From assembly GCF_032191835.1 (NCBI RefSeq), contig NC_083235.1, forward strand, positions 15,748,001 to 15,812,000: a stretch of DNA of 64,000 nucleotides, in the 5' to 3' direction. The notes beneath the pieces were generated by a model that had not been told where the DNA came from, ran no database searches, and saw nothing but the letters and a program-made list of their open reading frames with translations. Shown here piece by piece: positions 1 to 64,000 of the stretch (its first letter is position 1; the number at the start of each line of letters is the position of its first letter). A program made the position numbers and the translations under genes. The stretch is from Heteronotia binoei (Eukaryota).

Positions 1-764
1 ATTCACTACAAAGCATATTATATATCTGCTTATGTGTATTATGTCATAACAGCAAGTGATTGTATCACCTCATCTAATTTGTTAATTGAATGTTCGTGTG
101 ATAATTACATGACTGAAAACTTTAAAAAAAAAAAAAGTAAAAAACCCTCCAAAACTCCTCATGGCCTGCATGGGCGCTTCAGTTCTTGATGGAACACACA
201 GTACCAAAGGTGTTCCCCATTCCTGGCTCCAGTGTCGGCTGTCCAGATGTCCAGCCAATGGAATTCAGCAGTGTGCTGAGTCCAGGATGCACACCAAGTC
301 CTAGGTCAACCCAGCCCCAGTGCTGGTCATGCTGCTGTGAGAGGAGAACATTCGTCAGTATAGTGTCTAGACTAGGATCTGGGAGACCACATTTTAACTC
401 CCAGCTGTGTCACGGAAGTTTGCAGGACAACCTTGAGCCAGCCACGTTCTTGTAGCTTAACCTATCCCAAAGCGTAAGTCATGTTAGGCCCCCATCTGGA
501 AAGGAAAACGGGGTAAAATGAAGTAAATAAATAAGTAGTGAGAAAGCAAAGCATAAGGTGGGATCTCCTACCAGCTACGAGGACAAAGGCTTTTAGAAAG
601 AGGTAAGACGTGGAAGGGCTGATTGGGGCCCAAAGTACAACATGGTAAACATTTACAGGGAAGTCCATTCAAGGGCACTCAGAAGGGTTGACTGGGGCCC
701 AAGGTGCAGTATGACATTCACTTGGAAGCCTATACAAGGGCATTTAGAAGGAAATCCACCCAAT

Positions 765-974
765 GCATTCAGAAGGAGGTCCCTCCAAGGGGATTCAGAG
801 GGAGGTCCATCTAAAGGCATTCAGAAGGAAGTCTCTCCAAGGTGATTTAGAGGGAGGTCCATCTAAAGGCATTCACAAGGAAGTTGCTCCAAGGGCATTC
901 AGAAGGAGGTCCATCTAAAGGCATTCAGAAGGAAGCTCCTTCGAGGTCATTCAGAGGAAGGTCCATCTAAGGGC
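765..974. repeat. Minisatellite, 52-bp unit made of two related 26-bp halves, about 4 units (unit A)
   Basis: Consensus GGCATTCAGAAGGAAGTCCCTCCAAG + GGCATTCAGAGGGAGGTCCATCTAAA. Confidence 0.9.
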
Positions 975-1329
975 AATGGTCTTACATGCTAGTCAGGGTA
1001 GCTAACCCACCATCCATCATTGCTCCACATGAGCCATTTTATGCCACTATCATCGCAAATTCCTGGCTCCAGTGTCGAGTGTCCAGATGTCCAGCCACTG
1101 GGTGCCCGTGCCCCCCATCAGCCCCCCAAACCAAAGAGGGCAACAAACAAACAAAAACAACCTTGAGTGTTAATGTTCTGATAGGAAGCAAGGGAGGATA
1201 TAACTTGGAGCTATTCTGCATCCAGTCTCTGACTCTTACAGATTTCTTTGGGATCTCTTGCTGCTGTTCTATTTCAAACGAGTGTGTGTGTTAAAGAAGA
1301 ATCATACTATAAACAGGCTAGTTTACTAC

Positions 1330-1676
1330 GGCCTCTGGGGTTTCTGTCTCAGAGCTATTCCTCAAGGGATGGCTCAGGAGGAAACCTGGCTCAGCCATTC
1401 TCTGAGTATCAGCCCTGAAGGGCACCAAGCTGTGAACAAAAGCTGATGGAGCCACCACACCACTATCGTTTTATGCAATAGCAAACTGTATGTCATATCT
1501 GTTCATCAGAAGAAGGAGGCTTGTGTTAACCAGGAGGAAAAAGCCAAATATGTTCCCTCCTTCCTGATCTCTCCATGGGATGATCCCTTCATTCTTTAGC
1601 ACCTAGAAACTCAAAACTCTGCTGCTGCAAACAGAAAGCATCTTTTTTTGGGTAGGATTTACCAACTGGGGTAAGT
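1330..1676 (+). promoter_or_regulatory. Putative OR promoter / 5' non-coding exon with O/E (EBF)-like sites and a splice donor
   Basis: TCCCnnG-type sites on the minus strand at 1360-1369 and 1571-1580, conserved in units B and C. GG|GTAAGT donor at 1671-1676, also present in unit B at 11767-11772. OR genes typically have upstream non-coding exons. Confidence 0.45.
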
Positions 1677-2228
1677 AGGAGCCCTGCAGGCACCAGAAAT
1701 TTCCTATCACTGATAAGCCCACTGAAGCCTCTTTATTACTTTTGTCAGGGACACTCAACAGGTCCCCCTGAGTTGTTGTTTCTGGCTCCTACCCTGAAAC
1801 CCCTCAATAACCTCCCAGACCCTGATAATCTTGAGGGCATTTTAAGTCCCACCCCCACTCCCTTCTGAGTTTTTTTTCAGCTGAGGGAAAAGGAAGGACT
1901 TTTCCTGGAGTGTTGTCAGAGGAAAGAATGCTTCTCTATCAGAACAGCACTCATTCTAACCTCCATCTCCTCATCTGCAGAAAACCTCTCATAGCAGGGA
2001 GACTATGAGTAGTGGGAGCTAATGTGGCCACCGGAAAAAAGCCCCTGCCATTGAGCAGTGAGCTAAATGGAGCTGCTCTCATATCCTTTCAGGTATTTTT
2101 GTACTTTTTATCTTGTGCATGTGTGTGTGCACCTGGAAGTCATGGCAACCTCCGGTGACTGACCCCTACTGGGGGCCTGGAGGATATTGAGAGAGGTGGC
2201 TGACTAAAGCCTGATTCTGTCTCCTGAC

Positions 2229-2422
2229 CAGTGTTCCCTCTAAGCTGAGTTAGCTTGAGCTAGCTCACAGATTTTTAGTCTCCAGCTCACACATTTTTGT
2301 CTTAGCTCAGGAAGGATAATCCCAAAGCACACTAATTTAGGCAGCGGCTCTCAACTTTAATGCCAGTAGCTCACAAAGTAGAATTTTTGCTCACAAGGCT
2401 CTGCAGCTTAGAGGGAACCTTG
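2229..2422 (+). mobile_element. hAT-type MITE (TIR cagtgttccctctaagc)
   Basis: TIRs present; degenerate 8-bp TSD ctcctgac/ctcccaac; same family as 55974 and 60567. Confidence 0.75.
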
Positions 2423-2430
2423 CTCCCAAC

Positions 2431-2537
2431 TGCTGGTATTCCAAGGAGGTCTTCCATCCAAGTACTTGCCAGAGTTGACCCTGCTTAGCTTCACAGATCA
2501 GACAAGATCAGGCTTGCCTGGGCTGTCCAAGCCAGGG
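2431..2537 (-). mobile_element. 5S rRNA-derived SINE head
   Basis: Reverse complement matches the 5S internal region (gatct..gaagctaagcagggtc..gtacttggatgg.agacc) with many substitutions. A similar element lies at about 59525-59645 (+). Confidence 0.7.
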
Positions 2538-3054
2538 ACCCTCACGTCCTTTCTGGTGGGTGTCACTGGGAGGAGGGAGAGCCATGAAAGTGGGGATGAA
2601 GTCAGCACCTTACAGGAACCATCGCAGGGAGTGTGCGTCTTGCACCTATTTGGTTCCACCTCTTCCTGCGTCTCACATTATCTTTCTGACGGCCACTAAA
2701 TCCAAGGGCTGATCATATAAAAAGTACTGAAAATCAAGAAGAAAGTTGTTCAGTGAGTGGGTGATTCAAACTAGTGTTGTGTCTCGGCTGCATTGGGAAA
2801 GCTTTTTTACCAGTTTAAGGACTGATTTATGTTTTTTCAAGGTGTGGAATTCCTTACTGATTGTATCTTCAAGCATAGTATAATGGCTTTGGTTTTCCAC
2901 TGTGAATGCAGCACTCTTTGCATAGGCAACAGAGAATCCCTGGAGGACTTTTGCATGTACTTTCCTGCCTCAACTGCCATTTTGGGGGCATTGTCCCACT
3001 GTCCCACTGTTGGGGCACTTCTTTCAATGTTTAGTTTAAATGGGAATCTTGAAA

Positions 3055-3211
3055 NNNNNNNNNNNNNNNNNNNNNNNNNNNNNNNNNNNNNNNNNNNNNN
3101 NNNNNNNNNNNNNNNNNNNNNNNNNNNNNNNNNNNNNNNNNNNNNNNNNNNNNNNNNNNNNNNNNNNNNNNNNNNNNNNNNNNNNNNNNNNNNNNNNNNN
3201 NNNNNNNNNNN
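3055..3211. other. N gap (others at 28104-28265, 28399-28567, 35564-35758, 59201-59336)
   Basis: Runs of N of 136-195 nt. Confidence 1.
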
Positions 3212-3792
3212 ATGGAAGAAAGGAACGAGAAATCAGAGGAGTTAGCACCTCCTCTGGCTTCCAGTTGGGATCAATGCCTGGGAGTGGAAGGGGGGAAAGG
3301 TGCCATTGCTTTCTCTTGCTGTCATCACCTTTCTGCATGTCCAGCTCCCCCCCTCCTGCAAACATCTAACACTTTCCCTCTCCCCTAACTGATCACCTGG
3401 CTTATTCTTTGCCCCCACCCCATCACTATTGGTGGCTGCATTCATGTTAGCCAAGATCCAGTTGAGGACCATCTAAACCCCTCTCCCGTTTTTTAAATGT
3501 TTATCTACAAACATTTCCACAGGGGTTCCACTGTGCTTGGAAAAAAATGACCTCTTTCCATACCTGGCCCCATGGCGTGGGTTTTTTGATCAGCACTCAA
3601 TGGGAAATTTAGATTTTTAATTAAAAAATAAATCCTGCATTCTTGATCCAGAGCTTCATAATTCTGTATCTGAATTCTGACACGGAATCTTGAGGCTGAT
3701 GCACGTATCTTGTGCAGCAGGAATAATGGATGTGTCAGGGAGACAGAGATGAGAGACAGAAGACATCATAGAAGGATTCTACCATAGTTTGC

Positions 3793-4073
3793 TCAATTTG
3801 GTGTAATGGTCTGTGTGCAGATTCTTATCTGGGAGAACCAGGTTTGATTCCCCACTCCTTCAAATTCAACTGCTGGGGTAATCTTGGGTCGGCCATAATT
3901 CTGTCAGAAGCTGTTTTGGAAAGAACAATTTCTGTCAAAGCTCTCAGCCCCACGTATCCCACAGGGCACCTGTTGTGGGGAGGGGAGGGAAAAGTCGCTC
4001 TGAGACTCCTTTGGGTACTGAAGGCAGGGTATAAATCCAATCTCCTCCTCCTCCTCTTCCTCCTCTTCTTCTT
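3793..4073 (+). mobile_element. tRNA-derived SINE (Squam3-like, CTT-type tail) upstream of OR-A
   Basis: Head tttggtgta.tggt...gggtttgattccccact and tail ataaatccaat(ctc/ctt)n. The paralogous insertion is at about 29256-29523, and a 5'-deleted copy at about 36380-36538. Confidence 0.8.
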
Positions 4074-4110
4074 GCCAGATAAGATTTATTAGCCATACTT
4101 AATTGCAGGC

Positions 4111-4144
4111 CTCTAACTTTCTTGCTATCTCCTCACTTCAGCAG
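4111..4144 (+). promoter_or_regulatory. 3' splice acceptor before OR-A (branch point CTCTAAC, pyrimidine tract, CAGCAG); same element precedes OR-B and OR-C
   Basis: ctctaactttcttgctatctcctcacttcagcag is essentially identical in all three units and lies 1 nt before the ATG. Confidence 0.75.
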
Positions 4145-4145
4145 T

Positions 4146-5087
4146 ATGGGTCCAGTGAATCACAAGAACGCAACAGAAGTTTCTGAGTTCCTTCTCCAAG
4201 GTTTTCCATCCCAGCCGGAGGTCCAGAGACTCCTCTTCCCACTCTTCCTTTGCATCTATCTGCTCATCCTCCTGGGGAACGTCACAATCATCCTGTTGAT
4301 CCGTTCTGACACACAGCTCCACCAGACTCCCATGTACTTCCTGCTCAGCCACCTTGCCCTAGCTGACCTTGGTTTCGCCTCCACCACCATTCCCAAGGCA
4401 TTAGATAACCTGCTGACTCAGAAGAAGACTATCTCTTATAGTGGTTGTCTGGCCCAGATGTATTTCTATATATATTTTGGCAACTCAGACAACTTCTTGC
4501 TGGCTTTCATGGCCTACGACCGCTACCTAGCTATCTGTTGCCCACTGCACTATTCCGCCATGATGAGCCACAAATGTTGTCTTCAGCTGGTTGCGGCATC
4601 CTGGCTTATTCCCACAATTGACTCATTGCTTTATACACTTTTGATAGCCCATGTTGAGTTCTGTGACCCTGAAGAGATTCCTCAATTCTTCTGTGACATT
4701 TACCCTGTTCTGAGTGTCTCTTGCTCTGATACGAGCATCATAGAAACACTTCTGCTGACTGAGGGGGTGGTGGAAACCCTGGGGCCATTTGTGCTCATTA
4801 TCGTTTCGTATGCACTCATCTTTTATACCATCGTGAAAATTCCATCTGCTGTTGGGAAGCGTAAGGCTTTTTCCACATGTGGGTCCCACATTTGCGTGGT
4901 GGTCTTGTTCTACGGCAGTGTAGGCTGGGTGTATTTTAAGCCAAATTCCATGAACTTAGACCACCAGGACACGGTGGCAGCTGTGATGTATACCCTGGTG
5001 ACCCCTGTGTTGAATCCCTTCATTTACAGCCTCAGGAACAGCGAGATGAAGGCGGCCATGAAGAGGGTCATTAAGCGGCATTTTTGA
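4146..5087 (+). CDS. Olfactory receptor OR-A, class II, OR family 1-like, 313 aa, intact
   Basis: Motifs GN (TM1), TPMYF, MAYDRYLAIC-PLHY, SY, KAFSTCGSH, PVLNPFIYSLRN. The ORF track starts at an upstream TTG; the first ATG is at 4146, just after a splice acceptor. Confidence 0.96.
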   Translation: MGPVNHKNATEVSEFLLQGFPSQPEVQRLLFPLFLCIYLLILLGNVTIILLIRSDTQLHQTPMYFLLSHLALADLGFASTTIPKALDNLLTQKKTISYSGCLAQMYFYIYFGNSDNFLLAFMAYDRYLAICCPLHYSAMMSHKCCLQLVAASWLIPTIDSLLYTLLIAHVEFCDPEEIPQFFCDIYPVLSVSCSDTSIIETLLLTEGVVETLGPFVLIIVSYALIFYTIVKIPSAVGKRKAFSTCGSHICVVVLFYGSVGWVYFKPNSMNLDHQDTVAAVMYTLVTPVLNPFIYSLRNSEMKAAMKRVIKRHF

Positions 5088-5944
5088 TGATGTGTTCAAG
5101 GGCTAAACTATTGGGCTAAATGCAAAAGAAAAATAATTTTACCTTGGAAGCGCAGAAACTTTATTCTGTATCTTTGATCTTCCATATTTCCCGGTTAAGG
5201 GGAAAGTGATGTTCAAAAATTATAACGGCGATCTGACTCTAATGTCAGATTACTTACTTAATGCAATTTTACTTAGAAAAATAGAAGCACATCTTACATG
5301 GCATGTTCATGTAGGTACATTTTGACTTATTGTGAACAGATTAACTTCATAAAGGTTATCCTGCTACAGCTCCAAGCCCACGTAAGAGAGAATTGAGGTC
5401 CCATATAAGGCGACACAGAAGGCAAGCTACTGTTGAAGATGTTCTTGATGCATTGATCCTCAAACACTACTCAAAACGATCTATGTAGTGCAATCTGAGA
5501 TACCAGTAATCTTTCTTTGAGCAAACGTGTACTTGTGAAAGGTGTGGTATTTCTGTGGTAGTTAGCATTGTATTAGGTTGCCGGAGACTTTTCAATTTCC
5601 ACCACTACCACAAAGCTTACTGGTTAGCTTTGGACCACTCACAGATTTGCTCCCTCTAAGCTGTGGAGTCCTGTGAGCAAAAATTCTACTTCACGAGGAA
5701 CTGGCATTAAAGTTGTGAGCAAGTGATTTGGATCTTGCATAAATTAGTCTTCTCTGGGGCCATCCTTCCTGAGCTAAGACAAAGACGTGTGAGCCTGTCA
5801 TGATCTTAGGCCTAGTGCGGCCTAGAGGGTAGGGAGAAGCCTACCTAGGAGTTGCTAGTGGACCAACATTTCCCAGGATCCCTTCTGATTGGGTGGAAGC
5901 TGCTTTGGAGGGAAAACTAGCCTAGAGGTGTGGGACCTGGGAGT

Positions 5945-6596
5945 GGGCTTCCCAACCCTCCCGCCCTGGCGGGGGACCCCAGGATTTCAAAAAAATGGAA
6001 GCGGGGGGAGGGGGTGGAAACGGCGCCGGGGAGCATGGCAAGCTTCCGCATCCCGGAGCCGGCGAGGCCGCTGCACCGCTGCTGCCCCCTCCCCTCCCAC
6101 CACAGCTGCTCCTCCGAGATGAGCCCAGGGTGAGCCCATCTCAGAGGAGCAGCCAAGAGGCGGCAGCAGCGCAGGGGAGGGCAAGGCAGGCTAGGAGCAT
6201 GGCGAGCCGTGAATGCGGGTCCTTCTAGGACCCGGACTCGCGGCTCGCCATGCCCCCGGCCCGCCTCCACCCCCCCTCCGCTTCCACCCCAGAGGTGGAG
6301 CGGGTGAGGCGGCAGCGGCGCGGCGGCCTCTTCTCCGCTTGCTGTGGCTGCTCCTCCGAGATGGGCTCAGGCTGAGCCCATCTCGGAGGAGCAGCCACAG
6401 CGAGCTGAGAAGAGGCCGCCGCGCCGCTGCTGCCTCTCCGCTCGCCGTGGCTGCTCCTCCGAGATGGGCTCAGGCTGAGCCCAACTCGGAGGAGCAGCCA
6501 CGGCGAGCGGAGAAGAGGCCGCCGCGCTGCTGCCACCTCGCCCGCTCCACCTCTGGGGTGGAAGCGGAGGGGGGGGGTGGAGGCGGGCCGGGGGCG
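5945..6596. repeat. GC/CpG-rich block of nested palindromes (MITE-like)
   Basis: Three copies of gctgctcctccgagatgggctca-ggc-tgagcccatctcggaggagcagc; long inverted repeat 6252-6370 vs 6474-6596; hairpin 6197-6253. Confidence 0.8.
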
Positions 6597-6868
6597 GCTT
6601 GGTCTCTCTGGAGCGTCTGCAGTCTGGAAAGAAGGCTGTAGCTGGATGTTCTTCGCCCAGGGGTGGTGAGTCTATGGCATAAGAGGAAGGGAACGTTTAG
6701 GTAGTTGTGTGAGTCTATGGCATAAGAGGAAGGGAACGTTTAGGTAGTTGTGTCAGGGCTTTTATTTCTTTGTACCAACTTTTACTGTTTTTTCTTTCTA
6801 TATTCACTGTTGCACTAAAAGGTCTTTACCAAGCACTTACTGTTTTGAGCATTTACAATAAGCTTCTT

Positions 6869-7740
6869 GTTAGTTCAGTTCAGTATGCTTTATTACGGTC
6901 CATTACCAAATACACAGCACAATGTAGGCCAACAACAACCACATAAAAATTGTAAAAATCAAGATGGACCTAAATAAGTAAATGTAAGATTTTAAAAAAT
7001 AAATGTGAACATAATATATAGGACATTAGTATGAATAATGAGATATGACAAATAATACAGTAGTGGTCAAACATCCTCTAGCTTAATAAATATAGTACAT
7101 ATAATAAAAAAATTAAAATTTAAAAATTTAAAGTTTAAAATTTAAAAATTTAAAAATTATACAGCTCCAGAAGAAATATTAACTAAAATACACTGGTTAA
7201 AATTGCAATCTGTTACCTCCACATTAACTTGTAAGAACCATAAAATGCAATTTGGTTGCATGGGAACAAAATTTGGCAACTTTATGCATGGTCTCTGAAT
7301 TTATCTCAGTTTCAGTAGCATTTGTGATGGTATACAGAGTACTCAGGCATTTAAGAAAAGATAAAATACAAGCTTGGAAATGTTCAAAAAACAGTCAGTT
7401 CAGGACCCCTTCTTTACATAATCCTCACGAATTCTCCTAGCTGCTGCCATAAATTTGGCACAATTAATTGTGAATTGGGGGTTAAAATCCGATAACAGCG
7501 TATTTCTGATTTTGAAATCAGAAAACTCGAGACATCCCTCCAACAAAGAATAAATGTACCTGGCTCGTATGCCAGGGTATAGGCCACACCCAAACAAAAC
7601 ATGGTCAATTATTTCAACTTTATCTGCACCGCAATGACAAACCCACTCAGCCCTAGGCACCTTTCTAAAGCGGCCCTAAGCTTCTTGTTAAACTGTCCAG
7701 GTCCTCATGTCTCTTTGGTCACGGTTAATAGGTACTTGCT
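6869..7740 (-). mobile_element. Non-LTR retrotransposon 3' fragment with C-terminal CCHC motif (clade unresolved)
   Basis: Minus-strand peptide VCHCG..EIIDHVLFGC..Y, AT-rich 3'UTR, AATAAA and (TGAAC)n tail. A related fragment lies at about 56830-57360 (LARFN..LEGRY..LCSC..HILLHC). Confidence 0.6.
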
Positions 7741-8222
7741 TAGGGTTGCCAGGTTTGACTTTGGGAGTGGAGCCAGGAGAGTTTGAGAGTGGAGCCAGAA
7801 TGAAGGGTGTGATAAGCACAATTGAACTCCAAAGGGAGTTCTGACCATCCCATTTAAAGCTACTGTGTGTCTTTTAAATTCCTTCACTTTTAAAAATGAA
7901 GGATGGGGCACATACTTTGGGGCTGATAGAATTTGAACTCTGGTCCAATCTTTTTGAAACTCGGGGAGTGTTTTGAGGGGAGGCACCAGATGCTATGCTG
8001 AACTTTTTGTGCCTCTATCTCAAAAAAATAGCCCCCCTCCCAGCCCCAGATACCCACAGATCAATTCTCCATTATACCCTATGGGAGTTGGTCTCCATAG
8101 GGTATAATGGATTGCCCAGATGACACTTTCCTCCCTCCTCCCTCTTTCTGATGTCCCTGAAGTGGGGAGAGGACCTCCAAACTGGGGGATCCCCTGCCCC
8201 CAACTAGGGATTGGCAGCCCTG
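7741..8222 (+). mobile_element. About 480-bp MITE (tagggttgcca...tggcagccctg)
   Basis: Terminal inverted repeats. Other copies at about 38014-38500 (reverse) and about 39100-39597 plus 43445-43465 (host of the Copia). Confidence 0.7.
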
Positions 8223-9200
8223 TTTAACTTGCTAACATGGAAGACTGGATGGTTGAGAACTCTTGCGCCCTCCCATACGAACCCTTATCAGAGTGGTGGC
8301 AGCCATTAGAAGCCCCTTCCTGGTCCCCTGCAGTGTGACAGGCAAAATTGTGCCCCACCTCACACTAACTGAGCTCACAGGGAACAGTGGTTAGGACAAG
8401 AGGGGAACTAGCATGCACTCACCACAGGGTTGCCATCTCAGGTTTGGGAAATTCTTGGAGATTTGGAGGGTGAAACCTGGGGAGGGTGGGGTTTGGGGAC
8501 AGGAGGGACCTCAGCAGGGTATAATGCCATAGAGCTCACCCTCCAAAGCAGCCATTTTCTCCCCCGGGGTACAGATCTTTCTTATCTGGATATTAGCTAT
8601 AATTCCAGGAGATCCCCAGGTACCACATGGAGATTTGCAAACCTAACTGACAACCTGGAATGCCTTCTTGCTAACCCTGTTTCAGGCTGGCTTGTAGCCC
8701 CTTCTTGGCCCACATTAAGGTGCCATTCTACCGTTTCTGGTGGCTTGAGCACACTGTGAGATGTGCTCAGCAGTGACCCTCCAGAATTCCTCATGGCCTA
8801 CATGGGTGCTTCTGTTCTTGATGGAACACAGTACCAAAGGTGATGCTTTGCCATATCCACTGAATTCAGCAGTGTGCTGAGTCCAGGATACATACCAAGT
8901 ACTAGCTGAACCCAGCCCCAATGCTGATCATGCTGCTGTGGGAGGAGAACATCTGTCAGTATAGTGTCTAGACTAGCATCTGGGAGACCCCGTTTTAACT
9001 CCCAGCTGTGCCACGGAAGTTTGCAGGACAACTTGGGGCCAGCCACGTTATTGTAACTTAACGTACCCCACAGTGTAAGTCATGTTGGGCCCCCATTTGG
9101 AGAGGAAAATGAGGTAAAATGAAGTAAATAAATTAGTGAGGAAGTAAAGCGTAAGGTGGGACCTTGTACCAGCTATTACAACAGAGACTTTTAGAAAAAG

Positions 9201-9623
9201 GCATTCAGAAGGAAGACCCTCCAAGGGCGTTCTGAGGGAGGACCATCTAAAGACATTCAGAAGGAAGTCCCTCCAAGGGCATTCAGAGAGAGGCCCATAT
9301 AACGACATTCAGAAGGAAGTCCCTCCAAGGGCGTTCTGAGGGAGGACCATCTAACGACATTCAGAAGGAAGTCCCTCCAAGGGCATTCAGAGGGAGGTCC
9401 ATCTAAAGACACTCAGAAGGAAATCCCTCCATGGGGATTCAGAGGGAGGTCCATCTAAAGATATTCAGAAGGAAGTCCCTCCAAGGCATTCAGAGAGAGG
9501 TCCATCTAAAGGCATTCAGAAGGAAGTCCCTCTAAGAGCATTCAGAGGGAGGTCCATCTAAAGGCATTCAACAGGAAGTCCCTTCAAGCGGGGAGGTCCA
9601 TTCAGAGAGAGGTTCATCTAAGG
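9201..9623. repeat. Same 26/52-bp minisatellite, about 8 units (unit B)
   Basis: 52-bp period read directly (gcattc at 9201, acattc at 9253, and so on). Confidence 0.92.
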
Positions 9624-10005
9624 GGAAGGTCTTACATGCTAGTCAGGGTAGCTACCCCACCATCCATCACTGCTCTACACGAGCTATTCTATGCCACTTT
9701 CACCCCATTCCTGGCCCCCAGTGTTGGCTGTCCAGATGTCCAGCCACTGGGTGCCCCCTGCCCCCAATCAGCCCCCCAACACCAAAGAGGGCAACAAACA
9801 AACAAAAACAATCCTGAGTGTTAATGTTCTGATAGGAAACAAGGGAGTGGGGAGGATATATTGTGCACCCAGTCTCTGACTCTTTCTTTGGGATCTCTTG
9901 CTGCTGTTCTATTCCAAACGTTTGTGTGTGTTAAAGAAGAATCATACCATAAACATGCTAATTTGCTTCAGCCTCTGGGGTCCTGTCTCAGAACTATTCC
10001 TCAAG

Positions 10006-11441
10006 AACTTCCGGTTTGGATTTCATGGAGAATTGACGAACTTTCCAGTGGGGGAGCTCACCAGACGCTCTATTCTGGACAGAGAAGGTGTTTTAATACC
10101 TGCTGTCTACATCATCTAGGCAAGATGATGGCCAAGATATGCTTAAAGTTCTGAGGAGAGGTACTTTGGCTAACGTGAAATCCCGTGTGTGTGTGTGTGT
10201 TTTTTGGCTTTGAAGAGTCTCCGGAAAAGTACCACTTCCAACGTTTATAGAGGTTATCTGGGGTTGTTAAATCGACATAAATTCAACGTGTGCCAAGCTT
10301 CTTAAGGGCTAATTAATCGTGGATGAGAAACAGACCAGTGTGTTTTATGTCGGGACTTCAAAGGTAAAGAGATTTTTATCTGTTGCTCCAGGACTAAATT
10401 GGGAAATATTTTGAAGGCAAACGAAGGTCTGGACACATAAACAACTTGTACTAATAAAGAAGGAGGAGGAGGGGGAAATCTTGGACTCAGTTAAACAGAT
10501 ATAAGGCTTAAAAAAGCAAAAGCTGATATTGTTTTGAATTTTTGTGGTCACTCCCCCCGAAAGTGGAAGAACTGCAGCTCAACAAGTCATTACAGGAAAT
10601 GACGTCTGGGCATGGGAACATCGTGAGACTTTACAACCATAGATAACAAGACTTTGTGGCAAGTGTAGGCGGAAGAGGCCATCAAGGGAAGGAAAAACTA
10701 CAGGTTTTTTTAAGCCCCTTTAGGACTAAACCATAGAGAAACATCGAGCACCATTTTGGAAATTATAACCCCTTTAAAAATTAATATCTGGACCCAGGGA
10801 CATAAAGGATGGCGATTTTGGGCTTTTCTTAAAGGGCATGCCGTAATCTACAACACTAGACCATTTAAAAAGAACTTGGTGACTTCAGTTGTAAAGTCTA
10901 TATTTATAATGGGCAGGCAGTCATGTCAGCCCAAAAACCATTACAGACAAGATCTAAGACACTAGAAGAGGGCTGATAAAAAAGAACAGACGGATACCAT
11001 GGAAGCTAGATTGTCTAATCTGATTCAAGATTCTATTAGTGATTGTAAGAAGTAATTAAAAAAAAGATATAGAAGTTCTCAGTAAAGAGTTTAAGTCAGT
11101 ATCCGAAAAAATCCAAGAGGTGGAAGAGAAAGTGAAAGACCATGATGAAAGAATTAATACAGTGGATTCCACTATTAAAAAATTTCAGGACAAAGCAGTA
11201 CTGCAGGACTGCAAATCAATGGAAAATCAGATACGTTTGAGAGGTGTGCCTGAAAAGGATGATGATTTAAGGAAATACATAATAAGGATTATTGCTGAAT
11301 ATGTTGGCAATGATCCTGAGGAGACTAATTACTTTTATGACTATATTTACAGGGTCAATTCAGAATATACAAGGGAAAATAAACTACCAAGAGATGTGGT
11401 AGTGAGATGTGTAAACAAGAGACTTGGTGGGAAGGATTCTA
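10006..11441 (+). mobile_element. L1 insertion comprising 5'UTR and partial ORF1 only, 3'-truncated, 16-bp TSD
   Basis: TSD agaactattcctcaag at 9990-10005 and 11442-11457; single copy at the empty sites in units A and C. 5' end aacttccggt resembles the L1 start at 47083. ORF1-like peptide (IRLRGVPE...LPRDVVVR). No poly(A). Confidence 0.85.
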
Positions 11442-12663
11442 AGAACTATTCCTCAAGGGACGGCTCAGGAGGAAACCTGGCTGAGCCATTCTCTGGGTAT
11501 CACATCCCTGAAGGGTGCCAAGCCATGAACAAAAGCTCATGCAGCTACCAGACCACCTTCTCTTCATGCAATAGCTGTTTGTCAGATCTGCTCAGCAGAA
11601 GGAGGCTTGTGTTAACCCAGAGGAAAAAGCCAAATATATTCCCTCCATCCTGATCTCTCCGTGGGATGGTCCCTCCGTTCTTCAACACCTACAGACTCAC
11701 AGACTCACAGACTCTGCTGCTGCTGCAAACAGAAAGCATCTTTTTGGGGTAGACTTTACCAACTGGGTAAGTAGGAGCCCTGCACGCACTTTTCTTCTTG
11801 TGTTCTCAGAGAAAAAAATGCTTCTCTGTCAGAACATTGCTCATTCTAACTGCCATCTCCTCATCTGTAGACAGCTTCTCAAAGCAGGAGACAGTGAGTA
11901 GTGTGTCCACTGCCATTGAGCAGTGAACAAAATGGAGCTGCCTCATGTCCTTTCTGATGGGTGTCATCGGGAGGAGGAAGAGCCATGGGAAGGGGGGGGA
12001 TGTAGTCAGCACCCTGCAGGAACCATCTCAGGGAGTCTGAGTCCTGCACCTACCTGTTTCCCCCTCCAGTTATCACAACCACCACTGTTGCAGTGTGATG
12101 TCTTCCAGTAAATGCAGGGGAGTATCTCTTATTGCTGCTCCAGTGTCTTCCTGTATATCACACTATCTTACTGACAGCCACAAAATCCAAACTGAACATA
12201 CAAGAACTATAACAAGAAATGAAAATAAGGGAGAAAGTCAGTCGATGGGTGGGTGATTCAAACTAATGTAGGTAGGTCTGGAAGGATTCCTGCTCTGCTT
12301 CATGTGGATGACAAAGGCACTGTGCAGTACATACTTATCATACATGAACACATGAAGCTGCATTATACTGAATCAGCACCTGCACTAGAATAGGCCGTGT
12401 AAAAAGCAAAGCTCATGGTCAATTGCTGCAAAATGTTATCTATTTTTACTATTATCAAAGTGCTCATAAAAAGTAGAAATTCGTATTCATATACTTATAT
12501 ACTGTACAACTGTTGCAATTAACACAATGCAGACTGGAAGAAATATTATTTCATAAAAAAGCTAAAGCTTCAATTGTCCCAAGAAATTAATCCACTCAAA
12601 AGAGCACAGCTCAGTGTAGAAGTGTAGTCCAGTCTCGAATTCGATGGAAAAGCACAACAGCAG

Positions 12664-12894
12664 ACCGGTATCCACACTGTTTCCCAGCAAGCTTCTTCAG
12701 GCGCATATACAATATTGAGATGGTGATACAATCACAGGTTCATTTCAAGTCATGCATGCTGCTGGCGTTACCCCGAACGCTCAGGGGTACTGCCAGCAGC
12801 GTGCATGACTTGAAATGAACCTGTGATTGTATCACCATCTCAATATTGCATATGAGCCTGAAGAAGCTTGCTGGGAAACAGTGTGGATACCGGT
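12664..12894. repeat. 111-bp-arm inverted repeat (Penelope-like fold-back pLTR)
   Basis: Arms 12664-12774 and 12784-12894 with about 5 mismatches and a 9-nt loop; contains a CTGAAGA..GAAAC hammerhead-like core. Confidence 0.85.
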
Positions 12895-14907
12895 TGCATT
12901 TATGCTGAATCCGACCATTGGTCCATTAAGGTCAGTCTTGTCTATTCAACCTGGTGGCTACTTACAGGGGTCCCAGGTAAAGGTCTTTCACATTGTCCAC
13001 TACTTGTGTTGTTTATATATATATATAGCTGCTTTCAGGGGTCCCAGGTAAAGGTCTTTCACATTGCCTACTACCTGTGTTGTTTATATTTATATATATA
13101 TCCACACACACACACACGCACAATAAATAAGCAAGAGGTCAACACCTTGTCTGTCTGCATTTTCCAAGCTGCCAGCTGGCTTGGCTTGGACAGGTGATTT
13201 AAAGAGAGAAATATCTTCTTCAAGGTGGCCAATGGGGCAGTGGGGGCTTTGAGAGCCAAACAATGTATGTAAAAGAGTCACATGTGGCTCCTGAGCTGCA
13301 GTTTGGCAGCTCCTGAGCTACATCTTCTCTAGATAGTCTGCCGTATTGGCTACTTCTCTACTCTCGGCACAAAGACCGGAAGTTTTCACTTTCTTCTAAG
13401 TAAAAGCCAATGTGACCTAAGGCAGGTAGACACTTTCAAAGCTCAATTAACCAATGGTCATTCTGCTGGTCGTCTCTCTCTAGGAAATGAAAACAAACAC
13501 TTTGATATGCTGGCTAGCATAGTTAGTAAAACGTTTTACAATTATCATATAAATCTTTTGTCACATTATAGAGAAGTATATCCCTATAGTATTACAAAGC
13601 AAACTCCATCCTTATAATGTTACAGTGTGCACCCAGATATAGACTCGTTCCATCAAAGACTTCCTCAGGAGTATTCCCTTTTTCTTCAACGTTATCAGCC
13701 CTTTTTTTTTTGCAATTCGGTGTTTATAATGTACATGTAATCAAACAATAATAAAAGCTGCTGTTGCTGCATTAAAAAAATTCTTTCAGACACTGGGTAT
13801 GTATGTTCATTATCAGAAAGGATCTATCCATTCGTTGTTTCTGATCAATGAATAAGCACGGCTTTTATTACGATTTGATTATATGTTTATTGTTTAGTTC
13901 CAATTTGAACAAGGGAAACAAGCACGACCAGGAAGAAGATTTAAGAAACATATCATAAGAACATAAGAGAAGCCATGCTGGATCAGGCCAGTGGCCCATC
14001 CAGTGCAATACTTTGTCACACAGTAGCTATAATCCAGATAAATGTTGTTGCTTGTTGCTGTCTGAATATTACTGAATCCCTCATACACAGTCCTGTTGAA
14101 CTATTTGGACTAGAAGTCTTCAAAGTAAAATTGGTGAGTTGGAATGTTTAGTGTTGGGGGAAAACATAGACACTGTGGGAATTTCAGAAACTTGGTGGAA
14201 TGAGGAGAATCAGTGGGACATGGTGATTCCTGGATATAAGTTATATCAGAAGGATAGGGAGGGAAGGGTTGGAGGTGGGGTGGCTCTGTATGTCAGAGAG
14301 GGCATACGGTCCAGTAAGACTGAGGTCAGAGAATTAGATTCCCTTCTAGAAATGCTTTGGGTTGAAATAGAAAGCCTAAAAGGAATTTTAACTATGGGAG
14401 TTTATCGCCCACTAAATCAAAAGATAGAGGACAATTATAATATGATGGAAGGATTAAAGATAGCGGCTAAATGTAAAAACTGTGTTGTAATAGGTGATTT
14501 TAACTACCCGCAGATTGATTGGGTCAATATGTGTTCAGGTCGAGAAAAAGAGATTGAGTTTCTAGATGCTCTCAATGACTGTTCTATGGAGCAGATGGTC
14601 ACAGAACCTACCAGGGGTGGGGAGATCCTGGATTTGGTCCTAAGTAATCCCCAAGATTTGGTGAAAGATGTAAAAGTGATCGCATTGCTTGGGAGCAGTG
14701 ACCATAACATTATTGATTTCACCATTTGTATATATAGGGAGTTGCCCCAAAAGACCAGCACAACCACGTTTAACTTTAAAAGGGGTAAATTCTGGGGGGG
14801 CGGAGCGTCACGGAGCAATGGCGGACGCTTAATTGCAGTGCTCTCCCTCTCTACTTTACTTTTGTGATGACAACTTGGAAAACATCGGGCTAAAATAGCT
14901 TATTTTA

Positions 14908-15855
14908 ATGGAAAAGGCTTCTAAACTCAAACGGAGCGCAAGAAAGCCTAATCCAAAGTCAGTGAAAGACTTTTTCGGTGCAGGAAACTCAGCAGCAGCA
15001 GGGAGGGCAAGAAAGGCCTCTGATAAGAAAATGGCAGCCACAAAGAACAGCAATACCCTGGGGCAAACGAATGATGACTCTGCCTCAATAACAAAAGGAG
15101 ACCTCCTTCTCTTAAGGCAAGATTTGAATAATGACTTTAAAAGTGCTATTGCTAACTGTTTAGAACCCATTAACAAAAAGTTAACTGAGCTGACAACGGA
15201 GTTAGATGTGACCGCAAAAATGGCAGAGCAGGCAGCAGAAGCCTCTCTGGGTTTAAAAACGGAGATACAAACTATAAAAACAAAAGAACAACATTTAGAG
15301 GAGAGAATTATTATGTTGGAACAGAGATGGAGGAATCTGAACTTGAAGTTTAGGGGGATTGAGGAGGGCGTGGAGTTAAGATCTGATTTATCAGTATACA
15401 TGGCAAAATGGCTAGCACGTGCTCTTTCGCTGGAAGAAGGCTCATCCCCAGTTATAGCACGAGCCTATAGACTGGGCCCCCTATCATTAGCAAAGAAACA
15501 CAGACCTCGGGATATCTTAGTTCAGTTCATCTATCCAAGAGCAAGGGACAGGATTCTACAGGAAGTTAGATCCAAAGGAACACTAATGCATAATGACCGG
15601 AGAATTCTGGTTTTACTGGATCTTTCACACGAGGCTCTGGAGAAACGCAGACGGTTAAAAATTTTCGCGGCTAAACTGTTTAAAACCAACATCAAGTTTA
15701 AATGGAACAATGCTTCAGATATTCTCATGCACAGGAACGGCTCAACACTTAAGATTGACTCAATAACCATCGGGAAAGAAGTGCTCTCTCAACTCAATAT
15801 CAAACTCACGGAGGAGGAAGAAAAAGAGCTCCAAGCAATATATAATTCTACTTGA
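14908..15855 (+). CDS. L1-a ORF1p (315 aa; coiled coil, RRM, CTD)
   Basis: Intact ORF; NLKFRGIEE, RAYRLG, PRDILVQF, LSHEALEKRR. Confidence 0.88.
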   Translation: MEKASKLKRSARKPNPKSVKDFFGAGNSAAAGRARKASDKKMAATKNSNTLGQTNDDSASITKGDLLLLRQDLNNDFKSAIANCLEPINKKLTELTTELDVTAKMAEQAAEASLGLKTEIQTIKTKEQHLEERIIMLEQRWRNLNLKFRGIEEGVELRSDLSVYMAKWLARALSLEEGSSPVIARAYRLGPLSLAKKHRPRDILVQFIYPRARDRILQEVRSKGTLMHNDRRILVLLDLSHEALEKRRRLKIFAAKLFKTNIKFKWNNASDILMHRNGSTLKIDSITIGKEVLSQLNIKLTEEEEKELQAIYNST

Positions 15856-17022
15856 AAGGATTTTAATCTTGCCATCACTTATTTTACTACACCTAAGAGG
15901 ACAGCCCACTAGTTGGAGCTAAAGTGCTTTATTAGATGACTGTTTATAACTAATATCCTGTTGCTCTTCTCAGTAAGGTTTTTTTGTTCATCCATCTGGA
16001 AACTGAAGTTTATGCTTTTAGTATTTGTGGTAAGAGGAGTGTGTTATTTGGAGTGGATTTAATTAAGAATGTGGGGGGAGAAAGTTGAGTGATGAATGGG
16101 AGAGATGTAGTGTGATTGGAAATATAAGAAAATAAATGTGTGAATTGGGTTAAAGATTATTGTTTTTAAATTCATAGGATTAATTATTGTTATGTTGGTT
16201 TTATGTATGTATGAATGTATGTGTGGGTGTATATGTATGCATATGTGTGTGTGGGTGTAGGTATGGGTGCGTGTATGTGTATATTTATTTATTTATACAA
16301 ATAGATTTTATGATCAACTTATTTCAAAGTTGAAATCAATTTTTAGGTAGAAGTTAGATATTTTTTGAAGGTTTTGAGTGTTGACGTATGGGTGAATTTA
16401 TAAGGGTATGATTAGGAGGGTAAGATGAAAAATGACTGCTTATAGGTTTTATAAGGGTAATAGATTGATTAGACAAATATACATTTTGATGTTTTTTGGG
16501 TTGGAAAATATGATAAGATCAATTCATACGTGAAATTAATATAATAGGAACAAAGTTGTGATATGTGTTAGACAATACTATAAGTGTTGCTTCATTGTGT
16601 TAAATTAATATGACCCCATATTACTAGTGCTTGACTTTTAGGGTAACAGGTGGCTGTTTCGTGCGATTGATAACAGTTTATTTTTTTTTAAAAAAGCCCG
16701 ATATTAATTTTGATGTGGAAGGGAGGGGGGAAATATAAGGTTTAAAGTTAAATAGTTCTACTTTGGTGCCTCCTGAACTATAGTCTGTTTCCACATAGGG
16801 ACTCTCTTTGTATTCAGTCTCTATATTCCCTTCCTAAGTGAAGGGACTGGAAACTTTCCCCCCAGTTGGAGACGGGGGTGTGTGGTGGTTTTTTAAGTGC
16901 AACTAACTGTTATTTAATTTTTGTCTACTAAAAGGCCTATTCTGTGGACATCAGTTATCATTTATAATTTGTTGGAGACCATTTTTAATTGTTTGCACCC
17001 TCGGTGTTAAAAGAGGGTAGTT

Positions 17023-20000
17023 ATGCCAGTTAACTATAAGGTTTTATCTTGGAATTGCAGAGGCTTCAAAAATCCAATAAAACAAAAAAGAATTTCGAAT
17101 CTAATTAAAAAGGAAAGACTAAATATCATTTGTCTTCAGGAGACGCTTGTTAAAAAGGTGAAAACTCAGCTATTAAAATCAAATTGGATATCGCAGTCCT
17201 ATTATGCTACAGGCTCCTCCAAAGCTAGGGGGGTGGCGGTCCTATTTTCCAAAACTACTGTTTTCAAGTGTTTAAATACTAAAATTGATCCTAATGGTAG
17301 GTATATTTTTGTAGCAGGAAAGTTGGATGGCCATTTGATAACAGTAGCATCAATATATGCTCCCAATGCAGACCAGATCCAATTTTTACAGTCAACTTTG
17401 AATGATTTGCAGTCTTTCCAAACAGGTGAACTTATCATTGGCTGTGACTTAAACTGCATAATTAACCCTAATCTTGATAAATCTTTTAAAACAAGGAAAG
17501 AGTCTAGGCATAGTCAAATGACGGAACTGGGGAAACTTCTGACTACTTTTAACATCACTGATGTCTGGAGGGAATTTAATCCAGGGACCCGGGAGTATAC
17601 TTATTATTCTCACCTTCATGACACCTACACCAGAATCGATTTCATTTTAGCTTCAACTTCTTTTGTCAAAAATATGGTCTCTATTGATATAGGGTCTAGG
17701 ACTATATCAGACCATTCTTGGATTACAAGTTCATTTAGTTTGTCTCCTGAAAGGGGGGAGAAACCTTCATGGATGCTGAATAAATTTTTATTGTGTAGTG
17801 AGTCAGTCTGCACAGTAATTGAGAAAAACAGAAAAGAATATTTTTTATTTAACTCTGACTGTGGTGCTTCCCAGGAGAATGTGTGGGAGGCCTTTAAGGC
17901 CACATTAAGAGGCAGTCTGATCTCTCTTTCTTCGGCTTGTAAGAAAGAGAAAAATAAGAAACAATTACAGTTGCAATTGGAAATACAAAGCTTAGAAAAA
18001 AAAACATATGAAGCAGGGAGGTAAACGTACTTTGAAGAAACTGAATAATGCTCGTTCTAAATTGGAATTATTGGAGACTGATTCAATTCAGAAGGATATT
18101 ATATATGCTAAGCAAAGATTTATAACTAAAACTCCAAAATTTTTGAAACTATTAAAATACAGAATACAGAAAAAGAAAGCTAATACCTTGATTTATTCTA
18201 TTAAAAATCAGCAAAACAAGTCAGTCATTTCTTCTAAAGACATAGCGGAGGTATTCGTGAACTATTATAAACAACTCTACTCTACAACAAATCCCAAACC
18301 CCAAGACATAAGACAGTATTTAGACTCCATTAATTTTAATAGAAAACTGTCCTCAGACCATCTGGGGCTGCTTGAGAAGCCAGTCACAGTTCCAGAATTA
18401 GAAAAAATTCTTTCTTTAATTAAAAATAATAAGGCCCCAGGAAGGGATGGATACCCAGTAGAATTCTATAAGAAGTTTAAAACAAGTCTGCTTCAGCCCT
18501 TAGTTAACATCTGTAATCATGTAATGGAATCTGGTAAGGTACCCCCTTCCTGGTTGGAAGCACGTATGGTAGTCATTCATAAATCTGGTAGAGATAAAGA
18601 ATACCCAACTTCATGCCGACCGATTTCGGTACTCAACCACGACTTCAAGGTTTTTTCAACACTACTAGCAAGTCGTCTGAGTGCCATAATAGATCAGTAT
18701 GTGCATATGGATCAAACAGGGTTTATTCCGGGCCGATCGTTATCTGACAATGTAAGGAAAACCTTAAATCTCATCACGTATTGTAGCGCTAAAAAAGTAC
18801 CTTCAGTTATATTGTCACTGGATGCGGATAAAGCATTTGACAGAGTGGAACCAGTTTATTTGCAAACTCTATTAAAGGTGATGGATTTTGGCCCTAAATT
18901 TTTAAGGTCTATAGCTGCAATATATTCAAAACCAACTGCAAGCATTAGCTTGAATGGCTATCTTTCAAAAGACTTCCCTCTTTATAGAGGAACCAGACAG
19001 GGTTGCCCCCTCTCTCCTTATTTATTTGCTTTATCTTTGGAACCTCTTTCCTATGTTATTCGTTCAGACACTGAAATTCATGGTGTAGAAGTCAATAAAA
19101 CAGTTTATAAAGCAAGTTATTTTGCAGACGATGCAGTATTTTATCTATCTCAGCCGATCTCTTCTTTGACTAACGTCATGAAAGAAATTGATAAATTTAG
19201 CACATATTCAGGGTTTGTAATCAATTACAATAAGTCAGAGTTATATCCCATTTATCTTGAAGATAAAGGGGACAATACTAGGGACAATATTTCTAAATCT
19301 TTCCCATTCAAATGGGTAAAAGAGAAATGGTGACATCTGGGAATACTTATCCCTACTAACCTTCAAAAATTATTTAGCTGCAACTTCAACCCCTTAATAG
19401 AAGAAATGCATTCCACTATTATAGACTGGGCCAAACTTTCTTTTTCCTTGATGGAAAAAATTGATCTGATTAAATCCTTTCTGTTTCCTAAATTCCTTTT
19501 TAGATTTCAAAATATTCCAATATGGATCCCTGGGACCTTTTTTAAAAAATGGCAGAAATTAATTCTCTCATTCCTATGGAATGGGAAAAAAGCAAGGATA
19601 TCCACACAACTACTAACTAGACCTACTAAAAGAGGTGGTTTAGGCCTTCCAGATCTTTATACATATTATATATCAGCTAACCTTCGGCATATAGTGTCTT
19701 ATGCCAGCCCTACCCAGCAGATATCTTGGACCCAAATTGAACAGTCCTCTCTTGCCCATCCCTTTTTAAATGAAGTCCTTTGGAATGATAAAAAAGATAG
19801 GAGATGGCAGGAGGTACATAACCCGTATTTGAAATTTACCTTAGAACTGTGGGATAAAGTAAGAGGCCAGTTGGCCCCTCCAACCTCTCCAATGATGGCA
19901 TTTCTGGGGCAAACCTGGTTTGTCCCAGGAAAAGCCTCTTTAACTTTTGGGGAGTGGAGAAAAAAGGGCTTATATAGGTTAAATGACCTAGCAATTGCAG

Positions 20001-20872
20001 GTAAATTAGGAACTAGGGAACAACTAGAGGAGAAACACCATATTACTATTTCATGGTTCCAATACTATCAAATCCATCAGGCTTTTCACCATGTAATTCC
20101 ACTAATTTATAAAACTAAACAACTGAATAACTTTGAAAAAGTGCTAAAATCAGGAAGAACAAATTTGAAAGGCATTATTTCAATAATTTATACAATTTTG
20201 ATGGATAAAATATGGCTGCTACCTACCTCACAGCAAAATGCATGGCAAAGAGACTGCGATACACAATTTACTGAAGACGACTGGGTTCAGATTTGGAACT
20301 CACCCCTTTTAAAGAGCAGAGCTATAAATATTCATACGCAACAATTTAAACTCCTTTCACGTTGGTATTTGACTCCTTTAAAAATTTTTCGAAGTAAACT
20401 TAATAATAACGTGGAATGTTGGAAAGGGTGCGGTAAGGAGGGCAACTTTCTTCATTGTTGGTGGCTATGCCCTGAAATTCAAAAGTATTGGGCTCGGTTG
20501 ATAGCGAAAATATCTGAAATAGTTGGCTGTATGGTACCTTTAACACCAGAATCAGTACTTTTAAATCTCTGGCCAGATAGTTTTTCCACTCCTCAACGCA
20601 AAGAGCTTATTGCTTACTTGATATTGGCAGGTAAAATTTTAGTAGCTCAGAAGTGGAAAAAACCTAATCTTCCTACTATGGATGAATGGTTTGCGAAAGT
20701 CAGGGAGCTTATTGTGCAAGATAAATTGTCCACACAGCTTTTAATCATGGAAACACCGAACTATAAGAATAACTTTATTGAAAAATGGTTTCCATATCTT
20801 GAATATGTGAACTCAATTGCCTCTGTAGAAGAAATATTGCCTCCTGAATTGTTGAACTTTATTGTTCTGTAA
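17023..20872 (+). pseudogene. L1-a ORF2 (EN-RT-CCHC) with a +1 frameshift in an A-run near 18000 and an in-frame TGA at 19331-19333
   Basis: SWNCRG, QET, SDH (APE); RQGCPLSP, FADD (RT); CWKGC..HCWWLC. Three ORF pieces join with only two lesions. Confidence 0.93.
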
Positions 20873-22867
20873 TTGATTGATCTATGCTTCTTTTTTGTAA
20901 AACCAAACTTTGATATAACTTTTGTATAAGCGTTATTTAAGTTCTTGTTTGTAACTTTTTTTTAACAATAAAATTGAATTAAAAAAAAAAAGGGGTAAAT
21001 TCTCTGAGATGAGGAGGCATGTGAAGAGGAAACTGAAAGGAAAGGTAAATACAGTCAAAACCCTTGGGAAAGCTTGAAGGCTATTTAAAACTACAATCCT
21101 AGAAGCTCAGATAAAATATATACCACAAGTTAGGAAAGGCACAAACAGGTATAAGAGAAGGCCTGCATGGTTAACAAACAAAGTAATGGAAGTTGTAAAA
21201 GGTAAGAAGGACTCCTTTAAACTGTGGAAAGCTAGTCCAACTAAGATTAATAAAAGGGAACACAGGCTGTGGCAAATCAAATGCAAGACTGTGAGCAGGC
21301 AGGCAAAAAGGGACTATGAGGAGCATATTGCAAAAAACATAAAGACCAACAATAAAAATGTCTTCAAATATATTAGAAGCAGGAAACTAGCCAGGGAGGC
21401 AGTGGGGCCCTTGGATGACCAGGGGGTAAAAGGATTACTGAAGGAGGATAGGGAAATGGCTGAGAAGCTGAATGCATTTTTTTTTGCCTTCGTCTTCACT
21501 GTGGAAGTGCCCACTCCAGAACCACTAATTTTGGAAGGGGTGTTGAAAGACCTGGGTCAGATTGAGGTGACAAGAGAGGAGGTCCTACAACTGATAGACG
21601 AATTAAAAACTAATAAGTCACCAGGTCCGGATGGCATACATCCAAGAGTTCTGAAAGAACTCAAAGTTGAACTTGTGGATCTTCTGACAAAAATATGTAA
21701 TCCTTTATTGAAATCTGCCTCCGTTCCTGAGGACTGGAAGGTAGCAAATGTCACCCTCATCTTTAAAAAGGGTTCCAGAGGAGATCCGGGAAATTACAGG
21801 CCAGTCAGTCCAACTTCAATACTGGGAAAGTTGGTAGAAACCATTATCAAGGTCAGAATGAGTAGTCACATTGATGAACACAAGTTATTCAGGAAGATTC
21901 AGCATGGGTTCTGTAAGGGAAGATCTTGCCTCACTAACCTCACTTACAGTTCTTTGAGGGGGTGAACAAACATGTGGACAAAGGGGACCCAACAGATATT
22001 GTTTACCTTGACTTCCAGAAAGCTTTTGATAAAGTTTCTCATCAAAGGCTCCTTAGTAAGCTCGAGAGTCATGGAGTAAAAGGACAGGTTCTCTTGTGGA
22101 TCAAAAACTGGCTAATTAATAGGAAGCAAAGAGTGAGTATTAATGGGCAGTCTTCGCAGTGGAGGACGGTAAGCAGTGGGGTGCCACAGGGCTCAGTACT
22201 AGGTCCTATGCTCTTTAACTTGTTCATTAATGATATGGAGTTGGGAGTAAGCAGTGAAGTTGCCAAGTTTGCAGATGACACTAAATTGTTCAGGGTGGTG
22301 AGAACCAGAGAGGATTGTGAGGCACTCCAAAGGGATCTGTTGAGGCTGGGTGAGTGGGTGCCAACGTGGCAGATGAAGTTCAATGTGGCCAAGTGCAAAG
22401 TAATGCACATTGGGGCCAAGAATCCCAGCTACAAACACAAGTTGATGGGGTGTGAACTGGCACAGACTGACCAAGAGAGAGATCTTGGGGTTGTGGTAGA
22501 TAACTCACTGAAAATGTCAAGACAATCTGCGATTGTAATAAAAAAGGCCAACGCCATGCTGGGAATTATTAGGAAGGGAATTGAAAACAAATCAGCCAGT
22601 ATCTTAATGCCCCTGTATAAATCGATGGTGCGGTCTCATTTGGAGTACTGTTTGCAATTCTGGTCACCGCACCTCAAAAAGGATATTATAGCATTGGAAA
22701 AAGTCCAGGGCAACTATGAAGAAAGGTTAAAACACTTGGGGCTCTTTAGCTTGGAGAAACGTCGACTGCGGGGTGACATGATAGAGGTTTACAAGATTAT
22801 GCATGGGATGGAGAAAGTAGAGAAAGAAGTACTTTTCTCCCTTTCTCTCAATACAAGAACTCGTGGG

Positions 22868-25800
22868 TACATGAGCCTGTACGAGAGCCGGGGCCCGGAC
22901 TTGACCAGTGTCAAGGGATTCCTACAGGCGATGCTACTCCAGTATGAAGACCCCTTGTAAGAGACTCGGGCCGTCACCGTGCTACGTGACATGCAGCAGG
23001 GATCGAGATCAGTGAGGGAATATACAGCTAACTTCAGGGCCCACTGCGCCAAGGTCCGGGGCTGGAACAAGATGATGAAGATCGAGGTGTATCAGCAGGG
23101 CCTCAACGCTAGCCTCTTGGACCGGGCCTTTCATCAAGCCCGCCCCACCACGCTGGTGGGGTGGATGCAGTTGGCCGGAGAAGTCGAAACCAACATGAAG
23201 CGCATAGCACTGCAACGACAACAGCAGCAAAGGGGAAAGGGGGGACGTGAGACTCGGTCAGGCCCCAAAACCGAAGCAAAGAAAGCGCCAGCCCTGGGGG
23301 GAACCCCTAAAACCACTACAAGTTGAAAGTGTTTCAGATGTGGAGACCCGGGGCACCTGTTAGTGAACTGCCTGGAGAAACCTCAAACCCCCCCCCCCCG
23401 TAACCCGAAGCCGACGGCAGCGGGACCCAAGAAGATGCCGGGGAAGTCCAAAGAGCCTAGTTGGGGCAGCACCGCAACATCGATAGTGCTTGACGATACT
23501 ATAATTGTAGATGACCTGAGCGAGGAGTCGTGGGAGCCCGAGCTGGCGGGAAACGGGAGCGACCTGCACTGATCGGTGCCGGGAGGCAGGTCGTGGATCT
23601 AACGGCACCATTACGGGTGAGAATAACTGGGGCCCTGTTTTTCGTCCCTTTGACTTTATTGAACCCAAAGCTCAAACGGTTCATGCACGCCAGAGCCTTA
23701 ATCGACTCTGGGTGCACGAGGCAAATTATAACCCCAAAGCTGGTGGATGCCATTGGACTGTCTCGAGCTCCCTTGCCCCATCCAATCCAGTTCGAACAGA
23801 TGGATGGGTCCGTGATGAGAGGGGAGCCGTGTGTGGAAGAGACTCAGGGCTTGCCGGTGGGGATAGACGAACATTGGGAGGTGGAAGTCTTTGTGATTGC
23901 CCCCTCGTTGTCCTTCGATGTAGTGTTGGGGATGGGCTGGCTAGCCAGGCACCAGCTGGACATACAGTGGGGAGCACAGACCATAGACTTTACCGATAGA
24001 CGGTGTATGCACCACCTCTGGCTAGAGAAATGGGGGCCAAGCCCACCCCCGAAAAACGAAAAGATGTGTGTGTCAGTAGAGGAGGTCCGATTGATCCCCA
24101 GGGAGTACCGGGACTTGAGGAAAGTGTTTAGCGAGGAGGAAGCCAATGAACTACCACCCCACCTCAGCACCGACTGCGCCATCGAGCTGATCCCGGGCCA
24201 AGAACTCCCAAAGGTTAAACTGTACTCCATGGGGTGGGCAGAGAAAACGGAATTACGGAAGTTTATCGATAAAAACTTAAAACAGGAGTTTATCAGACCA
24301 GCCACCGCACCTCACGCTGCCCCCGTCCTCTTCTGGAAGAAGAAGGATGGGAGCCTGAGGCTTTGCACGGACTTTCACGGGATAAATGGGATTTCAATGT
24401 CCAACGCCTACCCCATCCCCCTCATCAAAGACTTATTAAGTACAGTGTCTGAGGGGTCCATATTCACCAAGTTGGACCGGAGGGACGCTTACTTCCGAGT
24501 AAGAATCAAAGAGGGGGACAAGTGAAAGACGGCGTTTAATACACTCATGGGGCAGTTTGAATATTTGGTGATGCCCTTTGGACTCCAAGGGGCCCTGGGA
24601 GTGTTCATGAACTTTATCAATGAAGTGCTGAGAGAGTACTGTATAAGGGGGTGGTGGTGTACCTGGATGACATTATCTACTCGAAAGATCTACCCTCCCA
24701 CGTGCAGCTGGTGAGGAAAGTGCTCTCCACCCTATACGAACACAAGCTATACGCGAAGCTGTCCAAGTGCGAGTTTCATCAGACGGAACTTGATTACCTG
24801 GGGTTCCGAGTCTCCGGGAAGGGGTTAGCAATGGACCTGGCCAAGATACAAGCGGTGCTGGATTGGGAACCCCCGAGGACACGTAGACAGTTACAATCCT
24901 TCCTCAGGTTCGCCAATTTCTACAGGGGGTTCATTCAGGGGTTCGCCCAGGTGATGTTACCCCTAACAGACTTGCTCAAAACGAAAGGGAAGGAGCTGGA
25001 TGCAAAAAAACCCAGGGCCAGGCTCCGTTGGTTGCCAGAATGCCAAAGAGCTTTTGATAAACTCTTTGTGGTCTAGTGTGACGCCTCTGATGTAGCTGTC
25101 GGGGCAATATTAATGCAGAGGGATGAGGAGGGAAGGTTGAAACCCTGTGCCTATATTTCTAGAAAATTTTTGCAGGAACAGCGTAACTGGTCGGTCTGGG
25201 ACAAAGAGGCGTTTGCTGTAACTTTTGCTCTAAAGACCTGGCAATCCTGGCTAGAGGGGGCGAGGGTCCCATTCGAAATCTGGACCAACCATAAAAACCT
25301 AGAGGCACTTACAGGCCGCCAAAAGCTAACTGCAAAGCAAATTCGATGGGCCGGCTTCTTTGCCAAGTTCGACTTTACTCTCAAGCACATACCAGGATCA
25401 AAAAATTTCTTAGCCGATGCATTGTCTCGTCTTCCCCAGTATGAAAGCCAGAGGGAGGAAGTCATAGACTCCATCATTCCCCCCTCCGCAGTGGTGGAGG
25501 CCGTAACCACTCGATCAGGAAAAAGAATGAAACCTCCAGAGCCATGGGGTGGTGGTGGTAATAGACTGATCGAGGAGACCAAGGGGGAGGGGACGCACAG
25601 GTCGGAAGGAATTGTGAAGGGAGACGGGTTTTTTTGGTACTATGAAGGGAAGCTGTATGTGCCCCAAACCCTCCGCCATGAGGTTTTACAGCATTGCCAC
25701 TGCAGCAAGCTGGCCAGCCACTTTGGTTACGTGAAAACACTACACTTAGTCAACAGGCAGTTTTGGTGGCCACACATGAAAAAGGACATCTCGGAATTTG

Positions 25801-27431
25801 TGGCCACCTGCCCCACTTGCATCATGGCGAAAAAGCGGGGGGGGGGAGGGGGTAAAACGCCGGGCCTCCTTCAACCCACCCCACAGCCAACCGGCCCTGG
25901 TCAGTGGTGTCAATGGACTTTATAGTGGAATTGCCGGTATCACAGAGCAAAACAGTGATCTTAGTAGTGGTAGACAACTTCTCTAAACAGGCCCACTTTA
26001 TTCCATGCAAACAGCTCCCCACTGCAAAAAAGTTGGCGTATTTGTTCTTTAAGCACGTTGTTAAACTACACTCGTTTCCCGATAAAGTCATTAGCGACCG
26101 CGGGCCGCAATTCATTGCCACCTTCTGGCGGGAGTTTTGCAAGTTGACTGGCATAGAGCAGAGGCTGAGTTCCGCCTACTACCCACAGACAGAAGGACAG
26201 ACAGAACGCGTGAACGGGCTTCTGGAGCAGTACTTGAGGTGCTATGTGAATTATCAACAGTCAAATTGGGTGGAACTGCTCCCCTTTGCAGAATATGGGT
26301 ACAATAACAGCCTGCACAGTTCCACCAAAGCATCCCCCTTTCAAATAGTAAACTGCTATGAAGGGAAGCCTTTTCCGCTGTTGCCCAGCACCCCGACGGC
26401 CCCGACTCCCACCTCTTGCCAGCAATGGTGGGAGGATATAAAGAAGGGATGGGCAGTTATCCAGGAGAACTTGGAAAGGCCAAAAGAGACTACAAAGCCC
26501 ATTTCGACAAAAAGCATTCGCCTGAATGGGACTTTAAAGTGGGAGAGACAGTTTTCCTATCCACTAAAAACCTACCTTTACCACAGACTTGCAGGAAACT
26601 GGCATACAAGTACTTGGGGCCATTCAAAATAAAAAGAGTAATAAACAAAGTGACTGTAGAATTGGAACTTCCTAAACTGTTTAGTAAAATCCATCCTGTT
26701 TTCCATTGCAAACTTCTTCGGAAAGACCCTGGAATTTCGTCTTGGCACCCCCGCCCTCAAGAGCCCCCACCTATTCAAGTGAGGGGTCAGAGTCATCATG
26801 AGGTGCAGGAGATGCTAGACGCCAAACTGAAGAGGGGAGTGTTGTACTTTCTAGTGCGTTGAAAATACTTCCCACCAAGCTGTGATGAGTGGGTCAAATC
26901 ATCGGACCTACAAGCCCCTCTCCTTCTGAAAAGATTTTACCTACTGCACCCAGACAAACCCCGAGCAAAAGCTTAGGGGGGGCAGTATGTCAGACAATGT
27001 AACTTTACCTGAAACGCTTAGCCAAACTGTTGCCATCTTGAATCAATGTTACTGACCTTGAGAAAAGCCTTGCATATCAAAGTAGAGCCTATAGATTGTG
27101 GCCTGTGAACTGTTCCCCCTCTTTGTACTAACAAAAGCAGACATTCTCCCTTTGAAGATAAAGTGCCTCCAGGGACAGCCTGTTAACTATCCCAGGAAGA
27201 CAAACCGTAACACTAAGATAAGAGGGAAGGACCATGTGAATCTTCGCACCTCGGTCCAGCAATGTTTAGAATTGTGGCTTCATGTAATTTCCTTTAATGT
27301 AAACCCCTTATAGTGTGCTCTAGCCTGATACATGGTATCAGTCTCAATTTTCTAGTCTGGATGCTTATGGATTATCAAATAAAGCCTTACTTTGTATCAA
27401 CTCAAGGTCTGGTTGATCCTATTGTCTGACA
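22868..27431 (+). mobile_element. Ty3/Gypsy chromovirus-type LTR retrotransposon lacking the 5' LTR and 5' gag, decayed
   Basis: Gag remnant (QGSRSVREY), protease LIDSG, RT YLDD near 24660, RNase H, integrase (HHCC, SDRGPQF, GQTER), C-terminal chromodomain (YFLVR.KYFP..DEW), PPT 26975-26987, 3' LTR. Confidence 0.94.
26988..27431 (+). repeat. Gypsy 3' LTR (444 bp)
   Basis: Starts TGTCAGACAAT and ends ATTGTCTGACA (11-bp inverted termini), follows the PPT; host paralogous sequence resumes at 27432. Confidence 0.9.
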
Positions 27432-27857
27432 TTGCACAGGCAACAGAGCATCCCGAGAGGACTTTTGTGTGCACTCTCCTGCATCAGCTGACATTTCTGG
27501 GGCATTTCCCCACCATCATGCTTTTGGAGGACCTCTTTCAACATTTTTTAAAACGGCAATTGTGAAAATGAGAGTTGGGAATTCAGAGGAAATTAATGGG
27601 GTGGATCCTACTACTATAGTGCCCATCCACTGTGCAAAGTTTATTTGTGTACCACCTTTCCTTCGGGCTCACTTTTGAAACCTTCCTCCAGCCTAAGGAG
27701 CCGTCCTTCAATGGATCTTCAGTTGCAGGAAGCACCAAGTTTGAGGAGGGCTTCTTGGAAGATTGGTTGGATCCACTCTAAAAGTTCATGGCAAGAGGTG
27801 TTGGATCCAACCAGGGATCCATGGCAAGTTCATGGCAAGAGGTGTTGGATCCAACCA

Positions 27858-28103
27858 GAGCCAGTTTGGTGTAGTGGTTAAGTGTGTGGACTCTTATCTG
27901 GGAGAACCGGGTTTGATTCCCCACTCCTCCACTTGCACCTGCTGGAATGGCCTTGGGTCAGCCATAGCTCTGGCAGAAGTTGTCCTTGAAAGGGCAGCTG
28001 CTGTGAGAGCCCTCTCCAGCCCCACCCACCTCACAGGGTGTTTGTTGTGGGGGAGGAAGGTAAAGGAGATTGTGAGCCGCTCTGAGACTCTTCGGAGTGG
28101 AGG
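27858..28103 (+). mobile_element. Squam3-like SINE specific to unit B, running into an N gap
   Basis: Same head and body as the other copies; absent from unit C near 35320. Confidence 0.8.
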
Positions 28104-29628
28104 NNNNNNNNNNNNNNNNNNNNNNNNNNNNNNNNNNNNNNNNNNNNNNNNNNNNNNNNNNNNNNNNNNNNNNNNNNNNNNNNNNNNNNNNNNNNNNNNN
28201 NNNNNNNNNNNNNNNNNNNNNNNNNNNNNNNNNNNNNNNNNNNNNNNNNNNNNNNNNNNNNNNNNCAGGAACTCATTTGCATTTTAGGTCACACCCCCTG
28301 ATGTCAAGCCAGCCGGAACTGCATTTCTGTACATTCCTGTTCAAAAAAGCCCTGGATCCACCTAAGATTAAGCCAAGATCACTGAGGACCCCTCTCCCNN
28401 NNNNNNNNNNNNNNNNNNNNNNNNNNNNNNNNNNNNNNNNNNNNNNNNNNNNNNNNNNNNNNNNNNNNNNNNNNNNNNNNNNNNNNNNNNNNNNNNNNNN
28501 NNNNNNNNNNNNNNNNNNNNNNNNNNNNNNNNNNNNNNNNNNNNNNNNNNNNNNNNNNNNNNNNNNNGGGATGGAAGAAAGGAAGGAGAAAGCAAACTTC
28601 TGGCTTCCAGTTGGCACTGATTGTTCTCTTTCTCTCCCTGGTGGGATCAGTGCCTGGAAGAGAAAGGAGGAAATGATGCTGTTGCTTTCTCCTGCTGTCA
28701 CCACCTGTCTGTCTGTCCAGCTTTTTCTCTGTCTTTGCTGTTGCTTTTCTCTGCTGTCCCCTGCTGTCTTTCTGCCTTACCTGGTTTCCTCTGCAACCAT
28801 CTAACGCTTTCCCTCTCCCCTAATAGATTGCCTGGCTTTCTTTTGCCCCCACCCCATCACTATTGCTGGTTGCCTTCATGTTAGCCAACATTCAATTGAG
28901 GACCATGGAAACCCCCCTCTCATTTTAAAAAATGTTCGTCTACAAACTTAGGGGTTCCACTGTGCTTGTAGAAAAATGACTTCTTTCCATATCGGCCCCA
29001 TTGTGCAGGTTTTCTGATCAGCACTCAGTAGGAAATTTAGGTTTTTTTAAATAAAAAAATAATTCCTGAATTCTTGATCCAGAGCTTCACAATTCTGAAT
29101 CTGAATTCTGACACAGAATCTTGAGGCTGATGCATGTATCTTGTGTGGCAGGAATAAAATCAGGGGTGACAGGGGAGAGAGAGAGAGAGAAAGAGAGGGA
29201 GAGAAATGTGAGATTGAGAAAGAACACGTCAAGGAAGGATTCTACCATAGTTTTCTCAGTTTGGTGTAGTGGTTAAGTATGAGGACTTATGTGGAAGAAC
29301 CGGGTTTGTTCTCCACTTCTTCACATGCAACTGTGACATTGGGTCAGTTATAACTCTGTCATAGGCTGTTCTGGAAATAACAGTTTCTGTCAGACCTCTA
29401 AGCTCCACCTACTTCACAGGGTGTCTGTTGTGGGGAAGGGAAGAGCAAGAAGATTGTAAGCCGCTCTGAGATGCCTTTGGGTAGTGAAGGGTGGGATATA
29501 AATCTAGTTTCTTCTTCTTCTTCTGATAGCCAGATAGTGGTGGGAGGGAGAAATGTGAATCTTGGGTTTAATTAGGCATACTTGATCTCAGGCCTCTAAC
29601 TTTCTTGCTATCTCCTCACTTCAGCAGC

Positions 29629-30570
29629 ATGAGTCCAATGAATCACGGGAACACAACAGAAGTTTCTGAGTTCCTCCTCCAAGGTTTTTCATTGCAACCA
29701 GAGCTCGAAAGACTCTTCTTCCTTCTCTTCCTTTCCATCTATCTGCTCATCCTCCTGGGAAATGTCACAATCATCTTGTTGATCCGCTCTGACACGCAGC
29801 TCCTCCAGACTCCCATGTACTTCCTGCTCAGCAACCTTGCCCTAGCTGACCTTGGTTTCACCTCCACCACCATCCCCAAGGCATTAGATAACCTGATGTC
29901 TCAGAAGAAGACTATCTCCTACAGCGGTTGTCTGGCTCAGATGTTTTTCTATATATTTTTTGGTGACTCAGGCAGCTTCCTGCTGGCTTCCATGGCCTAC
30001 GACCGCTATGTGGCTATCTGTTGCCCACTGCACTATTCCACCATGATGAGCCACAAGCGTTGTCTTCAGCTGGCTGCAGTGCCCTGGGTTATCGCCATAA
30101 TCAACTCATTGCTTTATACGCTTTTGATAGCCCGTGTTGAGTTCTGTGACCCTGAAGAGATCCCTAATTTCTTCTGTGACATTTACCCTGTTCTGGATGT
30201 CTCTTGCTCTGATACGAGCCTCTTAGAGACACTTCTGATGACAGCGGTGGTTGTGGTGATCCTGGGGCCATTTGTGCTCATTATCATTTCATATGCACTA
30301 ATCTTTTATACCATCATGAAAATTCCATCTGCCGTTGGGAAACGCAAGGCTTTCTCCACATGCGGGTCCCACATCTGCGTGGTGGTCTTGTTCTACGGCA
30401 CTGTAAGCTGGATATATTTCAAGCCAAATTCAAAGAATTTAAACCGTGAGGACACGGTGGCAGCTGTGATATATACCATGGTGACCCCCATGTTGAATCC
30501 CTTCATCTACAGCCTCAGGAACAGTGAGATGAAGGTGGCTATGAAGAGGGTCATTAAGCGACATCTTTGA
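29629..30570 (+). CDS. Olfactory receptor OR-B, paralogue of OR-A/OR-C, 313 aa, intact
   Basis: MAYDRYVAICCPLHY, KAFSTCGSH, PMLNPFIYSLRN; uninterrupted ORF from ATG 29629. Confidence 0.96.
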   Translation: MSPMNHGNTTEVSEFLLQGFSLQPELERLFFLLFLSIYLLILLGNVTIILLIRSDTQLLQTPMYFLLSNLALADLGFTSTTIPKALDNLMSQKKTISYSGCLAQMFFYIFFGDSGSFLLASMAYDRYVAICCPLHYSTMMSHKRCLQLAAVPWVIAIINSLLYTLLIARVEFCDPEEIPNFFCDIYPVLDVSCSDTSLLETLLMTAVVVVILGPFVLIIISYALIFYTIMKIPSAVGKRKAFSTCGSHICVVVLFYGTVSWIYFKPNSKNLNREDTVAAVIYTMVTPMLNPFIYSLRNSEMKVAMKRVIKRHL

Positions 30571-30964
30571 TGATCAAGGGCCAAACTACTGGATTAAATG
30601 TTTTTTAAAAAATCATTTTGCTTTGGGAGCACAGAAACTTTACACACTATCCCTTATCCTCCACATGTCCCAGTTAAGTGGAAAATGCTGTTCAGTAATT
30701 ACAAAGATAATGTGAATTCAATAGTAACAAGAGAAAGAAATCTTGCTTACAAAAATAGAAGCTCATTTTACAGGACATATTCATTTAGGTACATTTTGAC
30801 TTAATGTGAACAGATTAACTTCATAAAGGTTATCTTGCTACAGATCCACAACCATGTAAGAAAAGAAGAGAGATCCTATAAAACAACAGCCAAGTGGTTC
30901 AGCATCTAGCTGATGAGAGGGTGCAACCAACTGTGAAGCGTACCCAATACAGAGAGAATTGTGG

Positions 30965-31246
30965 TGGTGGCAACTACAAGCATAGACAGCTTCAAGAGGG
31001 GAATGGGTAAGCATATGGAGCAGAGGCCCATCAGTGGCTATTAGCCACAGCTTATTGTTGGAACTCTCTGTCTGGGGCAGTGATGCTCTGTATTCTTGTG
31101 CTGAGGGGGCACAGTGGAAGGGCTTCTAGCCCCACTGGTGGACCTTTTGATGGCACTTGGGGTTTTTTGGCCACTGTGTGACGCAGAGTGTTGGACTGGA
31201 TGGGCCAGTGGCCTGATCCAACATGGCTTCTCTTATGTTCTTATGA
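30965..31246 (+). mobile_element. CR1 3' end / 3'UTR
   Basis: Ends gcctgatccaacatggcttctcttatgttcttatg. Similar CR1 3' fragments at about 33200-33648, 44262-44735, 60820-61415 (+) and 13960-14030, 34195-34265, 56499-56765 (-). Confidence 0.8.
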
Positions 31247-31960
31247 ATTCTCTTAATCTTTTCTCTCCCAGAGTCACAATTAAGAATGATACATTTACAC
31301 ATCTATCTCCGATTTTGACATATTAATTTACTTCACTGTCCCCGCCCCCCAATTAAATCCAAACATTGGTGCCTTCTTTGGTTCCAAGGCAAAATGATTT
31401 ATTCTCACATTTAGCTTAGCTTGTTATTCCTGTTTGCATTTATTAAAATATCTTCATTATATTGTATGCTAATTAGCTGTTCAACCTCTGTCTTATATGT
31501 ATGGTAAATTCTATTTCATTGTGTGTGAGCACATGAAAGCTCATACCTTGAATAAAACTTTGTTGCTCTTAAGGGCACCTCTGCAGTCAAACTTTGTTCT
31601 ATAAACTGGTTGGCAAAGCCATCAATAACAGGAAATATTTTCTATCCTTACAGCTTTGGAAGGGAGATTTCTACCTGTGAAATGGCCACTATGCTGCTTT
31701 TCAGCCATAAAAGAAAGCATTGGGAATCCAAGATGGACTCAGTTCTTCCTAGGGTTACCAGGTCTTGGTTGGAAAATACTTGGAGACTTTGGGGGTGGAT
31801 CCAGGAGAGGACAGGTTTTGGGGAGGGGAGGGGCTTTAGCATGGTCCAATGCCACAGTGTCCACTCAAGGGCACTCAGAAGGGTTGATTGGGGTCCAAGG
31901 CACACCATGACATTCGCTAGGAAGCCTATCCAAGAGCATTTAGCAGGAAATCCATCCAAT

Positions 31961-32330
31961 GCATTCTGAAGGAAGTCCCTCCAAGGGCATTCAGAGGGAG
32001 GTCCATTTAAAGGCATTCAGAAGGAGGTCCCTCCAAGGGATTCAGAGGGAGGCCCATCTAAAGGCATTCAGAAGGAGGTCCCTCCAAGGGATTCAGAGGG
32101 AGGCCCATCTAAAGGCATTCAGAAGGAGGTCCCTCCCAGGGGATACAGAGGGAGGTCCCTCTGAAGACATTCAGAAGGAGGTCCCTCCAAGGGGATTCAG
32201 AGGGAGCTTCACATAAAGACATTCAGAAGGAGGTCCCTCCAAGGGGATTCAGAGGGAGGTCCATCTAAAGACATTCAGAAGGAAGTCCCTTCAAGTGGGA
32301 AGGTCCATTCAGAGAGAGTTCCATCTAAGG
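31961..32330. repeat. Same 26/52-bp minisatellite, about 7 units (unit C)
   Basis: Same consensus and same downstream flank (ggtcttacatgctagtcagggtagct). Confidence 0.92.
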
Positions 32331-35300
32331 GGAAAGGTCTTACATGCTAGTCAGGGTAGCTACCCCACCATCCATCGCTGCTCCACATGAGCTATTCTAT
32401 GCCACTATCACCCCATTCCTGGCCCCAGTGTTGACTGTCCAGATGTCCATCAACTGGCTGCCCCCTGCCCCCCATCAGCCCCCCAACACCAAAGAGGGCA
32501 ACAAACAAACAAAAACAATCCTGAGTGTTAATGTTCTGATAGGAAGCTAGGGAGTAGGGAGGATATATTGTGCATCCAGTCTCTGACTCTTTCTTTGGGA
32601 TTTCTTGCTGCTTTCCGATTCTAAACGCCTGTGTGTGTTAAAGAAGAATCACACCATAAACAAGCTAATTTGCTTCGGCCTCTGGGGTCCTGTCTCAGAA
32701 CTATTCCTCAAGGGATGGCTCAAGAGGAAACCTGGTTGAGCCATTCTCTGGGTATCACAGCCCTGAAGGGTGCCAAGCTGTGAACAAAAGCTGATGCAGC
32801 CACCAGGCCACCATCTCTTCATGCAATAGCAAACTGCATGTCAGATCTGCTCAGCAGAATAAGGAGGCTTGTGTTAACCCAGAAGAAAAAGCCAAATATT
32901 TTCCCTCCTTTCTGATCTCTCCATGGGATGGTCCCTTCGTTCTTCGACACCTACAGACTCGCAGACTCTGCTGCTGCTGCAAATAGTAAGCATCTTTTTT
33001 TACATGCACAATAAATAAGCAAGAAGCCAACACCATGTCTGTTGGAGAGCTAAAGAAAACTATATTTACTAGAAACAAGAGAGGGAAGTTACATACGAAG
33101 GAAAATCAGAATAGCTACATCAGGGATGGCCAAATTTGCTTAATGTAAGAGCCACATAGAATACATTTTAGATGTTTGAGAATTGCAAAACATGAACGTT
33201 GGATGTGTGAGTCGACTGAGGGGTGACATGGTTGAGGATTACGCATGGGACAGAGAAGGTAGAGAAAGAAGTCCTTTTCTCCCTTTCTCACAATACAAGA
33301 ATTTGTGGGCACTCCATGAAATAGCTGAGCATTCGGGTTAGAATGGATAAAAGGAAGTATTTCTTCACCCAAAGGGTGATTCACACATGGAATTCACTGC
33401 CACAGGAGGTGACGGTCGCTACAAGCATAGCCAGCTTCAAGAGGGAATTGAATCAACACATGGAGCAGAGGTCCATCAGTGGCTATTAGCCACAGCGTAT
33501 TGTTGGAACTCTCAGTCTGGGGCAAGTGATGCTCTGTATTCTTGGTGCTTGGGAAGGACAATAGTGGGAGGGCTTCTAGTGCCCTGGCCCCACTGATGGA
33601 TCTTCTGATGACATCTGGGCTTTTTGGCCACTATGTGTCACAGAATGTTAAAGCCAATGTGACCTAAGGCAGATAGACACTTTCAAAGCTCAATTAACCA
33701 ATGGTCATTCTGCTGGTTGTCTCTCTCTAGGAGATGGAAACAAACACTTTGATATGCTGGCTAGCACATTTAGTAAAATGTTTTACAATTATCATATAAA
33801 TCTTTTGACACATTATAGAGAAATATATCCCTATAGTGTTTCAAAGCGAACTCCATCCTCATGATGTTACAGTGAGTACCCGGATATAGACTCGTTTCAT
33901 CAAAGACTTCCTCAGGAGTATTCCCATTTTCTTCAAAGTTATCAGTCCCTTTTTTGGAAGTCAGTGTTTATAACATACATGTAATCAAACGATAATAAAA
34001 GCTGCTGTTGCTGCATTAAAAAATTATTTCAGACACTGGGTATGTATATTCATTATTAGAAAGGATCTATCCATTCATTGTTTCTGATCAATGAATAAGC
34101 ACGGCTTTTATTACAATTTGATTATATGTTTCTTGTTTATTTCCAATTTGAACACGGGAAACAAGCACGACCAGGAAGAAGATTTAAGAAACATATCATA
34201 AGAACATAAGAGAAGCCTTGTCGGATCAGGCCAGTGGCCCATCCAGTCCAAAACTTTGTCATACAGTAGGTATAATCCAGATAAATGTTGTTGCTTGTTG
34301 CTATCTGAATATTACTGAATCCCTCATACACAGTCCTGTTGAACTATTTGGACTCTTTGTCTATTGGTTAAAGATTGGGATTGTGAGGACAGGATCTGTG
34401 AGCGTTACCACTTGTATCCCAGCTGTATTGCAAAAGCATTCTTACCAGTTTATGGGCTGATGGTCATGGCCATTATTGTAATTTCATAATGTATATTGTA
34501 TCATGTTAAAAACTACAATTAAGCAATTCATTATATTATTTTTTAAGCTTTATATTTTTATTCTTTACATTCCCTTACACCATAAACGCCAGCATACAAA
34601 CCATAACAAACAAGAAAATAACAAAGCATAGGATGGAGTAGCAGTTTCCCTGATAGTTCATATATTAACAACTGGCCTATTCTCTTCCAATTTAACTTTT
34701 GCCTGCTCTTCAATATATACATATAACTATAAGTTAGAGTTTTTGTCAGCTGTACTTCCTATAGTACTCCATTAGTAGACCTTACATAGCCAATCAGTTT
34801 GGCCCAGTTTGGCCTGGTTGTGCTCTCAAAATATTAGACAGAGTAATTAATTATGTTATCAAGGTGTAGAAGTCCTTATTACTAGTATCTTCACACAGTT
34901 TATACTGGCTTTGGTTTCCCACTGTGAATGCAAAAGGATTTGCACAGACACCAGAGCATCCCGAGAGGACTTTTGTGTGCACTCTCCTGCATCAGCTGAC
35001 ATTTCTGGGGCATTTCCCCACCATCATGCTGTTGGAGGACTTCTTTCAACATTTTTTAAAATGGCAATTGTGAAAATGAGAGTTGGGAATTCAGAGGAAA
35101 TTAATGGGGTGGATCCTACTACTATCGTTCCCATCTGATGTGCAAAATTTATTTGTGTATCACCTTTCCTTCGGGCTCACTTTTGAAACCTTCCTCCAGC
35201 CTAAGGAGCCGTCCTCCAATGGATCTTCAGTTGCAGGAAGCACCAAGTTTGAGGAGGGCTTCTTGGAAGATTGGTTGGATCCACTCTAAAAGATCATGGC

Positions 35301-36343
35301 AGGAGGTGTTGGATCCAACCAGGGCTTTTTTTTGTAAGAAAAAGCCCAGCAGGAACTCATTTGCATATTAAGCCTCACCCCCAGATGGCACCATTGATTC
35401 ACACAGGGCTTTTTAACAGAAAAAAACCATCAGGAACTCATTTGCATTTTAGGTCACACCCCTGATGTCAAGCCAGCTGGAATTGCATTTCTGTGCGTTC
35501 CTGTTCAAAAAAAGCCCTGGATCCACCTAAGATTAAGCCAAGATCACTGAGGACCCCTCTCCCNNNNNNNNNNNNNNNNNNNNNNNNNNNNNNNNNNNNN
35601 NNNNNNNNNNNNNNNNNNNNNNNNNNNNNNNNNNNNNNNNNNNNNNNNNNNNNNNNNNNNNNNNNNNNNNNNNNNNNNNNNNNNNNNNNNNNNNNNNNNN
35701 NNNNNNNNNNNNNNNNNNNNNNNNNNNNNNNNNNNNNNNNNNNNNNNNNNNNNNNNNNGATGGATGAAAGGAAGGAGAAAGCAAATAGAGGCAGCACCTC
35801 TTCTGGCTTCCAGTTCGCACTGATGGTTCTCTTTCTCTCCCTGGTGGGATCAGTGCCTGGAAGAGAAAGGAGGAAATGATGCTGTTGCTTTCTCCTGCTG
35901 TCACCACCTGTCTGTCTGTCCAGCTTTTTCTCTGTCTCTGCTGTTGCTTTTCTCTGCTGTCCCCTGCTGTCTTTCTGCCTTACCAGGTTTCCTCTGCAAC
36001 CATCTAACGCTTTCCCTCTCCCCTAATTGATCGCCTGGCTTTCTTTTGCCCCCACCCCATCACGATTGCTGGTTGCCTTCATGTTAGCCAACATACAATT
36101 GAGGACCATGGAAACCCCTCTCTCATTTTAAAAAATGTTCATCTACAAACTTACCGACCCCATTGTGCAGGTTTTCTGATCAGCACTCAGTGGGAAATTT
36201 AGGTTTTTTTAAATTAAAAAATAATTCCTGAATTCTTGATCCAGAGCTTCACAATTCTGAATCTGAATTCTGACACAGAATCTCGAGGCTGATGCATGTA
36301 TCCTGTGCAGCAGGAATAAAATCAGGGCGGGCGGGGGGGGGGG

Positions 36344-36379
<36 letters not shown>

Positions 36380-36643
36380 TGTGTTCTGGAAATAATAGTT
36401 TCTGTCAGACCTCTAAGCTCCACCTACTTCACAGGGTGTCTGTTGTGGGGAAGGGAAGAGCAAGGAGATTGTAAGCCGCTCTGAGATGCCTTTGGGTAGT
36501 GAAGGGTGGGATATAAATCTAGTTTCTTCTTCTTCTTCTGATAGCCAGATAGTGGTGGGAGGGAGAAATGTGAATCTTGGGTTTAATTTGGCATACTTGA
36601 TCTCAGGCCTCTAACTTTCTTGCTATCTCCTCACTTCAGCAGC

Positions 36644-37585
36644 ATGAGTCCAATGAATCACAGGAACACAACAGAAGTTTCTGAGTTCCTCCTCCAAGGT
36701 TTTTCATTGCAACCAGAGCTCGAAAGACTCCTCTTCCTTCTCTTCCTTTCCATCTATCTGCTCATCCTCCTGGGAAACGTCACAATCATCCTGTTGATCT
36801 GCTCTGACACGCAGCTCCTCCAGACTCCCATGTACTTCCTGCTCAGCCACCTTGCCCTAGCTGACCTTGGTTTCACCTCCACCACCATCCCCAAGGCATT
36901 AGATAACCTGCTGTCTCAGAAGAAGACTATCTCCTACAGTGGTTGTCTGGCTCAGATGTTTTTCTATATGTCTTTTGGTGACTCAGACAGCTTCCTGCTG
37001 GCTTCCATGGCCTACGACCGCTATGTGGCTATCTGTTGCCCACTGCACTATTCCACCATGATGAGCCACAAGCGTTGTCTTCAGCTGGCTGCAGTGTCCT
37101 GGGTTATCCCCATAATCGAATCATTGCTTTATACATTGTTGATGTCCCGTGTTGAGTTCTGTGACCCTGAAGAGATCCCTCATTTCTTCTGTGACATTTA
37201 CCCTGTTCTGGATGTCTCTTGCTCTGATACGAGCCTCATAGAGACACTTCTGATGACGGAGGGGGTGGTGGTGATCCTGGGGCCATTTGTGCTCATTATC
37301 ATTTCATATGCACTCATCTTTTATACCATCATGAAAATTCCATCTGCCGTTGGGAAGTGCAAGGCTTTCTCCACATGCGGGTCCCACATCTGTGTAGTGT
37401 TCTTGTTCTACGGCACTGTAAGCTGTATATATTTCAAGCCAAATTCAAAGAATTTAAACCACGAGAACACGGTGGCAGCTGTGATGTATACCATGGTGAC
37501 CCCCATGTTGAATCCCTTCATCTACAGCCTCAGGAACAGTGAGATGAAGGTGGCCATGAAGAGGGTCATTAAGCGACATCTTTGA
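36644..37585 (+). CDS. Olfactory receptor OR-C, closest to OR-B, 313 aa, intact
   Basis: Same OR motifs; about 23 aa and about 38 nt differences from OR-B by hand count. Confidence 0.95.
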   Translation: MSPMNHRNTTEVSEFLLQGFSLQPELERLLFLLFLSIYLLILLGNVTIILLICSDTQLLQTPMYFLLSHLALADLGFTSTTIPKALDNLLSQKKTISYSGCLAQMFFYMSFGDSDSFLLASMAYDRYVAICCPLHYSTMMSHKRCLQLAAVSWVIPIIESLLYTLLMSRVEFCDPEEIPHFFCDIYPVLDVSCSDTSLIETLLMTEGVVVILGPFVLIIISYALIFYTIMKIPSAVGKCKAFSTCGSHICVVFLFYGTVSCIYFKPNSKNLNHENTVAAVMYTMVTPMLNPFIYSLRNSEMKVAMKRVIKRHL

Positions 37586-39981
37586 TAATCATAGGCCAAA
37601 CTATTGGATTAAACGTTTTTAAAAAAACTATTTGCCTTGGGAGCACAGAAACTTTACACAGTGTCCCTGATCCATACTGGCTGGGGCTGATGGAAGTTGT
37701 AGGCAAAAAACATCTGGAGAGCTACGATTGGCCATCCCTGCTCTATGGCATTAGTCCCCTGCACACTGAGGCCTCTCCCCTCCCCACATCCCACCCTTCT
37801 CAGGCTTCACACCTCAAAAATCTCTAGGCATTTCCCAACCTAGAGCCGGGAACCCAAACTGCTAGCCCCTGTCTTCAGCCAGCTCTTCTTCTGTCTTCTA
37901 ACATCTTCATTATCTCCTCTTTTGCTCCACAGTCACTTTTCTGTAGCCAGCCATGTGGACTTGTGGTTGGAGTCTTAGACTAGGATGTGGAAGACTCGGC
38001 TTCAAATCCTCTTAGGGTTGTCAATTCCCAAGAGGGGGCAGGAGATCTCCCGGTTAGGAGGGCCTCCCCCCGCTCCAGGGTCATCAGAAAACGGAGGTGG
38101 GGGAATGTCTGCTGGATACTCCATTATTCCCTATGGAGACCGATTCCCATAGGGTATAATGGATAATTGATCTGCAGGTATCTGGACTCTGAGGGTGCTT
38201 TTTTTTAAGGTAAAGGCACCATAGCATCTGGTGCCTCTCTTCAAAACACCCTCTAAGTTTCAAAAAGATGGACCAGGGAGTCCAATGCTATGAGCTCCAA
38301 ATGAAGGTGCCCCTATCCTTCATTATTTCCAATGAAGGGAAGGCATTTAAAAGGCGTGTGGTCCCTTTCAATGTGATGGCCAGAACTCCCTTTGGAGTTC
38401 AATTATGCTTGCCACACCCTTAATCCTGGCTCCACCCCTAATGTCTCCTGGCTCCACCCCCAAATTCCCCAGATATTTCTTGAATTGGACCTGGCATCTC
38501 TAAATCCTCTCCCTCCCATGGAAGTTCGCTGGGTCACCTCTCTCTTTGTGAGTCTAACCTATTTCACAGGTTATTGTGATGAGGAGAGCAATGTTGTAGG
38601 CCTCTTTGAATCCCTAGTTCAGAGAAAACAGGTATAAATCACTGAATAAATCCATTCTCTGTGACCAGGCTCTTAGCCAATGAACACTTTCCATGACTCA
38701 GGCCACAAACTCCTTGGTTCTTATCAGCTGTGAGCTAGTTGCACACTCATTGGTGGCCCGTTCACATATCTCTGTCATTTCTCCTTCATTCATGTCATTC
38801 TTGCTATACAAAATTCCTTGAAGGAAACCAAGATAAAAAGGCATTAATTGCATACAAACACAGAGACACAAAAAACAACTCTAAAGAAGCAAGGAGATAA
38901 TTATGCAATTATAGTTTTATCAAGCAATTCCCAGGATACTTGAGAGGTCTTCATCAGGGGAATTTATTTTGCTGTTAGATGCCCGATTGAACCACCTGCT
39001 TATATACCACATGTAGAAGATGAATTCCTGAGATACCTAATCTTTTTCCTCTTGATTTGCTTGTGTGTGAAAGTTGCTTTAATGTGGCCATCAACTAGGG
39101 ATTCCATGTCCAATTCAAGAAATATTTGGGGTCTTTGGGGGTGGAGCCAGGAAACTTTGGGGTGCAGCCAGGAGATATTGGGGTTGAGCCAGGACCAAGG
39201 TTGTGTCAAGCATAATTGAACTTCAAAGGGAGTTCTGGCCATCACATTTCAAGGGTCCGCACACCCTTTCAATGCCTTCCCTCCATTGGAAATAATGAAG
39301 GATAGGGGCACCTTCTTTTGGGAGTCATAGAATTGGACCCCCTGGTCCAATCTTTTTTAAACTTGGAGGATGTTTTGGAGAGAGGCCCTGGATGCTATGC
39401 TGAAAATGTGGTGCCTCTGCCTCAAAAAACAGTTCCTCCAAGAGCTCCAGATACCCATGTATCAATTATCCATTATACCCTATGGAAATTGGTTTCCATA
39501 GGGAATAATGGAGTGCCTAGCAGACATTTCCCTCCCCCCCCCCCCGATTTCTGAATTCCCTGAAGTGGGGGGAGGGCCTCCAAACTGGGGGATCCCCTGT
39601 CAGCATATGCTTGCTAGTAAGACTTCAGGCTGGAGTCTAATACACATGATCTATGACAGCTCATGATCTGTGACAGTTCCTGACAGCTTCACTTAGCAGG
39701 TGCAATCTGGTTCTGTCCAGGGTACTTGTGCCTATGCAGAATGACTCAGCACTATGTGCTGATTGGTGCTTGTATATAGCTATATGTATATAACTGGGAA
39801 GAGTCTATGCAGTGTATCTCTGCTCTTAAATGTGTTGTCTGGCGAAGCACTTTGTTTCAGTGTATACCAGGACAACTATAACTTGTATATCTGTAAGTAA
39901 ATGTAAATAGTTAGCACAAGTCAGTGTGCTGTCTATTCTTCAGCCTTACAAACCCAGAGCATACCAGTGAATATGCCAACA

Positions 39982-40013
39982 GGGTTATGGGCCCAGCACG
40001 CTTCTGCTGCGCC
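39982..40013 (+). promoter_or_regulatory. Copia primer-binding site complementary to the 5' half of tRNA-iMet
   Basis: GGGTTATGGGCCCAGCACGCTTCTGCTGCGCC directly after the LTR end; 31/32 match to the reverse complement of vertebrate tRNA-iMet nt 9-40 (sequence recalled, not looked up). Confidence 0.88.
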
Positions 40014-40754
40014 GTGCTCTGGTGGTTCTGAAGGAGACTGAACTGCTGAGGTGACCTGTGACTGAGTGGAAGTCTGCAGCTGCCACTTCTGGAGCTGAGG
40101 AGGAAGACGTGCTCAGCCAGGCTCCTGATAACAGCACGGAGGACGGGAGTGTGTCTGAGGACCAGCTGCCAGACAGAGATGACAGCATGGCTCAGGTACC
40201 AACTGCTGTGCTGGTGGAGAAGCTCACTTCTACTAATTAATAATGTGTGGGTTCTTCACATGGAACATTATCTGAAATGTGAAGGTCTGTGGTTGTATGT
40301 CGATGCTCCCCCAGACCCTTCAGCTGCTGGAGACGACGTCAAGGACAAGAAAGCTCTTGTGACCATTGTTTTGAGTGTGGCAGATGACCAGCTCGTGCAC
40401 GTATCTGGTAAGCCGAAGGATAAACAAGCGTGGAACAGTCTGAAGGCTGTGTATGTGCAAAGCACAGCTGGGTCTCTGATAGCAATTACCCGTCGCATGT
40501 ACCGGACTGTAATGAGTCAGAGGGAGTCTGTGAGGGCTCACTTAAACATTTTGGCTGAATGCTTCCAGCAACTGGAGCAGCGCAGAAAAACTGTTCCAGA
40601 GGAGGATAAAGTGTTTATCATTCTAAGTTCCCTGTCAGTGGATTACAATATGTTGATAACTTCACTGGAATCTACAGAAGCGAACAAATTAACCTTGACT
40701 TACGTTACTGGATGCCTGCTGGAAGAGGAGAACAAGGAAACAAAAAGCACCACG

Positions 40755-41857
40755 TGAACCAGCTTTTATATCCAATTACATAACAAGAAAAACCATTCAA
40801 ATATAAATAATTGTATTTAACCCACATATATTGCTTTTATCAAAACAACCATAATACTCAGACCTTTGAACAAAAGGAAGCATTTACCCCAAGAGTTCTT
40901 TTCCTTTATATGGTAAAATTGTCCAGCTTTTCCATGTAATCCTGGTGTGATATTCCAAATGATGAATGTCTCTCAATGGTTGCAGCCAAATTTTCAAAGA
41001 GGAAAGGGACAAGGTTGTACTAATACCCTTGTTTCGCAAAAGCTTTTTCAAGCTATAAAAGACCTCTTAGCAGAGACTTCTTCAAGCTGCAATAAACCTC
41101 TTGGTAGAGAGCATATTCAAGCTGTAATAGACATCTTAGCAAAGAGCTTCTTCAAGCTGCAATACACCTGAATAATATGATAAAAAGCATACAAAAATTC
41201 AATAATGCACTTAACCTGTTGCACATAAGCCATAAAACATTTAAAACACTGAATAAAAAACAGCATACATCTTAGCAAATTGTTAGAGCAAAGGCAATCA
41301 TAGCCCAAATGTTTTCTAACTGAACACCCAAAGGTGCTGAAAGGAATACAACTTAATGGCTTATATGCATCAGGTGCAACAATTCACAATGTTCCTTAAA
41401 GACACAGTATAACCTGCTACAGCAATATCCAAAATATAGTCTCAAAAAGAAATTAAACCACATACATCTGACTATAATTATAAAAAACATGCCAAGTCCC
41501 AATCATTATTGAGACCATGAGGAGATAGAGTCCTTAATTTAAAGATCATACGCATTTCATGTTGGTGTAACCATTTGCTGCAATCCATCGTACCCTGCAA
41601 TCTTGTTGGAAATTTCAAAAGTACACAAAAACGCAATGAATCTGGTTCATGATTATACTGAATGAAATGCTCTACCAAAGGAGCATCTACCACACGATGC
41701 TTCAATCTAGATTTATGTTCTAACACACGTGTACGAATGGCACGTGTAGTTGACCCCAAATAAATTTTTTTACATGGACACAGAATCACATAAATACATC
41801 TCTGTGTAGCACAAGTGGTGATATCCTTTAGATATATTTTGTATCCTGTTTCCGGAT
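40755..41857 (-). mobile_element. Penelope-like element 3' part (GIY-YIG endonuclease and pLTR) nested in the Copia
   Basis: Minus-strand ITTCATQRCIYVILCPCKKIYLGSTTR..RVLEHK..LVEHF..HGLN; hammerhead-like repeats at 41001-41165. Confidence 0.85.
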
Positions 41858-43884
41858 CATTTTGATTTCACAACAGCTTATTTAAACGCACGAATAGATG
41901 AACAGCTCTACATGGAGCAAATCCCAGGGTTTGAAAGTACTAATAAGAACCTTGTCTTGAAACTTAACAAAGCCCTGTATGGCTTAAAACAGAGTGCCAG
42001 AGCATGGAATCAATGTCTGAGCAAAGCCTTGACTGACCTTGGGTTCACACAGGGAATTGCTGACCCGTGTACGTTTAACAAAACCATTGGGAAAACTAAA
42101 TGCTATCTGGTTGTTTTTGTAGATGATTTATGTTTTCTGTTTCATGAGGATATGCAGCTGCAATGGTTTATAAAAACAACTCAACGCTTATTTAAAATTA
42201 AACATTTGGACAGCATTCAGCATTACTTGGGTGTAGACATTACAAAGAATACAAATGGATGTTTTGAGCTCAGTCAGGAGCATAAAATAACAAAGCTGCT
42301 TGAAGAATACAACATGACTAATGCAAACTGCATTACTACACCAATGACCACGAGCTATGGAAAAGAGCCTGATGACAAAGTGTTTGAACACAAGGCATTG
42401 TATCAATCACTAATTGGGTCCCTACTGTATATAGCATGTCGGTCTAGACCAGATATCTGCATTACAGTTCACATGTTGTGTCAAAAGTGTGCATGTCCTT
42501 TTATGAAAGATTGGACTGCTGCAAAAAGGGTATTGAGGTATCTAAAAGGTACTGCTGCAAACAAATTGGTGCTAGACGCTACCTCAGCACAACAAGTAAC
42601 AGCTTACAGTGATTCTAGCTGGGGAGATAGAAAAGATGGAAGGTCCACAACAGGCTATGCTGTGTATGTGCATGAAGCTCTTGTAATGTGGAATTTTGAA
42701 ACAACCACACATCTCAACTGGCACTTGTGAAGCAGAGTATTCTGCATTAAGTGATTGTGTTGTTCAGCTGGAATGGTTATATCAACTATTAACAGACCTG
42801 AACATGCAATGTAACCCACCGATGTGTGTATTTTGTGACAATACTGCTGCTCAACAGTTGGCAAATGCACAGGGTGTCAAAATAAGAAGTACACATTAGC
42901 ATTCGTTATCAGAATGTCAGGGAGACTGTACATAGAGGCTTAATTATGTTACGGTACTGTTCTTCTGATGTAAATGTAGCAGACATGTTCACAAAGTGTT
43001 TGAATGTGGAGAAATTTGTATTTCTGAAACAAAGGCTGGGACTCACTGCCTGAGGGGGAGTGTTAGCATATGCTTGCTAGTAAGACTTCAGGCTGGAGTC
43101 TAATGCACATGATCTATGACAGGTCATGATCTGTGACAGTTCCTGACAGCTTCACTTAGCAGGTGCAAACTGGTTCTGTCTAGAGTACTTGTGCCTATGC
43201 AGAATGACTCAGCACTGTGTGCTGATTGGTGCTTGTATATAGGTATATGTATATAGCTAGGAAGAGTCTATGCAGTGTATCTCTGCTCTCAAATGTGTTG
43301 TCTGGCGAAGCACTTTGTTCTAGTGTATACCAGGACAACTGTAACTTGTATATCTGTAAATAAATGTAAACAGTTAGCACAAGTCAGTGTGCTGTCTATT
43401 CTTCAGCCTCACAAACCCAGAGCATACCAGCGAATACGCCGACATCCCCTGCCCCTACCTGGGGATTTGTGCAACAAGGGTGAGTCCCACGGATACAAAT
43501 GACTGGGAGAGAAAGCAGCACTTTGGTGTTAAAAGTCTACAGACTGTTTCTTAAAGATATGCACACTTACAATGATTGAAAAACTTAGAATAATTATTTC
43601 TATCACATCACAATATATACTTCATACAAAACAAAACCAAAACAATGAGAAAGGGACAGTTCACAACCAATTTCAACAGATAAGTTCTTCCTTTCTTCTC
43701 AGTGAACATCCACAATCCATGCAGGTTGAACAACACACAGAATAGATTGAAGAATGTGACAGGCAGACAGACTTCAGACCGAAGGCAGATTCTCCAATGT
43801 GCAGTGTTATTTCCAAGGCTCTAACTCATAGCTAAACTAGTGGTCCTGGAATATTCTGACCTCATTTTCACCAGAGCCATATGA

Positions 43885-44106
43885 ACATACAGTATGAACA
43901 TATGAAGCTGCCTTATACTGAATCAGACCTTTGGTCCATCAAAGTCAATATTGTCTACTCAGACTGGCAGCGGCTCTCCAGGGTCTCAAGCTGAGGTTTT
44001 TCACACCTATTGGCCTGGACCTTTTTTAGTTGGAGAGGTTGTGGATTGAACCTGGGACCTTCTGCTTACCAAGCAGATGCTCTACCACTGAGCCACTGTC
44101 CCTCCC
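43885..44106 (-). mobile_element. Second tRNA-derived SINE family
   Basis: tRNA A/B boxes on the minus strand (tggctcagtggtagagc...gtcccaggttcaat) and a (catatgaa)-type tail. Other copies at about 46735-46952 and 56208-56428. Confidence 0.75.
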
Positions 44107-44973
44107 CTTTATATCTAAGCTTTCATTCACGACAAAGCAGTGCAAATGATCCAATACTTCAAACTCCTACTGATCCCAATATTTCAAACTCTTACTGATT
44201 TGTATGTGCAGAAGAACATCATAAAAGGAAGTACTTTTTTTATTCAAAGAGTAATTAACATGTAGAATTCACAGCTGCAGGAAGTGATGGCAGCTACAAA
44301 CACACACAGCTTCAAAAGTGGGTTGGACAAACATATGAAGCATAAGTCCATCAGTGGCTATTAGCCACATGGTATAGAAAGAACATGATGTCTGGGATAA
44401 TGATACTCTGTCTTCTTGGAGGGGCAACAGTGGGAGGGCTTCTGGAGTTCTGGCTGCACTGGTGGACCTCCTGATAGCCACTAAGTTTTGGCTGCTGTGT
44501 GACACAGAGTGTTGGACTGGATGGGTCATTGGCCTGATCCAACATGGTTTCTCATACATTTTTATGCCTGAGGCAGGGATGTTCTGTATTCTTGGTGCTT
44601 GGGGGGCAACAGTGGGAGGACTCTGGAGGTCTGGCCCTGCTGCTAGGTCTCCTGATAACACCTGAGTTTTGGCTACTGTGTGACAAAGAGTGTTGGACTG
44701 GATGGACCAATGGCCTGATCCAAAATGGCTTCTCTTTACGGTTGCCATCCCCTAGGTAGAAGTGGGTGATCCCTTGATTTTGTGCACTCCTGCCTGCCAC
44801 CGACTATCCGGACAGCTGTGGGAAATCCTGCCCCCAACAGCCACGATCCAATGTGATGTCTCCAACATGATGACATTCTGTAGAAGTGACATCATCACAC
44901 CAGGGCATTCACACACAGTGGTGTTGCCCCACCCCCACTCCTGAAAAACTCCCTCCCACCTCCCACCAGCAAG

Positions 44974-45251
44974 GACCTGAAGAAGAATAAGACTGCAGAT
45001 TTATACCCCACCCTTCTCTCTGAATCAGAGACTCGGAGCAGCTTACAATCTCCTATATCTTCTCCCCCCAAAACAGACACCCTGTGAGGTGGGTAGGGCT
45101 GAGAGGGCTCTCACAGCAGCTGCCCTTTCAACGACAACTCTGTGGGAACTGTGGCTAACCCAAGGCCATTCCAGCAGGCGCAAGTGGAGGAGTGGGGAAT
45201 CAAACCCAGTTCTCCCAGATAAGAGCCGGTACACTTAACCACTACACCAAA
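44974..45251 (-). mobile_element. Squam3-like SINE
   Basis: Reverse complement of the same consensus. Further copies at 54346-54625 (+), 61776-62054 (-) and 62328-62592 (+). Confidence 0.8.
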
Positions 45252-45473
45252 CCTGGCAACCCTACTTCTTTTATGTTCTTATCATGTTTGAGATGGTGAG
45301 AACCAGGCAATTCAGTATGCAAGTATATCTCATATAAGCAACCAGCATGGTATCTCGTATGAATTTTTCAGAGCTGGATTCAGTGAGGCTATTTTCTTTT
45401 TTCAAGAAAAAGTCTTGGTAAGAGACATTGCAACTCATTCTTACCTTAAATATAGGTAGGTGTCATATATGCT

Positions 45474-45587
45474 AACATGAATTTGAGAGCGGACTTCGGA
45501 GGATGGTGGAAGACAGGAGGGCCTGGCGTGACTTGGTCCATGGGGTCGCAAAGAGTCGGACTCAACTGTGCAACTGAACAACAACAT
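45474..45587 (+). mobile_element. RTE/BovB-like LINE 3' terminus
   Basis: ggagggcctggcgtg...gtccatggggtcgcaaagagtcggac...actgaacaacaaca tail. Confidence 0.75.
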
Positions 45588-46084
45588 GTATGCTTAGTTC
45601 TTCTTCATTGCTTTATGTGTCAGTGCAGAACGTGTATCGTTAATAATCTTTTATCTAGCGATTTCACAGATTATTGATGGTGGAAAGTGTTGTCAAGTTC
45701 CAGACAATTTATGGCGACCCAATAGGGTTTTCAAGGCAAGAGGCACTCACAGGGGGCTTGCTTGCCTCTGCAAAGCAACCCTGGCATTTAAATGGGGACT
45801 ATTCAGGATCTGACGTGAGCGGGCTACCCTGGTTTATACAGGCAGACGGACTTCAGACCAAAGGCAGATTCTTGACCTGGTCTATCCAGGTCAAGGCCGC
45901 AAATTATTAGAATACTTTTAAAGAAAATGATTTTTGGCCAAGGAATACCTGGTGTTCACATTGAACCTGGAGCGAACCAATAAACTTCCCTTCAAGTCAG
46001 AATCTTAAACCCCATAAGTGGTGAATGAGGGAACACTCACCACACATTACTAGAACTTTTTTACAGTTCTAGTATCTACAGTGG

Positions 46085-47040
46085 AATCAGCTTCCTCACT
46101 TCCATTTCTGCACCGTTTTCCAGACTTATTTCCCTTATTCCACTGTGGGATTCCTCTTTCTGATGGTACATTTATTCCCATCCCAGTCTGAGGTCATCTT
46201 CTATGCTGATCAGCTTCTCAAATCTCAGATTTCACAGAAACCTCCACAGATCTCTGATTCCTCCAGGATATCAAAAAACGTTTTGGTCTGGCAGCATCTC
46301 AGCTTCATTTTATCATCCAGGACGTATCCTGGGCTGTGGAACTGGTGAGAGTTAATAAGGTGAGCCTAAGCCTGTTTTCAAGGTGGTAGTTTCAGGCTGC
46401 AAAGATACAACTGTACCAATACAACACAAACAGGATAAAATCTACTTTAAGCATCGGGATATCTCAGCTTCATTAACTAGTATGCACCACTGATTCTTGG
46501 TCAAGATCTCTCGTAGGTTGTATAGGCTCTGGATCAGACATCACTTTTGCACTAGGGATATCAGAGTTGCCTATTCAGAATCTGAGGGTCCCTTTTGCGT
46601 GTTTCAGGGGGTGTCATTTTGTGTTCTTTTGCCAATGACCAGCAGACTTTTCAGGTGTTCTTTTTAATCAGTGGTGTAGATTCAATACAAGGATATATGA
46701 TTTTAGTCATGAGTTTGGTTGGTCGTCATGTCACATGAACACATGAACTCGTGAAGCTGCCTTGTACTGAATCTGACCCTTGGTCTAACAAAGGCAGTAT
46801 TGTCTACTCAGACAGGCAGCGGCTCTCCACGATCTCAAGCTAAGGTTTTCCCCATCAAGTCCTACCTGATCCTTTTAACCAGAGATGCTGGAGATTGAAC
46901 CTGGGACCTTCTCCATGCCAAGCAGATGCTCTGCCACTGAGCCACAGCCCCTTCCACCTCTCACATAAAAATCATGCAGAATGATCCACAGCTTACAATG
47001 GTTATGTTTTCCCAAATCCACCAACTGGAGCACATATTCC
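46085..47040 (+). promoter_or_regulatory. Distal copy of a duplicated module with putative non-coding exon donors
   Basis: Colinear with 55330-56500; AAG|GTGAGC donor at 46360. Confidence 0.5.
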
Positions 47041-47470
47041 TTGTCACTGAATAAAGTATTGCTCAACTGATTGACTTTGTTGGACTTCCGGTCTATGGCG
47101 GGCTGAGAAGGACGCGTCTACTCCCTGCTCCGGTAAAGTTTAAAGCTTTCTCCAGCTGTACTGCCCGAAAAGAAAACATTGAACTTTTTTGCTCACAGTT
47201 TACAAGTGATGAATTGCTTAAGTGCCTAGTTGCGCTTATTTGGTGATTTATAGCCGCCTGGCAACCTGTTTAAGTTGCGAGCTGTTAAATTTCCTCTGGT
47301 GCTTCTGTGCTCCTGTGTTCTGAGCTGACCGTTTGTGCTGTTTGACTCGTCCTTGTTGGAGTTAAGACCCAGTGAGGTGGCTGTTTCTGTTTCTGTTTCT
47401 GTTCTTGGTTTTGAGAAGAACCTGGAAAGAACTTGGAAAGGTGGCGTCTGGAACTAGGAGCGCAGCCAGA

Positions 47471-48076
47471 ATGGGGAAAAACAACAAAGATAAGCCTGGG
47501 GAGGCGGCTGAAGCTCCTTCTGCTACACTTGACTCATTAGCGGCCATGTTAGAAACTATGCGGCAAGAACTCAAGCCTTTGAAAGATATACCAGTCTATA
47601 TTACACAGCTTCGAGCTGATATCAGAGAGCTAAAAATTGAACTTTCTGCCATGCAAGAAAAATTCCAGTCAGTGAGTGCCAAATGCATTGAAGTGGAGGA
47701 AAGACTTGCCACCCACGAGACATCATGCAATGAAAAAATTGCCTCATTAACTAGTCGGGTGGATCAATTTGACTCTGCACTGAGGCGCCGTTCTCTCAAG
47801 GTACTCGGGTTGATTGGTGTGGAGGCAAGAACCAACGCCGAGTGGGTAGACTTCATGGACCTTTTTTTCAGGCAAGTCTTCAAGTTGGACCAAGCATACC
47901 CCTTGGACATTGAAAAAGTAAATAGATTCTTCTCCCCCCATCGTGAGGGGGAGGGAATACAAGTTATTTCAGTCCAATTTCTCAAAATTGCAACCCGAGA
48001 CGATATTTTGGCTAAGTTTCGACAGTATACTGCTAAGGAGCCTCTGTGCTGGGGGGCAAATGAACGGAAAATTATG

Positions 48077-48142
<66 letters not shown>

Positions 48143-49746
48143 TTTATTTCTATCCCGCCCTCCCCACCTCAGCAGGCTCAGGGCGGCTAACAACATTTTA
48201 TAAAAACATACAATAATAATAATAAAACCTTTAAGTTTAACAATATAAAACATCAACAATAAACTTAATAACATTAAAAACCAGTTCAATAAATACAGTT
48301 ATTCTGCGGTATAGTTCTTCAACCGCGTTGGCGGCTCCTTAATTTCTGATCTTCCTAACAGTCCGGGTGTGCAAATTTGAAAAGGACGGTCTTGCAGGCC
48401 CTGCGGAACTGCTCAAGGTTCCGCAGGGCCCGCACCTCCTCGGGGAGTCGGTTCCACAGAGTAGGAGCCGCAATCGAGAATGCCCGTACTCTGGTGCTCT
48501 GATATTTTATCTCCTTCGGCCCGGGGATGGTCATTAGATTTTTCCCGACTGACCTCAGTGCTCTCTGGGGTTCGTATGGGGAAAGACGGTCCCTCAGGTA
48601 GGCAGGTCCTCGGCCATATAAGGCTTTAAAGGTAACGACCAACACTTTGTACTGGACTCGGTATACAATCGGCAGCCAGTGCAGTTCACGCAGCCCCGGC
48701 TGTATATGCTCCCGTTTTGGGAGCCCCAGCAACAGCCTGGCTGCCGCGTTCTGCACTAGCTGCAGTCTCCGAGTCCGGCACAGAGGTAGCCCCAAGTAGA
48801 GGGCATTACAGTAGTCTAATCTTGAGGTGACCGTTGCGTGGATCACTGTTGCGAGGTCCCGGCGCTCGAGGAAAGGGGCCAACTGCCTTGCCCGCTTCAG
48901 ATGGAAGAATGCTGACTTGGCAGTGGCTGCTATCTGGGCCTCCATTGATAGTGAAGGCTCCAGTAAAACACCCAGGCTCTTTACCTGGCGCGCTGCTTTC
49001 AATAGCGCACCATCGAAGGCCGAGAGAGCTATTTCCCTTCCCAGAGCGCCGCGACCCACGCAAAGGACCTCTGTCTTCGCTGGGTTCAGTTTCAGCCCAC
49101 TCAGCCTGAGCCATGTCGCAACAGCCTGTAAAGCCCGGTCGAGATTCCCTGGTGCGGAGTCGGGCCAGCCGTCCATTAGTAGATAGAGCTGGGTGTCATC
49201 TGCATATTGATGGCAACCCAGCCCAAACCGCCGGGCAATCTGGGCGAGGGGGCGCATATAGATGTTGAACAACATCGGGGAGAGAACTGCTCCCTGAGGC
49301 ACCCCGCAATCCAGTGTGCGCCTCCGGGACCGTTCCCCCCCAATAGCCACCCTCTGTCCCCGACCTAGGAGAAAGGAGGAAAGCCATTGCAAGGCCGACC
49401 CCTCAACCCCAATGTCGGCGAGGCGGCGCGTCAGTAGCCGATGGTCGACTGTATCGAATGCAGCCGACAGATCTAACAACATCAGCACCGCAACGCCGCC
49501 TCGGTCCAGTTGCCGTTGGAGGTCATCCACCAAGGCGACCAGCACCGTCTCCGTGATTATGCAAAACATATTGTGGAGGCCAGGAAAAGATTCAAATTAG
49601 CGAAGGACATGGCCCGTCAGTTGCGACTGGAATATTATCTGGGCTTCCCAGCAGTCCTATCAATCACACATGCAGAAGAGACTAGGCGCTTCTCCAGTCC
49701 TAGAAAAGCAGAAAAGTACCTGCAACAGATTAAGGACCAGTCTTAA
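47471..49746 (+). pseudogene. L1-b ORF1 interrupted by an antisense L2 insertion
   Basis: ATG 47471, coiled coil, RRRSLKVLG; resumes DYAKHIVEARKRF..LGFPAVL after 49555. Confidence 0.85.
48077..49555 (-). mobile_element. L2-clade LINE, 5'-truncated, open RT C-terminal frame, (TTA)n tail
   Basis: LLDLSAAFDTVDH, GVPQGAVLSP, YADDTQLY, RLDYCN, LVQNAAAR, LHWLP, RAFS; tail at about 48077-48141. Confidence 0.9.
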
Positions 49747-50367
49747 CATGTCCTTAGTCTAACTAATGAGAATATTAATTCATTTATTAATCTATTAATT
49801 ATTTGAGTTTCTGAGTCTCTAGGGATTTGTTATTAAGTGTAAAAACTGTTATATGTATATATATGTGGAGGGCAAATGAATTAAATTAATTAAGCATTTA
49901 AGTTGCCGGTTGGGTAAAAGAAAATGGGTATTTATGAAAGCAGATTTCTAATTTAAAATGGAGTGTGGCGGATCTAGTAGCGGGGAAATATATATATATA
50001 TGGTGTGAACTGTTTTTCTGTGTATGAGTTGGGCAGCAAAAAACCAGCTAAACAGCTGGAGGTTTTATAGATACTTCTCTAAGGGGGTAGGGAGTGGCAG
50101 AGATCCCGGAAGCACCCCATATAATCGGAAGTCCTTGGGAGTATCACAGGGGTGGGTCAGGGGTGGGGGGGAAAAACACACATGTATTAAACAAAATGAA
50201 ATTGATAGGCTTAAACACTATATGGTTAGCTTTAAGTTCTAGAAATGGACAGAAACAAGAAAGAAGGCACTCATCTAATATTATAATCTATGGTATATAC
50301 AAGATTAAGTTGAAAGTATTGTTTCTTTGTTTACATGTTTCATAATTAAGAATAAGGGTGATTTAAG

Positions 50368-53300
50368 ATGGTAAAGATTCTAACGGTTAATATACATGGC
50401 GCTAGGACTACAAAAAAGAGAATGTTGCTCTGGCAAACGTGTAAGTCCATGGGTGTAGGGATAATATTTATTCAAGAAACCCATACCTTAAGTTCGGAAT
50501 GTAGTTGGTTCTGTCAGGAGAAAGGAACTCAGGTTTTTTCCACCGATTATAATATTAATTCACGTGGTGTGGCAATTCTAATACGCAAGATTGCTAATGT
50601 GTCAGTTCAACAAGTCATCTCAGATCCAGAAGGAAGATATATTGTGTTGCATATTCATATGTATGGAAAAAAGGTTTTATTGATTTCAATATATGGTTCA
50701 AACCGTGATCAACCTGCTGTTCTTCATAAAATAGGAGAAAGTATCCAGAATATGGAGTGGGATGACATTGTTTTTGGTGGTGACTTCAACGTAACTATGG
50801 ACCCGCTTCTGGATAGGAGTGACGCTAATATAAATAGACTCCCACAAGTTAGAGCAGTGTTGGGTGGCTATATGAAGGATTTGAGGTTGACTGATATATG
50901 GAGATTGTTACATCCTACACTCAGGGAATACACATTTTATTCAAGGGTTCATAACCTGATGTCTAGACTTGATTTCTTCTTGTTATCTCCCGATTTAATT
51001 TCAAAGGTGAATACTTGCGAGATAATCCATTCAACAATCTCTGACCACAATATGGTCCTGTTAGATATTCACTTGGCTCTTCAAGAAAAACCAAAAACAG
51101 CTTGGTGCTTTAATGCTACTTTGTTAGCGGATGACACATTTGTATCACAAATGCGTAGAGAAATCAATGAGTTCTTTGAGATAAATGAAGGCTCGTCATC
51201 TTCTAGATCTATAGAATGGGAAGCATTTAAAGCAGTGATCCGTGGGAAAGTTATTGCCTATACTGCACATAAAAAAAGAACAAGCGAAGAGCGGCTTGTA
51301 TCTCTGGAGAATGAGTTAACTCAGGCTTGGACAATAATGTATCAAAGCCCAAATGTGCTATCCTATAAATTGATTCAAAATTTGAATTATCAAATTAATT
51401 TATTAAAATATCATACACTTGAGCAAATCATGTACAAATCTCGTCATCAGCACTGGGAGTCAGGTGATAGAATAGGAAGAATATTATCAAACAAATTAAA
51501 AAGGGAAAAAGCTGATAAAAAAATCATTGCGATTAAAAATAGACAGAATAAGATCTGCATAGATTCACAGGAGATTGTTAACTCTTTCTTTGAGTTCTAT
51601 CAACAATTATATAATATCCCACAGATAGCAGAAGAGTCACAAATATCTAGCTTTCTGAAATGGGTAGAACTAAGTAAATTAAATAGTGAACAAAAAGTGG
51701 ATCTTGCGCAAAAAATAACTAGTCTAGAGATTAAGGTCGCAATTGATTCTTTAAAACGCCGTACAGCCCCTGGCCCAGATGGTTTTATATCTGAATGGTA
51801 CCTTGAATTTCAGGATGTGCTGATTCCTAAGTTACATCAGTTATATAACTCTTGGTATCAAAATGACTCTATACCAGAAGTAATGAATGAGTCTTTGATA
51901 ATCGTGATCCCGAAACCCAATAAAGATCGGTTGGAATGTACTAGTTACAGACCAATTTCTCTAATTAATCTTGATATAAAAATCTTAGCAATAATTTTGG
52001 CTAATCGGGTTAAGAGAGTAGCGGGATCTTTGATACACAAAGACCAAACAGGATTTATGTACGGCAGAAATGGGCAAGACAATATCCGGTTGGCATTAGA
52101 CATAATTGATCTGCAAAGAGATTCTATGGAAAACTCAGCGCTAATCTCTTTGGATGCTGAAAAAGCGTTCGATTCAATCCATAAGAACTTTATTTTTTCG
52201 GTTTTATCACATTTGAATTTTCCTCAATCATTGATAAAATGGATTAAATTACTATATCATAATCCATCATCCCGATTAAAAATTAATGATAATTTATCAC
52301 CTCCTATTCGATTAAATCGCGGTGTGAGACAGGGGTGTCCTCTCTCACCTCTTATTTTCAATTTGTGTATTGAACCTTTAGCGGCAGCCATTAGAAAATC
52401 TAAGGACGTCATAGGGATTAAATTTAAGAGTTTGGAATATAAACTTGCTTTATACGCAGATGATCTATTGCTGTTTGTGTCGAACCCTGAGCATTCTATC
52501 CCAGCTGTAATGACAATAATTGACAATTTCGGCAAGTTAGCTGGGTATAAAATAAACTGGTCTAAATCTGAGCTGATGCCATTAGGGCGTGGAAGTTTAG
52601 ATTATAGCTCTTTCCAGTTAGCAGTTACAACAGGGCAGGTGAAATATTTAGGCCTTTTTTTGCCCAACGATCTATCGCAGCTAGTTAAGATTAATTTAGA
52701 TAGGGTATTAACCAATATAACGACAGATCTAGAAAGGTGGAAGGGCTTGACCCTGTCATTATGGGGGAAAATTAATACTTTAAAAATGTGCATATTTCCA
52801 AAATTAATTTATATTTTGAGAGGCATTCCTATTCTAATCCCTAAGAAATGGTTCAATAAAATCGATGGGATCTTATCTAAGTTTATTTGGGGCTCCAGTC
52901 GACCTAAGATCTCTATGCTTAAGCTTCAGAGAGAGGTGAAGGAAGGTGGTTTTAAGGTTCCGAACCTGTTATTATATCACAGAGCCCTTTTATTAGCTGC
53001 AGTTAAATGGTGGAATCTTGGCAGCTTGGATAACGCACCGACCTGGGCATCGCTTGAGGGCGCAATGATATTTCCATTGGAGGGATGCTATGCACTAGGT
53101 TCGACGTTCTCTGTGATAAAACATCCACTGAGATCAATTACTTCAGCTAGAAAAGTATGGGAGCTGACACTGAAACTGGTTAACGCTGACCCTTTCTCGC
53201 ATGAAAAAGCCTCTTTGTGGGGCAATCCTTTAATTAAGATAGGCAATAAGCCGGTTTTTTGGCTTCGGTGGATGCACGCCGGTATTGTTTCTTTGGATCA

Positions 53301-54126
53301 GTTAAAAAATCAAGAGGATGAGTTTATTGCACACTATGAACTTCCAACTCAAATAACATCTTTACCATTATATCAGTGGAATTTTATGCAAATGAAACAA
53401 GCCTTGCGAACTGTGTTCGAGCCTGATGCGTTGGCGGCATCACAGTGCCCGCCATTGTTTGGTCAACTGTCTGAGGCATTTGAGCAGAAGAAATCCAATT
53501 TAGTGTTGTATAATATACTGAAGGAGATTACAATACCCGACCTATCTGCACTAAATCAAAAATGGAATCTAGAGGTTCAATGTCACGTGAACTTGGACCA
53601 ATGGGAAGATTGTTGTAATAAAATTAGGAAGTCCACTCTGGACATCAGGTTGATAACTATACAACAGAAAGTATTGCATAGAGTTTATTGGACCCCACTT
53701 CGTATGTTTAAGAGAGCAATGCTATCCTCAGCAGAGTGTTGGAGATGTAAGAGTAGAGAGGCGAATCTCACACATATGCTATTTAATTGTGAGGTGATTC
53801 AGAATTTTTGGCAACAGGTGTTATTGAAAATAAAGGATACAATTAAACGTCAACTACCATGGCAAGATAGTCACTTAATACTAAACTTTTTTCCGAAAGA
53901 ATGGAAATTAAAGAAGGGGCAAAAATTATGGTTAGGAAGGGCTCTGTTGATAGCAAAACGCCAAATTCTTAAACACTGGAAACAAAATGATGTAATTCCA
54001 ATTCTTCTTTGGGAAGATGACTTATTGAAACTTGCAGCTTTTGAAAAAATATCGTTTTCTGGTCGTAGACAAATGTGTCGTTTTAATGAGATTTGGAGTC
54101 CATTTATGCAAATGATGAATGTTTAG
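50368..54126 (+). CDS. L1-b ORF2p, intact 1252 aa (APE endonuclease, reverse transcriptase, CCHC)
   Basis: TVNIHG, QETH, GGDFN, SRLDFF, SDH; RQGCPLSP, YADD; CWRC..HMLFNC. Confidence 0.95.
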   Translation: MVKILTVNIHGARTTKKRMLLWQTCKSMGVGIIFIQETHTLSSECSWFCQEKGTQVFSTDYNINSRGVAILIRKIANVSVQQVISDPEGRYIVLHIHMYGKKVLLISIYGSNRDQPAVLHKIGESIQNMEWDDIVFGGDFNVTMDPLLDRSDANINRLPQVRAVLGGYMKDLRLTDIWRLLHPTLREYTFYSRVHNLMSRLDFFLLSPDLISKVNTCEIIHSTISDHNMVLLDIHLALQEKPKTAWCFNATLLADDTFVSQMRREINEFFEINEGSSSSRSIEWEAFKAVIRGKVIAYTAHKKRTSEERLVSLENELTQAWTIMYQSPNVLSYKLIQNLNYQINLLKYHTLEQIMYKSRHQHWESGDRIGRILSNKLKREKADKKIIAIKNRQNKICIDSQEIVNSFFEFYQQLYNIPQIAEESQISSFLKWVELSKLNSEQKVDLAQKITSLEIKVAIDSLKRRTAPGPDGFISEWYLEFQDVLIPKLHQLYNSWYQNDSIPEVMNESLIIVIPKPNKDRLECTSYRPISLINLDIKILAIILANRVKRVAGSLIHKDQTGFMYGRNGQDNIRLALDIIDLQRDSMENSALISLDAEKAFDSIHKNFIFSVLSHLNFPQSLIKWIKLLYHNPSSRLKINDNLSPPIRLNRGVRQGCPLSPLIFNLCIEPLAAAIRKSKDVIGIKFKSLEYKLALYADDLLLFVSNPEHSIPAVMTIIDNFGKLAGYKINWSKSELMPLGRGSLDYSSFQLAVTTGQVKYLGLFLPNDLSQLVKINLDRVLTNITTDLERWKGLTLSLWGKINTLKMCIFPKLIYILRGIPILIPKKWFNKIDGILSKFIWGSSRPKISMLKLQREVKEGGFKVPNLLLYHRALLLAAVKWWNLGSLDNAPTWASLEGAMIFPLEGCYALGSTFSVIKHPLRSITSARKVWELTLKLVNADPFSHEKASLWGNPLIKIGNKPVFWLRWMHAGIVSLDQLKNQEDEFIAHYELPTQITSLPLYQWNFMQMKQALRTVFEPDALAASQCPPLFGQLSEAFEQKKSNLVLYNILKEITIPDLSALNQKWNLEVQCHVNLDQWEDCCNKIRKSTLDIRLITIQQKVLHRVYWTPLRMFKRAMLSSAECWRCKSREANLTHMLFNCEVIQNFWQQVLLKIKDTIKRQLPWQDSHLILNFFPKEWKLKKGQKLWLGRALLIAKRQILKHWKQNDVIPILLWEDDLLKLAAFEKISFSGRRQMCRFNEIWSPFMQMMNV

Positions 54127-54689
54127 CTGATTTGATTTGATATCGTTGTAAACTGTATCGCTTTACTTTTCTTGTATTCACTATATGAAAGTTAGGTTGA
54201 TGTTCTTCTTTCTGATATCTATTAATGTTTAACTTGAGTAACTATTGTAATTTTATGCACTGGGGTTTCACAATAAAAATTTTAAAATATATATAAAAAA
54301 AAAAACTGATTGACTTTGTTGAGCTTCTCTCCTGTTTCTGCACCTACACCAGTTTGGTGTAGTGGTTAAGTGCGTGGATTCTTATCTGGGAGAACAGGGT
54401 TTGATTCCCCACTCCTCCACAGACACCTGCTGATGTGACCTTGGGTCAACCACAAGTTCTCTCAAGGCTATTCTGCTCAAGAGCAGTTCCGTGAGAGGTC
54501 TCTTAGCCCCACCTACCTCACAGGGTGTCTGTTGTGGGGAGGGGAAGAGAAAGGAGACTTGTAAGCCGCTCTGAGACTCCTTTGGCTAGCAAAAGGTGGG
54601 GTATAAATCAATTCTCTTCTCTTCTTCCTCTCACTTCTATTTCATTTGGCAAAACAATTCCCCACCACATTGGACCTATTTGTATGTGC

Positions 54690-54729
54690 TCTCTTTCCCC
54701 TCTCTTTCACTCACTCACTCACTCACTCA

Positions 54730-54774
<45 letters not shown>

Positions 54775-54777
54775 AAT
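54690..54777. repeat. Compound microsatellite (CTCA)n(CT)n(CA)n
   Basis: Read directly from the sequence. Confidence 0.95.
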
Positions 54778-55329
54778 CTTAGTTGTCCATTTTTGTCCCT
54801 GCATTCTGTTGCCTACTAAAGATTATACCAAAAGATATTTATCAGTCTGAAGCTGCTGTAATATACTTATCTAAAGACATAATAACCTTATCTAAAGACA
54901 TATGGACTTAGTAAGAAATATGAGCTAACTGTTATTTTTTTTAACTTCCTCAGCCAAAGCTCATCTCAGAACATGTTATCCTCCATATAAAACAGGACAA
55001 AACACATTAAGTTAGAACGTCTCCTTTTGGTTGCAAAAGTGACCTGATGACTCCATGGCACAACATCTGCAAAACAGCCCATGTTTTGTCAATCAGTTCC
55101 CAGTAGAGCCATCTTCTCAGGGTGCTTCTCTCCTTGGCAACCACTGCAGACTTCATGAAAATCTCCCCTCCCTCCTCTTCCTTGGAACATCATTTATATA
55201 CTCCTCTCTTTAGCTGCCTAGATTTAGATTCACCTTCTGCAACTGAGTTAACACCGAGCTTGCGTTGTGCATGACCTTGTGCAAGAAAGGGATAAGGTCT
55301 CTGACAATGCCCAACTGATGGCTTTCTCA

Positions 55330-56500
55330 CTTGCATTTCTGCACCATGTTCCAGATTTTTTTCTTATTCCACTGTGGGATTCCTGCTTTCTGCTGAGATG
55401 TTTATTCCTCATCCCAATCTGAGGTTATCTTCTGTGCTGATCAGCGCCTCAAATTACCTCCACCACAGATCTCCGATTCTCCTTACAGGAAATCAAAAAA
55501 GGTTTGGGTCTACCTGCATCTCATTTCATTTTATCACCCAGGATGTATCCTGGGCTGAACTTGGGGAACTGGTGAGAATTAATAAGGTGAGCCTAAACCT
55601 CTTTCCAAGGTGGTGGTTTGCAAAGATGGCTGCAAAGGCACAGCTGTATAAAATCTACAAAGGATAAAATCTACTTTAGGCATCAGCATATCTCAGTTTC
55701 GTTAACTTGGTCAAGATCTCTCTTAGGTTGTTAATTGTTAAATACTTATTATTACTATGGATCTGTTATATATACTAATCTCAATAAATGATGAATATTG
55801 GGGAAAAAAAAAAAGATCTCTCTTAGGTTGCATGTGTTCTGGATCAGATTTACCTTTTGGATTAGGAGTATCAGGTTTGTCTGTTCAGTATGTGACTGTC
55901 CCTCCTGAGTGTTTAAGGGGATGTCATTTTGTGCTCATTTGCCACTGACTAGCTGATTTAATACAATGGTATGCAGTGTTCCCTCTAAGCTGAGTTAGTG
56001 TGAGCTAGCTCACAGATTTTTAGGCTCCAGCTCACACATTTTTGTCTTAGCTCAGGAAGGATGACCCCAGAGCACAATAATTTATGCAGTAGCTCACAAC
56101 TTTAATACCAGTAGCTCGTAAAGTAGAATTTTTGCTCACAAGACTCTGCAGCTTAGAGGGAATATTGATGGTATGTGGGTTTAGTTGTGACTTTGGTTGC
56201 TCATTACACAAACACATGAACTTATGAAGCTACCTTCCACCGAATCAGACCCTTGGTCCATCAAAGACAGTATTGTCAACTCAGACTGGTAGAGGCTCTC
56301 CGGTGTCTCACACAGAGGTCTTTCACATCACCTACTGCCAAATCTTTTAACTGGAGGTACCAGGGATTGAACCTGGGACCTTCTGCATGCCCAAAGAGAT
56401 GCTCTACCATTGAGCCACAGCCCCTCCCACATCTCACATGAAAAATCATGCAACTCACAATGTTTGCTTTTTCCTGACTCCATCAAGTGGAGCACATATT
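55330..56500 (+). promoter_or_regulatory. Proximal copy of the module, putative OR-D 5' exon (donor at 55587)
   Basis: AAG|GTGAGC 2.2 kb upstream of the OR-D acceptor; palindrome CCCAGGAT-GT-ATCCTGGG. Confidence 0.5.
55974..56167 (+). mobile_element. hAT MITE with 8-bp TSD ATGGTATG
   Basis: TSD at 55966-55973 and 56168-56175; absent from the distal module copy. Confidence 0.9.
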
Positions 56501-57475
56501 CATAGAATCATAGAGTTGGAAGGGACTTCCCGGGTCATCCAGTCCAATCCCTTGCACAATGCAGGAAACTCATAAATACCTCTCACTAAATTCACAGTAT
56601 CCTCATTGCCGTCAGGTGACCATCCAGCCTCTGTTTAAAGACCTCCAAGGAAGGAGAGCCTGAGGAAGGAGAGCCTGAGGAAGCCTGTTCCACTGAGGAA
56701 CCACTCTAACTGTCAGGAAGTTCTTCCTAATGTTGAGCCGGAAAGTCTTGATTTAATTTCAACCCAAAATTATCCTAAATTAATTTCATTACAACAATCA
56801 GCAAGGAGAAAAAAAATATAAAAATGATTAGATCTACTGGGATGTTTAGATATAATTGGAGTGATGTACATTTACCCAATATTCTGGTAATACTGGCAAT
56901 GTAAAAGTATATGCTTGATTGTCTTTATAGATCCAGACTGACAAGAACAGAGATGTTGCACATACAGAGTACATGTATATCTCCCCTCAAGAAGGGGTGG
57001 GAAGAGAACATTAAATCTGGCCAGAGTAAAAGTTTTGTGGTATTTGGGGAATTCCAGCAAAGAAAAGATAACTCAAGGAAATAAAAAAATTGATTACTAT
57101 TCCCCACTGCCAGAACAGAGGTGGCTCACGATCTGTCCACTTGAAGAGAAATATCGGTTTAAGTGTTGCTTTAGCTCCTTGGTAGCCAAGGTTTGAAAGA
57201 GTTGTACTGGAAAGACCCAGAAGCGACAATTTATGTTCTATTGTTGTTACCCACCTTGAACGGAAAGTATCTAAGAGAATTAAAGAGATTAATCCAGAAG
57301 GAGAAAGAGTTATCTTAAGCCAAAAGTATATAGCATAAAACCAGACCCATGTTTCCAAAGTCACTTGTCCTGCCCCTACCCTAGGTGAGGCGTTGGAAAC
57401 ACACCAAGGGATTCCAAATAAAGTTCTTAAAATTTTTGACTGGATTGTCTCTATTATTATACAAGGAGAAATCCA

Positions 57476-57730
57476 GACCGATTCCCCACTAACCTCTCAC
57501 ACTCCTCTTCTCTATGGGGCTTCCGTCAGATTTCACACTATCTGCCCTGGGGCTGCAACTGGCTTCGCCTTATTCGTGCGGCAAACAGAAACCGGTTTTT
57601 AGAGGATCTTGTTTGCTGTGCGAAAGAGGCGGAGTGAATTGCAGCCCTGGGACAGACAGCGTAAAATCCAACAGAGGCCCCATGGAGAAGAGGAGAGTGA
57701 GAGTGGCATAAGGCTAGTGGGGAATCGGTC
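57476..57730. mobile_element. Palindromic MITE just upstream of the OR-D acceptor
   Basis: TIR gaccgattccccact / agtggggaatcggtc with a degenerate internal palindrome. Confidence 0.7.
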
Positions 57731-57793
57731 ATAGGAATGAGGTGTGGACAAGCATGCAATCTCATTTCCTTCCTTTTCATTTTCAGCTTGGCC

Positions 57794-58765
57794 ATGGAAA
57801 AGGAACAGAGGAACCAAACCAATTTTGCTGGATTCATCCTCCTGGGTCTCTCTGCCTCGCCCGAGTTCCAGAGTCTTCTCATCCCCATCTTCCTCTCCAT
57901 ATACTTGGTTGGCCTGCTGGGGAACCTCTTGATCATCCTGGTGATCTGCTCCAATGATACCCTCTTCCATAGCCCCATGTACTTCTTCCTCAGCCACCTC
58001 TCCTTAGCTGACATTGGATTCAGCTCCAACGCCATGCCCAAGATGTTGCAGATCCTGGTGTCCAAGACCAACACCATATCCTACAATGGCTGCTTGACCC
58101 AGCTGTATTTCTTTGTGGTCTTTTGCACCACAGATAACTTCCTCCTGGCTTCCATGGCCTGTGATCGCTACGTGGCTATCTGCCGCCCACTACATTATAG
58201 TAGAGTGATGAGCTACAAGCGCTGTCTGATCTTGGCTGCCGGATCTTGGCTCCTGTCCAATGCCCAGGGCTTGCTGTATGTATTCTCGATATCTGGTTTT
58301 TCCTTCTGTGCTTCCCGGGAGATCTCCCATTTCTTCTGCGATGTTCACCCTTTAATCAAACTCTCCTGCTCAGACACCTCCTCTGTTGAAATGATGCTTA
58401 TGTTTGAAGGCACGGCGACTATGCTCGGGCCCCTCTTGCTTATCCTCATCTCCTACATCTTCATTGTCTCCAAAGTGTTGAAGGTCCCATCTGCTTCTGG
58501 GAAGTACAAGGCCTTCTCCACCTGTGGCTCCCACCTCACCACGGTAGCCTTGTTCTACGGCACTCTGATAGGAACCTACATCCGCCCATCATCCACATAT
58601 TCCGGCACTAAGTTGAGCATGGCATCCATTTTCTACACTGCCGTCACTCCTATGCTCAACCCCTTTATCTATAGCCTGAGGAACAGTGAGATGCATGGGG
58701 CGATGAGGAGGTTGCTGAGGATTTGGTTTCGGAAGGAGAGAGGCGTGGGGGAGATGAGATCCTAG
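57794..58765 (+). CDS. Olfactory receptor OR-D, different subfamily (OR family 1-like), 323 aa
   Basis: FHSPMYFFLSHLS, MACDRYVAICRPLHY, FFCDVHPLIKLSCSDT, KAFSTCGSH, PMLNPFIYSLRN. Kozak gccATGG at 57791-57797, preceded by a pyrimidine tract and AG at 57785-57786. Confidence 0.93.
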   Translation: MEKEQRNQTNFAGFILLGLSASPEFQSLLIPIFLSIYLVGLLGNLLIILVICSNDTLFHSPMYFFLSHLSLADIGFSSNAMPKMLQILVSKTNTISYNGCLTQLYFFVVFCTTDNFLLASMACDRYVAICRPLHYSRVMSYKRCLILAAGSWLLSNAQGLLYVFSISGFSFCASREISHFFCDVHPLIKLSCSDTSSVEMMLMFEGTATMLGPLLLILISYIFIVSKVLKVPSASGKYKAFSTCGSHLTTVALFYGTLIGTYIRPSSTYSGTKLSMASIFYTAVTPMLNPFIYSLRNSEMHGAMRRLLRIWFRKERGVGEMRS

Positions 58766-59124
58766 AACTGTTCCAGTCCAGAAGGCTAATAAGGACAGCT
58801 GTCAGTGGTGAGAGACTCGTTTTTCTCAGAGTGCCGAAACTCCGCATTTCTTTTAGCACACTCATATACCACATACGTACATAAAATCATACCCTTTGGC
58901 TCTGGATTAATTCAAACCATATCGCTACCACCATTGCAATAACTGGACATATAACCATTGCCAAGACCACTGATTACATGTAGTTTTCCATTAGTCTATT
59001 TCATATATTCATCAAGATTTTGGAAAGGACAATGAGGTGCATTCCTCTGTTATTTCAATGTGATCATATGTGCATACTGAGGAATTTAATCTTTGTTGGT
59101 GATGTAGAAAGGTATGTTACAGTC

Positions 59125-59521
59125 TAGGGGTGGCCAAACTTGCTTAATGTAAGAGCTGCATAGAATAAAGATCAGATGTTCGAGAGCCACAAGACATGAA
59201 NNNNNNNNNNNNNNNNNNNNNNNNNNNNNNNNNNNNNNNNNNNNNNNNNNNNNNNNNNNNNNNNNNNNNNNNNNNNNNNNNNNNNNNNNNNNNNNNNNNN
59301 NNNNNNNNNNNNNNNNNNNNNNNNNNNNNNNNNNNNGGAGGTGGAAAAAAGCAACTTTAAATGCATTCTCCAAGCTACTGCCCATCTTGGCTTGGAGAAG
59401 TGATTTAAAGAGACAAATGCCTTCTCCAAGGCAGCTGATGGGGTGGTGAGGGCTTTGAGAGCCACACAATATTTGAGAAAGAGTCACATGTGGCTCCTTA
59501 GACATAGTTTGGCCACCCCTA
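59125..59521 (+). mobile_element. hAT-like MITE (taggggtggccaaac TIR) with an internal N gap
   Basis: 15-bp TIRs; same family as the halves at 33121 and 13155-13315. Confidence 0.75.
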
Positions 59522-60233
59522 GTATAACCCAATCTTGTCAAAGCTCAGAAGCTAAGAGGGGTCAGTTCTTGGCTGGGAGACCAGCAAGAAAGGTTTCTTG
59601 AGGAAGGCAGTGGAAAACCACGTCTGGCCCTCACTTGCCTTGAAATTACTTGTGACTTGACGTCACATACATTTGTATAATCTTTGTGAATGTACAAGCA
59701 CATTCAGTCTGTGTGCGAGAGTGAACTCAGTTAATTTAACCTATATAACACATTAGCATTTATTCTGCTATCAGGCCTTTTCCTAACCTTCTTGGCTACC
59801 TGTTGTTTTGGGGCTGAAGTTGTTTCGCTTCTCCTTCCTGTTTTGGTTTTCTTCCTTAAAGTCTCTCCTTCAGCCTGCTGAAGATGTCTGATTTCTCTCA
59901 GGGCTTCTTTGCATGGCCTATATGGGTGTGGTTTGTGGCAGCTGAGGTTTTGGCTTTCTGTAAGCCATTTTGAGCAACCACAGATGGTGGGAAAGGCTCA
60001 GTATGAATATTTTAATAAATAAATGGTCTTTATATATCCACCTGAGTTGTCATTTCTAATTACAAATATCTGCCTGGTCTGAAGAAACTAAGCTAATGGA
60101 AGCTAAGTAGGTCTAGCCCTGTAGGGTGTCTGGATAGGGGGACAACCTGAAAACTTCCAGGCAAACCGCTCTTGGATTCAGTAGCACTAAGTAATATATT
60201 TTATTTTTCTTTGACTTTAGGAGTTAAAAAAAA

Positions 60234-60529
60234 AGAGGTAAAGGTAGTCCCCTGTGCAAGCACCAGTCGCTTCCGACTCTGGGGTGATGTCGCATCAGGA
60301 CGTTTTTATGGCAGACTTTTTACAGGGTGGTTTGCCATTGCCTTCCCCAGTCATCTACACTCCCCCCCCCCAGCAAGCTGGGTCCTCATTTTACCGTCCT
60401 TGGAAGGATGGAAGGCTGAGTCAACCTTGAGCCGGCTACCTGAACCCAACTTCTGCCAAGATCGAACTCAGCTCATGAGCAGAGAGCTTGGACTGCAGTA
60501 CTGCAGCTTTACCACTCTGCACCACGGGG
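60234..60529 (-). mobile_element. Sauria SINE (Squam1-like)
   Basis: aaaggtaaaggtagtcccctgtgcaagcacc is the (ACCTTT)n tail on the minus strand; BovB-like body. Confidence 0.75.
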
Positions 60530-60566
60530 TTTAAGTAGTATTAAAAGACTGCAATGCAGAAGGGAG

Positions 60567-60757
60567 CAGTGCTCCCTCTAAGCTGAGTGTGAGCTAGCTC
60601 ACAGTTTTTTTAGCCTCCGGCTCACACATTTTTGCCTTAGCTCAGGAAAAATGTCCCCAGAGCAAACTAATGGATGCAGTAGCTCATGACTTTAATGCCA
60701 GTAACTCACCAAGTAGAATTTTTGCTCACAAGACTCCACAGCTTAGAGGGAGCATTG
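60567..60757 (+). mobile_element. hAT MITE with 8-bp TSD GAAGGGAG
   Basis: TSD at 60559-60566 and 60758-60765. Confidence 0.9.
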
Positions 60758-63530
60758 GAAGGGAGTAGGGTTGCCAACCTCTAGGTGGGACCTGGAAGAG
60801 TGCAATTCTGCCTTAGGATTGCACTGTCTGGAGCAGTGATGCTCTGTATTCTTGGTGCCTGGGGGGGGCCACAGTGGGAGGGCTTCTGGTGTCCTGGCCC
60901 CATTGATGGACCTCCTCATGGTCAAAATTACTAAGAATAATGTTTACTACAAGTTGAAGAATAAAGTGATAATGTACAATAATACTCTACGTGAAATGGT
61001 TTCAAAAGTTCAAGTTACATATCAGTCACAAAGGCTGGTTTCAGCTCAATATCTTCATACAAATTGACTTGGAGACTAAAACCCCATGGCTTAGGGTATA
61101 ACACACACAACACTTCAATGCAATCACCCTCTGAATCCCAGGGCCAGGAGGCAACATTGGGGAAGGTCTTGGCCTCTCTGCCCTGTTGTTGGCCCTCCGG
61201 AGGAACTGGCTGGCCACTGTGTGAGACAGGATGCTGGACTCGGTGGACCACTGGTCTGATCCAGCAGGGCTCTTCTGATGTTCCTATAAAGGCCTCAGCC
61301 TCTTTGCCCTGTTTTTGACCCTCTAGAGGAAGTGGTTGGCCACTGTGTAAGAGAGGATGCTAAACAAGATAAACTAGTGGTCTGATCCAACAGGGCTCTT
61401 CTGATGTTCTTATGTCTGGGTGAAACGGGTGTCCAACCAAACACTAACTGCAAGTTAAATTCTTTGTACTTCACCCTAATTGTTCAGGCTGAAGGTGGAT
61501 AACACAGTATTTAAAAATGCAGTCACACAGCATGAGACGTCCAAGAAGCAATGCAATGCAATAGGTCCGAGATCATGCACACACACAAAAAAAATTAGAG
61601 GAAATGCTAACAAGTATCAGATCTGATATGTCATAAATAATACAAAAATGCATTACAAAAGGAATGTGAAGACTGTCTCTGTAAAATAACAATAAAACCC
61701 TGTCTCTCCTCCAAGTCTTCCAGTCTTGTACAGAGAAATCCATTGAAGATCAGCAACGGGCACTCCTTCCCTCTTAGAAGAAGAAGAAGATATTGGATTT
61801 ATATCCCGCCCTCCACTCCGAAGAGTCTCAGAGCAGCTCACAATCTCCTTTACCTTCCTCCCCCACAACAAACACCCTGTGAGGTGGGTGGGGCTGGAGA
61901 GGGCTCTCCCAGCAGCTGCCCTTTCAAGGACAACTTCTGCCAGAGCTATGGCTGACCCAAGGCCATTCCAGCAGGTGAAAGTGGAGGAGTGGGGAATCAA
62001 ACCCGGTTCTCCCAGATAAGAGTCCACACACTTAACCACTACACCAAACTGGCTCTCCTCTTAGAGCTGTGGTGGAACCATTCCCATCTACGACACTGGA
62101 ACAACAATAGATGTCAAACAAAAAGGTAATTGGGATGGGGTTGTCAACTCTGTGGTGGGGATTTCCTGGAGATTGGGGGTGGAGCCTGGGGAGGGTGGGG
62201 TTTGGGAGGAATATGATGCTATAAAGTCCGCCCTCCAAAGCAGCCATTTTCCTCCAGGGAAATTGATCTCCATCCTCTAGAGATCTCCAGGCACTTTCTG
62301 AAGGCTGTCAAGCCTACATGGGGTCAAGCCAGTTTGGTGTGGTGGTTAAGTGTGCGGACTCTTATCTGGGAGAACCGGGTTTGATTTCCCCACTCCTCCA
62401 CTTGCACCTGCTGGAATCAGCCATAGCTCTCGCAGGAGTTGTCCTTGAAAGGGCAGCTGCTGTGAGAGCCCTCTCAGCCCCACTCACCTCACAGGGTGTC
62501 AGTTGTGGGGTAAGAAGATAAAGGAGATTGTAAGCTGCTCTGAGACTGATTCAGAGAGAAGGGCGGGGTATAAATCTGCAGTCTTCTTCTTCTTTGGCTG
62601 CTCAAAGAATTGCCAGGTATCTACCCACACATTTACTACACAATTTATATATCCCATTCTGTTGGCTGTGGATATCTGATATTTCATTGGTCATCAGTCC
62701 ATCAACTGGGTCCTGTTTCCAGAGACCAATGTGCCAGGTTGCAAGCTCATACAGGGACGCCATTATTTTTATAGCCTTCCACAGGAGTCGCTTTGTAGGA
62801 AAATAGGTGGTGGAGCTCATCATCCAGGGATTGTTATGCAGCTGCACCTACTATTCAATGGACAAGGTAGGTGGGGAGGAGGACGAGGAACTCTCAGAAA
62901 GACTCAGGAGCTGTGCTCCTGTGAGCTCCTGCTGAATCCGAGGCCTGGCCTTCCATACTGCTAGTGCACAAACTCAGAGACCGAGGGTGCCTCCCGCTTC
63001 TCTTTGCATCCGTGCAATCCACACCTTAATAGGTAAGTAAGCATTGCGTGTATTTCTGTTTTCCTCAACATTCCCATTTTTCTGGAAATACCCCCTGTTC
63101 CACAGCGGCTTCAAAATTTCCAGAAATTTCACCTCTCTAATCTTTGGTTGAGAAAACTGAATAGCCTCTGAAAAGGAAGTGGTTCTGTGCTGCAGGAATC
63201 ATAGGGGAATGGGCAACAATTCAGAGTTAACAATCTCCCTTTGGAACGCCTAATGGCATGAGCCACTGACGTGGGGGAATAAGCAGTGTGGTAGAAATAG
63301 AAACCATTTTCACAACGAAATAGAGCTATAGTCATGTGGGCATGAGTTCCTACCATGCTGCAACTCACTCAGCAAGCCAGAGGAGAAAGGAACTCTGTAA
63401 TCCGGAGACTGCAAGACCAGGCGAAACCATCATGCGCCATCACACATCAGCTTCCAATCTGAAGTGTTATTCACCAATTGGGCATCCTTTAAGATAGATT
63501 CAGGTGGGTAGCCGTGTTGGTCTGAAGCAG

Positions 63531-63790
63531 CAGAACAAAATTTGAGTCCAGTGGCACCTTAAAGAATAACAAAGTTTTATTCAAGGTGTAAGCTTTTGTG
63601 TGATAAAAAAAGTATATCTGAAGAAGTGTGCTTGTTCACAAAAGCTTATACCTCGCAGAAGACTTTGCTGGTCTTTAAGGTGACCCTGGACTTGAACTTT
63701 GTTCTGGACCTTCTTTATACGCCTCATATCTGAAGAAGTGTGCAGTGACACATAAAAGCTAATACCTTGTGACAAATTTTGTTAGTCTTT
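63531..63790. mobile_element. Penelope-derived fold-back with hammerhead-like CTGAAGAAGTGTGC..AAAGC motifs
   Basis: About 72-bp inverted arms (63531-63602, 63635-63706) and a further direct partial copy; related fragment at about 31520-31600. Confidence 0.65.
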
Positions 63791-64000
63791 AAAGTGCTAC
63801 TATACCCTTGCTCTTTTCTAATGCCTTAATACCTGTGCTCAGTGGTCATTTTGTAGAAAAATAGGTGGTGGAGCTCTTTCAGGGATTGTTATGCAGCTGC
63901 ACATACTATTCAATGGACAAGGAGGTGGAACTCTCAGAAGAAGGAGGTGGAACTCTCCGAAAGGTTCAGGAGCTGTGCTCCTGTGAGCTCCCACTGAATC

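Follow-up and report, generated by a model that had tools for sequence, protein, structure and literature searches.

The 64-kb window analysed here (the whole stretch of DNA, at its full length) contains a decayed copy of a Copia retrotransposon from a clade whose primer-binding site (PBS), at 31-32 nt, is complementary to the initiator tRNA (tRNA-iMet) from nt 40 back to nt 10 or 9. We judge it probable that elements of this clade are primed by a cut, melted tRNA-iMet 5' half, and that reverse transcriptase (RT) likely copies this primer into the site up to nt 10 or 9, at which point the modified base m1G9 would stop it. By sequence comparison within one genome, the long site is a trait of a single Copia clade, with all multi-copy families ending their match at nt 10 or 9. 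The evidence for copying of the primer comes from a young sister family, in which tRNA letters recur in part of the insertions, and selection for long pairing appears to act alongside it.

Positions 39982-40013 adjoin the terminal CA of a 384-nt 5' LTR (coordinates checked in the 64-kb window). The parts of the element, with the evidence on which each assignment is based, are as follows.

39593..39597, + strand: left target-site duplication, 5 bp (the same five bases recur at 43445-43449).
39598..39981, + strand: 5' LTR, TG...CA (94.8% identity to the 3' LTR over 384 nt).
39954..39961, + strand: U5 arm, which could pair with 40015-40022 (predicted fold of the window RNA, and family comparison).
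39982..40013, + strand: 32-nt PBS against tRNA-iMet nt 40 to 9, with one mismatch, attributed to CpG decay, at 40005 (comparison with host genes L061-L064; family spectrum).
40015..40022, + strand: leader arm, predicted to pair with the U5 arm or, through 40016-40021, with nt 8-3 of the tRNA beyond a 2-nt bulge (folds predicted both in the presence and in the absence of the primer).
40062..40757, + strand: copia-type gag frame, 3' end missing (PF14223, E 1e-25; 50% identity to sister-family Gag at 40245-40736).
40751..41830, no strand assigned: about 1.1 kb foreign to the family, replacing protease and integrase (family copies no longer match beyond about 40730).
41858..43051, + strand: RT and RNase H region, with frame changes (PF07727, E 1.6e-38; three pieces match the sister polyprotein).
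43052..43060, + strand: polypurine tract (purine run immediately 5' of the 3' LTR).
43061..43444, + strand: 3' LTR (alignment of the LTR pair).
43445..43449, + strand: right target-site duplication (copy of 39593..39597).

The two LTRs, PBS, polypurine tract and target-site duplication by which Ty1/copia elements (Pseudoviridae) are recognized are all present in the window copy, together with copia-type Gag (PF14223) and RT (PF07727); the order integrase before RT was found in a sister-family copy, the window copy itself being without protease and integrase, and no homology to either was detected inside the window element. The insert at 40751-41830 is AT-rich, contains 35-nt repeats at 41047-41185, is unrelated to the family and has no match among the other loci collected for comparison. 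Elsewhere the window is part of an olfactory-receptor cluster, with four receptor frames (PF13853; 4083-5087, 29572-30570, 36587-37585 and 57701-58765); these receptors mark the host as a vertebrate, perhaps a lizard to judge by its repeats. Other frames comprise a 1254-aa LINE with endonuclease and RT (50362-54126), three RVT_1 frames (17996-19333, 21938-22960 and 48355-49596) and one retroviral-type protease (23515-24525).

The host tRNA reference was obtained with a pattern that excludes LTR ends, which returned five places, all tRNA-Met(CAT) by ARAGORN, including four identical 72-nt genes (L061-L064); we use gene numbering, in which the anticodon is at position 33 and nt 40 and 25 correspond to standard 41 and 26. 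Against these genes the claim made from the window sequence, that a long PBS follows the 5' LTR directly, holds: 31 of 32 positions match tRNA-iMet nt 40 to 9 (standard 41 to 9). The site faces the tRNA's anticodon stem-loop, not its 3' end. The chance of 16 of 17 extra matches past the usual 15-nt core is about 3e-9; the PBSs of Drosophila copia and of Ty5 are about 13-15 nt. The sole mismatch, at site position 24 (40005), had been taken for a G:U wobble, a reading that the family does not bear out: the tRNA-type C is found there in 19 of 31 family copies and T in 12, and decay is likewise seen at its remaining CpGs, a spectrum from which we conclude that the mismatch is a CpG transition that followed insertion. 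Downstream, the sequence-only reading had proposed pairing with nt 8-1 after a 2-nt bulge; pairing is indeed predicted, but over 6 bp (nt 8-3) and not 8, with an energy (-9.0 kcal/mol) within the range of control stretches. The proposed 8-bp stem between U5 (39954-39961) and the leader (40015-40022) is present in the sequence: of 31 family copies, 23 retain all 8 pairs and 8 retain 7, and none shows a compensatory change. Position 33 is A in 10 of the 31 window-family copies; we rejected this as a trace of copying to nt 8, as it is inseparable from CpG decay (5 with T at position 32; p 0.30).

The site is found far beyond the window. Its three-G core, placed after CA, occurs at at least 1257 places genome-wide (a pattern that misses some copies), and a two-G core at 27; at 95 of the first 100 three-G places listed, which were chosen by the 15-nt core only, the distal block is present in register (counted by eye). 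Clustering of 112 loci by their flanks gave five multi-copy families (42, 31, 19, 10 and 4 copies sampled) and six single copies, from pattern samples that are biased toward matches in positions 1-15 or 1-22 (L030, which has no core, was left out). The long site is common to all five families and to the single copy L231, and the match is lost at position 32-33: it extends to nt 9 in four families and to nt 10 in the young family and L231, and the bases that follow vary by family. The expectation that complementarity would end at nt 9-10 throughout was thus correct for all five multi-copy families. Flank identity among six representatives is 42-72%, with many pairs near the level of unrelated sequence. 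The six long-site rows group together as a single clade (SH-aLRT 97) when RT sequences are placed on a tree of 48 rows, and this clade is sister to a short-site clade (99). Two single copies that fall inside the clade on the Gag tree (L227 and L229) match over 15 nt in register only, and may be decayed or truly short.

In the protein search no relative exceeded about 33% identity over most of its length, and the proteins compared included no named copia, 1731, Ty5 or Osser reference. When metagenomes were scanned with the core, 30 loci were returned; an LTR-type long site was seen in none of them, and the long metagenome matches (L235 and L261; weaker, L251 and L253) look like tRNA genes, as does one viral-contig hit. 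One further locus of the genome (L068, or L307; G000:C2:176360235-176360281, minus strand) has CA and then a stretch that matches tRNA-iMet from nt 39 to 1 in decayed form, with the tRNA 3' half absent; it has no LTR pair, no pol and no relative among 20 loci, and is therefore not counted as Copia (retroposition of a tRNA half, or capture of the full primer, could account for it).

The short-site sister clade of the same genome (L096-L152) serves as a control. It shares with the window clade the host and the tRNA, and is its sister on the RT tree (RT 36-41% identical to that of the window), but differs at the site: all 35 located copies have a 2-nt spacer and then only about 15 nt facing nt 39-25. 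No member of the long-site clade was found in a sample chosen by RT (0 of 60, taken from 150 rows as every second of the first 119), and 35 of the sampled copies had the short site. Because this sister clade has kept about 15 nt in a host that it shares with the long clade, the host tRNA and its modification alone do not force a long site; because that clade never lengthened, the origin of the long site would take one capture event in the ancestor of the long clade. The short site also varies, between tRNA-type and G:U-type letters at positions 5 and 15, with the G:U-type letter at position 5 in 6 of 35 copies and the tRNA letter in a close relative, L152. The short-site clade is young, many of its LTR pairs being 99-100% identical.

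Evidence that the site is rewritten from the tRNA comes from the young family (L153-L212), whose RT is 52% identical to that of the window; the site of the window family is perfect apart from decay and is uninformative on this point. At positions 16, 17 and 20, a common non-tRNA variant is carried by 33 of 60 young copies and 15 are fully tRNA-type, the remainder being tRNA-type at position 20 only (5), at 17 and 20 (1) or other (6); position 32, which faces G9, is non-tRNA in 60 of 60. When the site is left out of the tree, six or more well-supported branches have tRNA-type copies adjoining variant sisters, the tRNA-type state needs 13 changes (the mode for shuffled labels is 14), and a single clade of tRNA-type copies is rejected (p-AU 1e-5). 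One burst of 43 copies, with about 2 private changes in each, includes 8 that are tRNA-type throughout; mutation cannot supply such a triple change.

The same pattern is seen on a genome-wide basis. In the 2.63-Gb assembly the young-family pattern has 780 matches, and partial changes among them are polar, with 86 distal-only copies (tRNA-type at position 20, not 16) and 1 proximal-only. Within the burst subfamily, 112 of about 619 copies are fully tRNA-type at positions 16-20 (a count made with a slightly different pattern from that for position 32), and position 32 is G in 617, A in 2 and the tRNA-type C in 0 of 619. The burst is mosaic for shared variants, and recombination is therefore active in it. 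Inheritance of tRNA letters is seen to position 20 (nt 21), across G26; positions 21-31 hold no inherited variant in the copies, and the end of copying may fall anywhere between nt 21 and nt 10, the modification pattern considered being that of human tRNA-iMet. These counts suggest that copying of the primer likely extends beyond nt 21 but does not pass through nt 9; alternatively, the absent tRNA-type letter at position 32 could reflect an unextended mismatched 3' end. Misincorporation opposite G26 was rejected as the source of the partial states: the letters are those of the parent (69 and 15 of 86), and RT does not see m2G (PMC7293042). RNA-library contigs of three organisms contain the young family, with no tRNA-type letter listed at positions 16, 17 and 20 in contigs that break there in two runs and a table that omits some differences. 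In the young burst, copies of about 3.7 kb with no RT match are in the majority, fewer being 4.8 kb; the shorter copies are likely non-autonomous derivatives.

The variant occupies most branches despite steady reversion, and must therefore be favoured; a U5 hairpin and escape from silencing are the candidate reasons. The middle of the variant site is able to form base pairs within the last 12 nt of U5, over 8 bp in L198 and over 4-6 bp in its relatives; this pairing is lost in tRNA-type copies, and such a predicted hairpin is a possible reason for the persistence of the variant. Silencing of tRNA-type copies by methylation, tried as an explanation, was unsupported (CpG changes among private changes, 0 of 15 in tRNA-type and 8 of 75 in variant copies; p 0.34, a comparison of low power).

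In the mechanism that we favour, the half-tRNA would pair across its anticodon and D arms, and plus-strand strong-stop DNA would continue through the primer to nt 10 or 9. The plus strand would then anneal to the minus-strand site via the distal block, forming a heteroduplex from which part of the new insertions would gain tRNA letters. Repair would strip the tRNA-copied strand from the 5' LTR side, sometimes halting between mismatches, and is the likely source of the polar partial changes; the observed polarity of 86 to 1 fits repair from the unjoined 5' LTR end, whereas 3'-end trimming predicts the opposite. The long site itself may have arisen once, through capture of a long primer copy in the ancestor of the clade, and would now be maintained by re-templating together with selection for pairing. 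As the point at which RT stops, m1G9 fits by analogy with other reports: m1G mainly causes RT stops (PMC5066629), and PMC7293042 gives human tRNA-iMet as carrying m1G9, m2G10, partial m2G26 and t6A37, with no m2,2G26, and m2G as undetected by RT. Standing against this account are the four families that match through nt 9, the presumed blocking base, the two single copies of the clade with 15 nt in register (L227 and L229), the mosaic burst, the origin of the re-templating evidence in a sister family and not in that of the window, and L068, a locus of unclear nature that matches to nt 1. The earlier proposal, that copying of the primer to m1G9 fixes a doubled PBS, is retained in part: the recurrence of tRNA letters in the young sister family favours it, but the sister clade stays at about 15 nt, the end of the match varies between nt 10 and nt 9, and a box in U5 indicates that selection contributes too.

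That box is complementary to tRNA-iMet nt 1-9; its position is -24/-25 both in the young family, where 19 of 19 copies match at 8-9 of 9 bases, and in L231, and it resembles a primer activation signal. Boxes of 8-9 bases are found at family-specific distances of -24 to -59 (L153-L212, L231, L070, L088, L091, L075, L092, L066 and L073/L076/L083-L085). Among the two-G loci, 11 of 27 have a match of at least 8 of 9 within 60 nt upstream, compared with 0.7% per shuffled sequence (several of these loci are relatives), and duplex energies of -12 or below occur in 15 of 49 U5 stretches versus 3 of 49 control stretches; Copia pol was found in 5 of 20 two-G loci examined at length. In pairing terms the box would need a free acceptor strand, which suits a cut or opened tRNA. 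Because the box is complementary to nt 1-9, selection for long pairing also acts, and the length and end of the site could be set by selection for the initiation complex and not by an RT stop, primer copying merely refreshing what selection keeps. Here the site would melt the anticodon and D arms, with nt 1-9 either remaining in the acceptor stem (of an intact tRNA, cut after annealing) or pairing with the U5 box. We consider this explanation unlikely overall, albeit one with real evidence behind it: the box, seen in the young family, L231 and the two-G loci and by duplex energy, cannot be refreshed in place by primer copying; a mismatched variant present on most branches despite reversion requires selection; and additional pairing between tRNA and template is described for Ty1, Ty3 and retroviruses (PMC5371799). 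Yet the window family and three other 32-nt families end at the same place with no U5 box (p 0.18-0.5), and at positions 21-31, CpG decay aside, fixed changes of the G:U-tolerated kind are seen in none of the families, although selection alone would be expected to allow them.

A reading in which the tRNA is not copied at all, with tRNA-type and variant sites being two old alleles shuffled by recombination of co-packaged genomes and the long site merely conserved, seems to us quite improbable. The mosaic of shared variants in the burst shows that recombination does occur, and the Ty1 and Ty3 sites are not inherited from the tRNA (PMC5371799 and PMC7472051); but on six or more well-supported branches both states stand beside differing leader types at a distance of only 7-20 nt, the tRNA-type state is followed by no marker, and the polar copies would need crossovers within 3 nt in 86 of 780 cases, in one direction only. 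That the match is a tRNA pseudogene fragment or a chance resemblance beside an LTR, with no role in priming, we regard as having a negligible probability: tRNA-derived pieces do exist in the genome (L065, perhaps L068), but in every family the match begins immediately next to the LTR, with no base between, it recurs at least 1257 times, and it is kept although flanks diverge to 42-72% identity, which refutes this reading.

Priming by a half-tRNA from about nt 40 defines Hemivirus-type elements (PMC1181622, PMC10886601 and PMC6317226), which by the ICTV description use a short tRNA segment (PMC8515867), a description that the long clade, at 31-32 nt, falls outside. The window clade resembles Drosophila copia, 1731, yeast Ty5 and Volvox Osser in having a site against the tRNA-iMet anticodon stem-loop, a predicted primer end at about nt 40 and, in sister copies, Ty1/copia domain order; it differs in the length of the site, in a start one base further 3', in the evidence of tRNA inheritance and, in some families, in the U5 box for nt 1-9. 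Mouse ETn, MusD and IAP elements likewise have a common mismatched PBS and a perfect PBS scattered over the tree, read as primer copying (PMC7472051), but use the tRNA 3' end, whereas the window clade is Ty1/copia, with an internal 3' end, a site of almost double the length and a polar gradient that can be measured. Yeast Ty1 and Ty3 are also primed by tRNA-iMet and pair beyond the core site with other tRNA arms (PMC5371799); their primer is full-length and their site is not inherited from the tRNA (PMC5371799 and PMC7472051), whereas the young family points to inheritance. The young family accordingly departs from the strict Ty1/Ty3 type, in which the PBS never comes from the tRNA, and it is in this sister family only that the retrovirus-like replacement of element letters by tRNA letters in part of the new insertions was found. 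Judged by its sites, the window clade, known from one genome and not placed against named hemiviruses, works like Hemivirus-type priming combined with retrovirus-like inheritance of the site. We did not find a 30-nt half-tRNA site, or primer inheritance, described for a Copia in the literature covered, which consisted mostly of open-access papers, and Repbase/Dfam consensus entries may already include such sites.

Little is known of the making, holding and inheritance of half-tRNA primers, and in Ty1, the model element, the site is not inherited from the tRNA. For primer inheritance in a Copia, about 780 young insertions give the rate (about 18% fully and 11-14% partly tRNA-type), the direction (86 to 1) and the outer limit (never nt 9). 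Three points become testable: where on the tRNA half RT stops, whether cutting of the primer precedes or follows its annealing, and why the mismatched site is favoured. For annotation, tools that seek 3'-end or 15-nt sites misread long-site elements. A bolder form of the account holds that the clade engages the whole tRNA-iMet 5' half and rewrites its site in each cycle up to m1G9, one family keeping a mismatched site because copies with a perfect site are dead ends; we put this forward tentatively, as conceivable but doubtful. If it were true, hundreds of young insertions would document, within the genome, both the stop at a tRNA modification and the way in which the host repairs the primer-site heteroduplex.
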